Virus record (IMG/VR): IMGVR_UViG_3300020045_009349 | Span: 1-49,368 of that record | Reading direction: 5' to 3' (one strand) | Source: a virus | Taxonomy: Duplodnaviria; Caudoviricetes | Length of the DNA stretch: 49,368 nucleotides | Shown here: positions 1-49,368 of the stretch, piece after piece | Numbering within the stretch: position 1 is the first letter of the stretch | Layout: each line of letters opens with the position of its first letter | The notes under the pieces: generated by a model | The model's database searches: none | Told to the model about the DNA's origin: nothing | What the model saw: the letters and a program-made list of their open reading frames with translations, nothing else | Position numbers and translations under genes: made by a program

Positions 1-86
1 TAACATAACCCACAAGTGGTAAATAAATAATTTGGAGCAAATTTCAACCTGTATTTACAAGTGTATTGTACCGTGATTACTATCAT
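1..86 (-). CDS. Small phage protein, N-terminal part (MIVITVQYTCKYRLKFAPNYLFTTCGLC...), runs off the window edge
   Basis: ATG at 86 with an open frame to position 1. Not in the ORF track because it is truncated. Confidence 0.5.
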   Translation of the reverse strand, partial: MIVITVQYTCKYRLKFAPNYLFTTCGLC

Positions 87-100
87 TTGACTTGTGGTTT

Positions 101-131
101 TATGCTGTTAGCAAGTAGTTATGAGTAATGC
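101..131 (+). other. Array-proximal recombination core (attI-like): GTTAGCAAGTA-GTTATGAGTAATGC
   Basis: 118-131 is the 13/14 reverse complement of 438-451. Two GTTA boxes lie 11 bp apart. Confidence 0.5.
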
Positions 132-514
132 TAATTATCTCGTTCAAAAGTCGATTTTCCTTTTAAATTCGTTCCAAAAATTTCATTTAACGGGTCAATA
201 ACATCTTGTGAAACTCCCATTAATTTTAGTCTTAAATTAGAAATTTCAGTAGTCATTTCTCTTTCTCTTTTTGAAGCATTTCTAACAACTTCATTTAACC
301 CTTCATATCTAAATTCTGCGTGTTCGTAATTTTGTTTAAGTAGTGTGATACTTTTTAAAATAGTCCATTTATGAAAGAATTTAGGAACTCGTTTATAATA
401 CCACCAAAATAAAATGTGATTTGCTTTTAACAACACCGCACTACTCATAACAGCGGTTATAAGCAATTGCCATTTTTGTCTTAAATTTAAAGACCGTTTT
501 GTACTTGTTTTCAT
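131..514 (-). CDS. Cassette 1 hypothetical protein (C-terminal coiled coil)
   Basis: 127-aa ORF. Its start lies inside hairpin 448-575 and its stop abuts core 118-131. Confidence 0.7.
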   Translation of the reverse strand: MKTSTKRSLNLRQKWQLLITAVMSSAVLLKANHILFWWYYKRVPKFFHKWTILKSITLLKQNYEHAEFRYEGLNEVVRNASKREREMTTEISNLRLKLMGVSQDVIDPLNEIFGTNLKGKSTFERDN

Positions 515-586
515 TGTTTATTAATTTGAAGTTTAGGCAGTTTTATTGGCAACTGCTTATAGCCGCAGGACGTTACCTGCAAGTGC
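438..586 (+). repeat. attC-like hairpin site B
   Basis: TAAC(448-451)-AG-CGGTTATAAGCAATTGCCA(454-472)...TGGCAACTGCTTATAGCCG(547-565)-CAGGAC-GTTA(572-575). Confidence 0.8.
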
Positions 587-872
587 TACCTTAGTTCCCA
601 TTTGATAATTTTCGTTTCAGATTTGCAATACAGAGGATGCTTTGGCGAACCATTTTTATTGATGAACAAAGCCATTGCGTTTGGGAACATTTGCGATAAT
701 TCCTTGTCCCTTCTACATTGTTTCACTACTTCAAAATTTCCCCAGGCAAAAACAATGTCCTTGCAAATCGCTCCTATTTCTTTTAACTTCTGTTGGTTTA
801 TCGCAAATTGATGATGTTCATAGGGCACTCCCGATGTATAAAATTCCTTGCACACTTTTGGGTCTGTGCTTT
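586..872 (-). pseudogene. Cassette 2: 5'-deleted DUF1643-family protein
   Basis: In-frame STDPK...IVFAWG...PKHPLY motifs typical of DUF1643. No N-terminal half; the frame is fused directly to the half-site at 873-901. Confidence 0.7.
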
Positions 873-910
873 TGGCAACATCTTATACTAGCGAAACGTT
901 ACCAGTAATG
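873..910 (+). repeat. attC-like half-site C (right arm and core only)
   Basis: TGGCAACATCTTATACTAG-CGAAAC-GTTACCAGTAATG has the same consensus and spacing as the right arms of sites A and B. The partner arm is absent. Confidence 0.75.
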
Positions 911-1324
911 TTACTCAACATTGTCGATATGAAGAAGTTCCCATACATCATCCATACTTGCTTCAATTTCTAAACCAAATTCTTCGGCATCAAAATATCT
1001 AACATAACATTCTCCTTGTTCGTGGTCTATTACGCATTCGGCATCTTCTCCGTTTAATTTAAACGTTCCACATCCTTTGCATTTATCACAAATACTTTCT
1101 TCGGGATATTCTTCTTCTTTCAATGCTCTTGATTGCCATCCTTTAGAATATTGCTCTGATATATAATTAAGAAGTTTTTTTGTTTTCGCTACAAATTCAT
1201 CTTTAGTCATATTTATAGGCTCTTGAATTTCTTCTTTCAAATCAAATAAATCGTCAAAAGAAAAAACACTACTGGTAACATCGTGTATAAGAGATTGCTT
1301 GTTTGGGTCTGTGTTTTCAGGCAT
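911..1324 (-). CDS. Cassette 3 acidic, Cys-rich (CxxCxxC) hypothetical protein
   Basis: 137-aa ORF with CDKCKGC and CVIDHEQGEC. Its start lies inside hairpin 1276-1402. Confidence 0.75.
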   Translation of the reverse strand: MPENTDPNKQSLIHDVTSSVFSFDDLFDLKEEIQEPINMTKDEFVAKTKKLLNYISEQYSKGWQSRALKEEEYPEESICDKCKGCGTFKLNGEDAECVIDHEQGECYVRYFDAEEFGLEIEASMDDVWELLHIDNVE

Positions 1325-1405
1325 CGGGTTTAATTTAAAGATTAGTAATTTTTGGAGGTATTTGGTTCAATCGGCGCAACCTCCCATACACGCCGTCCGT
1401 TATGC
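1267..1405 (+). repeat. attC-like hairpin site A
   Basis: TAAC(1276-1279)-AT-CGTGTATAAGAGATTGC(1282-1298)...GCAACCTCCCATACACG(1376-1392)-CCGTCC-GTTA(1399-1402). The GTTA overlaps the dnaN stop. Confidence 0.8.
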
Positions 1406-2518
1406 TGTAATCAAAACCGGCATTACCAACATCAAAACGCTTTCGAAGTCGTCTTTTTCTGCTAATGGCGTGATCACTCCGGCTCGGTTGGGTTGCGACA
1501 TTTTAATTTTGATTTTTTCTGAAGTCAGGTTGGACAGCATTTCGGCCAGAAAACGAGCATTGAAACCAATTTTCAAATCATCACCATCGCCTTTGCACGT
1601 GAGGTTTTCGACTGCTTTATTGTTGTAATCCTTGTCTTCTGACAAAATGGTTAGCGAATTTCCTTTTTTGTCGAAGATCAATTGGTGCGTGGTTTTGTTC
1701 GCAAAAATCGAAATTCTTTTGATTGATTTTAATAATTCGGCTCTATTGATTTCTAGCGAATTTGGGTTTTCTTTTGGGATAACACCTTCATAGTTGGGGT
1801 ATTTTGCATCTATCAAACGGCAGATCATTTTGGTGCCTTCCATTTCAAATGAAATGTTGGTGCTGTTGTAGCCTATTTTCACTTCTTCGTCTTTTCCCAT
1901 CAATGCGGTGGTCAAAACTTGAATTGGTTTTTTTGGGATGATCAATTGTTTAGCTTCATCGGACTTGATGTCGGTCCTGGTGTATTTTACCAATTTGTTG
2001 GCATCGGTGGCCACGAATACCAATTCATCAGTTTTGAAGTCAAGGCAAACACCGGTTAACATTGCTCTTAGTTCATCGGTTCCGGTGGCAAATAATGTGC
2101 TCGAAAGTGCTTTGTTGAGAATGTGGGCTTCGAGCGTGATTTCTTTGTCCTGTTTTATCTCGGGTGTTTCAGGATATGATTTTGCATCATCAACGGCCAT
2201 TTCGTAGTTTCCGGATAAGCTTTTTATTTCCAGTTCTTTTTCGGAGAAATTCAGGACCAATGATGGTTCGGACAATGATTTTACTATTTCCATAAGCAAA
2301 TCGGCTGCCACGGCAAAGCTTCCGTTTGCTTCGCTGCAAGTGGCTGCGGTTTCTATTTGCAATGTGGTTTCCAGATCGCTGGCAACGATGGTTAATTGGT
2401 GATCCTTGATTTTGAAAAGAAAACATCCCAATACCGGAATGGTGCTTTGTGTTGAAATTACTTTTTTCAAAACATTTAAATTTTTTGCCAATAACTGGCT
2501 CTCGACTGTGATTTTCAT
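1400..2518 (-). CDS. dnaN: DNA polymerase III beta sliding clamp
   Basis: 372 aa; TIPVLGCFLF, ASDLE, RAMLTGV, VATDA, YPNYEGVIP, IGFNARFL and MLVMPV motifs. Confidence 0.97.
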   Translation of the reverse strand: MKITVESQLLAKNLNVLKKVISTQSTIPVLGCFLFKIKDHQLTIVASDLETTLQIETAATCSEANGSFAVAADLLMEIVKSLSEPSLVLNFSEKELEIKSLSGNYEMAVDDAKSYPETPEIKQDKEITLEAHILNKALSSTLFATGTDELRAMLTGVCLDFKTDELVFVATDANKLVKYTRTDIKSDEAKQLIIPKKPIQVLTTALMGKDEEVKIGYNSTNISFEMEGTKMICRLIDAKYPNYEGVIPKENPNSLEINRAELLKSIKRISIFANKTTHQLIFDKKGNSLTILSEDKDYNNKAVENLTCKGDGDDLKIGFNARFLAEMLSNLTSEKIKIKMSQPNRAGVITPLAEKDDFESVLMLVMPVLITA

Positions 2519-2537
2519 AAATTTGATTTTTAATGGT

Positions 2538-3866
2538 TTAGGCTGCTGCTTTTTCTTTGCCTCTCGGCCTTGTTTTGATTACTATTTTTCTAATTTTTTC
2601 GATGTTGCGTTGGACTAATTCAATAATCTTTTCGTGGTGTTCTGTTGATTTATTGCTTAGTCCACGTGATTGTTCAATTTTAATTTCTGGAATTTTTATC
2701 TCTATGGTTTCGGCTCGCTTGCCGTCAACTTTTGCCGATAGTATCAATGATTGTTCCTTGAGATAATATTCGTTGGTATAAACGCAATGGTTGAGTTCGT
2801 CGCCTTCTTCCTTAAATTCGTCAATGCTTTTGAGGATTGCTATTGAAATATTGCCTTTGGTAAATTCTAAATCAAAGAATTTTTGGTTTCGTTCGACGTA
2901 TTCAACAATGGCTTTTTCCAGTTTTTGTTGGCGTTTGATAACTCTCAGCTTTTCGTTTTCTATTTCTTGAAGCCTTTGGATTTCCCTTTTTTTCTTCATC
3001 AACTTGTCGTGTTCTGCTTTCAGGTTCTTTGGACAGACATATTTTGAGTTGCGCAAATCTTTTTTGAAGTATTGAAGCAAGTCCAGGTAATCAAACCACA
3101 TTCCAGCATCCTTGATTTTGTATTTGTTCCTAAAACAGATTTTAATGGAATTCCAATATCTGTTTACGTTGTAGCTGCTGGACAAACAATGACTCAATAA
3201 CGAATATTCTTTTTCTTTTAGAATGGTTTCTGCTTTTGGAGAATTTGGCAATAGCTTTATGGCTTCCAGAAATGTTATTCCGGATAGGTTGGAATTAATA
3301 CCGTATTTTGAATACTCTGGTTTTATTTCGGAATCAGGATGGTATTTTCTGGCATAAACATCATATTTGCTTCTATTCCAGCCTCTGCCTTCCTCTCTAA
3401 TTTCCATTGAACCGGACCAAGAGTCCATACACCAATTGGAATTGTGACTTAATCCATACATCGTTGTTTTGCCGTTTGGCAAGATCCAGTATTGCAGGAT
3501 TTCTTGTAAATAATGCTCAACGGGTTTTCCTTTTTTGTAAGTGGCTATCAATTCAAAGTTTCTGACGATTTGAAATTCTAAATAAACATCGGTGATGGCA
3601 AAATAATTGGTTTGATTGTTGGTTCTTGCCTTTGTTTGCTCGATGGTTAATTTTGAATTGCAATGTGGACAAACAGCCTTTTTTCTTTTTATCAGTTCCA
3701 GTGAGAAGGTTTCGCCACAATCCAGACAAAAAGCGCTGGACTTGTTGGCATATCCTTTGTGCTCTAAACATTCTTTGTAAGCCCATTGTTTTTGGCGCTC
3801 AAATATTTTTGGAAGGTGGCTGCTTAATTCGGCCACCTGAACGTGTAGTTTGGTTCTTGGTTTCAT
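2538..3866 (-). CDS. PcfJ-like protein
   Basis: N-terminal CxxC...CPHC zinc ribbon; C-terminal DYLDLL, PKNLKAEHD, EGDELNHCV and QSRGLSN motifs; follows a pcfK-like gene. Confidence 0.85.
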   Translation of the reverse strand: MKPRTKLHVQVAELSSHLPKIFERQKQWAYKECLEHKGYANKSSAFCLDCGETFSLELIKRKKAVCPHCNSKLTIEQTKARTNNQTNYFAITDVYLEFQIVRNFELIATYKKGKPVEHYLQEILQYWILPNGKTTMYGLSHNSNWCMDSWSGSMEIREEGRGWNRSKYDVYARKYHPDSEIKPEYSKYGINSNLSGITFLEAIKLLPNSPKAETILKEKEYSLLSHCLSSSYNVNRYWNSIKICFRNKYKIKDAGMWFDYLDLLQYFKKDLRNSKYVCPKNLKAEHDKLMKKKREIQRLQEIENEKLRVIKRQQKLEKAIVEYVERNQKFFDLEFTKGNISIAILKSIDEFKEEGDELNHCVYTNEYYLKEQSLILSAKVDGKRAETIEIKIPEIKIEQSRGLSNKSTEHHEKIIELVQRNIEKIRKIVIKTRPRGKEKAAA

Positions 3867-3868
3867 AA

Positions 3869-4396
3869 TCAGGAAAATAAATCTACTTGTTCCACTTCTT
3901 TAGTCTCTTTGGAAACATCCTTCAATTGCTTTTTAGTAGCTTTTTGAACCATTTTCTCTCTTTGCTCCGATACCATTTCATCGATTGCCAATTTTTTAGC
4001 TTCCTGAATGTCTTCTTTGGATAGTTCGATGTTTTCCGAAAGGGTTTTCTTTGCTTCTGTTTTTGCTTCAGAAATAGCCTGTTCCATTGCTTTTTCTTTG
4101 GCCAATGCTTTGTCGTCTTCGGTAAGTTCGACCACGTGATTTACGACTACTCTTGAATTGATGGGCTTTCCGGCTTCCAAATCATCTTCGTCGTAGAAGT
4201 GAACTGCCATTGCATATATTTCTTCGTCTGCAAAGCCGTTGCAACCGCTTTTTTGCACTTGGTTCAGAATGTAAGTGCAGCAGTCTTCAATGTTTTTGTT
4301 TTCCTTTTTGAGCGTTTCTGCAAATAATGGATCGTTGTCGGCCAGTTTTTGCAAATGGTCCTGAATTGTTTTTTTGAATGGGTCTGATGTTTTCAT
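3869..4396 (-). CDS. PcfK-like / AcrIIA9-family protein
   Basis: FKKTIQDHL...LFA...KENKNIEDCCTYILNQVQKSGCNGFADEEIYAMAVHFYDE...VVVNHVVELTE matches the PcfK family, which includes AcrIIA9. Confidence 0.85.
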   Translation of the reverse strand: MKTSDPFKKTIQDHLQKLADNDPLFAETLKKENKNIEDCCTYILNQVQKSGCNGFADEEIYAMAVHFYDEDDLEAGKPINSRVVVNHVVELTEDDKALAKEKAMEQAISEAKTEAKKTLSENIELSKEDIQEAKKLAIDEMVSEQREKMVQKATKKQLKDVSKETKEVEQVDLFS

Positions 4397-4448
4397 AAAA
4401 TTTTTGTTTTTTGTCCTCGACGACAGTTAATAATTTGATTAAAAATGC

Positions 4449-4542
4449 AAAAAGGCTGTAAAATTCACCAAGTCTCACTTTGGTTTCAATTACAGCCTAA
4501 TTAAATAGGTTTTTAAGTTTCGTATAGTGTGAGACTGAAACT
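4449..4542 (-). promoter_or_regulatory. Leader RNA: small hairpin plus terminator-like hairpin with complementary loops
   Basis: Stem AGTTTC/GAAACT (4516-4542) has a loop containing GTCTCAC. Stem AGGCTGTAA/TTACAGCCT plus T-run (4449-4498) has an apical GTGAGAC. Confidence 0.55.
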
Positions 4543-4706
4543 GTATTTCTGCGAGTCTTTCCTCGCTGTCAGAATGCTTTCTCCGTTTAGTAAATATTCC
4601 CGTCGGTCTTGTCCTTTCTCTATTCTTTCCAAGATGTCATCAGTTTGAATAGTCTGCCTATTTCACGTAAGATAATCGCATTCGTCGTTTCTCTATTGGT
4701 GGGTTG

Positions 4707-4780
4707 TTGCGACAGCAGGACTCGAACCTGCGAACTTCTGGTTATGAGCCAGACGAGATAGCCAACTTCTCCACATCGCG
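4707..4780 (-). tRNA. tRNA-Met(CAT), initiator-like
   Basis: Cloverleaf: C1xA72 mismatch, A11-U24, anticodon arm TCTGG-CTCATAA-CCAGA, T arm GCAGG-TTCGAGT-CCTGC; no encoded CCA. Confidence 0.9.
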
Positions 4781-4791
4781 TTATTTAATTA

Positions 4792-4847
4792 CAAATATAA
4801 AAATAAATGTAACATAATTAGCTACAATTGTAATAAATTATATTCTT
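4792..4847 (-). promoter_or_regulatory. Bacteroidota primary-sigma promoter with tandem TGTAAC-N7-GYTACA operators
   Basis: TATATTTG -7 box (4792-4799); boxes at 4808-4826 and 4829-4847; near-copy of 9552-9607. Confidence 0.7.
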
Positions 4848-5572
4848 ATTTTTGAATAATTAAACTCACAAAATTCTGGGTCGTAAATCCCTAACTTCAA
4901 ATTGACTTCGTTTCTTAGTTCAATCCGTTCGTAAGGCGTTTTTTGTTCCTCGTTTCGTTTGAGCTCTGAACGGATGAATGTTGCTTTCAATGCCAATTCA
5001 ATCATATCTCCTTTGGTCAAGTGCAGCGCTTTGTGTCGTTGAATGAATTCTACATATTCAAAATAATCGTTTCCGTATCTTTCAATCAATCCCAAACGGT
5101 ATTTTATGGGATCACCGCTTTTATGGTGGTTGCTGGCGAAAGATTGAATATGAATGTTGTGCAGGTTCAAAGCCGTGGTTCTGTTGGCTCCAACGCTTAC
5201 ATAATGACCTCCGTTCATCTTGCCAAAATCTCCGGTTGCAATGCAAGATTGGCCGTAATCAATTATCCTTGCTATTTCGTTGAAAATGGGTTGAAGGTAT
5301 TTAGCGCGATATTTGTCGGCACTCATTAATTCAATTTTGGTTTCGGAATCTTTTTTATTTTGCTCAATTCGGTTTTCCTTTTGGACTTTTGCCTTGGCAT
5401 AAATCATTGATTTTTCCATCTTGATTTTGCCATTCTCGGAGTTCAAAAGCCAGTTGGAATAACAGCCACACATTTTACCAAGGCCATACACCCGATGCTT
5501 TGTTTTGTGGCCACAACCAAAACCTTTTGCCAATCCTGTTCCAACACACGGTTTTTCTTTTAGCTCTATCAT
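4838..5572 (-). CDS. ninG: NinG-like (Rap) recombination endonuclease
   Basis: RIIDYGQSCIATG...GGHYVSVG...LHNIHIQSFASN...YRLGLIERYG. Confidence 0.8.
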   Translation of the reverse strand: MIELKEKPCVGTGLAKGFGCGHKTKHRVYGLGKMCGCYSNWLLNSENGKIKMEKSMIYAKAKVQKENRIEQNKKDSETKIELMSADKYRAKYLQPIFNEIARIIDYGQSCIATGDFGKMNGGHYVSVGANRTTALNLHNIHIQSFASNHHKSGDPIKYRLGLIERYGNDYFEYVEFIQRHKALHLTKGDMIELALKATFIRSELKRNEEQKTPYERIELRNEVNLKLGIYDPEFCEFNYSKIRI

Positions 5573-5922
5573 CGAAGTACTTTTTTGCAGATTCCTTCAA
5601 TGCTTTTTTGGTCTTTATTGTAGGCATTTATGATAGTTACAATGTTAGCCATTTTCCAGATCGGAACCGATGATATAGTTTTGTAAAACTCATCTACCAC
5701 ATCATAGATAGCTGAAGTAGCTTCCTCTTCTTTGTTGATTGCTTTTTCGAAGTGTTTTGACTCTACTTCACTAAGTTTTAAAATAAAATTATTCACGAAG
5801 TTTTTGAAAGCTCCTGTAACAAATGTTTTTGTTTTGCTTTCTGCCTTAAAATCAGAAAGGTAATTCAGCAGCACTTGTGCGAGAATTTTAATATGTATTA
5901 ATTTTGCGTCTTGTGGTATCAT
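5569..5922 (-). CDS. Hypothetical protein
   Basis: 117-aa ORF, translationally coupled in the operon. Confidence 0.7.
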   Translation of the reverse strand: MIPQDAKLIHIKILAQVLLNYLSDFKAESKTKTFVTGAFKNFVNNFILKLSEVESKHFEKAINKEEEATSAIYDVVDEFYKTISSVPIWKMANIVTIINAYNKDQKSIEGICKKVLR

Positions 5923-5931
5923 AATTCAGTT

Positions 5932-6144
5932 TTAGATTGTTTTCTTAAAAAATTGGGGATATTCTTCTCTTAAAAATTCCACTTCAAAAGGATAAAGTTT
6001 GTGGCTTGATTTGATCGTGTAATCATCATTGACCGTTATCGTTACTTCTTCGGCATTGTTCCTGAAAATGAAATAGGTATTTACAAGGCTCTTGGCTTTT
6101 ACAAATACCACATTGTCGCTGGGGGTGAGTTGCACGATTTTCAT
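5932..6144 (-). CDS. Hypothetical protein
   Basis: 70-aa ORF fitting the operon spacing. Confidence 0.65.
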   Translation of the reverse strand: MKIVQLTPSDNVVFVKAKSLVNTYFIFRNNAEEVTITVNDDYTIKSSHKLYPFEVEFLREEYPQFFKKTI

Positions 6145-6146
6145 AA

Positions 6147-6887
6147 TCAGAATTTAAAATTACCCTTGACCACCAACCTTTTTTGTCTTAAATAATCCAA
6201 ATAAGGTTGAAGCTCCGGTTTTCGTTCCCAATCCTTAATGGTATCTTCCAACATTTGACGATCCATATTTTGAATCATTTCGTCAATTTCTTGGTGCATT
6301 TTTTCAGTCTGTTCCTTTTTTGCTTTTTCGGCTTTTCGTTTTTCGTAGAATTGATGGACTGCATTGCTTCGAATGTCGTTTTCGGCTTGAGTGCTGCTGG
6401 TTTCTTTCTTTTTTATACGCTCAAATTCTATGTATTTTTTTTCGAGATATTCCGGCATCCACTTTGCCAGCACGTTTTGGCCGTCAAGTTTGTAATCTTT
6501 TCCATCCCCAATAATTCCCTGTCTAACTTGTTTGAGCATCAATACCACATCTTCAATAGTTTCATACGGATACTTTTCGACAATATCCGATGCTAATAAA
6601 GCTGATTGGGATTGAGTTAATGATTTTCCAACATTGAAATTGGCGTTAAACCGGTTGAGCAAATAACAAATAGCTGTTATTGTGCCAATTTCGCCAACTG
6701 TTTTTTCTAGTTTTTTCAATTTGGTTCCGTCGATGGCGTGAGATAAACTCAGGTTTTTTTCAAAGACAATCAACCCAACTTCATTGTTGGACGCCAAACA
6801 TTGCATTAACTGCATTGACTGCTGATTGCTTATGGTTAGCATCTGCTCTTTGTGAATTGAGACTTCGTACATTTTCTCTGTTTCCAT
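6147..6887 (-). CDS. Replication-associated hypothetical protein (possible helicase-loader-like)
   Basis: 246-aa ORF directly after the initiator gene; start uncertain because it overlaps 6781-6887. Confidence 0.6.
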   Translation of the reverse strand: METEKMYEVSIHKEQMLTISNQQSMQLMQCLASNNEVGLIVFEKNLSLSHAIDGTKLKKLEKTVGEIGTITAICYLLNRFNANFNVGKSLTQSQSALLASDIVEKYPYETIEDVVLMLKQVRQGIIGDGKDYKLDGQNVLAKWMPEYLEKKYIEFERIKKKETSSTQAENDIRSNAVHQFYEKRKAEKAKKEQTEKMHQEIDEMIQNMDRQMLEDTIKDWERKPELQPYLDYLRQKRLVVKGNFKF

Positions 6888-7620
6888 AATTATCTTCTAA
6901 AATTTTAATAAAATTGGCTGGTTTGATAATCCAATCAAAAGTAGCCGTCCAGCTTTCTTTGTTGTCACCTTGTAGAAATGGGGAATCCCGTGTTTTTTGA
7001 ATTACCGACAGAATCGATTCTTTGCCGTGTTGCTTTTCAAGAAGTTTAATCCTGTTTTTTCTGGCATCGGACATTTTTTTTACTTCTGGCAAAACCCCTC
7101 GGTTTGCATTAAAAAAAGAAAGAAGTTTATCAAAATCAATCTTGTGGGATGGAAGTTGATTTGGAAAATCAACAACTCCGTTAGGAGTATCTTCTTTTGT
7201 TTCTTTTTTTAAAAGAATATCAGTTACAGTATCATTTACATTAACAGTAACATTATCATTAACAGTTACACGTTCGTTTGGTTCGTTTTTTGAACCATTG
7301 GTTCGTTTGGTTCGATTTGGTTCAATTTGGTTCGATTCAGGAACAACTATTTTTCTTGCTTCACCGCTTTTTAAACCGGCTAATCGTCCTAATTCTTTTC
7401 GCCTTTCCTTGGTGGTTTCGTATTTGATTAAATCACGCTTCATTTGTAGTTTAATAGGCTCAAAAACAAGCTCTACCATCAAATCTTCTACCACGGGGTT
7501 TTCATCATTTACATAGGATAAAATCGTCATAAACAATTCTCCCTGTTTGTCTTTTGGCATCTTTCTAACGGTATGAATTAGATCAGAATACAACACAAAT
7601 GATTTTTTATCTTCTGCCAT
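6781..7620 (-). CDS. Phage replication initiator (DUF6291-like N-terminus)
   Basis: KKSFVLYSD...QGELFMTILSY N-terminus; NVTVNV low-complexity linker; WTATFDWIIKPANFIKILEDNY C-terminal domain. Confidence 0.8.
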   Translation of the reverse strand: MAEDKKSFVLYSDLIHTVRKMPKDKQGELFMTILSYVNDENPVVEDLMVELVFEPIKLQMKRDLIKYETTKERRKELGRLAGLKSGEARKIVVPESNQIEPNRTKRTNGSKNEPNERVTVNDNVTVNVNDTVTDILLKKETKEDTPNGVVDFPNQLPSHKIDFDKLLSFFNANRGVLPEVKKMSDARKNRIKLLEKQHGKESILSVIQKTRDSPFLQGDNKESWTATFDWIIKPANFIKILEDNYGNRENVRSLNSQRADANHKQSAVNAVNAMFGVQQ

Positions 7621-7628
7621 ATCAATTT

Positions 7629-8777
7629 TTACTTTTTAAATGGGACATTAGTTAGTTGTCGGCCATTGTTCCAGATAGCAAAACGGCCTTCGGTATCGAC
7701 TTCAATTTTCATTGTTTCAATCTTTCCAAATTGGTTTAAATTGCCACCTAAATCAACTACCCAAGCATTGCTTTTATTGGGATGAATTCGCATGGCGCGA
7801 CCAACGATTTGATAAAACAAAGACAACGACATCGTGGATCTGGCCATCAATACTGCTTCGAGTTCCGGATAATCAAACCCGGTGGTTAAAACACCCACAT
7901 TCACCACACATTTGATGATTCCTTTCTTGAATCTTGAAAGGATGCGTTCGCGTTCCTCTTTCTTGGTATCGGATGTTAAAAGAACAGATCCTGGAATACG
8001 TTTTACCACTTGCTGGGCTTCGCTGATCAAGGCACAAAAAATCAATAAATTAGGTTTTTTAGAAAGAATGTGCATGGCATATTTCACGATTCGGCTAGGC
8101 ATATCGATTGACTTGTAATACCTACTTAATGAAGCGGGTGTATAATCGGTTCCTGAACTGTTTAATTCTAGTTTGGAGCGATCAATTACGTCAAAGGAGT
8201 AATACTCCAGCTTTGCCAAAAAACCTGCGTCAAACAGCGTATTATTTTGAACGTAGTACAAGATTTTGTTGAAAATTCGTGGCGTGCTTCTGGTCAGGAA
8301 CGTAAGTTGTGGTCCTTCGCTGGTTTGCGAAAGTCGGTACGGTGTGGCGGTTAATCCCAAAACGTTGGCTTCCGGAAAATGATTGATAAACTCCTGGTAC
8401 ATTCCACCGTCCGAGTTTACCAAATGACATTCATCTATCAGGATATTTTTTAACCCAATGAATAAATGTTTTTTGTTAATGATGCTTCCAATGGTGCAAA
8501 AGGTAACTCTGCTAATGTATTTTTCACCAGCCGATGCGCTGTAAATTGAAGCTTTTCCATATTTAGAATACTTTTCGTAGTTCTGTTCCAGAATTTCTTT
8601 TGACGGCTGGAGGATAACCGTTTTACCCTCCAGCGGTGCTACTAAATTAGCAATAACAATAGATTTTCCAGCGCCTGTTGGTAGAACTATAACGGCATTG
8701 TCGTTTGACTTGCCTTGTAAATATTCCACTCCTAAACGTGTCGAATCTGCTTGATATGGCCTTAATTGAAATCCCAT
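7629..8777 (-). CDS. SF2 DEAD/DEAH-box helicase (RadD/UvsW-like)
   Basis: LRPYQ, LPTGAGKS, DECH, GLTATP, LTTGFD, QIVGRAMR. Confidence 0.93.
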   Translation of the reverse strand: MGFQLRPYQADSTRLGVEYLQGKSNDNAVIVLPTGAGKSIVIANLVAPLEGKTVILQPSKEILEQNYEKYSKYGKASIYSASAGEKYISRVTFCTIGSIINKKHLFIGLKNILIDECHLVNSDGGMYQEFINHFPEANVLGLTATPYRLSQTSEGPQLTFLTRSTPRIFNKILYYVQNNTLFDAGFLAKLEYYSFDVIDRSKLELNSSGTDYTPASLSRYYKSIDMPSRIVKYAMHILSKKPNLLIFCALISEAQQVVKRIPGSVLLTSDTKKEERERILSRFKKGIIKCVVNVGVLTTGFDYPELEAVLMARSTMSLSLFYQIVGRAMRIHPNKSNAWVVDLGGNLNQFGKIETMKIEVDTEGRFAIWNNGRQLTNVPFKK

Positions 8778-8779
8778 AA

Positions 8780-9394
8780 CTAAACGGCTTCTTCTTCAAA
8801 TTTGGCATTTTCAAAAGAAGCGTCTTCTGAGGCAAAATCCATGTGCATTTGTTCCGGTTGTGGAGCCACTTTTCCGTTCATGTAGAATTCCACTTCCTTG
8901 ATCACATTGTCCAAACATTCGGTTAATTGGGTCAAGTATAGATAACCTCCATTAAGTTTTACCTTTGGTGTATCATAAGAAAAAATGCCTTGAGTTACAT
9001 ATTTAGTAACTCCTAATGAAACAGATCTATTTTCTTCAACTCCACTGATTTTGAATCCAGAAACAAAATATTTTTCAATTTCTGTAGAATTTTCTAAAAC
9101 AGACAACTCTGTTGAATTATCATTTCCGGTATATGCATCATCTAAGTGAGCTGCAAAAACATTAAATTTAGAAAAAGCCATTTCTAAATCTTCATGCACA
9201 ATATGAGTGCCTTTTCTTGAAAGTCCATCGCCTTTCATTTTTCCGATTAATAATTCGTAGGAATAACTGCAAAGAGCATCTTTGAGCGAAGCACTTTTTA
9301 TTTCTACGTCTTTTTGAACTTGATCTGCAAATCCTTTGTTTGCAGCTTTAATGAATTTGTCTGCATCGATTGTGAAAACTTTTTCTTTTCCCAT
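8780..9394 (-). CDS. Hypothetical protein
   Basis: 204-aa ORF, first gene after the leader at 9454-9545. Confidence 0.75.
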   Translation of the reverse strand: MGKEKVFTIDADKFIKAANKGFADQVQKDVEIKSASLKDALCSYSYELLIGKMKGDGLSRKGTHIVHEDLEMAFSKFNVFAAHLDDAYTGNDNSTELSVLENSTEIEKYFVSGFKISGVEENRSVSLGVTKYVTQGIFSYDTPKVKLNGGYLYLTQLTECLDNVIKEVEFYMNGKVAPQPEQMHMDFASEDASFENAKFEEEAV

Positions 9395-9453
9395 GTTGTA
9401 ATTTTTTTGGATTGTTAATTATTAAAATTTGATTTGTGAAGTGGTTAAAAATG

Positions 9454-9545
9454 AAAAAATCCACAATCCTTCGGCTAATGTGGTACGCCTCCAGATTATG
9501 GATGAAATGTCTTTGGATATTAGTTTCGGGTACCACGCCAAAACT
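9454..9545 (-). promoter_or_regulatory. Leader RNA: small hairpin plus terminator-like hairpin with complementary loops
   Basis: Stem AGTTTTGG/CCGAAACT has loop CGTGGTAC. Stem ATCCATAATCT/AGGATTGTGGAT plus T-run has an apical GTACCAC. Confidence 0.55.
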
Positions 9546-9551
9546 TGATTA

Positions 9552-9607
9552 CAAACATACAAAAATTTGTAACAAATAAAGCTACAATTGTAACATATTT
9601 TATTACT
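9552..9607 (-). promoter_or_regulatory. Promoter with tandem operators
   Basis: TATGTTTG -7 box (9552-9559); TGTAAC-AAATAAA-GCTACA (9568-9586) and TGTAAC-ATATTTT-ATTACT (9589-9607). Confidence 0.7.
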
Positions 9608-9615
9608 ATTTTATT

Positions 9616-9987
9616 TTAAAAAAAAGCAAATTGATTGTTGCTTTTATCCAGGGTTCGGTTGGCTTGCTGCTGTAATCTGTATTCTTTGCTGATCCAGATT
9701 CGCAATGGCCGGTGATGGGCTTCTTTGAAAGTGCTTTTTTGGGTTCTTTCGGTGTCAAAAATTTGCTGGCTTTTTGACAGCTTTCGAAAAGGAACTCCAA
9801 AAATACTGGGTTGCGTTGGCGGTGGATTTCCGGCCTTGAAAAAGGCTCTTTTCAGATCATCTGATGTAAATGGCTGCATTTTGGTTTTTACCCAATTTTC
9901 AGCAAAGGCACATAGTTTTTCGCAATAGACTTTGTTGTTGTCTTCTACTTGCTGAACGGCTTCGTTGGTGATTTCGAATGGTGTCAT
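9616..9987 (-). CDS. Hypothetical protein
   Basis: ORF 9616..10023; likely start MTPFEI at 9987. Confidence 0.65.
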   Translation of the reverse strand: MTPFEITNEAVQQVEDNNKVYCEKLCAFAENWVKTKMQPFTSDDLKRAFFKAGNPPPTQPSIFGVPFRKLSKSQQIFDTERTQKSTFKEAHHRPLRIWISKEYRLQQQANRTLDKSNNQFAFF

Positions 9988-9989
9988 AG

Positions 9990-10193
9990 TTAAAAAGTGT
10001 TTTTTGCTTCGAATGCTGTACATGCGGCATCTTTACATTTAATTTTTAATAATCCGTTGTTAGTACGATTTGATTTCCTAACACCGCAATACTGGAATAC
10101 TTTAGAATTACATTCCCATCTTTGGCGATGCTCACAATCTTTACACGTATTTATTACTTCTGGAACCGTTTCTTCAATTTCAAATAGTTTCAT
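9990..10193 (-). CDS. Small Cys-rich hypothetical protein
   Basis: CKDCEH...C...C...CKDAAC. Confidence 0.65.
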   Translation of the reverse strand: MKLFEIEETVPEVINTCKDCEHRQRWECNSKVFQYCGVRKSNRTNNGLLKIKCKDAACTAFEAKNTF

Positions 10194-10630
10194 AAATACT
10201 GTTTATTATTTTCGATTTCTAATTCAATTTGTCTAATCATTACTAAATCGTTGGGTTCAGGAAGATATATTCCGGCTTCTTTGCTGGAGTAATCTCGAAA
10301 ACGATTAATGCACAATGTCATTTCATCTTTGGAAATAGTGGCGAGGCTTTTGTATTCAATACGAATTTCGCCTGTTTTCCTGTTGATGAATTCATACTGA
10401 AAAATTTCAGGGTTTACCAATTTCTTGAAATATTCAAGTTTGATATACTCCGTTGTTTCACCGTATTCCCAAGCAAACCAACCCATTATTAAATGAGCGT
10501 ACTTTAACTGTGGGTAGGTTTTAGGAACCCGCTTTTGTTTAAGTTCAAACATTTGTTTTGTGGCTATGAAAAACTTTATTTTTTCAACTGCTCGCTGGAT
10601 GTCGATTTGCTTTTCGGCGTTGTAGATCAT
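10190..10630 (-). CDS. NinB-like/Orf-like recombination accessory protein (tentative)
   Basis: TYPQLKYAH...KSLATISKDEM...GIYLPEP; TAATG coupling at 10630. Confidence 0.55.
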   Translation of the reverse strand: MIYNAEKQIDIQRAVEKIKFFIATKQMFELKQKRVPKTYPQLKYAHLIMGWFAWEYGETTEYIKLEYFKKLVNPEIFQYEFINRKTGEIRIEYKSLATISKDEMTLCINRFRDYSSKEAGIYLPEPNDLVMIRQIELEIENNKQYL

Positions 10631-10899
10631 TACTCGGTGGCTTTTTGTATTGCTTTTAAGCACTTGTCAATAATCATTTTGTCGTGTGATTCACCATTTT
10701 TGCCAAAGGCTACAGCCCATTGCAAAGCTTCTAACATTTCCGGTGCTGCTGCAATTAGTTTTGCGTTTGATTCTTGTTGTTTGTTTCCTATTTTAATAAC
10801 CCAGCAAGTTGCAATTATTGAATTTTCACTATCTACAATTTGATTATTAACAGCACCTCCCAAACTCCATTTTCCTTTTGTTCCTTTAAACTTTTCCAT
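10630..10899 (-). CDS. Conserved phage hypothetical protein
   Basis: FKGTKGKW...NAKLIAAAPEMLEAL motif common in phages. Confidence 0.75.
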   Translation of the reverse strand: MEKFKGTKGKWSLGGAVNNQIVDSENSIIATCWVIKIGNKQQESNAKLIAAAPEMLEALQWAVAFGKNGESHDKMIIDKCLKAIQKATE

Positions 10900-10901
10900 A
10901 A

Positions 10902-11642
10902 CTAAAAAGGTGTTTTTCCAAAATTAATTTTCATTCCGTTGCTCGCTACGGTGACGTTTTTTCCAGTCAATTCAGAAACTTCTTTATGAAATTGCTTTTC
11001 ATCTGAATTGCTATCGGATAAATGGATAAGTACAATGTTGTTTACTTTTGACAAGTCATTTGCTGACAACATATCTTTACAATTCGCCAGGGAAAAGTGA
11101 GATTTTAGAATTCTATTTCTCAAAAATTCCATTCCACTTTCGGACCCAAATTTCCGGTCAATGATTTCCTTGGAGAAATTGGCTTCGATAATGATATTGT
11201 TCAACCCCTTGAAAGTGTATTCGCAATAATTAGTATCGGTCAAGAAAAGCACTTTTCCACAATCTGGATGCTCGATCAAGAATCCCAAAGGTTCTGCTGC
11301 ATCGTGTTTCACGTCGAAAGCCAGTATTTTGAAATTTCCAATTTGGAAGGTTTGTTTTGATTTTATCATTGTTGCTCTTGGAAGCGAAAAAACAAAGCGT
11401 TTTTCCAATGTTCCTTTTGAAGCATACATATCGATTCCTAATTTCATCACATCATAAATTGCTTTAGAGTGGTCAAAATGTTCGTGAGTGCAAAGACATC
11501 CAACGACTTTGCTTAAATCGAAATTCAAGGCTTTCTTGATGTCTATCACGTTTACACCGCATTCGATTAATAAAGCTTCATCCCCATTGCTGAGGATGTA
11601 AGCATTACCTTTTGAACCGGTTCCTATGATTTGGAGTTCCAT
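10902..11642 (-). CDS. Metallo-beta-lactamase-fold hydrolase (putative exonuclease partner of RecT)
   Basis: GTGSKGN, THEHFDH, HDAAEP, TDT, IEAN, HLS. Confidence 0.92.
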   Translation of the reverse strand: MELQIIGTGSKGNAYILSNGDEALLIECGVNVIDIKKALNFDLSKVVGCLCTHEHFDHSKAIYDVMKLGIDMYASKGTLEKRFVFSLPRATMIKSKQTFQIGNFKILAFDVKHDAAEPLGFLIEHPDCGKVLFLTDTNYCEYTFKGLNNIIIEANFSKEIIDRKFGSESGMEFLRNRILKSHFSLANCKDMLSANDLSKVNNIVLIHLSDSNSDEKQFHKEVSELTGKNVTVASNGMKINFGKTPF

Positions 11643-11644
11643 AA

Positions 11645-12676
11645 TTAGAATCCTGGTCCTCCTACTGGAACTTCTTCTTCCGTTGCTACTTCTTCCGGAA
11701 TTTCAAGTTCTTCTTTAACTTCTGGAACGGCAGCAGCTATTTGCAAAACTTCGGCATCAACTACCTCAGCATCTTCAAAGTCCAATGATTGTTTGTTTGC
11801 GTTGGCAATAACATCATTCTGAACAATGGCATCTTTCATTTCGCTTTCCTTTTGGATGATAGCCAAATAATTGTCGTCAATCTTTTTGCTGTCAATAGTG
11901 ATAGCATTAAAAGCGTTTCTTGAAATTGTTTTCAAGGCCATTTCTTCAAACCAACCATCAATTTTTTCTTTGCCTACTTTTTTGCCACCTACCCATTTAT
12001 CTTTTTCACCGCCCCAAAATTCTGCTGAAGCATAAGCCGGCTTTCTTTTTTCGATGTCTTTCAATGAAAAAACTTTCAACTTGTTTTTTGTTGGAAAGTC
12101 CTCAAATTCGTGGTACCAAAAACCGCCTACTACTTCGCCACGGTTAAAGTTATCCGTGATTTGAAAGTCATAGCTTTCAACCTCATTGTTGCGGTCCTTT
12201 TTGTACTGTTTGAAAGTGTCATTAGAGTAAACTAATTCTACTACAACATCCGTTGGAACTTCCAAACCGTATTTTTTAGCTTTCAATTCCATTCCTCGGT
12301 AGCCAATCACAAATCCCATATCGTATTTGTTATTTGCCGTGTTTTTGTAAGGAATCATATTGATATGATTTGGCTGTGTTGGATCAAGCTCGACACTTGA
12401 AAAAGCAATCACATCAACTGCTAATTTTGACATATTCACGTTTTCCCAAGTAAGGGATAATCCATCGCGATATTCCTCTGATTTTGCCAAACGTTTCTTT
12501 TCAGCATCTTTCAGGGTTTGATCTATCTTGATGAAATAGTTCTGGCAAAGTTTCTTTTGGAAAGGAGTTATGGTAACTTCTCCATTGTTTGAAGAAAACT
12601 CTTTGATCACCGCGCCCGTGAATCTTTCACTTTGTGATAATGGCGCTTTTTTTACTTCTGCTACTTGTGTGCTCAT
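11645..12676 (-). CDS. recT: RecT-like single-strand annealing protein
   Basis: IPYKN...IGYRGME...VVELVYSND...RGEVVGGF...WFEEMALKT; located between the AAA ATPase and MBL genes. Confidence 0.8.
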   Translation of the reverse strand: MSTQVAEVKKAPLSQSERFTGAVIKEFSSNNGEVTITPFQKKLCQNYFIKIDQTLKDAEKKRLAKSEEYRDGLSLTWENVNMSKLAVDVIAFSSVELDPTQPNHINMIPYKNTANNKYDMGFVIGYRGMELKAKKYGLEVPTDVVVELVYSNDTFKQYKKDRNNEVESYDFQITDNFNRGEVVGGFWYHEFEDFPTKNKLKVFSLKDIEKRKPAYASAEFWGGEKDKWVGGKKVGKEKIDGWFEEMALKTISRNAFNAITIDSKKIDDNYLAIIQKESEMKDAIVQNDVIANANKQSLDFEDAEVVDAEVLQIAAAVPEVKEELEIPEEVATEEEVPVGGPGF

Positions 12677-12720
12677 TTTGAATTATTTAAGTTTGATTTA
12701 TAAAGTTTAAAGATACGGAT

Positions 12721-12743
12721 AATGTAACAAAAATTGTTACATT
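12721..12743. promoter_or_regulatory. Perfect palindromic operator AATGTAACAA-AAA-TTGTTACATT upstream of recT
   Basis: 10-bp perfect inverted repeat; strongest copy of the phage-wide motif. Confidence 0.7.
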
Positions 12744-12749
12744 TTTAAA

Positions 12750-12775
12750 TAAAAAGGTTGTTAGGCACAACCTTA
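12750..12775 (-). terminator. Intrinsic terminator after the AAA ATPase gene
   Basis: AAGGTTG...CAACCTT stem followed by a T-run on the minus strand. Confidence 0.55.
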
Positions 12776-12797
12776 AAAGCCATTGTTTCAGGATTAA

Positions 12798-14810
12798 TTA
12801 TGCTACTCTTAGCTTTTTGTCCTCTCCCGAAACTATCAGGTTAATTAATTGACTTTGAATGTCGATTACCTTTACAATTGATTCACGGTTATCAATGAAT
12901 ATTGGCGCTGTCACTTGGTAAAACTCGCAAAGCGTGTTGATTATGTCCAAGCCGGCATTTATCTTCGAAGCCGTGTTGGCATCGCTGAACGGAACACCGT
13001 CAATTAAAGCATCACAACATTCAGATTCTCCACCGTTGATTTGCGTTTCGAACATTCTAAAATTTACGAACTTGAATTTCTCGTTGATTTTCGCTTCCAG
13101 CGTGTCGATTTTCAGTTTGTTGAAACGTTCGATTACAAATTGCGTTTTTTCGACATCGGCAATTTGTTGAGCTAAATGTTTTTCTTCAAGTTCCAACTCT
13201 GCAATTCGATTGTCAACCATTTGTATCTGGTCCTCGTTGCGCAACTGTGATTTGATTTGGTCAATAGCCGTCACCAAGGCTGAACGGGTGTTTTGCAATT
13301 CTGAAATATCAACCACCGGAACATCTTCTATAGTTGCCAGAATGGTTTTTAGTTCCTGTTGCAATGTTGCGTAGTTTTCGCTTGCCAAAAGGATATTTTG
13401 GTAAACTGCTGTTTCGTCAACTGTTGCTGTTGGTATGGCTTTTGAATTTTCGGCTTCAATCTCTAATTGTAAAGCTTCAATTTCATTGCCTAAATCAACA
13501 ATCATTTTTTCTCCTTTTTCGATTCGTTCCTTAAAGGCCAACACTTCGTTTTTAATGATTTCTTTCTCGTCTGATAAACGCTTTCCTTGTACTTGTATTG
13601 ATTCAAGGTTATTCGCTTTTACGGTTTTGAAATTGGAAATCATTTCGGATTTTTTGCCTTCAACGTCTCCAGCTTCAAAATCACGTTTGCACGTTGGACA
13701 ATGAAAATCATTATCGTTGAATGTCAATTCCTTTGCGTTTTCAAATCCCCAGGCTTCGCGTTTTGCAAGGATCTGTTTTTCAATATTGTCAAAATCTTCG
13801 GTTCGCATTATCTTTTTCGAATGCAATAACTGAACGCCATTTTTAGCACTTTGCAAGTCGGCCACTTTTGCTTCGTGGGTTCTTTTCAAACCATCCAAAA
13901 CCGATGTGTCAGGAATTGATTTGCGTTGTGATTCTCTTTTTGCGTTGGCTTCAATCGTTTCAATGTCCGATTTTATGCTGTTGGCTTTGGCTTTCTTTTG
14001 GTTCACTTCGGCAAGAGCTCCATCAAAAGCGGCCGATTTGTTTTGGATGCTTTCGTCTACCTTTTTGAGTTCTTTTTCCTTAAGGTCAAGACCTATTTTC
14101 AGATTGACAAAATCAACTGCTTCTGGACGTGATTTAGAAACCTCATCAATTCGGGTTGGAATTCCTTTAAGATCTTCTTTTGCTTTTTTGATGGAAGCCA
14201 AGATTTGTTTTTGGAAATCTTGAAGTGTTTTTCCATTGGTCAATTGCGATACCAGTTTTTCGTATTCTGAATTTCCGGCTGCCAAATCATCGTCTGAAAT
14301 GTGTCCTGCGATGTCTATCAAAACATTTCTGCGGTCTTGCCATTTCAAGGAATTAAAAGCCAGTGGATTTGTGATCAGTTTAAAAACTGTTTCGTCAAGT
14401 ATTGCACTCACTTTTTCCTGAAATGCTTTTTGCTGCATTGGAACTCCATCCCAATAATACTCGGTTACGTTTCCTGAGAACTCGGTGGTTTCAGAACCTC
14501 TTTTCTTTACCCAGTTTTCTTTGAGTATTCGCGATATGATAATCTCGACATGATCTACCACGATTGTAGCTGAAACTTCGTGCTCTATTTTTGGGATGGC
14601 TACATTGAATTTGTCCAATGTTTTGACCTCAAAATCTTTTCTGTCTGTGGAATCCTTGCCAAACAACAGCCAAGTAAAGGCATCGAAGATGGTTGTTTTT
14701 CCGGTTCCGTTTGCTCCAAAAATATCAGTGTTTTTGTCGAAGCTGATTTTCTGATTTCTCAACCCCTTGAAGTTGGTAAGGTTGATTTCTGAAATTTTAA
14801 TTGTTTTCAT
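12798..14810 (-). CDS. AAA/SMC-Rad50-like ATPase
   Basis: NFKG, GANGTGKT Walker A, coiled coils with CPTC zinc hook, PIFIDNRES Walker B/D-loop. Confidence 0.9.
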   Translation of the reverse strand: MKTIKISEINLTNFKGLRNQKISFDKNTDIFGANGTGKTTIFDAFTWLLFGKDSTDRKDFEVKTLDKFNVAIPKIEHEVSATIVVDHVEIIISRILKENWVKKRGSETTEFSGNVTEYYWDGVPMQQKAFQEKVSAILDETVFKLITNPLAFNSLKWQDRRNVLIDIAGHISDDDLAAGNSEYEKLVSQLTNGKTLQDFQKQILASIKKAKEDLKGIPTRIDEVSKSRPEAVDFVNLKIGLDLKEKELKKVDESIQNKSAAFDGALAEVNQKKAKANSIKSDIETIEANAKRESQRKSIPDTSVLDGLKRTHEAKVADLQSAKNGVQLLHSKKIMRTEDFDNIEKQILAKREAWGFENAKELTFNDNDFHCPTCKRDFEAGDVEGKKSEMISNFKTVKANNLESIQVQGKRLSDEKEIIKNEVLAFKERIEKGEKMIVDLGNEIEALQLEIEAENSKAIPTATVDETAVYQNILLASENYATLQQELKTILATIEDVPVVDISELQNTRSALVTAIDQIKSQLRNEDQIQMVDNRIAELELEEKHLAQQIADVEKTQFVIERFNKLKIDTLEAKINEKFKFVNFRMFETQINGGESECCDALIDGVPFSDANTASKINAGLDIINTLCEFYQVTAPIFIDNRESIVKVIDIQSQLINLIVSGEDKKLRVA

Positions 14811-14825
14811 TGCTCTAAAGTTTGA

Positions 14826-14948
14826 TTATTGTTTTAATATGAAGTAAGTAAATAAGGAACCTAATAATGTTCCAAGTGTAAGTGCCAGAAGCACACCGTA
14901 ACAGAAAATTGAAAATAGTCTGTTCGCTCTTTCGTCGTCGTAGTTCAT
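14826..14948 (-). CDS. 40-aa single-TM protein (MNYDDERANRLFSIFCYGVLLALTLGTLLGSLFTYFILKQ)
   Basis: Read manually; ATGA overlap with the upstream ORF. Confidence 0.6.
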   Translation of the reverse strand: MNYDDERANRLFSIFCYGVLLALTLGTLLGSLFTYFILKQ

Positions 14949-15109
14949 GATACTTTTTTTAAACGTTTATCGTATTGGTCACACTCATATTGCCACCTCA
15001 TTGAGAGGATAAACTCATCGAAGAATGTTTTTTCTTCGCCACTTATTGCATCATAAGTTTTTCCGTTGATAAGCCACTTGCCTAATGTTTTTCTTATTTC
15101 TATTTTCAT
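14945..15109 (-). CDS. 54-aa hypothetical protein (MKIEIRKTLGKWLINGK...)
   Basis: Read manually; coupled to its neighbours by ATGA overlaps. Confidence 0.6.
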   Translation of the reverse strand: MKIEIRKTLGKWLINGKTYDAISGEEKTFFDEFILSMRWQYECDQYDKRLKKVS

Positions 15110-15330
15110 AGCGATTTCATTTTTTTAAAGGTGGAAATTGTTTCTTCTGAATACACTGGATTAACACGTCTGGTCACGTGGCCAAAAGAGTTTCTTTGTT
15201 CCGTAACTGGGGTATTGTTTACATTGTCACTTACTTCGATGAAGTGGTGAAACCCGCTTTCTTTAACTGCGACTACCTGTAGGAACTTGCCCATAGGTGT
15301 TTTGTAGATTTGCTTTAATTCTATTGCCAT
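15106..15330 (-). CDS. Hypothetical protein
   Basis: 74-aa ORF in the coupled operon. Confidence 0.65.
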   Translation of the reverse strand: MAIELKQIYKTPMGKFLQVVAVKESGFHHFIEVSDNVNNTPVTEQRNSFGHVTRRVNPVYSEETISTFKKMKSL

Positions 15331-15431
15331 TATCCTTTCATATTTCCGAAGGTTATTACTAAAGACGATGCAATTGCAATGAGCGTCCAGAAAACGAATG
15401 CGTTTCTCTGTAATTTGGTTGGTTTTTCCAT
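15330..15431 (-). CDS. 33-aa single-TM peptide (MEKPTKLQRNAFVFWTLIAIASSLVITFGNMKG)
   Basis: Read manually; TAATG coupling at 15330. Confidence 0.55.
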   Translation of the reverse strand: MEKPTKLQRNAFVFWTLIAIASSLVITFGNMKG

Positions 15432-15442
15432 GGTTAAGAATA

Positions 15443-15661
15443 TTAAGTTAAGAAATCAGTTATTAAAAAATCGTCCAGCATTTCATCAAATTGAGGCACT
15501 TGCAGAATATAAGCAAGGGATAAAAGTTCTTCGGCCACTTCTTTTGAAATGTCTTTTTTGTCAAATTCTCTTCGGATCAAGGCACCCATAAAATTTTTGG
15601 TTTTTTTGTTTGCCAACGATGTTTTTCCAAAGGAGTGTAGTAATTGTGATTTATCTTTCAT
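15443..15661 (-). CDS. Hypothetical protein
   Basis: ORF 15443..15694; likely start MKDKSQ. Confidence 0.6.
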   Translation of the reverse strand: MKDKSQLLHSFGKTSLANKKTKNFMGALIRREFDKKDISKEVAEELLSLAYILQVPQFDEMLDDFLITDFLT

Positions 15662-15741
15662 TATCTTTGTTTTTTTATTGCTCTCGACAAGCATTATTGA
15701 AGTTTGATTATAAAGCCGCTTTCTGCTCGATTGCGGCTTTT

Positions 15742-16002
15742 TTATTTTAAAAGGGTAAGATTGCTTATCAACTCACTTTTTTTGTATCTGCGTTCATTAT
15801 CGATTCCATAGGCTTTGATTCTGCCCTCTTTTTGCCACTTTATAATTGTAGGTTTCGAAACCTTGTAAAAAGCGCAAACTTCTGTTTGTGTTAAAAGTTC
15901 CTCTTGGTCCTTTTGCGGGTTCATTATTTCCAGAATGCCACGGATGATTTCGTCTTGAAATTCCTTTGGGCTTACTTCGATGAATTGGATTCTTTTTTCC
16001 AT
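15742..16002 (-). CDS. Excisionase-like MerR/HTH_17 DNA-binding protein
   Basis: ELLTQTEVCAFYKVSKPTIIKWQKEGRIKAYGIDNERRYKKSEL. Confidence 0.85.
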   Translation of the reverse strand: MEKRIQFIEVSPKEFQDEIIRGILEIMNPQKDQEELLTQTEVCAFYKVSKPTIIKWQKEGRIKAYGIDNERRYKKSELISNLTLLK

Positions 16003-16221
16003 CTATACAGCAATTAAGATTTGAGATTCTTTCAATCCGGTATGTTCCTTTAATACCGTGAGTGTTATAGGGTAGCGTGTGAGTGCTTTTTCCCTAGCTG
16101 GTCTGGCAACATAGTCGTAAACCGTGCTTGGTTCGATACCGAGCTGTTCGCCAATTTTTTTGCGGAGAGGAATATCATTTCTAATGATCTTTTTCACTTC
16201 CTCGGATAGTTTTCTTTCCAT
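16003..16221 (-). CDS. Cro-like HTH protein
   Basis: 72 aa, KIGEQLGIEPSTVYDY helix-turn-helix, divergent from the repressor. Confidence 0.7.
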   Translation of the reverse strand: MERKLSEEVKKIIRNDIPLRKKIGEQLGIEPSTVYDYVARPAREKALTRYPITLTVLKEHTGLKESQILIAV

Positions 16222-16523
16222 TGATTTGTTATTTATACTGATTCTAAGAACATTATGTTGAAATTGTGTGTATCTTCGATGTCCATTTATGTAATATTAT
16301 TTGTTCATAGTGCCGTTGTTGTATCGAAAACAGATTCATATTTCAAATCCAACGGCTTGTTTTTTTTGCGCTCTTCAGGATGGCGTAATGACTAAAAAAG
16401 GATTCCAAATTAATTCTGGTTAACTTGGCTTTTTTATCACAAGGCTTACACCCCAGCGCACCATTAGCAACAGACGACCGTTTTTTATGGTTTGTTCAAG
16501 ATGTCAAATAACTTTTTTTACTG

Positions 16524-16584
16524 TACATTTGCCATTGGCGTTTGTACAGGAGCAAATATACAAACAAACGAAAGTATTTTGCAA
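16524..16584. promoter_or_regulatory. Lysis/lysogeny switch promoters
   Basis: Plus-strand TACATTTG (16524-16531) and minus-strand TATATTTG (16553-16560), the latter with TTG about 21 bp upstream. Confidence 0.55.
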
Positions 16585-16616
16585 GTAAAATGTAATAAAT
16601 AATTGCAAATTACTTT

Positions 16617-16637
16617 TATTTATAATTATTCTAAATA
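16617..16637. promoter_or_regulatory. Fur-box-like palindrome just upstream of the repressor ATG
   Basis: TATTTATAATTATTCTAAATA; sister copies at 25625 and 39824. Confidence 0.6.
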
Positions 16638-16645
16638 ATTTAATA

Positions 16646-17044
16646 ATGGAAAACATAGGTGATAGACTAACTCAGCTTCTTAAAAATAAAGGAGTTACCC
16701 GATATGTAGTGAGTGAATACACCGGTATTTCAGAATCTACATTGAGCCGCATTATAAATAAAAACAGCAAGCCAAATATAGAAAATTGCAAATTGCTTGC
16801 AAATTACTTTAATGTTTCAGAGGAATGGTTATTGACTGGTTCTGGTGAAAAAGAACTCATGCATAAGTTATTGGAACCTATGTCCAGGTATGAAAATCAG
16901 GAAATAAATAACAAGAATGATTCATCCCAAAAAGAGATTGACAACGACATATCGGCCGTTAGTAGATTAGCAAAAATGTTGGATGAAGCTTATGAGGAAA
17001 TTAAATCATTGCGTCAGGAATTAGAGCGAAAAAAAAACATTTGA
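16646..17044 (+). CDS. CI-like XRE-family repressor without an S24 peptidase domain
   Basis: IGDRL...SEYTGISESTLSRII...LLANYFNVSEEWLLTGSGE; C-terminal coiled coil. Confidence 0.9.
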   Translation: MENIGDRLTQLLKNKGVTRYVVSEYTGISESTLSRIINKNSKPNIENCKLLANYFNVSEEWLLTGSGEKELMHKLLEPMSRYENQEINNKNDSSQKEIDNDISAVSRLAKMLDEAYEEIKSLRQELERKKNI

Positions 17045-17246
17045 ATTTTTAAATTTAAAATTGTGAAGTAGGCAAATATCAGTTTGCAAATTAACGTGGC
17101 ACATTGTTTTTTAGGGGACATTTTAAACGTTTTTTAATTATAAAATAAATGTACTATTATAAAATCGTTTCAAAATGTGGTTTCCCTCATTTTAAAAAAG
17201 AGTATAAATCAATTTAATTAGCATCAACAAGTTAAAAATATAAATT

Positions 17247-17801
17247 ATGAAAAAAATTGTTTTAATATTGATTTTGTCAGTTAGCACTTATGGTTTTGGC
17301 CAAGATGTTAATTTCAAATTCACAAAAGAAGGTTTTACAGATTATGTAGTTTCGCCTGTAGAAAACAAGACCCAAACCGATATTTATTCCAAAACATTGC
17401 AGTGGGTTTCGCTGGCATTCAAAGAACCAAGAGACGTTATAAAAGCAACCATCGAGAATGAATACATCCGTATAGAAGGGTATAGCAAAGAATTGATCTG
17501 TTACAGTTACATGGGTAAAAGATGCGGTGACACAAAATACGAAATCGAAATTTCGTTCAAAGACGGAAAGTACAAGTTTGATGTTTTGAGCATTTCGGAA
17601 TACAACAATACATCGCCATCGATTATGTGGACCAACTTTGATATTGTAAACACATCTGGTTATTTTGACAAGAAAGGATCCGTAAAAAGTTCCTATAAAT
17701 TTATTGCAGAAACAGTTCCAGGATATTTTAATAATTTGAACTTAGACTTGAAATCCTATTTGGTTAGCGAAACAATTCCAAGTAAAAAAAGCGATTGGTA
17801 A
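17247..17801 (+). CDS. Exported DUF4468-like protein
   Basis: Signal peptide MKKIVLILILSVSTYGFGQ; IYSKTLQWV...YEIEISFKDGKYKF...C-terminal DW. Confidence 0.75.
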   Translation: MKKIVLILILSVSTYGFGQDVNFKFTKEGFTDYVVSPVENKTQTDIYSKTLQWVSLAFKEPRDVIKATIENEYIRIEGYSKELICYSYMGKRCGDTKYEIEISFKDGKYKFDVLSISEYNNTSPSIMWTNFDIVNTSGYFDKKGSVKSSYKFIAETVPGYFNNLNLDLKSYLVSETIPSKKSDW

Positions 17802-18052
17802 TGGAGACTATTGACGAAAGAATACTTCGGCTAATTAGCCTTTTGAAGTATCAAAAAAAGATTCAAACGCTGGAGGAATTTTATAAAGAAATCAATACCA
17901 TCCGGCAAACAATCTATAAAATAAAGAATGACGAGGCGAGCTTTACCGTTTCGCAAATCAGTATTATTTGTAAAAAATATAAGGTAAATGCCAACTGGAT
18001 TTTTGGCACCCAGAAAAATGTTTTTACAACCGAAAACAGCGTGGAAATTTAA
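17795..18052 (+). CDS. Small HTH (XRE-like) protein
   Basis: RQTIYKIKN...FTVSQISIICKKYKVNANWIFG. Confidence 0.7.
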   Translation: MVMETIDERILRLISLLKYQKKIQTLEEFYKEINTIRQTIYKIKNDEASFTVSQISIICKKYKVNANWIFGTQKNVFTTENSVEI

Positions 18053-19239
18053 AAATACTTACTCAATTCGATTGCTTTGTCGGTGTTGCTTTTTCCCATA
18101 TACGTTAGAAAAGTAGATTCTTTCATGTGTCCGGTGGCGCTCATAAGCAAAGCCGTGGGTATTTTACCGTAAAAGTTTGTGGCAAAGGAACGCCGGCCAA
18201 TATGTGAAGTCACGAGCTCATGTTTTGGATATTCTTTCAGCACTTTTCTTTTATTTATCATTTTACCACCATATACCATTTCTTCTATTTTGGCTTTTTT
18301 ACAAACTGTTTTTATCAAAACATTATAATCCGGATCAGTAAACTTTTTAGGAAAATTATAGCCTCTTTTGTTTAAAATTGTGATTACTTTTTTATGAAGT
18401 GGTAATGTCATTATCTTGCCTGTTTTTTGTTGCACAAACTCGATCAGGTTGACTCCGTTTTCCTTTCTTATCATATCTGTAGTAAAACGCATAAAATCAG
18501 AAACTCGCTGGGCTGTGTAGCAAGAAATCAAAAGCCAGTCCCTAGCGTTATCCTGGTCCTCAATTTTGAGCGTTACTTTTTCAATCTCTTCGAGTTCCTG
18601 CTCGTTCAGATAAATGCTAATTGCTTTTTTCTGGATAATCTTTATATCTTCAACTTCAAAATTTATTTGAAGCCCTTTTTTTCGAGCGTGATTGCAGATA
18701 GCCTTGATCTCTTTGAGGTTGTTGTGAATGGTGTTTTCGGCATATCCATTTTCAAGATTGTATTTTTCGAATTCATTTTTAAATTCATTGTTTACATTCT
18801 TGATCAAATAGATTTTCCTGTATAATTTTTGCATTTTAAGCAGCTTATTCTGGACCACTTTTATTTTCATTACCGTTCTATGATGTAGTTCCTCGCCACG
18901 CTCTTTGATATAATAATCAAAATAGTTGACCACGTCCAGAGGAATATCAACTTTTAAAGCCGGGTTTATAAAATTCTTTAACCAAATTAAATTTACCTGT
19001 TCATTAGAACTATTAAAATGTTTTAGTAAATTTGTCTTCAAGTTTTGTAAATCAGTATCCAGATTTTTAAAACTTTCGTTTTTCAAGTTCTTTGGTTTTT
19101 GTTTCGCTTGGCTCCAATCCGATGGATTAATGACATAATTTGTCGTAGTTTGGATATCAAATTTTCTACCATCTTTAAACCGGATATAAATCTTGGATGG
19201 ACTTGTATTTGTTTGAAGAGAGAAGTTTACGGTTGCCAT
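18049..19239 (-). CDS. int: Phage tyrosine integrase
   Basis: Arm-binding N-terminus (IYIRF...INPSDW); catalytic R (TAQRVSD), K (QKTG), HIGR, TGH, Y (FLTYM). Start set at MATVNF because the longer ORF start lies in an arm repeat. Confidence 0.95.
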   Translation of the reverse strand: MATVNFSLQTNTSPSKIYIRFKDGRKFDIQTTTNYVINPSDWSQAKQKPKNLKNESFKNLDTDLQNLKTNLLKHFNSSNEQVNLIWLKNFINPALKVDIPLDVVNYFDYYIKERGEELHHRTVMKIKVVQNKLLKMQKLYRKIYLIKNVNNEFKNEFEKYNLENGYAENTIHNNLKEIKAICNHARKKGLQINFEVEDIKIIQKKAISIYLNEQELEEIEKVTLKIEDQDNARDWLLISCYTAQRVSDFMRFTTDMIRKENGVNLIEFVQQKTGKIMTLPLHKKVITILNKRGYNFPKKFTDPDYNVLIKTVCKKAKIEEMVYGGKMINKRKVLKEYPKHELVTSHIGRRSFATNFYGKIPTALLMSATGHMKESTFLTYMGKSNTDKAIELSKYF

Positions 19240-19269
19240 ACGATTGCATTTAAAAAAACAAATATAATT

Positions 19270-19498
19270 AATTCCCCACATATCCCCCACATTTGATTAA
19301 ATGTTTTTAAACGTGGTTGAATTAAAATGTATTTAAAATCCTTTTACATATTGATTTTATTGATTTTTTAGTAAAATTAAATAAACTTGATAAAAATAAA
19401 GTGAATCCAGTCAAGGTCACTTTTAAAAAACGGTAATCCTAATAAAATAAAGGGCTGCCGTTTTTTTATGAAATAAAATTCCCCACATATCCCCCACA
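19270..19498. other. attP
   Basis: 22-bp direct repeat AATTCCCCACATATCCCCCACA at 19270-19291 and 19477-19498 flanks the tRNA-3'-like core TGAATCCAGTCAAGGTCAC (19402-19420) and a plus-strand terminator (19425-19467). Confidence 0.8.
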
Positions 19499-19501
19499 AA
19501 G

Positions 19502-19533
19502 TTTTAAAGTGGTCAAATTCGACCACTTTAAAA
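19502..19533. repeat. Perfect 13-bp inverted repeat TTTTAAAGTGGTC-N6-GACCACTTTAAAA
   Basis: Seen directly next to the attP right arm. Confidence 0.7.
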
Positions 19534-19534
19534 T

Positions 19535-19561
19535 AAAAAATCCCGCTATTGCTAACGGGAG
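19535..19561 (-). terminator. Terminator of the late/lysis operon
   Basis: TCCCGTTAGCAATAGCGGGA followed by TTTTTT on the minus strand. Confidence 0.7.
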
Positions 19562-19589
19562 ATTTTAACTAAATTCAAACTAAATAAAT

Positions 19590-20321
19590 TTACTGTGTAA
19601 CAAATAAATAAGCACTTGCTGCAATAACCACTCCGGTGGTAATCTTCCAGAAATTCTTTTTATTGCGTTCCTTCTTAAATATTTTTTCACTTGCCTTGAC
19701 TGTAGCTTCTTGGCTTTCGAACGCCTTATTGATTTCAACGATGGATAAATGAAGGTTGACGTTTTGTTGCTCGGAATTAGCAATTACCTTATCTTGGTCC
19801 TTAACTATTGTTTTCTGCTTTTGAAGGTCGGATTTTACGATTACCATTTCTTCTTTTGCCCCGTCGCAAACTACTTGTTCAGATATATTTTGTTTCGCGA
19901 TGGTATCGGATAGCGCAACCCCATATTGGGTAACGACTACCCCTTTTTTATCATTGTATCTCGATTGGAAGTATTTTGCTATGTCTGTAGTTTTATAGTG
20001 ACTTATAGCGGCTAATTGCGTGTTGACTTTTATTTTCAATCGTGAAATTTCCACTTGGCTTTTTATGGAATCCTTTTGTAGCAAGACAATATTTTTAAGC
20101 AGTTTAATTTTTACTTTTTCAAGGCTGTCGGCTTTGTTTATGAATTCCTTGGCATTCTGCTTGTATTGCTTCGTCACTTCTTTTTGCGTGTCCACGGCCA
20201 ATGACAATTGATCGTTGTCGTTACATTTTGAGAAAAGGAAAAGAAGCGAAAGCACCAAGGCGATATGCGCCCAATATTTCAGGGCAAAATCTTTTGAGGT
20301 AATCAGGTTTATTTGTTTCAT
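19590..20321 (-). CDS. Spanin-like lysis accessory protein
   Basis: Hydrophobic N-terminus ending FSKC, long coiled coil, C-terminal TM helix; directly after the endolysin. Confidence 0.6.
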   Translation of the reverse strand: MKQINLITSKDFALKYWAHIALVLSLLFLFSKCNDNDQLSLAVDTQKEVTKQYKQNAKEFINKADSLEKVKIKLLKNIVLLQKDSIKSQVEISRLKIKVNTQLAAISHYKTTDIAKYFQSRYNDKKGVVVTQYGVALSDTIAKQNISEQVVCDGAKEEMVIVKSDLQKQKTIVKDQDKVIANSEQQNVNLHLSIVEINKAFESQEATVKASEKIFKKERNKKNFWKITTGVVIAASAYLFVTQ

Positions 20322-20326
20322 AATTT

Positions 20327-20872
20327 TTAAATTAATTTTTCGTAACGTTCTACAATTTCGGCAATTTTCAAGGCCAAAGACATTTTATTTTGTTGGTATT
20401 TTTGCAAATCATCAGGATTAGAAATGAAACAGATTTCAAGAAGCGCCACTGTTCCTTGTTCGCGCATCAAACCTAAACTTCCACGGTGACTGTCGGCTTC
20501 GGTTTTAACGCCTCGGTTTTTGATTCCAAGGATTGAAGCATTGGCATCCACCAGTTCTTTTGCAAAAGCTTTGTCTAAACGGTCCGCATCATTTCCAATT
20601 AATACAGTGCTTCCGGTTGCACTGGAAGAAGCTGCAGCGTCGAAATGAAATTCTAACACTACAGAAGCATTACCTGTTTTTATTCTATCGAGATAAGTTC
20701 CAAGGCGCTCATCATCTTTGTCTATTGTTACCGGTATCTTTTTACCTAACAAAAAAGCAACTACTAAGTTCCGGAACTCCACTGCCAAGTCTGCTTCTTG
20801 AAATCCGTTTCCGATTGCTCCTGGATCTACTTTAATACCTTTGGGATTGTGCCCAGCTGAAATGAATATCAT
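20327..20872 (-). CDS. Endolysin, N-acetylmuramoyl-L-alanine amidase (Amidase_3)
   Basis: ISAGH...DPGA...E...LEFHFDA...LLEICFISN; likely start MIFISAGH. Confidence 0.93.
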   Translation of the reverse strand: MIFISAGHNPKGIKVDPGAIGNGFQEADLAVEFRNLVVAFLLGKKIPVTIDKDDERLGTYLDRIKTGNASVVLEFHFDAAASSSATGSTVLIGNDADRLDKAFAKELVDANASILGIKNRGVKTEADSHRGSLGLMREQGTVALLEICFISNPDDLQKYQQNKMSLALKIAEIVERYEKLI

Positions 20873-20888
20873 ATTGTTATAGTTTAGA

Positions 20889-21101
20889 TTAATTGTTTTT
20901 AAGGCTATCAATAGCCATTGAGTTTTGAGTAATTTTATATGATACTTCATCTAAAAGAAGCTGCCTTTTGTTTTGCAACAGCGTTATTTTGCCGGAACTA
21001 ATAGACGACTGAACATTGAGTGTTATTTTAGGCTCCGTTTTAAATAAATTTGCGATAAAAAGTATCGTCGCAAAAAGCGTTATGGCTAATAGATTTTTCA
21101 T
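20889..21101 (-). CDS. Small membrane/exported protein in the lysis cluster
   Basis: N-terminal hydrophobic helix. Confidence 0.6.
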   Translation of the reverse strand: MKNLLAITLFATILFIANLFKTEPKITLNVQSSISSGKITLLQNKRQLLLDEVSYKITQNSMAIDSLKNN

Positions 21102-21475
21102 TTTCTTTTGTTTAATCTTTGGATTTCCCTTTCGTTCTCCAAAGCGATTTGCTGTATCTTTTTAAGTTCTGAAATTTCTCCTTCCAATCGATTGATTTTC
21201 CACTCTTCAAGTTCTTTAATTTTATTAGTAAGAATATTGACATTAGTGCTATTTCGATTATAATTGACAATGTTTGCATTATTGATTTGGATTTGATTGT
21301 ATATGGCAAAAATGAAAAGCATCGTGGTAAAGATTATCCAGCGTAGGTTTAGCTTTGTGTAATCAGTTTTTTTTGTCCACCATTTATCTATTTTTAGAAC
21401 CAAGTCAAAACAACCCATACAAAATTTAATAATTGGTTGCGATAACTTAACGAAAAACAGCGTGACGAAATCCAT
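21098..21475 (-). CDS. Membrane protein (holin/antiholin-like)
   Basis: One TM helix plus C-terminal coiled coil, in the lysis cluster. Confidence 0.55.
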   Translation of the reverse strand: MDFVTLFFVKLSQPIIKFCMGCFDLVLKIDKWWTKKTDYTKLNLRWIIFTTMLFIFAIYNQIQINNANIVNYNRNSTNVNILTNKIKELEEWKINRLEGEISELKKIQQIALENEREIQRLNKRK

Positions 21476-21476
21476 A

Positions 21477-21719
21477 TTAAGCTTCGGTTTTTGTTTCGAA
21501 TTTCTTTCCTACTTCGGTAATTCCCAATAACAAGATTAAAAACCCCAATAGCGAAGTGAATAATTGGATTGCGTAAATGTTTACCGACAAATTAAAAACT
21601 ATCGATATAATACCTATAAAAACTACCAATACCAGAATCACGGCAAAAGTTATAATGGCAATAACTCGCTTAATACTGTAGGTTCCGTTTTCCTTTAAAA
21701 TGTCATTTTTTATACTCAT
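21477..21719 (-). CDS. Putative holin (2 TM)
   Basis: 80 aa, two hydrophobic helices, charged C-terminus. Confidence 0.65.
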   Translation of the reverse strand: MSIKNDILKENGTYSIKRVIAIITFAVILVLVVFIGIISIVFNLSVNIYAIQLFTSLLGFLILLLGITEVGKKFETKTEA

Positions 21720-21724
21720 AATTT

Positions 21725-22040
21725 CTAATATTTCGCAAATAATATGCAGTTGTATGTCTTGTGCGTATAACTCCCTATGTGTGTGAAATTCCCTAAAATT
21801 ACGTTCTTGTGCTTTTCGCTATTCATGTAATTGTTTACTCAACTCCATTTTGATAGCTTTTTGCTTGCTTAATTCAGTTAGGAGTTTTTCTGATTTCAAT
21901 TCATTTAAACTCCTATTCCTCCGTTCATCATTTATTATTTTAGTTATTGTATCGTTTGTTGTCATCTCCTGTGGGATATATTTAATTTCTTCTACATTTG
22001 TGCAGGAAATAAATATCAGGAAAATGATTAGCGTTTTCAT
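21725..22040 (-). pseudogene. CAP/SCP-domain lipoprotein with internal deletion and frameshift
   Basis: Lipobox FISC and INDERRNRSLNELK (CAP N-terminus); a second frame continues YMNSEKHKNVILGNFTHIG...FAKY* (CAP C-terminus). Confidence 0.7.
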
Positions 22041-22384
22041 TTATCTATGCTTTTTGCTGCGTGATTTTTATCTAATTTATCCAAAATCCAAACTAATATT
22101 TTACCCGTTTTAGAAAGTGTTTTATCTCTTTCGTTTTTTCCCAGCACTCCCGAAATAGTTTCTTTTAAATCTCCAAAAGCATGACCGTTTTCAGTTTTTA
22201 AAGTTTTGTTCAAAAGCGTTCTAAACTCCCTATTTCCAAACTTATCTAAGTTGATTGCCGAACTTTTGAAATAGCCTTTTTTGTTTTTTACCACACAATA
22301 ATTAATCAAAGTCAATGGCAAGAAAAGAACGTAGGCTATTGCGAATAGTAAAAACCCCATTATACTGTTGGTGTAAATTCCCAA
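22037..22384 (-). CDS. Conserved phage membrane protein
   Basis: N-terminal TM; AINLDKFGN...ETISGVLGKN...LDKNH. Confidence 0.75.
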   Translation of the reverse strand: MGIYTNSIMGFLLFAIAYVLFLPLTLINYCVVKNKKGYFKSSAINLDKFGNREFRTLLNKTLKTENGHAFGDLKETISGVLGKNERDKTLSKTGKILVWILDKLDKNHAAKSIDK

Positions 22385-22734
22385 TCATTGGGAGCTAAGC
22401 CATAAATAGTTGTACCACTTGGCAATAAGTTTGTTTGAGTATCAATCAACAAAGCGATTTGTCTTTTTTTCCACTCCTTTTCAGTTTTTGAAAGACCGTT
22501 AATTAAAGCTGAAAAATTCGCTTCGATATAAGCATCTAAACCATTGATTTGTTCATTGGTATAAAACACTTCTTTAGCGTTGTTTATCACTAATTCATTA
22601 TCAACTTTTGCCCAGTCATTTACTAAAAAATTAGTGCCCAAATCCGTTGTAATCAAAGGAATAGCTTCAACAACGATTACTCCGTTTTTGTCATTTCTTG
22701 CCCCGTAAACAATAGGCTGTTTTGTCTGTATCAT
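22360..22734 (-). CDS. Tail-fibre-associated protein (chaperone-like)
   Basis: Follows the tail fibre; likely start MIQTKQP. Confidence 0.6.
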   Translation of the reverse strand: MIQTKQPIVYGARNDKNGVIVVEAIPLITTDLGTNFLVNDWAKVDNELVINNAKEVFYTNEQINGLDAYIEANFSALINGLSKTEKEWKKRQIALLIDTQTNLLPSGTTIYGLAPNDWEFTPTV

Positions 22735-22744
22735 AATTTTACAA

Positions 22745-25582
22745 TTAAGGTTTATGAAATATTGTTCTGTTTCCAGTAAGCTTATAAGAAGCACCTTGTG
22801 GTAAATTAGTATCTGCGTCTGCTGCTGCATCATCAGCATAAATAGGAATAGACACATAAATGTGATAGCCGTTTTCGTCGACGTACTCTCGTAAGGTTTC
22901 AGTTTGCATATCTGTGCCGGACGTTAATTTTTGACCTGTCCACACTTCCCATCGACTTTTTCCTGTTCCTTTTCCCGTTCCGGCTTTATTCTTAAGAGTG
23001 CCTCCGTCAAGATTTTCAGTACCTAAAGCATTATTTATTTTTTTATAAATATCACCTCCATTTACAGTTGCGTAGACATCTCCGATACTATTAACAGCTA
23101 AGGCATACCATACCCGTGAAGTTTGACCCAACGCAACAAAACTTCCAGTTCCATTGGTCTGTTTGTAAATATCGCCGTTATTAACAGTTGCATAAATATC
23201 CCCGTTCGTAGCAGCTGCAATTCCCCACCATACCCGTGAAGTTTGGCCTAATGCCACAAAATTACCTGTTCCTGCCGTTTGCATATAAACATCACCATTG
23301 CTTACAGTTGCGTAAATATTTCCATTTGGCGCAGCAGCCAAACCCCTCCAAGTTCTTGAAGTTTGACCTAACGCAACAAAACTTCCCGTTCCATTGGTCT
23401 GTTTATAGATATCACCGCCCTCTGACGATACATAAACATTACCATTTGATGCAATTGCTAATCCCCATAAATAAGGTGTAATTGTTTGTATTAAGTTAAA
23501 ACTTCCCGTTCCGGCTGTTTGCATATAAATTTTTCCATCATCACAAACTGCGTAAACATTGCCATTTGAGTGGAAAGCAATTTTTTTCAATGCTGTAATA
23601 TTATATCCCATAGAGATAAAATTACCAGTATTATTGGTTTGCTTGTAAATATCGTTAGACGCTACCGCATAAACATTATTAGAAAAATCAACAGCTACAC
23701 CATCGTATGCCCTGACAGTTTGGTTTAATCCAACAAAATTCGCGTTATCAACAAAATTAATTGTCCTTCCTGCTGAAATCGTCAAGTCTTGTCCAACAAC
23801 CGTAGAGGAAGATTGTTCTACTCCAAATTCTCTCGCATTTTGATTCCCTAATGTAATATCCTTTGTCGGTGTATTAACTGTTCCAATGCCGAAAAAAGTT
23901 CCAGTATCCCACAATCTTGAAATACCAATAGTTGTAGCTGTCAAAAATTTTGACAAGTAATTTGCAGTTCCTGATGGATTCGCCATTTTAGTCGCAATAC
24001 TTGCATTTATGGCTGTCAAATCTGTATTGTCCAATAAAGTACCGTCCCTGTTTTGCAAGGTGTAAGTTCTTGCCGCCGTGTTTGCATTCGTGAATAGTGA
24101 AGTAAAAGTGTTGGCTATATTTCGAAGCCCAAATTTTCCCGCTAAAAATGTTTTCAATCCGCTAACTTCTTGAACAGATGCCAATACCATATCACCACCA
24201 GCTCCAACTGATGGATGCGTATGCGAAGTAATTTCACCAGTAAGTTCCGCCTCAATTTCAGCCTTGGTAATGTCGCTGTTTTTTTGTGCATTATTCGGTG
24301 CTGTTGAGGGCGTAAATCCTAAAGCCGCAATCACATTGGCATAAGTTAAATTATATAAGAATCTGGCAACTGTCCAATATAGGTTTGTGCTTCCTTCTGG
24401 TAAGGCGTCTGTAGTAGAAGCTCCTGTTGCACCACCCACAATCCATCCTGCTTCATTATCCCAAATCCATTCTTTCGCATCAACTCCTATTCCTGAATCT
24501 ACAATCGCATAATCCCCATCTATGGCTGCAGGATGCGCCGTTGTCAACGCTCCTGACGATGTGTATTTTCCTTTAAAATGTTGGTTGTACGCGGATGAGT
24601 CGAGTTTTGATCCAAGTAAAACATCAGCTTCTGATTTTGTATATCGATCTGCTAATTCTTCGGTCAATCCATCAACATCTAATATTTCTACTGAAGAAAC
24701 TGCGTTTATAATACCAATATAATCGTACCAACCGCTAGCATTAGTGTTAATTCGATAGATGAATTCAATGACTTCTTTTGGTTTTAATACAAAATCAACT
24801 AAGTTTGGGAACATCAGTTTTACAGAAGCAAGACTGCTATTGTGTACTAATGTAATAGCCGTCGATTGATTGTTTCTTAAAGTTAATTTTCGCCCTGGAA
24901 ACAATGCATTTGATGAAGCAACATAAGAAACGCCACCGAATGAGGTATATGTTCCATCAAAAACAATTGAATTGTATTTTGATTTTCCAAAATAATGAAA
25001 ATCAATAACACCACTGCCTTGTAGTAACACGTGTGATTTATCGACTTTCGGAATATAATCGCCATTTATAATTGGAACGCTTGGTATTCCTATTACCGTA
25101 TCATCGACATCAATTTCAGAAATAAAAACAGTACCTATTGGAGTATTTGGCTGTATTCTTATCGTTTCTGATTCATTCCCTTTTATTAAAACAATTTGGT
25201 TTAATTGGTTCGCCACCAAAATATCTGTTCTTAAATAACCGACTTCACATAATGTTTCAGGAATATTGGTATCTGCTACTGTTGCGTAGTTTGTTCCTCC
25301 ATAAATCCAAGAGGCTCCACTTGGTATATTTAATACTAATCCAGAAACTGTTACGTCTCCAATGCTTAATAATTGGCTAAATGTTTTTTCAACAACAGAA
25401 TCAACTACTTTTTGAATTGTCACACTTTCCGAAGTTCCTCCTCTTGAAACGTGAATTTTCGAAGCTGGATCTAAAGTTGATTGAATTGGTAACTCGTCAA
25501 TTTTCTTGGCATTAGTTCCTATTGCATTTAATGCAGTGGTGATAGCTGCCAATCTTTCGGTTACAAATGTTTGAAAACTCAT
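22745..25582 (-). CDS. Tail fibre / receptor-binding protein with a six-repeat beta-propeller
   Basis: G/T/A-rich fibre; TTDALPEGSTNLY motif; six ~40-aa repeats. Start MSFQTF lies just downstream of a promoter. Confidence 0.85.
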   Translation of the reverse strand: MSFQTFVTERLAAITTALNAIGTNAKKIDELPIQSTLDPASKIHVSRGGTSESVTIQKVVDSVVEKTFSQLLSIGDVTVSGLVLNIPSGASWIYGGTNYATVADTNIPETLCEVGYLRTDILVANQLNQIVLIKGNESETIRIQPNTPIGTVFISEIDVDDTVIGIPSVPIINGDYIPKVDKSHVLLQGSGVIDFHYFGKSKYNSIVFDGTYTSFGGVSYVASSNALFPGRKLTLRNNQSTAITLVHNSSLASVKLMFPNLVDFVLKPKEVIEFIYRINTNASGWYDYIGIINAVSSVEILDVDGLTEELADRYTKSEADVLLGSKLDSSAYNQHFKGKYTSSGALTTAHPAAIDGDYAIVDSGIGVDAKEWIWDNEAGWIVGGATGASTTDALPEGSTNLYWTVARFLYNLTYANVIAALGFTPSTAPNNAQKNSDITKAEIEAELTGEITSHTHPSVGAGGDMVLASVQEVSGLKTFLAGKFGLRNIANTFTSLFTNANTAARTYTLQNRDGTLLDNTDLTAINASIATKMANPSGTANYLSKFLTATTIGISRLWDTGTFFGIGTVNTPTKDITLGNQNAREFGVEQSSSTVVGQDLTISAGRTINFVDNANFVGLNQTVRAYDGVAVDFSNNVYAVASNDIYKQTNNTGNFISMGYNITALKKIAFHSNGNVYAVCDDGKIYMQTAGTGSFNLIQTITPYLWGLAIASNGNVYVSSEGGDIYKQTNGTGSFVALGQTSRTWRGLAAAPNGNIYATVSNGDVYMQTAGTGNFVALGQTSRVWWGIAAATNGDIYATVNNGDIYKQTNGTGSFVALGQTSRVWYALAVNSIGDVYATVNGGDIYKKINNALGTENLDGGTLKNKAGTGKGTGKSRWEVWTGQKLTSGTDMQTETLREYVDENGYHIYVSIPIYADDAAADADTNLPQGASYKLTGNRTIFHKP
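23040..23745 (-). repeat. Six ~120-bp intragenic repeats
   Basis: Unit of the type (S/N)FVALGQTSRxWxGxAxxxNGxxYAxxxxGDIY(K/M)QTxGTG. Confidence 0.85.
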
Positions 25583-25601
25583 TTTAAAAGGATTTTGTTT
25601 C

Positions 25602-25648
25602 AACAAATGTAATAAATAATGTTCTATTTAGATTCATTCTAAATAATA
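25602..25648 (-). promoter_or_regulatory. Tail-fibre promoter: -7 box, operator and Fur-box-like palindrome
   Basis: TACATTTG (25604-25611); TATTTAGATTCATTCTAAATA (25625-25645); 41/47 identical to 39801-39847. Confidence 0.7.
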
Positions 25649-25691
25649 AATTATTAAAATAGAGATGATTTAATATCGTAACTTTGTGATT

Positions 25692-25922
25692 ATGGGATTC
25701 ATACTCTTTTTTCTTGTTTTATTCATCGTCTTAGTTGGCGGTGGTTGGTTGATTGGAAAATCTATTGGAAACGCTTTGTTTCCTGGTGAAAAAGAAGAAA
25801 AATATACTTTCATAAATAATATTACTCACATTCATCATCACGAGCACAAGAATATTTCTATCATAGATGATGCAACCAAAAAAAGGATTTTTGAATTAAA
25901 GGAAAATAAGGATGGGAAGTAA
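25692..25922 (+). CDS. Moron: membrane protein with a His-rich motif
   Basis: TM helix then THIHHHEH; TAACTTTG -7 box at 25679-25686 just before the ATG. Confidence 0.7.
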   Translation: MGFILFFLVLFIVLVGGGWLIGKSIGNALFPGEKEEKYTFINNITHIHHHEHKNISIIDDATKKRIFELKENKDGK

Positions 25923-26154
25923 ATTGACTGAATTTGAAAAAAATATAACAATTACAACTTCATTGTCTGCTGAAGATATATTTTTATATAAAAAATATTT
26001 AAATAGAAAATTAGATGAAACCGAATTGAATAAAGCGGCCTATTTCAGAGATAATGGTATTCGATTAAATCATAATTTAAAAAATAGTTATTCAGGAAAA
26101 ATTAGCCTCACCAAAAAAGAAGTTGAAAAATTAAAATCTTTTGGAAACAAATAA
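25912..26154 (+). CDS. Moron: small basic hypothetical protein
   Basis: 80 aa, overlaps the upstream gene, AT-rich. Confidence 0.6.
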   Translation: MGSKLTEFEKNITITTSLSAEDIFLYKKYLNRKLDETELNKAAYFRDNGIRLNHNLKNSYSGKISLTKKEVEKLKSFGNK

Positions 26155-26211
26155 AAAGCCTACAATTAAGGAGGCTTATAAGTTGATTTCTCATTCGAGT
26201 AAAACAAATCT

Positions 26212-26245
26212 AAAAACGGATAGCCTTGAAGTTATCCGTTTTTTT
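26212..26245. terminator. Bidirectional terminator
   Basis: AAAAACGGATAGC-CTTGAA-GTTATCCGTTTTTTT between convergent genes. Confidence 0.75.
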
Positions 26246-26250
26246 GTTTT

Positions 26251-28272
26251 TTAATAACTCACGAATCCATCTTCCGTACTGATTAGTCCAGGAACCTCAA
26301 CTAATGTAGAATTGAAGTCGTTGTTTCCGGATGATTGAGAATTATAAACACTTCCGGTTTTAATCATAGTGGAGGTCAATACATACAAGTTAGAATCTTC
26401 TAGCGGTCCTTCAACATTAAAGTTTCCATTCTTCACGTAACCAATACCATCAATAGTCACGTTTTCGTGTGACAATGCTTGGGCAGTTTTTCGCCACATT
26501 TCTTTGGTCACTGGCTCGAATACTATTTCGTCAATTTCGTAAATGTCTGCATTCAACAAGATGGCGTTCGTATCAGTTTTGTGAACTTCGCTATCTTCAT
26601 CTGATTTCCCTTTTCGATGTTGGTATTGAACACGAATCAGGTTTTCAATTCCTGTTGCGTAAAACATATCCGTATTGGTTGAATTACTGTATTTTATTTC
26701 CAATACTCGATCGTGTTTCACTTTGCACCAAACGTGTTCGCTTAGATGAATTATTTCGGTAAAATGAGTATCGGTGTTGTTGATTCTCACCTGGAAATAC
26801 TGGTCAATATAATCTACCATATCGATGGCAAATTCGTAAACCTCATAATTGAACGAGTTGTAAATTGAAGCTGCTGCCACCAACACGTCTGAACCGGTGT
26901 AAATGTTAGAAAACACAATCACGTCAGCGTTTTTGGTTTCGTCAAAAATAATTTCTTCTATCAAGAACCAAGCAGAAGCAATGGAGAAGTAATTCCCGAC
27001 TACTGCCCATTCTGGAAGCGAACCATTGAGCATATAAGCAGCAGAAACCAATCCGGTTGTATAGTCATAAATGTTTCCTGATTTAAAATACAAACCGCTT
27101 TTTCCATCGCCAAGATTGTATTTGAAAGCATCCCGTTTGTCCTTGATTCCTATGTTGTTTGACCTTTTTACTACCGGAACATCAACTTCGGATAAATCTG
27201 ATTTTACAATTGTGGCCACATTGGTTTCATAATTCGATTTGAATTGTGTCGTGATTACATCGGCAGATTGAAACTGCTGAATTTCAGTATAAGGAATGTC
27301 AACATCCACTTCATAACTCAATGTGTTTTCGTCTGTTTTATAGTTGGCAGAATCTCCCCAGGTAATGCGATTAGCATATCGAATCGAGTTAGATTTCGAT
27401 ATATAAAAGTAAGGTGTGTAAACTCCAAATTCGGTTACTGAAAAGTTTTTGCTTTTCACATCACCCAATTGGTCCTTAACCCAAAACAAATAGGTTCCAA
27501 CTTCTAAACCGGAAAACACATTGGATGATTGCCAATTTATATTGTCCAATGAATATTGCAATTCTAACCCATCGCTATTGACATTTGAAATGTTTAGCGT
27601 TCCTCCATCTGGCGAGTTTGTAACGTTTAGCGTGAAATTATCTATGTTCAAATATGCTGGCGTTGTAAATGATTGCGAAACTCTCAAACCAGCTGAATCT
27701 TCTACTTCGACAATAAAAGTCATATTTCTATATGCTGGAAATATAATGGGATTTGCAGTGTTTGGATTTATATTAATAGGCTGAACCAATCTAACTGCCA
27801 AATGATTTGTGGCAATATTTACAAGACAGCTCGCTGATACATCGGCCAAATATGGTGTGAATGTAATTGCGTCAATTGTAAAAGGAGATGTTACAACTTC
27901 ATTTTCAATAACTACATCTACAAAAGCATTGCTGGAACCAGTGAAAACAGCTCCAGAAAAATTGGCCTCAATAGTCACGAATCCAACTCCTGAATTTACC
28001 GGACCATTCAAAGTAGTCAAAGTAAATAAACCTGTTGAATTGTAATCTAAATTGAAAGCGTTCTTGTAGTTCACATTTACAAACCCAAAATACCGATCAG
28101 GATGAATTCCATCATCGGCTTCAAATATTGGCAGCGCTACTTGTGCCGTTCCCAAACGAGATTCCTTGAATGTTTCGTTTAGAGCTAATCCTAATGATGT
28201 TTCGCCAATATTGAACACATTGTCAATAGATGGAACCGCTATAAATTCGAGTGTTATTTTTGAATATGCCAT
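26251..28272 (-). CDS. Tail/baseplate structural protein
   Basis: 673 aa, beta-rich, QYSLDNINWQSSNVFSGL Ig-like motif, position after the TMP. Confidence 0.7.
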   Translation of the reverse strand: MAYSKITLEFIAVPSIDNVFNIGETSLGLALNETFKESRLGTAQVALPIFEADDGIHPDRYFGFVNVNYKNAFNLDYNSTGLFTLTTLNGPVNSGVGFVTIEANFSGAVFTGSSNAFVDVVIENEVVTSPFTIDAITFTPYLADVSASCLVNIATNHLAVRLVQPININPNTANPIIFPAYRNMTFIVEVEDSAGLRVSQSFTTPAYLNIDNFTLNVTNSPDGGTLNISNVNSDGLELQYSLDNINWQSSNVFSGLEVGTYLFWVKDQLGDVKSKNFSVTEFGVYTPYFYISKSNSIRYANRITWGDSANYKTDENTLSYEVDVDIPYTEIQQFQSADVITTQFKSNYETNVATIVKSDLSEVDVPVVKRSNNIGIKDKRDAFKYNLGDGKSGLYFKSGNIYDYTTGLVSAAYMLNGSLPEWAVVGNYFSIASAWFLIEEIIFDETKNADVIVFSNIYTGSDVLVAAASIYNSFNYEVYEFAIDMVDYIDQYFQVRINNTDTHFTEIIHLSEHVWCKVKHDRVLEIKYSNSTNTDMFYATGIENLIRVQYQHRKGKSDEDSEVHKTDTNAILLNADIYEIDEIVFEPVTKEMWRKTAQALSHENVTIDGIGYVKNGNFNVEGPLEDSNLYVLTSTMIKTGSVYNSQSSGNNDFNSTLVEVPGLISTEDGFVSY

Positions 28273-28276
28273 AATT

Positions 28277-30487
28277 TTATCTGTTTGCTTTTAATAATTT
28301 AAATTGTCCTTTACCGTTTGGTTTGAGATTGAAAAGGAATCCTTTTTCTTTCTCGTTATTCTCGTTTATAAATTCAACCAAGCCGTAAAAGTTTTTGATT
28401 TCTTTGCCTTGAATTACGGTTGTTCCTTCAATCATTTGCATAATGTCGAAGTTGCAAACGTGCTCAAATTCTATCCATTCCGGAAAGAATCTTGCCCTCA
28501 TTAATTCCGAGTTTATGATGCTGCCGTTTTCTGAATATTCGTTCTTGCCTATCAGCTTTGTTTTTAATTGGCTATTGGCCGTTGAGCTTCCATAACGAAT
28601 ATAATCCGTGATATACTTTTTGAAACCACCGCCAAACCACCACGAATGGCGAAGCAAACAATTTACAGGCGAAAACCTTAAATTTGTGGCACTTTCGGGA
28701 TTGAATATTCCGGTGGGTTGCTGTTCGAAATCATCCTGCCATTTCCTTTGTTCAAAAACATTTCCAATACCTCGTTTTAAATCCATCTTGAAAATGTCGG
28801 AATCGTAAGAAGTATCTTCCGTGTCGTTAAGCAATTTTGATTTACGTCTTGCAAACTCCATTCCATAGGAATCTGAACGGTATTTTGATATTTTGGAATA
28901 GGTTTGTTTCAAACGATTGATGATTGTCGTAAAATTGGCTTTCGTGTTCGGTTCGTCCAATCCCATTGCTTCTTCATAATTCCCTCCTTTTTCGCTGCCA
29001 AATTCCAATGACGAATAATAATACTCCGTGGCCACGGATCGTTTCACTTTCTTTACCTGAAAAGGCAGACGAATAGTCACGTTGTTGTTGTAGAAATAAG
29101 ATAGTTCCTCAATTCGAACACGCTCTTTGTTGCCAACGGTTTCAATGCCTATTCCGATATTCCAAACAGCATCCAATGAAGAAACAGCATCCTTGAACGA
29201 TGTTGTCAATGGCTTGAAAAGATTTTCCACTTTCGGGATTTCGCTGGGTATTGGAAACTTGTCGAATTGTCGAATCCAAAAACCGTGAGTCAACCCAGTA
29301 AGAGAACCTGGTCCATCAACTGGATAACCTAAATCCGTTCTTCCCAAGAAATCCGAATAAAAAGCGTTTTCCTTGTTGGTTCCAATGGTTACCAAACGAT
29401 CTGCCAATTCGTGAGCCAAAATCGCTTTTGTTTGCGAGTTTTCATAAAACGAATCTTCATCAAGAAACAAACTTCCCGTGATGTCGTTTAGTTTGATATC
29501 CAGTTTTGCGTTTGGACTTACTTTAAAATCAACGTGCTGCCAAGCTTCAATTGCCAAGCTTTCACCTGCTTCAACGTCAATGAAACCATCATAATTTATG
29601 GAATAAACATTTGTGTTTGCAGCATTCATTTCACTTATGGAAGCCAGCGAAAACAAGGTTGTTCTTGTTGGCAAGTTATAAGAAACGCCATTCTTGAATT
29701 TGGTTAAGCTTATTTGAAAGCTAGCCGTGTCGATTTTTACTTGGCTAATATTGAATTTGAAGGTGAAATTAGTTTTTACGTGAAGCGTTCTTTTTTTGTC
29801 TGAATTGGCAAAGAACATCATTCCGGTTGTACCCGTGGTTTCGTCGGCCGTGTTGCCACTCAAAACATCTTGTGCCTGTTCGTGTGATTTGTTGATCACC
29901 GCCAATGGCATTCCCACGGTTTGATTTCTAACATTTCCAGCGTTACTCTCGTTGTAAAGAGCCACTGCATTATCCGTTGCGTTGACTTCGTATTTCGATT
30001 TCAAAAATATTCTTCTTCCTTCCAAAGCCACGGTTATGGGTTGGATTTCTGCAATGGTTTTGCCATCGATGGTCGTTGTCCTGTCAATTTCTATTTGTTC
30101 GCTTTCTCTGGCTTTTAACAATTGTTCCAAACCACCGGAATTGAATTTTATGGAAACTTGGTTTCCCTCACATTCATACGTGGATAGATCCAAATAACCG
30201 GAATAGGTCAACGTCCAAAGGTCGGTTTTTGGGTGTTTTTCTTCGCGTTTCAATTTGATTTCTGCATTGATTCCCTCGATGTCATAAATCAATTGGATGA
30301 AATCTTTTCCGCTTCCTATGAATTTTGAGGAATTGGAAAACCTTGAAACGATACCGTGGTAGGTTTCGTGTCGTGCGAGCTCTTTTTCGTCACTATGCCA
30401 ACCAATTGGCTCTTCGATAATCAAAGAGCCTTGGTTTTTGTTGTAAAGCGTGTATCGAACCCTGTCGAAGTAGTTTAGATTTCCCAT
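28277..30487 (-). CDS. Tail (distal/hub) protein
   Basis: 736 aa directly after the tape measure gene; EEPIGW N-terminal motif. Confidence 0.7.
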   Translation of the reverse strand: MGNLNYFDRVRYTLYNKNQGSLIIEEPIGWHSDEKELARHETYHGIVSRFSNSSKFIGSGKDFIQLIYDIEGINAEIKLKREEKHPKTDLWTLTYSGYLDLSTYECEGNQVSIKFNSGGLEQLLKARESEQIEIDRTTTIDGKTIAEIQPITVALEGRRIFLKSKYEVNATDNAVALYNESNAGNVRNQTVGMPLAVINKSHEQAQDVLSGNTADETTGTTGMMFFANSDKKRTLHVKTNFTFKFNISQVKIDTASFQISLTKFKNGVSYNLPTRTTLFSLASISEMNAANTNVYSINYDGFIDVEAGESLAIEAWQHVDFKVSPNAKLDIKLNDITGSLFLDEDSFYENSQTKAILAHELADRLVTIGTNKENAFYSDFLGRTDLGYPVDGPGSLTGLTHGFWIRQFDKFPIPSEIPKVENLFKPLTTSFKDAVSSLDAVWNIGIGIETVGNKERVRIEELSYFYNNNVTIRLPFQVKKVKRSVATEYYYSSLEFGSEKGGNYEEAMGLDEPNTKANFTTIINRLKQTYSKISKYRSDSYGMEFARRKSKLLNDTEDTSYDSDIFKMDLKRGIGNVFEQRKWQDDFEQQPTGIFNPESATNLRFSPVNCLLRHSWWFGGGFKKYITDYIRYGSSTANSQLKTKLIGKNEYSENGSIINSELMRARFFPEWIEFEHVCNFDIMQMIEGTTVIQGKEIKNFYGLVEFINENNEKEKGFLFNLKPNGKGQFKLLKANR

Positions 30488-33400
30488 TAGTTCCAGTTAG
30501 TGTTTTTCATTTTCCATAAATGATAATTGATGTCTAATCCCGGCATATTGATTACGGAACCATTTTTCTGTCTCTCTATGGCCCTGGTGTTTCGTTTTAA
30601 TTCTTCGAGCATTTCCTTGCCATATTTTTCCTCATTTTGTATCGCTTGAAAATCATTCATCCTACGGCCGTCCATTTGAAGTCCGGATAAAATAGAGGCT
30701 CTCATATAGGCTTGATAATCTGCAATGGATTTATGCACGATGTCGCCTTGGTTCAAATGGGTAAGTGTCGGGATGTTTGGTGTCAATCTTGGATTTGAAC
30801 CATCGGACTTCGTGATGACTTCATGAACAAAACCGTCACCCACTTCGGCAAATTCTGCTTTACCTCCTTTACGCCCCATCTTGTATTTAGGGATAGGACT
30901 GGCCAAAACTGCAGCTAATTGCAAACTACCAATAACGCCATAAGCCGTTGCTATAGTAGATGCCGATATACCAAAATCATATTTAGGCACCTGTGCCAAC
31001 GCACTAATAATTGCCTGTGAAGTTGTAATTCCAACATTCAAAGCCGTCATTGCTTTATTGAAAACAGCTTGTTTATGTTGTTCAGCTCTTTTCTTTTTTT
31101 CTAATTCTGCATTTTTCTTCTCTTTCTCTTTTTCAAGCAACTCCTTTTGTCTTGCATCATTTCCAGCCAGCTCAATTTGCTTGTCGTAGTACTCATTGTT
31201 TTTAGTGATTTCGTCTTCTATGTTTTGGATTTTGTTATCAAATAATGAATTAGAAAGTTCAGACAAAGCCCCGGATAATTGTGATGCAAGATCTAATATC
31301 TGTAACGCTTTTTCCTTCTCTGATTGAACTGTTATTTCCGTGTTTTTCTTATCGGTACTAACTTCAACTTCCGACAAATCCAATTTGGCCTTGCTTAATG
31401 TTTCAGCAATCTTTTGTCTTTTGTCTGCTGATATTTGTTCGTTTGCTGGCAGCGCATCATTGGCTGCCAATTCTGTTTCCAAGGTGGCAATTTGAAGCCT
31501 CAATGTTTTGATTGCAAAATCTTTCTTGATTTTGAAAATACGGGTTTCGTGGTCCTCAATAGCTTTTTCCCTGTCAGATTGTGCCATTGCTTCTAAATCA
31601 CCAAGTTTGGCAAACCTTTCATTTTCTGCCTGTAATTCAGCATTCATTGATGTGTTAGTTTTAGAAACTTTATTTTCTAAATCCTTCTGATATTTGGCTT
31701 CATCAAATTGATTTATTTTCAATATTTCCTCTGATGTTTTTTTCTTGATATCAACGATCTTGTTTTCAGCTTCGTTAACGATTACCAATTTTTGGTTGGC
31801 ATTCATTCGGTCTTTGGCCAATACGAATTTGTCTGCATCCAAAGAATGTTTTTCGGTCAGTTTGGCTAAATCAATTTCTTTTTGTTGAACTACCTCCAAT
31901 GCCTTGATGCGAACTTCATCACTCAATTTTTCGTCTGCTGCAATGTCTCCATTTATCTTGATGGAACGCTCCAAACGTTGTTTTTGCAATTCATACAAGG
32001 AGTCAGATAGCTTTTTGGCTCTGTCCAAGGCTTCTTTAGCGGCTTTGTCTTGTTCTGCTTTGGCTATTTTTGAGTCAACACCGGGATTTGCGTTTGGATC
32101 AGCAACAGGCTTTGCTGTTCTTTGTTGAATAAATCCTTTTACCGTGGCATTTTCAGAAGCGGCAAACGTTGTTTTGTTGTTTAAAGCAGCTATTTTTTGT
32201 TGATTTTCTTTGATTTGTTTATTTCTTTTGCCACTATTAAAGAAAGAATCATCTGCAGCTAATTTTTTGTTTATTTTTTCCAGTTCCAAAGCAGCTCTGG
32301 TGTTCTCTTCAATTTCGGCATTGTTCCAGGCAATCACGTTTTGCAAATCCTCCAAACTTCTTTTGTTCTTGTCGGAGTAGTTTTTAATGGCGCTGTCGGC
32401 ACCTTCTTTTCTTATTCTAGCCAATTCTCTTTCTCTTTTTTGGGCACTGGTGGTAAACCAATCATCCAACATCGACAGAGTATCAATGGCATCGTTAACC
32501 CAAAACTTTAAAAAATTACCACCGGCATTTCCTTTTTCAGAAAGGCTTAAAACAAAACTACCCCAAGCGCTTTCCAATTTGTCGATGGAACCAGTCAAAG
32601 TATCCATTCTAGTATTGGCTTGTTCCGTTGCTGTTCCGTTTTCGTTCATTTTAGCGGTCAACTCTTTCAATCTATCGGTATGCCCCAAAACATTCAGGGC
32701 AGCCGTTGCGTTTTCCAGTCCAAATATTTTAACAATTGATGCATTATCTTTCAATAACGGCTTCAACAATTCCAGTTTTTGTTGGATAGGAATGGATTTG
32801 TCTTTCAGCGTTTCTAATGAGATTCCCAACTTGGCGAATTCTTCCTGTGCTTTTCTTGGCAAAGCATCTGGAGCACTAATTTTTAACAATACGTTTCTCA
32901 ATGCTGTTCCTGCATCGGCTCCTTTTAGGCCATTTTCTGCCAACAACTCCACTAAAGCCGTACTTTCTTGTATGCTTACATTTGAAGTACGTGCAACGGC
33001 TCCAAATTTCAACAAGGCTTCGGTTATTTGAGGAATTTCAGCAGCTCCATATTTAGCACCATTAGCCAAGGCATCAATGAAAACATTGGCTTGTGAAGCA
33101 TCGGCACCAAACTGGTTCATTGCATCAGTTAAAGCAGTGGCAGCATCCGGCATTTCCATTCCTGAAGCTTGTGCTAATGTCAAAACGGCTTCGGTTACTT
33201 GGTTTAATGCGGAAACATTTTCGAGCAATTCCGGCTTGGCAGAAGCTATCAATTTATAGGCCTCCACAACTGCAACCGCACCTCCTTTTGTTCCTTTGCC
33301 CAATTCAATGGCTTGGTTTTTTAGATAATCCAAGTCTTTTCCTGTGGCTCCGGTAATGGCGCTCAAATCGGCCAACGCCTGGTCAAACTTTTTGATAGTA

Positions 33401-34125
33401 TCGAAAGCGTTTTTCATTATGGAAGCAAACAAGGCAAGGCCTCCCAAAACTCCAAAAGCACCCATCAGGTTTTTGACACCATCGGCCATTTTGGTAATCT
33501 TTGGATAGTTACCTACTGTTTTATGAAAATCACCTACTGCGTGGTCCGCTTTACGAACACGAATATCCAATTTATCGAACTCAACTTGAGCTTTTTTGAT
33601 TGCTTCGGTGTTTTGATTTTCTGCACTCAACAAGTCTAGTAAATTTCTTTTAGCAATGGTTCGTTGTAAGTTTAACTTAGTATATGCCGTGGTCATTTTG
33701 CTGGACAAAATAGCCTGTTCTTTTGCAATTCGATTGTTCTGTTCATTGGCCAAACGTTCTTCTGCTGAAAGCTTTATATTTGATCTGGTTGCGGCTTGTT
33801 TTTTGGCAGCAATATCCAAAGCTAATTTTTCCGTTTTCAATGCTTCTTGCTTTACTTTTTCCAAATTTGTTTCGGCAATTTGCTGTTCTTTCAACGTAAC
33901 TATTGATTGTTCGGCAAGGAGTTTCACTTCATTTTTCTGCTTGATGAACTCGGTTTGGTTTTCGCTTCGACGCAATTTTACATTTTCGGCATTTAGCAAA
34001 ACAATGGAATCCACAAACTCCCTATTTTTGGCAATTGCGTCATTCAGTGTTTTTGCATATTCATCACCCCAACGCAAAGCATCGTCGGTGATTATGTCTT
34101 TTCGAGTGATAGTTCCTTCGGCCAT
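30487..34125 (-). CDS. Tail tape measure protein (TP901-like core)
   Basis: 1212 aa; FDQALADLSAITGATG...GLKGADAGTALRN; long coiled coils. Confidence 0.95.
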   Translation of the reverse strand: MAEGTITRKDIITDDALRWGDEYAKTLNDAIAKNREFVDSIVLLNAENVKLRRSENQTEFIKQKNEVKLLAEQSIVTLKEQQIAETNLEKVKQEALKTEKLALDIAAKKQAATRSNIKLSAEERLANEQNNRIAKEQAILSSKMTTAYTKLNLQRTIAKRNLLDLLSAENQNTEAIKKAQVEFDKLDIRVRKADHAVGDFHKTVGNYPKITKMADGVKNLMGAFGVLGGLALFASIMKNAFDTIKKFDQALADLSAITGATGKDLDYLKNQAIELGKGTKGGAVAVVEAYKLIASAKPELLENVSALNQVTEAVLTLAQASGMEMPDAATALTDAMNQFGADASQANVFIDALANGAKYGAAEIPQITEALLKFGAVARTSNVSIQESTALVELLAENGLKGADAGTALRNVLLKISAPDALPRKAQEEFAKLGISLETLKDKSIPIQQKLELLKPLLKDNASIVKIFGLENATAALNVLGHTDRLKELTAKMNENGTATEQANTRMDTLTGSIDKLESAWGSFVLSLSEKGNAGGNFLKFWVNDAIDTLSMLDDWFTTSAQKRERELARIRKEGADSAIKNYSDKNKRSLEDLQNVIAWNNAEIEENTRAALELEKINKKLAADDSFFNSGKRNKQIKENQQKIAALNNKTTFAASENATVKGFIQQRTAKPVADPNANPGVDSKIAKAEQDKAAKEALDRAKKLSDSLYELQKQRLERSIKINGDIAADEKLSDEVRIKALEVVQQKEIDLAKLTEKHSLDADKFVLAKDRMNANQKLVIVNEAENKIVDIKKKTSEEILKINQFDEAKYQKDLENKVSKTNTSMNAELQAENERFAKLGDLEAMAQSDREKAIEDHETRIFKIKKDFAIKTLRLQIATLETELAANDALPANEQISADKRQKIAETLSKAKLDLSEVEVSTDKKNTEITVQSEKEKALQILDLASQLSGALSELSNSLFDNKIQNIEDEITKNNEYYDKQIELAGNDARQKELLEKEKEKKNAELEKKKRAEQHKQAVFNKAMTALNVGITTSQAIISALAQVPKYDFGISASTIATAYGVIGSLQLAAVLASPIPKYKMGRKGGKAEFAEVGDGFVHEVITKSDGSNPRLTPNIPTLTHLNQGDIVHKSIADYQAYMRASILSGLQMDGRRMNDFQAIQNEEKYGKEMLEELKRNTRAIERQKNGSVINMPGLDINYHLWKMKNTNWN

Positions 34126-34712
34126 TATTTCTTGTTTTTAGCGTTATTTTTTTCGATGGCTGCAATTTTTTGTTTCACTTGATTTTCTAATGATTTAAAT
34201 TTCTCTACTGATATGGTGTAAAAATCAAAGTCATATCCCAAAACGGAAGAGTAACCGGCCATCAAATTGATGATGGAATTGTCTTGGCTCTCTGATTTTG
34301 ATTCGTCAACATCTGGAAGACCTTGTTTGAGTTGATTAATTTTTTGAACTATTCCTTTGCTTTCACGTTCTACACGTTCCAAGTCTTCATTGTAAAATTC
34401 ATCCCGGAATCGATAGCCGTAATCCCTCAATAATGCAATCAATTCTGGGTAAACATCAAACTTCAAGGCTTCTATGATCAACTTTATTTCAAAATGTTTT
34501 CGCTCCAAGTATTCTATTTCTCTCGAAAGACTGAATACTTTGTTGGCGTTTTGCTTGTTGTATTTTTCTTGGTATTCTTTGTAAAGCTCATTCCATATAT
34601 CAACCAATTCATTGATGGGGGTTTCTTCGTCTGAAAGCAAGGAAACATCACCGGAATCGATGATTTCTATCATTGTGACCATTGGCAATTTTCGGAGCGT
34701 TTTATAAATCAT
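34125..34712 (-). CDS. Tail assembly chaperone-like protein
   Basis: Position directly upstream of the TMP. Confidence 0.55.
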   Translation of the reverse strand: MIYKTLRKLPMVTMIEIIDSGDVSLLSDEETPINELVDIWNELYKEYQEKYNKQNANKVFSLSREIEYLERKHFEIKLIIEALKFDVYPELIALLRDYGYRFRDEFYNEDLERVERESKGIVQKINQLKQGLPDVDESKSESQDNSIINLMAGYSSVLGYDFDFYTISVEKFKSLENQVKQKIAAIEKNNAKNKK

Positions 34713-35158
34713 AATCCTAATTTTTGGCGGTTGTAATTCAACACGAATGGTTTTATTTTGGTTTCGATAACTTCTTTCAAGTTTTCGTCTGTCAATCCAA
34801 AAAGGCTATGGGAAAGCCAATGTTTGCTGCTTAAAATATCATCGGTTTTTGGATCTGTGGAACCAAAGAAAAATATGTCATCGAGCACCGTTACATAAAA
34901 ACTTCCCAACCAATCGCCTGTATCTTTTCCAGTGAAAGGTGTGCCCCATTCTTTTTGTCCATTGGTCAATATGTCCGTGGCTTTGGAATAAAACCCGATG
35001 GCTTTTCCGTAAATATCCTGGCTGTCTTGATTGATTTGTTTTTTGTTCAACTCAACCATATACTCGGACACGGTTTTGATGAATGCAAACAAATCTTTGG
35101 CGATGTTTTCAGAAGAAACAGATTGTGAACGCTGTAATTGTTGTTCGAATGTGGCCAT
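34709..35158 (-). CDS. Virion morphogenesis (neck/tail completion) protein
   Basis: FTGKDTGDWLGSF...LFGLTDEN; likely start MATFEQ. Confidence 0.55.
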   Translation of the reverse strand: MATFEQQLQRSQSVSSENIAKDLFAFIKTVSEYMVELNKKQINQDSQDIYGKAIGFYSKATDILTNGQKEWGTPFTGKDTGDWLGSFYVTVLDDIFFFGSTDPKTDDILSSKHWLSHSLFGLTDENLKEVIETKIKPFVLNYNRQKLGL

Positions 35159-35167
35159 ATTTTGTAT

Positions 35168-35207
35168 AAAAAAAGAGGCTAAACCATTGGATGATTTTAG
35201 CCTCTTG
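35168..35207 (-). terminator. Terminator after the major tail gene block
   Basis: AAGAGGCTAAA...TTTAGCCTCTT stem plus T-run. Confidence 0.65.
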
Positions 35208-35225
35208 TTCAATAAATTGATTCTT

Positions 35226-35414
35226 TTATTCTATTACTTCAATGTCTGCTGTTTTCTTGGAGGCAATCTTAAAAGCTTTTTTCAGTTCTGATAATCGCTC
35301 TTTTTCTGATATGCCTTTGAATACCCAAGTATTCTCGAATTCAGCCTTGAACTGGTCAAACGTTCTACTGTAATTATCTTCAAACGTTATGCCTTTGTAT
35401 TTGGCACGTGCCAT
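35226..35414 (-). CDS. Small hypothetical protein
   Basis: 62 aa, coupled to the major tail gene. Confidence 0.65.
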   Translation of the reverse strand: MARAKYKGITFEDNYSRTFDQFKAEFENTWVFKGISEKERLSELKKAFKIASKKTADIEVIE

Positions 35415-35417
35415 TGA

Positions 35418-36281
35418 TTAGACTGTGATTGAAACACCACCAACGCTTTGATAAGTGGCTTCTGTTTGAATAACAACACCATTCAAATCAACAACGTTTC
35501 CAGTTACAAAACCAGTTCCTGTCAATTCATAAACACCATCAGCATCAGCAGCCACAAAAGAATGTGTCACTGCAACACCAAGAGCAGTTTTGAATGTAAC
35601 ATCGGCAGTGTCTAATGAAGTTACCGGATCAAGTGCATCACCTGTCAAGGCTTTGAATTTAACCGAAGTCGCAGAAGAACTAACCACTACCAATTTAGCA
35701 TCAAAGATTCCGTTTACTTCGATATGGCTCCAAGTTGGTTTGATGATAACCGCATTTTTCTCAAAATCTTTGTAATCAGAATACGTCAAAGTAACCGGTG
35801 TGTAAGCTGGTTTGTCAGGCATGGCATCGATACGTTTTCCAACTTCGATTGTTACCAATTGACCTTTCACTTTTACACCATCAGGAGTAACTCCTTTGAT
35901 TTCCTGTGCATCTGTGAACTCATACAAACGCATTGTTTTTCCGTTATACGAAGCCAAAGCAGCGTGAGAATTAACCCCAATCATACACTCGAAAGTTCTG
36001 ATTTTCTTACCGTTTTTAGTTTTGTATTTAGAGTTTCCTTCGAAGTAGGTGTCTTCGGTATCACCGATGGCTAGTCCTTCGATTTCATACAATGGTATGA
36101 TTTTCTTCAAATCAACATCGGCTTTCCATGTTGCTAATGTTTTGGCAGCGGCCACAGTTGCGAATTCTTGCTCGTCTGTAGCTAATGCGTGGCGAATAAC
36201 TACTCCTTCGTGGAATTGGTCATTGGCTCCCGTATTCTTGTTGCTTTCGCCTGTTACGGTAAATTCTACGATTATACTCAT
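35418..36281 (-). CDS. Major tail protein
   Basis: 287 aa, T/V/G-rich, canonical position. Confidence 0.75.
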   Translation of the reverse strand: MSIIVEFTVTGESNKNTGANDQFHEGVVIRHALATDEQEFATVAAAKTLATWKADVDLKKIIPLYEIEGLAIGDTEDTYFEGNSKYKTKNGKKIRTFECMIGVNSHAALASYNGKTMRLYEFTDAQEIKGVTPDGVKVKGQLVTIEVGKRIDAMPDKPAYTPVTLTYSDYKDFEKNAVIIKPTWSHIEVNGIFDAKLVVVSSSATSVKFKALTGDALDPVTSLDTADVTFKTALGVAVTHSFVAADADGVYELTGTGFVTGNVVDLNGVVIQTEATYQSVGGVSITV

Positions 36282-36295
36282 AGTTCCTATTTTTT

Positions 36296-36829
36296 TTAAT
36301 TATTATTATTAAATGTGTATTTCAAATCACCATTCACAGAAAAGGTGTGATACGGTTGCAAATCATTCAACTTGATTTTGTCAATATCGAAATCTTTAAA
36401 GATGTTTTTCATTCCTTTCTCTAATCCGGTGATGTCTAATGCTTTTATTTTTTCGACTAACTTGATGCATTTATCCTGGACTTCTGAATCTGCTCTGTAA
36501 ACTGTACTTGGATATAATTTATCCAAATTCAGCATAAAGACAATCTTTACTTTGGCGGTGAATAACTTTCCATCTTTTGAAGAATGGTTATCATCGTCAA
36601 TAAAGAAAACATTTCCTCCAGGTGCATTTCTATCATCATAGAAAACTTCTTTTCGCTCCTTGCTTGATATGTGAACTTCTGGGATAAATGACTTACCATC
36701 TTTAGCCAACACTTTTTGGACACGTCCATAAAAATCAACACCGACAAAACCCAAATGCAATTCCAATGCATTTTGGATGAGCTTTATTTTGTGGTCGATT
36801 CCTTTAGCTGGATAGTTATTGTAATTCAT
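36296..36829 (-). CDS. Head-tail/tail terminator-like protein
   Basis: Position between adaptor and major tail genes; DLQPYHTF motif. Confidence 0.6.
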   Translation of the reverse strand: MNYNNYPAKGIDHKIKLIQNALELHLGFVGVDFYGRVQKVLAKDGKSFIPEVHISSKERKEVFYDDRNAPGGNVFFIDDDNHSSKDGKLFTAKVKIVFMLNLDKLYPSTVYRADSEVQDKCIKLVEKIKALDITGLEKGMKNIFKDFDIDKIKLNDLQPYHTFSVNGDLKYTFNNNN

Positions 36830-36832
36830 AAT

Positions 36833-37414
36833 TTACCATTGTGAAGTTCCATCAATAATGATTGGGTTTGCAAAAAGTATTTTTTGAGCTTTCTGTATTG
36901 CTCGTTCCATTTTGTAGTTGATTCCTTTTGCAACGAAAAAACCACCGTCGTTTCTGACACCTTCCAATTCTATTTTTAGGCTTTGGAAACTTAGTTTGGT
37001 ATTACGTTCTAATAGGTTGCTTCTACTTGATGAAATGAATAATTCTAATGCTTTTATGGCCATACAATATCCAATGGCATCATCAAACAATTTAGGTCTT
37101 GCTATAATCAAAGCCGAATAATCAGTTTCTTCTACATACAATTCGTTTTTGTCGAAAATAGCGGTCAAGACCTCTAAAACCGATTGTTTACGAATAGAAG
37201 ATAGGAAGTCATTGAAATCAAGGACTTCCATATCTATTTCTGGAACTGCTGCATAGACATTTTCCACGGTTACGAGTTGGTGGAAAGAATTTACTTTTCG
37301 TTCTGAATCTGCGGTTAGAACCTCCTCATCTAACTCGATTGCAAAAGCAGTGTCTAAAGGTTTTTCCCAACCAATTCTAGTGACTAATGATGTTATGCTT
37401 TGTTCGTTGTACAT
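36833..37414 (-). CDS. Head-tail adaptor-like protein
   Basis: Directly after the capsid gene. Confidence 0.6.
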   Translation of the reverse strand: MYNEQSITSLVTRIGWEKPLDTAFAIELDEEVLTADSERKVNSFHQLVTVENVYAAVPEIDMEVLDFNDFLSSIRKQSVLEVLTAIFDKNELYVEETDYSALIIARPKLFDDAIGYCMAIKALELFISSSRSNLLERNTKLSFQSLKIELEGVRNDGGFFVAKGINYKMERAIQKAQKILFANPIIIDGTSQW

Positions 37415-37415
37415 A

Positions 37416-38696
37416 TTATGCTGATGCTAAGATGTTAGCTTCGAATACCAGTACTTGCTCTTCAGACAATGCATTGATTGCAGCAAGTAATTTAGCATCA
37501 GTCGAAGCAACAGTTAATTTAGTTGCTGGATAAGCTAATTTCAAGGCAGCGGCTACAGAAGCTTTAGTATAAGAAACTGTCAAGTATAAGAAGTTTGCAT
37601 CACCCTCAGTTTGAGCATCAATTGCAGCTTCTTCAGTGTCCAAAACAAAGATACTTGCCACGTTATTGATCACTGGCAATACTAATGCTTGGGATGAAGT
37701 AAATTCAGCAAATGGTTCAACAGAATGCCATTTTTTAAGCAAGATGAAGTTATCTGCTTTTTGATACATTACTGCTTTGTTTTGACGAGTTTCTTCTGCA
37801 AGAATACCGTAAACCAATTTACCAACTTTAGTTGAAGTTAAGAATACAATTTTACCGGCAGCCCAAGGAGTTTGAACAGTTCTTACACCATCACGCTCTG
37901 TAACTACAGTTCTATCAACAATGACAATTGTCAATTTGAATTTGTTTTGCAACATTGAATTTACTTGACCTAAATCTGGCACCGGAATAGCAGTTCCCAC
38001 GAAGTTTTGAGAGAAAGCATATTGCTCACGTGTTTGTTGATTAGCAGCCATATTGTCAAAAGTATATTCATCCATCATTAAGATAGCTGGACTTGTACCT
38101 TTGGCTTTAGCTTCTTTCACTACACGCTTGATGTCGTCAATTGGTTTTGCATTGGCAATGTCGGACCAAGGAGTAACTGCACCAAAAGCATTTGCTGTAG
38201 GATAACCATAATCAACACGGATACCTGTTCCAACGTTTGTGTCATCGTCTACTAATGTTACACCGTGAGAAAGTCCGTAAAGGAAAATGTATTCTAATTT
38301 TTCATAGATACCTAACATAGCTTTGGTTGTATCAGCAAATATTTTACCAACCAATACAGATGTTTCTACGTTTCTGGCTTGAAGCACGTCGATGTCTGAC
38401 ATTGTTTTTTCATTCAATGATAATTTCATTCCCAACTTTGGAATTTCGCCAGAAGCGGTTCCGAAAGTATCTCTTTTTTTCAAAGGAAGTGAGGAATCCA
38501 TTGATACAACATCGGCAGAAACTACAGTTCCATCAACGTTTAAAGTTTTCCACTGAAGATCTACAGACAATTCAGGGGTTAACATTTCTTTGTGCAAATA
38601 CGTAAGTGGAGTTGTTTTACCATTAATACGTTCTACAAGGTCTTTTGCAATCGCTGTAAAGAAAGCTGCAAACTGGATAAATAAGGATTGTTCCAT
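37416..38696 (-). CDS. Major capsid protein (lambda E-like), with C-terminal extension
   Basis: ADVVSMDSSLPLKKRD...GEIPKLG...RVDYG...KPIDDI...SQALVLPV. Confidence 0.88.
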   Translation of the reverse strand: MEQSLFIQFAAFFTAIAKDLVERINGKTTPLTYLHKEMLTPELSVDLQWKTLNVDGTVVSADVVSMDSSLPLKKRDTFGTASGEIPKLGMKLSLNEKTMSDIDVLQARNVETSVLVGKIFADTTKAMLGIYEKLEYIFLYGLSHGVTLVDDDTNVGTGIRVDYGYPTANAFGAVTPWSDIANAKPIDDIKRVVKEAKAKGTSPAILMMDEYTFDNMAANQQTREQYAFSQNFVGTAIPVPDLGQVNSMLQNKFKLTIVIVDRTVVTERDGVRTVQTPWAAGKIVFLTSTKVGKLVYGILAEETRQNKAVMYQKADNFILLKKWHSVEPFAEFTSSQALVLPVINNVASIFVLDTEEAAIDAQTEGDANFLYLTVSYTKASVAAALKLAYPATKLTVASTDAKLLAAINALSEEQVLVFEANILASA

Positions 38697-38699
38697 GGC

Positions 38700-39098
38700 T
38701 TAGTCTTGTGTAAATCTGATTAATGGTAATGCAGTTTTTGCAGCAGCCAATACAGAGGTTATTGTATATTTTGAAGCGTTTTTGTTCACTGTTCCTCTAA
38801 CCATAACACTAGCAAATGGTTTAGCAGTTAAGATGGTTGCTACAAGCACACCTTTGTAAGTATGTGATGCTGGCAAAGCGCCATAAGCAGCTCCTGAAAT
38901 TGGCATAGGTTTTAAAACTCCTGTTGAAGTTTCCTCTATGATTAAGTGACCAGCCGGAATGGTAGCAGGAGTAAATCCTGTGGCATCTAGCGTTTTGCCT
39001 CCTGGAATAGTTTCCAAGTTGGCAACGATAACAATCCCATCATTGCTGGTATCAACAGTGGTTGGGTTGTTTTGTAAATTCGCAGTTGTACCTGACAT
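38700..39098 (-). CDS. Head decoration/cement protein
   Basis: IPGGKTLD...IPAGHLII...KPFASVMVRGTVN; between scaffold and capsid genes. Confidence 0.7.
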   Translation of the reverse strand: MSGTTANLQNNPTTVDTSNDGIVIVANLETIPGGKTLDATGFTPATIPAGHLIIEETSTGVLKPMPISGAAYGALPASHTYKGVLVATILTAKPFASVMVRGTVNKNASKYTITSVLAAAKTALPLIRFTQD

Positions 39099-39122
39099 AA
39101 TTTTTTAGTTTTTAATTAATGA

Positions 39123-39767
39123 TTAAAGCATATTGTCAACAATTGCCTTCACTTCTTCGGCAGATGGTGTATTCTTGCTTTGTGTTCCAGTAGGAACAGA
39201 ACCAGAATAACGTGTTGTATCTGCAACGGATTGTCGAATTTCAGCATACTCGGTTTCAAGGCTTTTCACCTGATCCTCGATGGTTATTTCAGAATCTACA
39301 TTTATTCTGCCAAGCCAACTATTTTTGATTTCGGGTTTCATCGCTTTTAAAACTTCGGAAGCTTCGAACACGGTTTGTGCTGTTTGCTTTTTGGTTTCAG
39401 TGATTTTGCCTGTTTCAAGAGACGTTACTTTGTCCAACAATATTTTGTTTGCATCGACCATTGCTTTTGCCCATTCTGGAACATCGGCTGCTGGTGGTGT
39501 TGGTTCATTTGATGGTGGCGTTGGAACTATAACTTTAGCGGCTTTTTCCTCTAATGTTCTGATTCTATCATCCTCACGGGCGATTTCTTCGAAAGCGTTA
39601 AAGTCGTTGGCTTGATTTAAAATTACATCTACCGCTGCATCATCTGCATCGTCTGCTGGCATTGGAGCAAGTTTAGCCGCGATTGCGTCTAGCCTTTTTT
39701 GAGACAAGTTCGCCTTAGGAAACAAAGTTCTAAGTCGTGCCTTGATAATTTCTGGTTTAACTGCCAT
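39123..39767 (-). CDS. Capsid scaffolding protein
   Basis: Pro-rich linker, VPEWAKAM motif, position before decoration/capsid genes. Confidence 0.7.
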   Translation of the reverse strand: MAVKPEIIKARLRTLFPKANLSQKRLDAIAAKLAPMPADDADDAAVDVILNQANDFNAFEEIAREDDRIRTLEEKAAKVIVPTPPSNEPTPPAADVPEWAKAMVDANKILLDKVTSLETGKITETKKQTAQTVFEASEVLKAMKPEIKNSWLGRINVDSEITIEDQVKSLETEYAEIRQSVADTTRYSGSVPTGTQSKNTPSAEEVKAIVDNML

Positions 39768-39800
39768 AATTAAGAGTGTTTAAATTGTTGATTGTTAGAT

Positions 39801-39847
39801 AACAAATGTAACATATTTTGTTCTATTTAGAATAATTCTAAATAATA
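39801..39847 (-). promoter_or_regulatory. Head-operon promoter: -7 box, operator and Fur-box-like palindrome
   Basis: TACATTTG (39803-39810); perfect palindrome TATTTAGAAT-A-ATTCTAAATA (39824-39844). Confidence 0.72.
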
Positions 39848-39858
39848 TTTTTTAAAAT

Positions 39859-39887
39859 AAAAAAACCGCCATGTTTCCAGAGCGGTT
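39859..39887 (-). terminator. Terminator after 39927..40301
   Basis: AACCGC...GCGGTT plus T-run. Confidence 0.6.
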
Positions 39888-39926
39888 AAAAGCAATAAGT
39901 AAACTCTTCTTTATGCAACGCCATTG

Positions 39927-40301
39927 CTAAAAGCTACGGGATGACGTTACGTCTTTTAATGTTAATTCTGTTCCGGTTAGTGCAAAGTATAGGTTTTGGA
40001 GTTGGTGTACGTATTTTATTTCTATTTTTATTCCATTTAGCCAACACAACAAAATTGAATTAAATGAAAAATTAAAATTGTTTGCTTTTAAATCAAATCC
40101 TAAATCCATTTTTTTTGCTCCAAAATTCAATAACCATTCTTCGGTTAGTGGGATTGGCTCGAATTGGTCATATTCAATATAAGTTCCACATTCTTCATCA
40201 ATAACATCTAATCCAAATTCGTGTATTCCTGTCACTTCAAAAATAGTGCTATCATCAGAAAACATTACTTTATTCCCTATTTTCAATTCGTTTGCTTCCA
40301 T
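39927..40301 (-). CDS. Conserved phage protein (YopX-like N-terminus), moron-like
   Basis: ANELKIGN...EPIPLTEEWLL...IKYVHQLQNLYFALTGTEL; own TATCTTTG -7 box at 40306-40313. Confidence 0.75.
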   Translation of the reverse strand: MEANELKIGNKVMFSDDSTIFEVTGIHEFGLDVIDEECGTYIEYDQFEPIPLTEEWLLNFGAKKMDLGFDLKANNFNFSFNSILLCWLNGIKIEIKYVHQLQNLYFALTGTELTLKDVTSSRSF

Positions 40302-40385
40302 AATTCAAAGATAATTATTATTTATAAAAAACCCACACCGAGGATTACCCAGATGTGGGTTGTGGAAATCAACTTATAGGCTTAT

Positions 40386-40664
40386 TTATTCCGTTTTCCA
40401 CCCTTGAAAACTCAACCCAAAACGAGTTACTCCGTTGCGGTCCTGATATTCATTTCCACGAACATTAACGCTGACTTTTATTTGTTGGCCAATTTGTAGG
40501 TTATTCAACAGATCCACTTTGTCTTTGATGAATTCTATAGGTAGTTTTTGAGGATATTGAGCATCCGTTTGCACTACTAAAATTTGTTTTGCCATTTCAT
40601 TTGGTCCAATTAGTTCTACTTCACTTTTGAAATATACTTTTCCGATAATCTCTGCTTTATCCAT
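40386..40664 (-). CDS. DUF3127-family OB-fold (SSB-like) protein
   Basis: TDAQYPQKLPIEFIKDKVDLL...VSVNVRGNEY...FQGWK. Confidence 0.85.
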   Translation of the reverse strand: MDKAEIIGKVYFKSEVELIGPNEMAKQILVVQTDAQYPQKLPIEFIKDKVDLLNNLQIGQQIKVSVNVRGNEYQDRNGVTRFGLSFQGWKTE

Positions 40665-40665
40665 T

Positions 40666-40938
40666 TTACTTTTTGTTTGATTTATTAAATTTTTTAATTG
40701 CGTTTTTATCATTCATTGCAAAACACTTGAAAATACATTCATCTTTTCTCATTGGAATATCTCGCTTTTCAGATAGAAAACTTCCATCTTTTCTAAACCA
40801 ATATTGAAAAGTATTTTTCGGTTGTATATCATCCTTTTTTTCTTTAGGAATAAAAGTTCTGCCTTTGCTTTCTCGTGGGTAACTCATTTCTGACATCATA
40901 ATTCCCATCATTGCCATTGCTAAATATGATTTTTTCAT
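40666..40938 (-). CDS. Hypothetical protein
   Basis: 90-aa coupled ORF. Confidence 0.65.
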   Translation of the reverse strand: MKKSYLAMAMMGIMMSEMSYPRESKGRTFIPKEKKDDIQPKNTFQYWFRKDGSFLSEKRDIPMRKDECIFKCFAMNDKNAIKKFNKSNKK

Positions 40939-40942
40939 ACGA

Positions 40943-41662
40943 TTACATTATTACTTCCCGGGTTTGATTTTTATGATTGTACACTTTCTCGATGTTGTAC
41001 ATATACAATTTGATACTGGCTTGACGATCCATCAGCATTGGCGCTTGTGCAATTTTGTTTTTTAGTTTTTCGAAGTTGCAAAGCCCTTTCTTTTGCAGCT
41101 CCTGAACTGCTCCAATAAGGTTTCTATCTTTAGAAAAACGATACTGGCCAAACAAATCATCTGATAATGTCAATAGAGCATCAGTTTCATCAAAGAAATT
41201 ACACTCGAAACCGCCAGATTGAAATACATCTGTTGACTTTGCTTTTGGATTATTGTACATCAACAGATCAATCGACAATTTAATGGCGATTTTATGTTTG
41301 TGCATAATTTCAAGGACTTTCTCATAATCCTTGATTCCAAGTTTGATGTAGCAATTGAGGAAATCATTTGGTTTCCATTTCTCGCCACGGCTGTTGAGTT
41401 GTGCAATTTGGTTTAAAGTAAGTGTGTTACAAATCACGTAATACACGGGGTTTTTGGTTTGTTTACTTACTTCGAAACGGTGTTGGCCATCGATAATATG
41501 ATAAATGCCGTCTTGCTCTGATACCACAATAGGGCAAAATGGCAGCATATTGAAACCGTTGTTGACATCGTTGCTGATCTTCTCAATTTTGTTTTGGCTT
41601 AATACTCTGTTTCCGATGATGTTTCCAAAAAGGCTGTACTCTTTTGATTGTTGAATTTCCAT
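40943..41662 (-). CDS. ParB/Srx-like N-terminal domain protein
   Basis: GNRVL...PIVV...IIDGQHRF. Confidence 0.8.
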   Translation of the reverse strand: MEIQQSKEYSLFGNIIGNRVLSQNKIEKISNDVNNGFNMLPFCPIVVSEQDGIYHIIDGQHRFEVSKQTKNPVYYVICNTLTLNQIAQLNSRGEKWKPNDFLNCYIKLGIKDYEKVLEIMHKHKIAIKLSIDLLMYNNPKAKSTDVFQSGGFECNFFDETDALLTLSDDLFGQYRFSKDRNLIGAVQELQKKGLCNFEKLKNKIAQAPMLMDRQASIKLYMYNIEKVYNHKNQTREVIM

Positions 41663-41673
41663 TTATAAAAAAT

Positions 41674-41871
41674 TTAGTTAGTTAGTTTTTTCCAGTATGA
41701 TTGATGGAACCAGTCAATTGCTGGCTCTTTTTGTGATTTTGCGGAGTAATCTACTTTGATTCTGTCGAGGCTACTATCTACTTTTAGCACTGTTCCATAG
41801 TACATTTCATTTTCGAGAATGACAAAAACTTTGTCTTGTGGCTCAAATCCTGTGGTGTTGAATAGCTCCAT
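41674..41871 (-). CDS. Hypothetical protein (SH3/Tudor-like barrel?)
   Basis: 65-aa coupled ORF. Confidence 0.6.
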   Translation of the reverse strand: MELFNTTGFEPQDKVFVILENEMYYGTVLKVDSSLDRIKVDYSAKSQKEPAIDWFHQSYWKKLTN

Positions 41872-42077
41872 TAGAAATATTCATTTGATGAAATAGCAGG
41901 AGATTTTACATAACGCTTCTTGCCTGAATACTTTTTTAAATACATTTTGTTTTTATGGCTGATTTCAAAACGGTCAGAAATTAAATCAGCTGCTTCAAAG
42001 TCACTTTCTTTATCTGATGTAAACAATCCACAGATCACTGCCCAGAACATTTTTAAAATAATTTTTAAATCTTTCAT
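41871..42077 (-). CDS. Hypothetical protein
   Basis: 68-aa coupled ORF. Confidence 0.55.
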   Translation of the reverse strand: MKDLKIILKMFWAVICGLFTSDKESDFEAADLISDRFEISHKNKMYLKKYSGKKRYVKSPAISSNEYF

Positions 42078-42385
42078 TATTTATTGATTTTATAGTTAAT
42101 CTTCTTGATGGTTCCACACCACTCACACGGCAATAACTCACCGTTTGAAAGACTGGCGAAATAATGATCACATTCCTTTTTAGATTTATTAAATAATCTT
42201 CTTACCAGATACCCTCGAATGATACTTACCGTAAAAAATATGGCTGTAATGATAATATTTTGTTTGAATGACACTGGAATACCCATAAAAGGATAAATGA
42301 TTAACTGGACCGCTATTGAAGTTATTAATCCGATTAATGTTTGCGTTACGCTTTCGATAACTGATTGCTTTTTACTTTGGCTCAT
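42077..42385 (-). CDS. Conserved two-TM phage membrane protein with C-terminal Cys motif
   Basis: QSKKQSVIES...FTVSIIRGYLVRRLFN; CDH...CEWC. Confidence 0.75.
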   Translation of the reverse strand: MSQSKKQSVIESVTQTLIGLITSIAVQLIIYPFMGIPVSFKQNIIITAIFFTVSIIRGYLVRRLFNKSKKECDHYFASLSNGELLPCEWCGTIKKINYKINK

Positions 42386-42566
42386 TACTTTCTAATTTAT
42401 ACTGTGAAAATCCTTTTTGGTAACTCAAATAAGTAAACCCTTTTTTCTTTTTATGCTTTAAAAAATTATACCAATCCGAAGAGCACATTTCCAGCTTGTA
42501 ATGCTTTCCATTTTTTGTCGCAATCACTTCAAGGTCGTGGTTCGGATTAGTATTTTCTTTATTCAT
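42372..42566 (-). CDS. Hypothetical protein
   Basis: 64-aa coupled ORF. Confidence 0.6.
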   Translation of the reverse strand: MNKENTNPNHDLEVIATKNGKHYKLEMCSSDWYNFLKHKKKKGFTYLSYQKGFSQYKLESNEPK

Positions 42567-43967
42567 TTATACAACAGGAGGAACAGTCACACCTGCATCT
42601 GTTTTTATCATTTTCATTTCCTCTTCGGTATTGGTATTCATACCGATGTATTCAATAGCTGTTTTCACGCTCATTATTCCAGCATTTTTAGCAGCAGACA
42701 CAACGGTAACTGCTGTTTGTAAATCGTCTGGCAATATCGAATTGAATTGAACTTTGATTATGGTATCTTTTACATTTGAAGCCAAGGCAGTGTTTGTGGT
42801 AGTTGCAATACCAGAAATAAGCAGTTTTATTATTCGTTGAATCATTGTCCTGTTTTCTCCTTCATTCATTGAGGCTTTGATAATGCTATCCAGGAATAGC
42901 AATTTGATAGCAACACCAGATATATTGCCTACACTTCCTTTGAGGTTATCAAATGAAAGGTTTGGCGTAGCTGATAAAGAATAGATCAAACTTTCCAATG
43001 TTTCCATTTCGAGTTTCACACTTTCTGGAGCATTGTTATTAGTCAAGAATTCAGCATCACCGTGAATGGTTTTACCGCTTACATCGTCAACTTCTTTCAT
43101 TGGAAAATTCAACGTCTTGCCATCTTCGTTTCGGTCTGGCATATTGGCCACCGTTCCATAAAGTTTCAATAAAGGATAACCGGAGTAATCATTACTGGCT
43201 CCCAGTTTAGAAAGCCCAGTTTCGTAACGGTCAATCAATGCTTCCACATCATCCCACTCGGCAACATCTTGTGATAGATAAACGATTGGTATTTTATCGA
43301 ATCCGTGAGGAAGATTCTCAATAACAGTTAGTTTTCCTCCAACACTATCATTACATTTATAACATACTTTTTTGGTAAAAACCCAAACATTTTTCACGTC
43401 TTTGTCCTCTGCATTTTTTGAAGTGAACGACCATGTAAAACCTACCATATCTCCGGTAATGTCAAAATAAGGTGCCATTCTTCCCTCTTCGTTGGTCAAT
43501 AACTTAACCTTGATGGTGTTGAATTCCTTGTTTTCTAAATTGGTTGTTTTCGCCATATAAAATTGCAAAGCACATTCTGTTTGTGATTTCTGAATGGTTT
43601 TTGCTGACAATATCTTGGCATCAATTCTATTTTCTTCCCAAAGTTTTAATACTTCATCAGATAATAGATTTGCTTTTTCTGGAATTAAAGTCACCGGAGC
43701 TCCAACCTCAAAAGCACAAGCGGTGGTTACTATCTTTTTTTGATAGGTTGCCACTGATCTAATTGCTTTTACCGTTTTGGCTTTTTCGCCTTTACCTACG
43801 GTCTTGTCTTTTTGTATGTTTCCTACTTGCGACTGTCTAATGGTTCGGTCTTTCTTCTTGAATTCTTTGATATTCGCGTCAATAACCGTTGCATCCTTTG
43901 TAGTAGATGTTAGTGTTTTAATGGCTTTTTGAATATCTGTTACTAATAATGCTTCTAACTCTTCCAT
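42567..43967 (-). CDS. Portal protein (SPP1 gp6-like)
   Basis: 466 aa; PHGFDKIPIV, LIDRYE, TPNLSFD, SGVAIKLLF. Confidence 0.93.
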   Translation of the reverse strand: MEELEALLVTDIQKAIKTLTSTTKDATVIDANIKEFKKKDRTIRQSQVGNIQKDKTVGKGEKAKTVKAIRSVATYQKKIVTTACAFEVGAPVTLIPEKANLLSDEVLKLWEENRIDAKILSAKTIQKSQTECALQFYMAKTTNLENKEFNTIKVKLLTNEEGRMAPYFDITGDMVGFTWSFTSKNAEDKDVKNVWVFTKKVCYKCNDSVGGKLTVIENLPHGFDKIPIVYLSQDVAEWDDVEALIDRYETGLSKLGASNDYSGYPLLKLYGTVANMPDRNEDGKTLNFPMKEVDDVSGKTIHGDAEFLTNNNAPESVKLEMETLESLIYSLSATPNLSFDNLKGSVGNISGVAIKLLFLDSIIKASMNEGENRTMIQRIIKLLISGIATTTNTALASNVKDTIIKVQFNSILPDDLQTAVTVVSAAKNAGIMSVKTAIEYIGMNTNTEEEMKMIKTDAGVTVPPVV

Positions 43968-43973
43968 AGTTTT

Positions 43974-45425
43974 TTAATAATTAATTCCTAAATCGGCTAA
44001 TGACTCGTCTGTTTTATGCGTTTGTGGCTGGCTGTTGTATGACATATGACCGTATCTTGCAGAATCCCAACCATGATTGAAAGCATCAATAGGCTGGTTT
44101 ATTGCTATTCCGTTGATTTCTTTCAGGCGATAGTTTTCTTTTTCCTTTTTCATTTGGTGGTACAAATGATTTTTTACAATGTGAATCTTTTTTGATTTCA
44201 TTGACAAAAGCCAAAACATAACTGATTTTGTTTTGTTCACTTTTATAGCATTTCGCCCTTTGCGTTTCAATGCTCGGACCATTTCAACTGTTCCTTTGTT
44301 TTCTCCGGTATATTTATCAGAGCTATCACAAACTATCAAATCATTATTTGTAACTCCGTGAGCGGTCAAAACCTCGTCCAGTTCCTCGGCAGTTTCAATT
44401 GGCTCGTAACACAAAGGCTCAAACCAAATGTTATATTCATCCTCGGCATATCGATTCAATACGTTTGGATCAGTGGTAAAGCCAAAGTCATTTGTATAAA
44501 TGTGCGCCACGTGAGTTGGGAACTCTTCAATCCATTCAACGTGATTGAAAATAACGCCTTTCATTGCACCTCTCAAACCAAGGCCATACACTTTCCACAT
44601 AAACTCATCGGCAGTTCCGTTTGTAATGTTTGTTGGATGTGGCTGTGGAATATTGGTTTTGCTTATAGGCTCAACTTTTTTGGTCAGCTTATTATAGCAT
44701 AGAATTTCGCTATCTTTCACGATGTAGGAACCAGGTTTCCAAGGTTCATAAGAAAGTATTTTGTTTTTTTCCTGAATGGAAATGTATTGATTGTCTAAAA
44801 ATGTAGTGCGAAGAAAGCCAACATCAGGACGTGGCAATACGTTATCGAATACCCAGTGTTCTGTAAAGCTAGGGTTGTAATCTCCCCACCAGAACTTTCT
44901 GCAACGCATTTCTACTTGGTCAAATACGCTTTTTTTAATATGCATTTTTTCGTTAAAGAAAGCATAGTCACAACCTCCTCCGTGTTTTCCATCACCAAGA
45001 AAATGAATGCTGTTTTGACCTATCTTGAAAACCTTTACTTCCTCAGCATTATGGAATTTATTAGGCAATCCGAAATCATCTAACCGCCTTTTGAAATCAT
45101 CATAAAGCGTGGTCTTAAATTCGTTGTAGGTTTCACGGTAAATATTGATGGTGCATTTGGTTTCAACAAAAAGACAAATCCAAATGATGATATCCACACC
45201 GGACCATGTTTTGCCGGAACGTGAGGAACCTTCCAACTCGACACCTCGAAAGCCTTTTATAAGTTCGTCTTTTTCGTTGTATTCTTGTTCTTTGATGGCT
45301 TGCTGTAGGAAGTTGAAGTTTGGGTTTGCTTCCTCGTGAAAAGTGTTTAATGCCTTACGTGAATTATCAATATCCCTTTCTTTCAAAAGGGTATCGAGTT
45401 CCATTATTTCGGCATCTGTAAGCAC
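43974..45425 (-). CDS. terL: Terminase large subunit (PBSX-like)
   Basis: EGSSRSGKT, FFNE, DYNP, TTFLDN, DFGFTTDP, NHGWDSARY. Confidence 0.95.
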   Translation of the reverse strand: MLTDAEIMELDTLLKERDIDNSRKALNTFHEEANPNFNFLQQAIKEQEYNEKDELIKGFRGVELEGSSRSGKTWSGVDIIIWICLFVETKCTINIYRETYNEFKTTLYDDFKRRLDDFGLPNKFHNAEEVKVFKIGQNSIHFLGDGKHGGGCDYAFFNEKMHIKKSVFDQVEMRCRKFWWGDYNPSFTEHWVFDNVLPRPDVGFLRTTFLDNQYISIQEKNKILSYEPWKPGSYIVKDSEILCYNKLTKKVEPISKTNIPQPHPTNITNGTADEFMWKVYGLGLRGAMKGVIFNHVEWIEEFPTHVAHIYTNDFGFTTDPNVLNRYAEDEYNIWFEPLCYEPIETAEELDEVLTAHGVTNNDLIVCDSSDKYTGENKGTVEMVRALKRKGRNAIKVNKTKSVMFWLLSMKSKKIHIVKNHLYHQMKKEKENYRLKEINGIAINQPIDAFNHGWDSARYGHMSYNSQPQTHKTDESLADLGINY

Positions 45426-45428
45426 TTA

Positions 45429-45662
45429 TTATACGGATTTGATTAATTCCATTAAACTATCTGATTTATTAAAACAGTTTGAAATAAATGTTGCGTGTTC
45501 AAACGCTTCTTTTCTATTTATTTCATTAATAATTTCATCTTCACAAACAAAATAAGGAACTCTCGCTATTTTGTATTTACCTCCTAAACTTATTCCAACT
45601 ATATTCCAAGCTGTTTTACTTTGAGAATGAATCGCTTTTGTTTTGATGTTTGGGTTTTCCAT
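45429..45662 (-). CDS. Hypothetical protein
   Basis: HSQSKTAWNIVG...GGKYKIARVPY. Confidence 0.7.
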   Translation of the reverse strand: MENPNIKTKAIHSQSKTAWNIVGISLGGKYKIARVPYFVCEDEIINEINRKEAFEHATFISNCFNKSDSLMELIKSV

Positions 45663-45664
45663 TA

Positions 45665-45913
45665 CTATATTTTTATTTTTATCAATCCGTGATGAATCAT
45701 AAAACTTACTTTTTCTTGCACCATTTCACGATGTTTACGACCATAGCTTCTTTTGCAATCTTGAATTTTATTGTGTTCGATTATGATTTTACGCTGTTCC
45801 TCCGGATCGTTCAGGCTGTATTTTGAAATGCATTTATCAATGGCTGATTGCATTCGTTTTTTGCGAAGATGATACAGCATTCGTTTTTTGAAAAATTGTT
45901 TAATGAAGTTCAT
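45665..45913 (-). CDS. Hypothetical basic protein
   Basis: 82-aa coupled ORF. Confidence 0.6.
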   Translation of the reverse strand: MNFIKQFFKKRMLYHLRKKRMQSAIDKCISKYSLNDPEEQRKIIIEHNKIQDCKRSYGRKHREMVQEKVSFMIHHGLIKIKI

Positions 45914-46144
45914 TTATGCACGTTTTAAAATTTGTAATGGTTTTTTAAGTCCTAAAGAAATTATTTTCGAGTCTCTGGCTTTGGCCGCTTCCCGATCATC
46001 ATCAAAACATCCACATAAATAAGTAATGCCTTTGTCCAACACGGTTGAAATCCATTTTGAAGCCTCCCTATTCCAGCGAACGCCAACGTATTTTGAAACC
46101 CGATTGTTTGAAGTCCTGCTATCTTTTATAAATTTTGTCGCCAT
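45914..46144 (-). CDS. Stand-alone AP2-domain DNA-binding protein
   Basis: SKYVGVRWNREASKW...YLCGCFDDDREAAKARD. Confidence 0.85.
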   Translation of the reverse strand: MATKFIKDSRTSNNRVSKYVGVRWNREASKWISTVLDKGITYLCGCFDDDREAAKARDSKIISLGLKKPLQILKRA

Positions 46145-46314
46145 TATATTTCGGTGATTAATGATTGAACAAATACGTCCTGGTCTTTGAGTACTATTTT
46201 CATACCGTCATTTTCTTGGGATTCTGCAAAGTCTAAAAGAGCGCACCCAATAAATGTTGCGTCTGTGGTTTCTTTTCCATCGACTAATACACGGCCATTA
46301 CAGATTTCTATCAT
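46144..46314 (-). CDS. 56-aa hypothetical protein (MIEICNGRVLVDGKETTDATFIGCALLDFAE...)
   Basis: Read manually; TAATG coupling to the AP2 gene. Confidence 0.65.
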   Translation of the reverse strand: MIEICNGRVLVDGKETTDATFIGCALLDFAESQENDGMKIVLKDQDVFVQSLITEI

Positions 46315-46547
46315 AATTTTTTAGGTTTATCAAAAACAAAAAGCAATTCACATCTAATTTTTTATAGGCTTTTAAAGAAAAAATTCAAAACTTTAAAACT
46401 TCCAACGCTATACGATTCAGATTATCTACATCCCTATTTTTACCCAGTAATCAATGTATCACAGAATGATTTTACGAGCCTTATCACCCGACTGGTTCCA
46501 TGTTCCGGCTTATCGGCATGAATTGCATTTTGTTTTTAATTTGGTTG

Positions 46548-46631
46548 TGGGAGCAGATGGACTCGAACCACCAATCTATGCAGATTACTAGATTTACAGT
46601 CTAGCGCCTTTTCCAGCTGAGCAATACTCCC
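46548..46631 (-). tRNA. tRNA-Tyr(GTA)
   Basis: Acceptor GGGAGTA/TGCTCCC, anticodon arm CTAGA-CTGTAAA-TCTAG, long variable arm AATCT-GCAT-AGATT, T arm GGTGG-TTCGAGT-CCATC. Confidence 0.92.
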
Positions 46632-46757
46632 CCATTTAAAAAAGCCGTTCATTAATTGAAAGGCTTTTGTTATTTCTTGCTCCGGTATTTCAGCCGTGAA
46701 TACTATTCTCCCGAAAAGCATTCATTAAGAGCCTGATTGACTATTTCATATCTTCTT

Positions 46758-46801
46758 CAAAAGTAATAAAATATATTACAGTTGTGACAAAATATGTTCT
46801 T
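46758..46801 (-). promoter_or_regulatory. Promoter with tandem operators upstream of tRNA-Tyr
   Basis: TACTTTTG (46758-46765); boxes at 46762-46780 and 46783-46801, 21 bp apart. Confidence 0.6.
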
Positions 46802-46818
46802 TATTTGGCAAAAAAATA

Positions 46819-47274
46819 TTAGTCTTTCTTCAAGGCTTTTGCTATCAAGGCTTCAATCCTTTTTTCCCTGGCTTCTGCATCTGATGTATCTGTTAAAATA
46901 AGTGGGTTTTCTTTATCGCCTTGCAGTATGTGGCGAGTGGCCGGATAAATTCCTTCGAGTTTATTGATTTCCTTTTGTATTTGGTTTACTGCGGTCATTC
47001 CTCTTGGGGTTCCTTTGTATTCATCTTTCATCGAACGGATGTTATGCTTTAGCTCGGCAATGCGTAAAGAACGCTTTTGCTCTATGCTTGCCTCCTGGTC
47101 CTCGTGCCAGATCTTATACGCCTTTTGAAGTAGGTTTTTAGATTGACGACGACGAACTCCCCATTCCTGCTCGATGTTTTTTAATATCAAATAATCCTGA
47201 ACGCCATTGATTATCCAGCCTTGTATGGTAAATACACGCTTTTCGGTTTCGAGTTTAGTTGATCTTGAGTTCAT
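46819..47274 (-). CDS. Putative terminase small subunit
   Basis: N-terminal HTH-like region, LQGDKENPL C-terminal motif typical of TerS, upstream of terL. Confidence 0.6.
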   Translation of the reverse strand: MNSRSTKLETEKRVFTIQGWIINGVQDYLILKNIEQEWGVRRRQSKNLLQKAYKIWHEDQEASIEQKRSLRIAELKHNIRSMKDEYKGTPRGMTAVNQIQKEINKLEGIYPATRHILQGDKENPLILTDTSDAEAREKRIEALIAKALKKD

Positions 47275-47276
47275 AA

Positions 47277-47513
47277 TTATTTGCTTGGGAACATACGTTT
47301 GATAACGGCAATATGACGGCTCAATTCCGTGATTCTATCCCTTAGCTTGATGGCTTCTTTTTCTCGCATTCTACGGATTTCTGCATCGTCTTCCTGAATG
47401 GGTTTTGGCTCATACGAGATTAAAGCTTTCTCGTTGATGGTTTTTTCTTCCTCTAAATACTCGACAATTGTATTTCTCATCTCGATTAATATTTGATAGT
47501 TAGTTTCTGCCAT
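47277..47513 (-). CDS. Coiled-coil hypothetical protein
   Basis: ORF 47277..47594; likely start MAETNY. Confidence 0.6.
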   Translation of the reverse strand: MAETNYQILIEMRNTIVEYLEEEKTINEKALISYEPKPIQEDDAEIRRMREKEAIKLRDRITELSRHIAVIKRMFPSK

Positions 47514-47618
47514 CTTGCTTCTTGGTTTTGTTACGATGGCATAAATGTAAGCAAAACTTTTGTTAAACCGTGATAGTGGCCATACAGCCACCATCGTTAT
47601 TTTAAACCTAAAATTGTA

Positions 47619-47771
47619 TTAAACTGCCCAGATAACGTCTCCGTTTTCGAGCAGTATTTTGTTTCCTGCGATGGCAACTATTTTAGATTTTACTTTCATC
47701 ATCCCTTTGTACATGATCTCTTTTTGGTAGGAAAGAACGTCCCCTCTTTTTAAATTTTCTTTGAGTAACAT
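47619..47771 (-). CDS. 50-aa hypothetical protein (MLLKENLKRGDVLSYQ...)
   Basis: Read manually; fills the gap after the methylase gene. Confidence 0.55.
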   Translation of the reverse strand: MLLKENLKRGDVLSYQKEIMYKGMMKVKSKIVAIAGNKILLENGDVIWAV

Positions 47772-47785
47772 AATGGCTTTGATTT

Positions 47786-49273
47786 TTAATTCAAAGCAAT
47801 ATTGGGTTGATTATCTATAAGTTCCAAGTCTTCTCCCAAGTTTAATTCTGGGAAGTTTTCTTTTATTTTCTTTGGGTCGCCTTTGTAGAATACCAATACA
47901 TTTTGGTGCATTTTTCCAACCTTTCTACCGTTGTTAAATTGTCGCCTTACTCGAATAGCTAAGGAACCAACCACGTTTACCAATATGATTTCGTTGTAAT
48001 ACTTTGCTCCGGCTTCCTCGAATGCTCGCACGGTATCGCCCACAAAGTTGTAATAAAATCCTTTTTTGTCGCGAACATCGCCCACTACAAAGCAAGCGAA
48101 ACGATCTTCTTTTAATTGCTCAATTGATTTCTTGATGATGCTGAAATAAGCTTCTTTGAAGTCGGCATAATCCATATTAGATAAATCCTTTGGGTCTTCG
48201 CTGTATTTTTCAAGGTCGGCATAAGGTGGACAGCTATACACGAAATCAACGCTATCTTTTAACTCTACATTGTCCAATACTTCGTTGCTGTCGCCAGCGT
48301 GCCAATTAACGGCATCTAAATTCAATACTGCTGCTTGTTTTCGGTTAGCTTCTACTTGGTCCGGCCTTAAGTCGATTCCTTCGTATGGAAACCCAAGAAC
48401 TCCGGCAACTACTCCGCGAACGGAACCACCGGCAAACGGATCTAATATCTTGCCTCCCTCTGGGCAAAACCAACGGTATGAAAGCTCACATAAAACCGGG
48501 TCGAAGATGCTCGCTCCCTCATACACGTGCATTCCTTTTTGTTTGGCATAATCAATGATTTCATCCCAGCTTGGTTCTCTTCCCAAGGTATCACGCATTT
48601 TATTTCGTAGTTCATAAATGCCGCTTGACTGGCCGCTTTTTGCGATCAGTTCTACATCTTCTCGGGTTTCTTGTGAGTTGAAACCAAGCGCCAGCCATTT
48701 GCGTTTTCGTTCCTGCCAAACTCCCGAGCGTGTATCCAAGATAGAGAATGGAGGAAATATAAAACTGTCTTTCAATGATGATGGAACAATGGCTTCGTTT
48801 GTGTTTATCGTTTGGTTCAACATTCCTTCAAAGGCGATGTTGTCAAACTCTGGAATGCTCATCATATTTTGCATATCCGGAAAGTCTAAATCAAAGTGCT
48901 GCACAAAGTCAAGCAATCCTTGTTGGGTGATTTTGGCATAAGCAGACGAATACACCAAAACTAATTCTGCTGCTTCTTTCATATTCGTGCAATCGATAAA
49001 AGTTGCTGGCAATTGTTCCGGAACATCCTTTCCTGATTTTAAAACGGCTTCTAAATCTAAAAACCGATGCCTTCCATCCAAGCAGTAATTTATTCCGTTG
49101 TGGTGCCAAACTTTGAACGGGTCAATGAATTGGTATTTTAAAATGGATTCCAATAGCTTCTTGTCGCCATTGCTCACCCATTCCTTGAAGTTTTCTTGTT
49201 GTATGAATTGAAGTTCTCGCCAGTTAATTGGCTCTGTTTTAATGATTCGTGATTGGATGGTTTGATTTGGCAT
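47786..49273 (-). CDS. ParB-like domain fused to an amino (N4/N6) DNA methyltransferase
   Basis: LDGRHR ParB motif; PPFSILD; ILDPFAGGSVRG (SAM binding); SCPPY (catalytic); likely start MPNQTI. Confidence 0.9.
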   Translation of the reverse strand: MPNQTIQSRIIKTEPINWRELQFIQQENFKEWVSNGDKKLLESILKYQFIDPFKVWHHNGINYCLDGRHRFLDLEAVLKSGKDVPEQLPATFIDCTNMKEAAELVLVYSSAYAKITQQGLLDFVQHFDLDFPDMQNMMSIPEFDNIAFEGMLNQTINTNEAIVPSSLKDSFIFPPFSILDTRSGVWQERKRKWLALGFNSQETREDVELIAKSGQSSGIYELRNKMRDTLGREPSWDEIIDYAKQKGMHVYEGASIFDPVLCELSYRWFCPEGGKILDPFAGGSVRGVVAGVLGFPYEGIDLRPDQVEANRKQAAVLNLDAVNWHAGDSNEVLDNVELKDSVDFVYSCPPYADLEKYSEDPKDLSNMDYADFKEAYFSIIKKSIEQLKEDRFACFVVGDVRDKKGFYYNFVGDTVRAFEEAGAKYYNEIILVNVVGSLAIRVRRQFNNGRKVGKMHQNVLVFYKGDPKKIKENFPELNLGEDLELIDNQPNIALN

Positions 49274-49307
49274 AGTTGAATTTTCTTCTTTTGGTAATAT
49301 TATGTAA

Positions 49308-49350
49308 CAAATGTAGCAAATATTATTCATAAGGAATAAATATTGTTACA
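49308..49350 (-). promoter_or_regulatory. Promoter with tandem operators for the methylase/terS unit
   Basis: TACATTTG (49308-49315); TGTAGC-N7-ATTCAT (49312-49330) and AGGAAT-N7-GTTACA (49332-49350). Confidence 0.6.
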
Positions 49351-49368
49351 AACAAAAAAAGCCACCTC

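Follow-up and report, generated by a model that had tools for sequence, protein, structure and literature searches.

A Partly Decayed Array of Integron-like Gene Cassettes Beside dnaN of a Probable Flavobacterium Phage

Organization of the Locus

The window analysed here (49,368 bp) is an entire IMG/VR record, linear and about 94% complete, which encodes terminase, portal, capsid and tape measure proteins, RecT, NinG, a beta clamp (DnaN) and one integrase. Since the closest DNA among cultured phages, with the window as query, belongs to Flavobacterium phages, we infer a Flavobacterium-type host. No terminal repeat was found between the two window ends, and none of the sequencing runs covers more than 0.11 of the window stretch. 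The features discussed below are as follows.

1–118, plus strand: putative attI-like docking region, crossover ...GCAAGTAG|TTA at 118/119; the contig starts inside or just before it
119–572, plus strand: cassette 3, intact, 454 bp, presumed newest position; G|TT, reverse gene, site B; homology edges seen in locus L091
131–514, minus strand: gene 3, 127 aa, ATG within site B; family of unknown function with 66 homologues
448–575: site B, 128-bp full attC-like hairpin; TAAC of R'' at 448, G|TTA of R' at 572; covariance-model score 93.4 bits
573–898, plus strand: cassette 2, internally deleted; 5' half of the gene and left arm and loop of the site are gone
586–870, minus strand: DUF1643 remnant (PF07799, phrog_3230; profile match), C-terminal half only
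871–901: half-site C, a lone right arm whose R' G|TTA lies at 898; motif match, predicted unable to fold
899–1399, plus strand: cassette 1, intact, 501 bp, presumed oldest position; G|TT, reverse gene, site A; paired ends
911–1324, minus strand: gene 1, 137 aa, ATG at 1324 within site A; 34 homologues; the frame passes through the R'' arm
1276–1402: site A, 127-bp full attC-like hairpin, its R' core overlapping the stop codon of dnaN; covariance-model score 51.6 bits
1400–2518, minus strand: dnaN (beta clamp), a fixed phage gene reading towards the array; not a cassette
11645–12676: RecT annealase, also encoded by this phage
18049–19290, minus strand: phage integrase, 413 aa, the sole tyrosine recombinase in the contig

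The original prediction placed two full hairpin sites and one half-site among three short genes, and the motif matches recover all of them; the independent model described below recovers the two full sites. Right-arm motifs match at 549–575, 875–901 and 1376–1402, and left-arm motifs at 448–470 and 1276–1298; each motif matched 0.03 times in shuffled sequence, although the patterns were derived from these very sites. For half-site C, a left-arm motif search found no left arm, and the covariance model gave no match. The model folds site B on the minus (bottom) strand, where three A/G arm mismatches of site A also become G.T pairs. The pairing of cassette ends was recomputed with the same outcome, 13/14 for 118–131 against 438–451 and 12/13 for 898–910 against 1267–1279, whereas the flanks within single sites, predicted to be non-complementary, pair at 6/14 and 4/14 positions. 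Rfam returned no relevant match at E ≤ 5 in window positions 1–3000 or in loci L003–L005; the Rfam family Flavo-1 was considered as an identity of the sites and rejected, as it does not match the window.

Of the three genes, two stand as described. The products of genes 1 and 3 belong to families of unknown function; gene 3 has no match in Pfam, PHROG or NCBIfam, and the ESM Atlas gave no usable lead for either. The middle gene is instead the C-terminal half of a DUF1643 protein left after a deletion. Full homologues of 170 and 173 aa are found in L097 and L098, the remnant is joined to arm C via the deletion at about 870, and its upstream frame is closed by a stop in arm C.

The relatives L001 and L002 possess dnaN and, in a model scan, no cassette site. 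The L002 dnaN is 77% identical to that of the window, and the stretch between it and a methylase gene holds unrelated small genes and no sites. No empty dnaN junction was found in a close relative, L001 and L002 both holding unrelated genes there.

Elsewhere in the window, an AT-rich intergenic motif (AATGTAAC...TACAATTGTAAC) recurs at 4785–4852, 9545–9612, 16594–16650, 25602–25658, 39801–39857 and 46759–46798 and is possibly a phage promoter or operator. Tandem repeats of 120 bp occupy 23033–23658 within a 953-aa gene (22745–25606), the product of which is likely a tail-associated protein.

A Family of Covarying Hairpin Sites

A covariance model was built from 47 sites of other phages and hosts, selected out of 116 detected ones for their length, score and non-redundancy, with no window site included and near-identical copies of site B excluded. 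On the 49-kb window it gives significant matches to sites B (93.4 bits) and A (51.6 bits) only, the next match reaching 15.9 bits. Stem covariation in the 47 sites is 0.656, compared with 0.141 after shuffling and at most 0.145 after sliding, and 16 of 23 stem pairs have changed on both sides. Two positions hold near-invariant bottom-strand G.T pairs (46/47 sites), and all 47 sites have a G after the bottom-strand AAC of R'. The aligned stem is symmetric for 18 pairs and carries its excess bases on the R' arm as a 3–4 nt bulge; the R'-arm offset is 4 in 93/116 sites and 3 in 18/116, as found by a detector that disallowed offsets below 2. Across arrays, cassette ends match at 6.6–7.1 of 10 positions, against 3.3–3.4 for the flanks of single sites.

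Because our detector credited bottom-strand G.T pairs in part and chose sites with paired arms, it favours that strand and inflates the paired percentage. The 93% arm pairing of the selected sites is thus partly built in, and the energy bias towards the bottom strand (40/50 and 46/66) comes from the same biased detector.

A search of Bacteroidota with such a model, proposed along with the original prediction, found the family in 61 of 121 sampled genomes, spread phylum-wide and including one supplier of training sites. Model matches place the cassette-site family in phages as well. In one 93-kb phage record (L114, L115), rated 100% complete and lacking a PF00589 gene, 35 model matches lie in 33 kb on a single strand.

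Evidence for Movement of the Cassettes

The original prediction held units 119–572 and 899–1399 to be mobile cassettes with G|TT junctions and suggested comparing phages for cassette content and order, and such comparisons bear it out. Unit 119–572 is found again in L091, where the alignment limits are exactly 118–575 (437/458 identical), so that the homology is bounded by the G|TT cores. Run X3 yields a 24-kb contig with a match to 118–575 between different flanks, and L006 carries the unit beside different neighbours. Compensated changes in both cassette ends are seen in L008 for gene 1 and in L094 for gene 3. Both genes also occur in plain form, without cassette ends (L093 and L096 for gene 3, L009 for gene 1).

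A clean rearrangement is visible among cultured phages. Genomes lillamy9-7 and lillamy9-3 equal lillamy9-6 with one 439-bp unit moved from 5637–6075 to first position, and the lillamy9-6 sequence relocated accordingly shows no mismatch against lillamy9-7 over 1–6977 or against lillamy9-3 over 1–7008. The optimal cut positions, 2036–2041, form a 6-nt window spanning G|TTAT. This relocation is known from assembled genomes, and lillamy9-3 and 9-7 may share one event. Eight cultured phages have one common landing site, after which 6 different units stand first; in three others the 439-bp unit is missing and the junction is exact. Apart from the core, the landing site has nothing in common with the hairpins. 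In the paper on the lillamy phages, the words "cassette" and "integrase" are absent from the main text (PMC7077304).

Taken on sequence comparison, these observations support the reading of the window array as site-specifically mobile cassettes with G|TT junctions.

The Docking Region

Contigs from three of four runs, all three belonging to one study, share positions 1–122, 1–135 or 98–134 with the window and then continue with other sequence; two other contigs diverge at position 100 into a variant ending again in TAG|TTA. If 1–118 is read as an attI-like region, the newest unit is cassette 3 and the oldest is cassette 1, the one with the site that overlaps the stop codon of dnaN, so dnaN would mark the old end of the array and not its growing end. 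The original prediction missed this docking region and the orientation of the array that follows from it, along with the break in the middle cassette and the reversed polarity described below.

Region 1–118 is matched neither by the covariance model nor by a matrix built from host attI regions, on which the junction at 118 scores -0.1 and ranks 115 of 2153. The landing site of the cultured phages also fails on this matrix (rank 144 of 549), and the L006 junction ranks first; the matrix consists of 26 automatic picks, three of which (L049, L066 and L089) look wrong and were kept. Only chance-level matches to region 1–121 were found in 401 Flavobacterium genomes, and collection scans returned no relative; one match inside a polysaccharide-export gene was dismissed as chance.

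A hairpin at 1–110 was considered as a fourth attC-like site and rejected, as it lacks the invariant positions and is missed by the model. The region contains an imperfect inverted repeat (1–19 against 89–110), which falls outside the attC-like family. An 11-nt direct repeat at 100–110 and 1400–1410 (10/11 identical) flanks the array, and the left copy is absent from the variant docking site.

Candidate Recombinases

A degenerate arm pattern identified 19 genome loci. At one of them, L032, a gene for a 377-aa tyrosine recombinase is followed directly by an attI-like junction and sites, and homologues of this host Xer-like enzyme were found in 53 of 121 Flavobacterium genomes. The sequence AG|TT was picked after the recombinase stop codon in 26 of 30 host loci, mostly about 100 nt on (three picks look wrong), and the distance from stop to attI-like site in hosts is 89–116 nt. 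Among 16 extended host loci, our detector called 3–19 top-strand sites in nine, a few of them weak, and none in four; two are too short and one lacks the motif; host arrays reach 19 sites in 18 kb. Of 18 short recombinase loci examined (from 30 fetched), 11 have model sites no more than 1.5 kb away, as against none of six control recombinase loci. The L032 enzyme scores 212 bits on the IntI model TIGR02249, against a cut-off of 265 bits, and passes the NCBIfam XerA-type model. The IntI insertion is absent from the array-linked enzyme, which has 19 aa at this place against 61 aa in VchIntIA and is thus about 42 aa shorter. Judging by synteny, on which the link rests, this Xer-like enzyme likely acts on the site family.

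As originally predicted, the window holds no IntI, and none is encoded anywhere in the contig. The only recombinase was further thought to be an arm-type integrase; the 413-aa integrase is indeed the sole tyrosine recombinase, but Pfam and NCBIfam detect no arm-binding domain in it, and RecT is encoded as well. That it stands alone in the contig is the one argument for this integrase moving the cassettes, which we regard as extremely improbable, as the same kind of unit is shuffled in phages without any integrase and the enzyme is unrelated to the array-linked family (pairwise BLASTP against the host cassette enzyme, E = 0.11).

The source of the cassette recombinase is most likely the host. 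An enzyme encoded just past the contig end is a distinctly weaker candidate, and one that escaped recognition is very improbable. The second option would mean that the phage encodes its own Xer-like recombinase just left of position 1, the contig end having cut a complete platform. A linear, about 94% complete contig whose ends share no terminal repeat leaves room for such a gene; the G|TT lies 117 nt from position 1, near the 89–116 nt spacing of the host loci; and one phage (G808) does carry a related short Xer-like integrase, with 44% identity over 160 aa. Several observations nevertheless make a phage-encoded enzyme unlikely. A PF00589 tyrosine recombinase is present in none of five cultured array-bearing phages, none of five IMG/VR phages matches the host enzyme at E ≤ 1e-5, nor do L006 and L007, region 1–121 is unlike host attI regions, and L002 has no integrase between dnaN and the methylase gene. 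Peptide patterns found no relatives of the host enzyme in viral contigs. A host-supplied enzyme remains the reading we prefer.

The short integrase of G808 (L111, 1201–2028) follows a 22-bp mini-unit of the form G|TTAG...CTAAC; the first 20 kb of this contig contain no model site under default filters, and L009 from the same contig gives two matches with filters off. Host loci L045–L074 share a conserved TATATTTG-like motif about 20 nt past the recombinase stop, which we take, from the Bacteroidota consensus, to be a possible promoter, together with two short inverted repeats before the attI-like core. On a Chryseobacterium plasmid (NZ_CP041688.1; L118), one gene-less GC-rich unit of about 175 bp occurs both in first position and between cassettes (10138–10315, 12231–12410 and from 14612), and comparable units come after the recombinase in L056 and L057. 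Isolates of the Polaribacter phages Freya (L119, L120) range from 43,978 to 48,920 bp, the extra length lying upstream of an Xer-like integrase that is 33% identical to the host enzyme; one weak site match was the only one there. In NZ_CP041297.1 (L116, 4061–6130), a shortened recombinase gene with 50% identity to the host cassette enzyme precedes tet(X3), and the stretch 4001–7000 of L116 is identical to L117 (FJ012881.1). The tet(X3) unit starts after G|TTA and ends before TAAC and an apparently cut-off left arm, its ends pair at 10/14 positions, and the site model does not match it; it may represent a captured first cassette.

The site family and the enzyme linked to it bear on a further alternative, by which the array would be an ordinary CALIN of classical attC sites served by the classical IntI of some host. 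The cores TAAC and G|TTA, and the G after AAC of R' on the bottom strand (47/47), as in most attC sites (PMC2727003), are what such sites would show, and a CALIN has been described in Polaribacter phage P12002L, one predicted site of which recombined with IntI1 (PMC9892861). However, the modelled stem lacks extrahelical bases on the R''–L'' arm and has its bulge on R', and the linked enzyme falls below the IntI cut-off and lacks the insertion. In P12002L, IntI1 did not recombine attC1, the site with the complete anatomy of the family (PMC9892861); attC2, which it did recombine, has no left TAAC. The IntegronFinder 2.0 paper names one complete integron in Bacteroidetes proper (PMC9024848). We therefore consider the CALIN explanation quite improbable, and membership of classical integrons, part of the original prediction, is not retained.

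Reversed Polarity and Probable Site-Derived Start Codons

Among units with an ORF, and counting related phages, the longest frame lies on the bottom strand in 42/42 phage units and on the top strand in 48/54 host units. The relocated lillamy unit reads G|TTA, reversed gene, TAAC, hairpin, so in phages the hairpin stands before its gene. An ATG within the site that reads through the R'' arm into a long frame is found in 27/52 phage sites versus 3/66 host sites. Gene 1 likely starts at 1324, because conserved N-terminal residues precede the first internal ATG. By motif count, site-derived leaders occur in 22/34 homologues of gene 1 (13 sequences) and 14/66 of gene 3 (12 sequences). Phage sites thus probably often supply the start codon of the gene, with loops its likely source.

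Gene 1 stands behind different hairpins in the window and in L008. The same gene behind many hairpins implies additional exchange of sites at the R'' side or their formation de novo, and a strict G|TT-only model is insufficient; the diversity of leaders likewise suggests repeated cassette formation or site exchange.

These observations can also be cited for another explanation, in which the hairpins serve as recurring promoter, terminator or translation modules, between which RecT-type homologous recombination shuffles the genes, as for the PeSL cassettes of T4-type phages (PMC2839356). The phage does encode RecT, more than half of the phage sites (27/52) have in-frame start codons in their loops, and one gene occurs behind many different sites. 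Such shuffling does not predict cassette-specific pairing of ends outside the hairpin. In addition, a landing site sharing the core alone with the hairpins still takes the unit exactly at G|TT, arm sequences vary while their pairing is kept, and host arrays adjoin one recombinase family. We consider this explanation improbable and retain that of site-specific recombination.

Proposed Mechanism and Implications

We consider it highly probable that positions 1–1402 comprise two intact cassettes, one broken cassette and a likely docking site, belonging to an integron-like system of Bacteroidota and their phages that uses an Xer-like enzyme without the IntI insertion. This tyrosine recombinase would likely cut and join folded hairpin sites at G|TT, with the minus strand, the sense strand of the phage genes, as the probable folded substrate, a choice suggested by the near-invariant bottom-strand G.T pairs. 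Units would likely leave as circles in which their two gene-flanking ends pair and would re-enter at the docking site at 118. Recombination of site B with the docking site would release unit 3 and that of A with B would release 573–1399, while unit 1 could not exit alone because C has one arm. As the natural relocation in cultured phages goes to the first position, the array presumably grows away from dnaN. Transcription of the cassette genes probably comes from the phage early operon by way of dnaN.

A broader reading strikes us as close to evenly balanced, with a slight lean towards doubt: Bacteroidota may possess a second, IntI-independent cassette system, the Xer-like enzyme of which is borrowed by phages with reversed polarity, phage genes being made into cassettes by hairpins that give them a start codon and an N-terminal leader. 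The reversal could then act as a filter silencing cross-landed cassettes, in that host defence cassettes in a phage array, or phage cassettes in a host array, would lie antisense and stay silent.

The IntI insertion is held to enable integrase recombination of folded single strands. An enzyme family lacking it beside long hairpin arrays would give cassette recombination a second route, and this in a phylum in which standard tools detect few integrons; cultured phage-host pairs with a clean relocation make the system directly testable. Gene families that exist both as plain genes and as cassettes bear on how cassettes are made, and the tet(X3) unit beside a related recombinase suggests that the system also fed resistance genes to other bacteria. 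Since methyltransferase genes lie in the arrays, and the methyltransferase content of cultured phages tracks plating efficiency (PMC7077304), shuffling may tune counter-defence.

Comparison with Known Systems

The system works like an integron and departs from integrons in two defining features, the IntI insertion and the extrahelical bases of the L'' arm (PMC2727003, PMC4792948). Shared with classical integrons are AAC/GTT cores, the G|TT crossover, paired cassette ends, entry at a fixed first site, covarying hairpins and a bottom-strand bias (PMC2727003, PMC4889954, PMC4792948). Entry at the first position is seen in cultured phages and, for the window, is suggested by contigs of one study. 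The array-linked recombinase differs from the classical integrase in lacking the insertion and in lying upstream of the array in the same orientation, and the sites differ in having a 3–4 nt R'-arm bulge and no extrahelical bases on the L'' arm. Whereas a classical cassette has its gene on the top strand, upstream of attC and read from Pc, the phage gene is inverted and its site stands before it. Measured against the definition of a CALIN, at least two attC sites without a neighbouring IntI, the window has two full sites and no IntI; these sites are non-canonical attC, and the contig ends 117 nt from the first junction.

Among published systems the closest are phage CALINs and, within Bacteroidota, the rAID-1 clusters of gut Bacteroidales. 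In rAID-1 a XerD-like recombinase lies 5' of genes in the same orientation, which are separated by integron-like intergenic repeats, the recombinase being defined by more than 44% identity to BF9343_RS08045 (bioRxiv 10.1101/471110). Two rAID-1-type immunity arrays lie behind enzymes that share 45–46% identity with that of Flavobacteriales; the spacers in these arrays begin with TAAC, and the cassette ends pair. Their sites, in contrast, are about 45 nt long with ATTA ends and are not matched by the model of the window family, and rAID-1 clusters are chromosomal or plasmid-borne with forward genes. The cargo of rAID-1 consists of at least two co-directional low-GC genes enriched in immunity functions; the window array encodes two proteins of unknown function plus a DUF1643 remnant, and no recombinase is visible upstream of it. 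The available rAID-1 text gives no crossover point, hairpin model or phage version (bioRxiv 10.1101/471110).

The phage CALIN of P12002L is comparable in consisting of integrase-less attC-like clusters in a flavobacterial phage, with methyltransferase cargo (PMC9892861). In P12002L, our covariance model has four matches at E < 0.04, including one training site, and a weak one to attC1 (E = 0.16). That paper takes the sites as ordinary IntI substrates and reads their orientation as mosaicism; it contains no description of the family, of its polarity or of the Xer-like enzyme, and the strings "Flavobacter" and "Bacteroid" are absent from its main text (PMC9892861). The PeSL of T4-type phages resemble the present array in their stem-loop modules between small accessory genes, modular shuffling and mini-circles (PMC2839356), but are promoter-terminator repeats that recombine with one another, whereas the window family has a fixed crossover triplet, unit-specific end pairing and a landing site that is not a repeat.

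Among the best literature matches, with subscription journals thinly covered, no description of the site family, the polarity or the enzyme was found beyond rAID-1 and P12002L. The window array is a small, partly decayed case of this barely described integron-like system.

Follow-up and report, generated by a model that had tools for sequence, protein, structure and literature searches.

Do the hairpins at the left end of this phage genome provide the starts of the genes that they accompany, and at which core are these genes exchanged? The sequence analysed here (referred to as the window) is a complete 49,368-bp virus record. A cassette array lies at its left end and extends off the contig start. 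Canonical integron cassettes are usually co-oriented with the top strand of attC and end at or near it. A sequence-only reading of the window had described a different layout, in which the genes run antisense to three attC-like sites, start inside the hairpin in a conserved frame and might be exchanged at the minus-strand GTT. From the analysis below, we consider it probable that the locus is a short integron-like array of antisense genes, in which a hairpin heads each gene, likely gives it its start and its first 15-22 codons, and moves with it by exchange at the right-arm G^TT.

The window phage is temperate; terminase, portal, major head, tape measure, endolysin, repressor and a prophage-type integrase are present, and the window's own integrase is of the Phage_int_SAM_5 type. 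Two tRNA genes were found (4707-4780 and 46548-46631). The host is probably a Flavobacteria-type bacterium, because homologues of gene 1 carry the names Chryseobacterium and Aquimarina and the sites have matches in Flavobacterium phages. A minus-strand replication block codes for PcfK, PcfJ and, at its end, dnaN; RecT-like and NinB-like proteins are also encoded. The features of the array, as derived from our analysis, are:

1-121, plus strand: array head, truncated at the contig start; an imperfect palindrome (1-110) is followed by AAGTAG^TTA with its G at 118; candidate attI-like entry site
118-575, plus strand: cassette 1, the mobile unit, from the G^TT at 118 to the G^TT at 572; limits from L239, L240 and contig ends in run X2
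118-131, plus strand: entry end of cassette 1, 14 nt, complementary to 438-451 but for one A.C / G.T position
131-514, minus strand: gene 1, 127 aa (ORF, homologues); first 22 codons predicted from hairpin loop, arm and core
438-575, plus strand: site 1; extended left core 438-451, arms 453-472 and 547-566, right core GTTA 572-575
515-534, minus strand: putative A-rich initiation context of ATG514, within the loop; A at -3, -12 and -13 (determinants from the accessible text of PMC6847099)
572-901, plus strand: cassette 2, damaged; entry end 572-585, no left core, orphan right arm 872-901
586-870, minus strand: truncated DUF1643 gene, of which the C-terminal half is present (positions 76-134 of the 134 in the Pfam model); its junction with the orphan arm lies near 870
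898-1402, plus strand: cassette 3, from the G^TT at 898 to the G^TT at 1399; ends 898-911 and 1266-1279 complementary
911-1324, minus strand: gene 3, 137 aa, Cys-containing (ORF, homologues); first 16 codons predicted from the hairpin
1266-1402, plus strand: site 3, weaker stem; left core TAAC at 1276, right core GTTA at 1399
1400-2518, minus strand: resident beta-clamp gene (dnaN); its TAA stop is the last core

Because the dnaN stop is the last core, the array would start directly after dnaN in the transcript. On the minus strand of 1-2700 there are two matches to the promoter consensus TAnnTTTG, one with a TTG near -33. A 9-nt repeat found at 100-108 and 1400-1408 has three copies within the window. 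The opposite contig end (47786-49330) holds a ParB-like plus DNA methyltransferase gene. Since a dnaN relative (L002) has about 2 kb of small genes between its ParB-like/methyltransferase gene and dnaN, DNA left of position 1 is probably missing from the record; two exact-pattern scans for the sequence left of position 1 gave no match. Neither dnaN relative (L001, L002) has an array behind dnaN. They were considered as carriers of an empty site, which was rejected as they have different genes there and no matching empty site.

Rechecking the positions, peptides and stop distances of the sequence-only reading revealed no errors. ATG514 and ATG1324 lie between the arms, 21 and 15 codons ahead of the core valine (LITA-V-MSSA and LIHD-V-TSSV), and the cassette stops at 131, 586 and 911 lie 13, 14 and 13 nt from the GTTA at 118, 572 and 898. 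Of the three attC-like sites, numbers 1 and 3 are complete, and the middle one (872-901) amounts to a right arm. The core at 118 had been taken for the end of a standard hairpin; it is not one and resembles the head site of the array.

In attC sites the two arms are nearly equal. Site 1 has its TAAC at 448 and its GTTA at 572, and its 20-nt arms are free of gaps with 18 of 20 positions paired; 14 of 20 arm positions are paired in site 3. Both are imperfect palindromes with AAC/GTT cores and inner boxes, as in attC. Folding energy alone did not differ significantly from that of shuffled sequences for sites 1 and 3 (z -1.3/-1.7 and +1.5/+0.3). A frame-blind caller using cores, TATA-type boxes and stem detects both sites; it called 122 sites in the collected loci plus the window and none in the same 1.31 Mb after shuffling. 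Flavo-1 RNA, which we took to be a candidate identity for the hairpins, was rejected, as an Rfam search at gathering scores with Flavo-1 included gave no match. In runs X1 and X2, hairpins similar to site 3 are found by themselves, attached to other bodies. The loop of site 3 encodes NTDP (1304-1318), which the STDP codons of the DUF1643 gene (856-870) resemble. As to the function of genes 1 and 3, Pfam gave one sub-threshold match at most, PHROGs none and the ESM Atlas nothing usable.

In cassette 2, the best left-core partner of the entry end pairs at just 8 of 14 positions, and the first ~75-80 codons of the DUF1643 gene are absent when compared with the full-length relatives L441 and L442. 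This deletion may have arisen via microhomology with a hairpin loop.

Further viral sites were collected by two pattern scans (at least 118 stretches each, with many chance matches) and three protein-led scans. These yielded at least 107 distinct sites, or 97 after merging identical left ends, including the two sites of the window and three from bacterial contigs. The 37 sites without a clear upstream partner were left out and 60 were classified, one of them on a short MAG contig (L270). As a chromosomal control, Flavobacteriaceae genomes were searched; the site pattern matched 56 of 251, many by chance, and several carry arrays. The control comprises 111 called sites, mostly from six genomes, 79 of them with a partner. 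(An earlier contig pattern scan, mostly chance matches with 3 called sites in 120 loci, was replaced by these whole-genome searches.) Among the matches listed, 59 of the 60 viral cassettes are antisense to their site, so that they, like the window, lack the order of a co-oriented gene followed by attC, which is found in 75 of the 79 chromosomal cases, with 4 of 79 antisense. L172 was scored antisense by rule, its longest ORF being sense by one codon. The antisense layout first described for the window thus holds well beyond it and is specific to phages. Site polarity is unchanged in the chromosomes; the same hairpins are placed after their genes there, in the ordinary layout. Some chromosomal arrays are superintegron-like in size, with at least 37 sites in G068:C14 (L410-L413) and about 18 in G112:C14 (L407-L409). 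Hairpins that are 97% identical are found with different bodies in two genera, on a Riemerella anatipestifer contig (L350) and in Arenibacter (L328).

Where do the antisense genes start? Of the 59 antisense viral cassettes, 20 have their start downstream of the core; the other 39 begin within the hairpin, using the Val frame in 34 cases and the other two frames in 3 and 2 (all among the matches listed). The frame, which had been described as conserved, is therefore strongly preferred but not invariant. One search pattern itself closes one frame, so the fair count is the 21 loop starts found otherwise, 18 of which are in the Val frame. This excess has P = 6e-7 when chromosomal arms serve as the null and P = 0.001 with viral downstream-start arms, values that overstate certainty because the sites are related. 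The antisense Val frame is closed in the arm in 10 of 96 viral sites (matches listed) vs 54 of 111 chromosomal ones, and 50 of 94 viral (matches listed) vs 2 of 111 chromosomal sites have an ATG in an open Val frame, 12 codons or more ahead of the core.

According to the accessible text of PMC6847099, A at -3, -12 and -13 boosts initiation in F. johnsoniae. Loop ATGs have A at these positions in 76, 79 and 82% of 33 viral-set cases (matches listed); the corresponding values are 59, 59 and 56% for 32 genes of the window phage and 39, 29 and 34% for antisense ATGs in chromosomal loops. As the loops are 56% A overall, the initiation signal is diluted. No ATG is present in the 10 codons after the core in 23 of 33 Val-frame cassettes, and an ATG follows the GTT immediately in 9 of 33 (matches listed).

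In 22 of 30 database proteins homologous to gene 3, the query counted, a V-x-S-S leader is found 12-19 residues in; several others begin near a DD-F motif. A copy of gene 3 without a hairpin also exists (L254). The first in-frame ATG, GTG or TTG after the core of gene 3 comes 13 codons on, beyond the DDLF motif, which is conserved in the free (hairpin-free) forms. The start at MTKDEF, which would have spoken against a loop start, was rejected because the residues upstream of it are conserved among homologues. That gene 3 needs the loop ATG, and that it and its family start in the hairpin, is well supported by these comparisons. The view of the hairpin as a start module stands to this extent; for gene 1, ATG448 directly after the GTT is a possible start. 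The 66 homologues of gene 1 comprise 16 with the leader, 40 short ones and 10 that are neither clearly, and 9 of the 16 long ones have V-M. Among 11 of 14 inspected gene 1 loci, three are cassettes and eight are hairpin-free.

We regard it as unlikely that the loop ATGs of these mobile cassettes are incidental, with translation starting at the core or directly behind it and with the open Val frame as a by-product of the inherited site. This explanation would fit the position of ATG448, which is that of the native start of gene 1. It would also fit the downstream-start cassettes, in which the Val frame is likewise open (closed in the arm in 1 of 20, matches listed), so that part of the bias may be inherited site sequence; moreover, the site consensus often closes the other two frames (56 of 96 and 67 of 96, matches listed). 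However, it leaves gene 3 without any start codon until well past the core, the Val frame is closed in half of the chromosomal sites and a loop ATG is almost absent from them, and the context of ATG448, which sits at the stem base, has A-12 only. Two filifjonk9-1 methyltransferases start in loops and have no Met from the core to the first conserved strand. Coupling to a leader peptide was rejected as a rule for the downstream-start cassettes, since it fits 3 of 20. In the short 83-84-nt sites of L005, L010, L067 and L178, the Val-frame peptide stops at or overlaps the cargo ATG, which suggests translational coupling to the cargo.

The limits of shared DNA indicate what moves. Window positions 118-575 are 95% identical, over exactly that span, to part of an unrelated 93-kb viral contig (L239), and L240 matches with 91% identity and the same limits. 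In run X2, too, contigs are bounded by 118 and 575, and contigs in runs X1 and X14 match 1-121/122 and then end or diverge. (The sequencing runs matched at most 11% of words and were used for contig ends only, not for habitat or expression.) As cassette 1 recurs elsewhere with identical ends, the exchange point is the plus-strand right-arm G^TT and not the minus-strand GTT. The GTTA at 107 was rejected as head crossover because the shared DNA begins at 118. In a comparison of eight cultured Flavobacterium sister phages, which all have a single common head site, near-identical blocks within the array or to its right showed 62 distinct ends, 49 of them at a right-core GTTA, 4 at one left core and 9 elsewhere. 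Since the blocks end at the right core, the mobile unit is the gene plus the hairpin heading that gene. The idea of an incoming ORF being fused to a resident start has to be abandoned, as the hairpin travels with its gene and cassette movement creates no fusion. As far as sequence comparison goes, exchange at the right core and the antisense layout are both demonstrated; left-core joins exist and look like rarer events of cassette building or hairpin swapping.

Among the Muminvirus, Lillamyvirus and Hattifnattvirus sister phages (L433, L435-L440; ~1350-8000 each), whole cassettes differ behind the fixed head site, and many of the swapped ones are DNA methyltransferases. Two unrelated hairpins are found on one gene body at L432:5735-5840, L436:4527-4632 and L433:7026-7131.

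The cassette ends are complementary. Positions 438-451 pair with the 14 nt that follow G118, and positions 1266-1279 with the 14 nt that follow G898; the left cores of sites 1 and 3 do not pair with their own right flanks. A relative of cassette 3 (L253) has another core triplet, which co-varies at both ends. The left core has a variable triplet; among the matches listed, its pairing partner is the upstream core in 54 of 60 viral cases and its own right flank in 6 of 60; in chromosomes, upstream-core pairing is found in 76 of 79. Pairing of the ends is 82-100% through position 14 and falls to background level by position 16. Position 11 is A.C on the top strand (G.T on the bottom) in 63 of 63 viral (matches listed) and 78 of 78 chromosomal ends. 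The partners had been picked on positions 1-13; a normal pair at 11 was equally allowed and was never observed. In one filifjonk9-1 cassette only the left-core triplet differs and is unpaired with the upstream core, so this cassette may be fixed at its position. Of the two strands at the predicted circle junction, the minus strand folds more stably (-25.2 vs -21.6 and -18.0 vs -13.9 kcal/mol).

Traces of cassette building were sought in 142 body/hairpin pairs. The hairpin is shared at 90% or more by unrelated bodies in 21 pairs, three of which have near-identical translated leaders in frame on different proteins; in 3 pairs the same body stands under an unrelated hairpin. Leader peptides on unrelated proteins, as predicted by the sequence-only reading, do therefore occur, and the hairpin leader accounts for the recurring N-terminal motif on unrelated phage proteins. 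Hairpin-free homologues start at the position of the core, so the leader likely replaced the native start at cassette formation. Since members of one gene family occur inside and outside cassettes, and the junctions lie at the stop codon and a few codons past the start, the building step leaves a readable trace. The distance from stop to entry G in the viral set is 1 nt in 18 and 13 nt in 22 of the 59 rows (matches listed), together 40. We infer that genes are set into a 14-nt shell of complementary ends.

Two other ways of exchange have to be weighed. It is very unlikely that the RecT-like system of the phage moves the cassettes without a dedicated recombinase, the repeated hairpins serving as substrates for homologous or microhomology recombination. 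The RecT-like and NinB-like proteins would be at hand, the window holds no cassette integrase, and some of the nine remaining block ends lie inside genes or at the start of the right arm. However, the block ends cluster at one GTT, the same sites stand behind a tyrosine recombinase in chromosomes, and homologous exchange needs neither a cassette-specific 14-nt complementarity nor a fixed head site. Least probable of all is that the minus-strand GTT is the working crossover and bodies are routinely swapped under a resident hairpin start, for which the 21 and 3 pairs and the body/hairpin swap at the left core of one Muminvirus locus (the 4 of 62 ends) might speak, but which, as the main route, is already contradicted by the whole-cassette ends at the right core and by triplet pairing that tracks the upstream core.

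A candidate enzyme for right-core exchange is found in the chromosomes. Four arrays have an Xer-like recombinase directly upstream, co-directional and followed by the head G^TT. It lacks the IntI insertion (about 41 residues fewer; 18 where VchIntIA has 59) and scores under the TIGR02249 cut-off. Homologues are present in 30 of 61 Flavobacterium genomes; a hairpin of the same polarity lies within 1.5 kb downstream in 15 of the 22 with at least 900 bp downstream, and upstream in 0 of 30. In viruses, a homologue lies on the gene strand near a site in three distinct contexts (L003, L013/L077 and L183). At L077:154-1113 and L003:244-1086 it heads a viral array, on the same strand as the antisense cassette genes, and would therefore be the last gene of the operon. 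No homologue was found in the 49,368-bp window, and the cultured phages gave no match to the viral homologue at 1e-30. The window has two full sites and no array integrase, and the contig starts 117 nt left of position 118. A recurrent NAG^TT head site is found beside the chromosomal integrase and in phages. Position 118 shares its last bases only and lacks the TATAT motif of the other head sites, so the attI-like assignment is weak. In one array behind a chromosomal integrase (L414:6883-7080, L414:7259-10644), a probable cytosine methyltransferase and a probable restriction-type gene (from translation only) are followed by heavy-metal genes.

For an integron-like array with exchange at the right core, we propose the following mechanism. 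The minus strand, which is also the coding strand, would fold and recombine as in integrons, and excision would give a circle in which the two 14-nt ends of the cassette are paired with each other. The recombination would be carried out by the Xer-like enzyme without IntI insertion known from the chromosomal arrays, either borrowed from the host or encoded beyond the contig end. Cassettes would enter at the head site at 118 and would be read on the replication-region transcript, from dnaN toward 118. For a new cassette to arise, a free phage gene would be cut twice, at the stop codon and a few codons inside its 5' end, and set between two complementary 14-nt ends, with the hairpin leader taking the place of the native start. 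Because of the opposite polarity, cassettes of the host would not be expressed in the phage, nor those of the phage in a host array.

The polarity split of 59:1 (matches listed) vs 4:75 suggests two gene pools that share one recombinase. Since Muminvirus cassettes carry DNA methyltransferases, which have been linked to plating efficiency (available text of PMC7077304), the system may tune phage host range. A wider reading, toward which we lean somewhat less than against it, is that Bacteroidota phages maintain a mirror-polarity cassette pool with a non-IntI system, build new cassettes from their own free genes and keep host defence cassettes silent. If so, reversed polarity would let a phage borrow the host enzyme with the host defence cassettes silent. 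Cassette genesis, named as an open question for integrons in the accessible part of PMC8618304, would then be readable from sequence, since free and cassette forms of a gene coexist.

No description of the site family, the polarity split or the hairpin-encoded starts was found in the literature, with most subscription papers lying outside the search. The phage arrays share with integrons and CALINs (as far as covered by the available text of PMC4889954) the palindromic site with AAC/GTT cores, the right-core G^TT exchange and the predicted pairing of the cassette ends in the circle, as well as a putative fixed entry site and, in chromosomal arrays, a tyrosine recombinase at the head. They differ in that the phage gene is antisense, so that the hairpin heads the gene and would encode its N-terminus. 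The right spacer of the phage sites is 4-5 nt vs 1 nt on the left, the ends pair over 14 nt, and site 1 has no bulged base, its 20-nt arms being ungapped. Extrahelical bases and an unpaired central spacer, listed as attC features in the accessible text of PMC8946536, were not found in these sites, the register of which is fixed by the caller. The recombinase linked to the arrays has no IntI insertion and points in the same direction as the cassette genes.

The closest described case is the CALIN of Polaribacter phage P12002L, in which 'divergent directions' were seen and explained as mosaicism (Qi et al. 2023, PMC9892861, accessible text). Its attC1, according to the same text the sole site of six that was not recombined by IntI1, is a short site of the window-type family, with the polarity inferred here, and antisense to methyltransferase genes. 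The attC2 of that study overlaps the putative P12002L head site, read in the other direction. Antisense genes, a Bacteroidota site family and hairpin-encoded starts do not appear in the main text of PMC9892861. ORF-11/17/18 in attI1 and short ORFs in attC (PMC8876359, in part) are similar in that a recombination site bears translation-start signals for a cassette. Those are short, coupled peptides on the sense strand, however, whereas the phage site would encode the N-terminus of its cargo in antisense and travel along with it. Synthetic protein-coding attC sites (Nivina et al. 2020, PMC7439510, accessible part) likewise combine attC structure and a reading frame in one sequence; they were engineered, and the phage hairpins would be a natural, widespread case. 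By the tests of IntI and gene orientation, the phage system is not a member of the integrons, but it functions like one.
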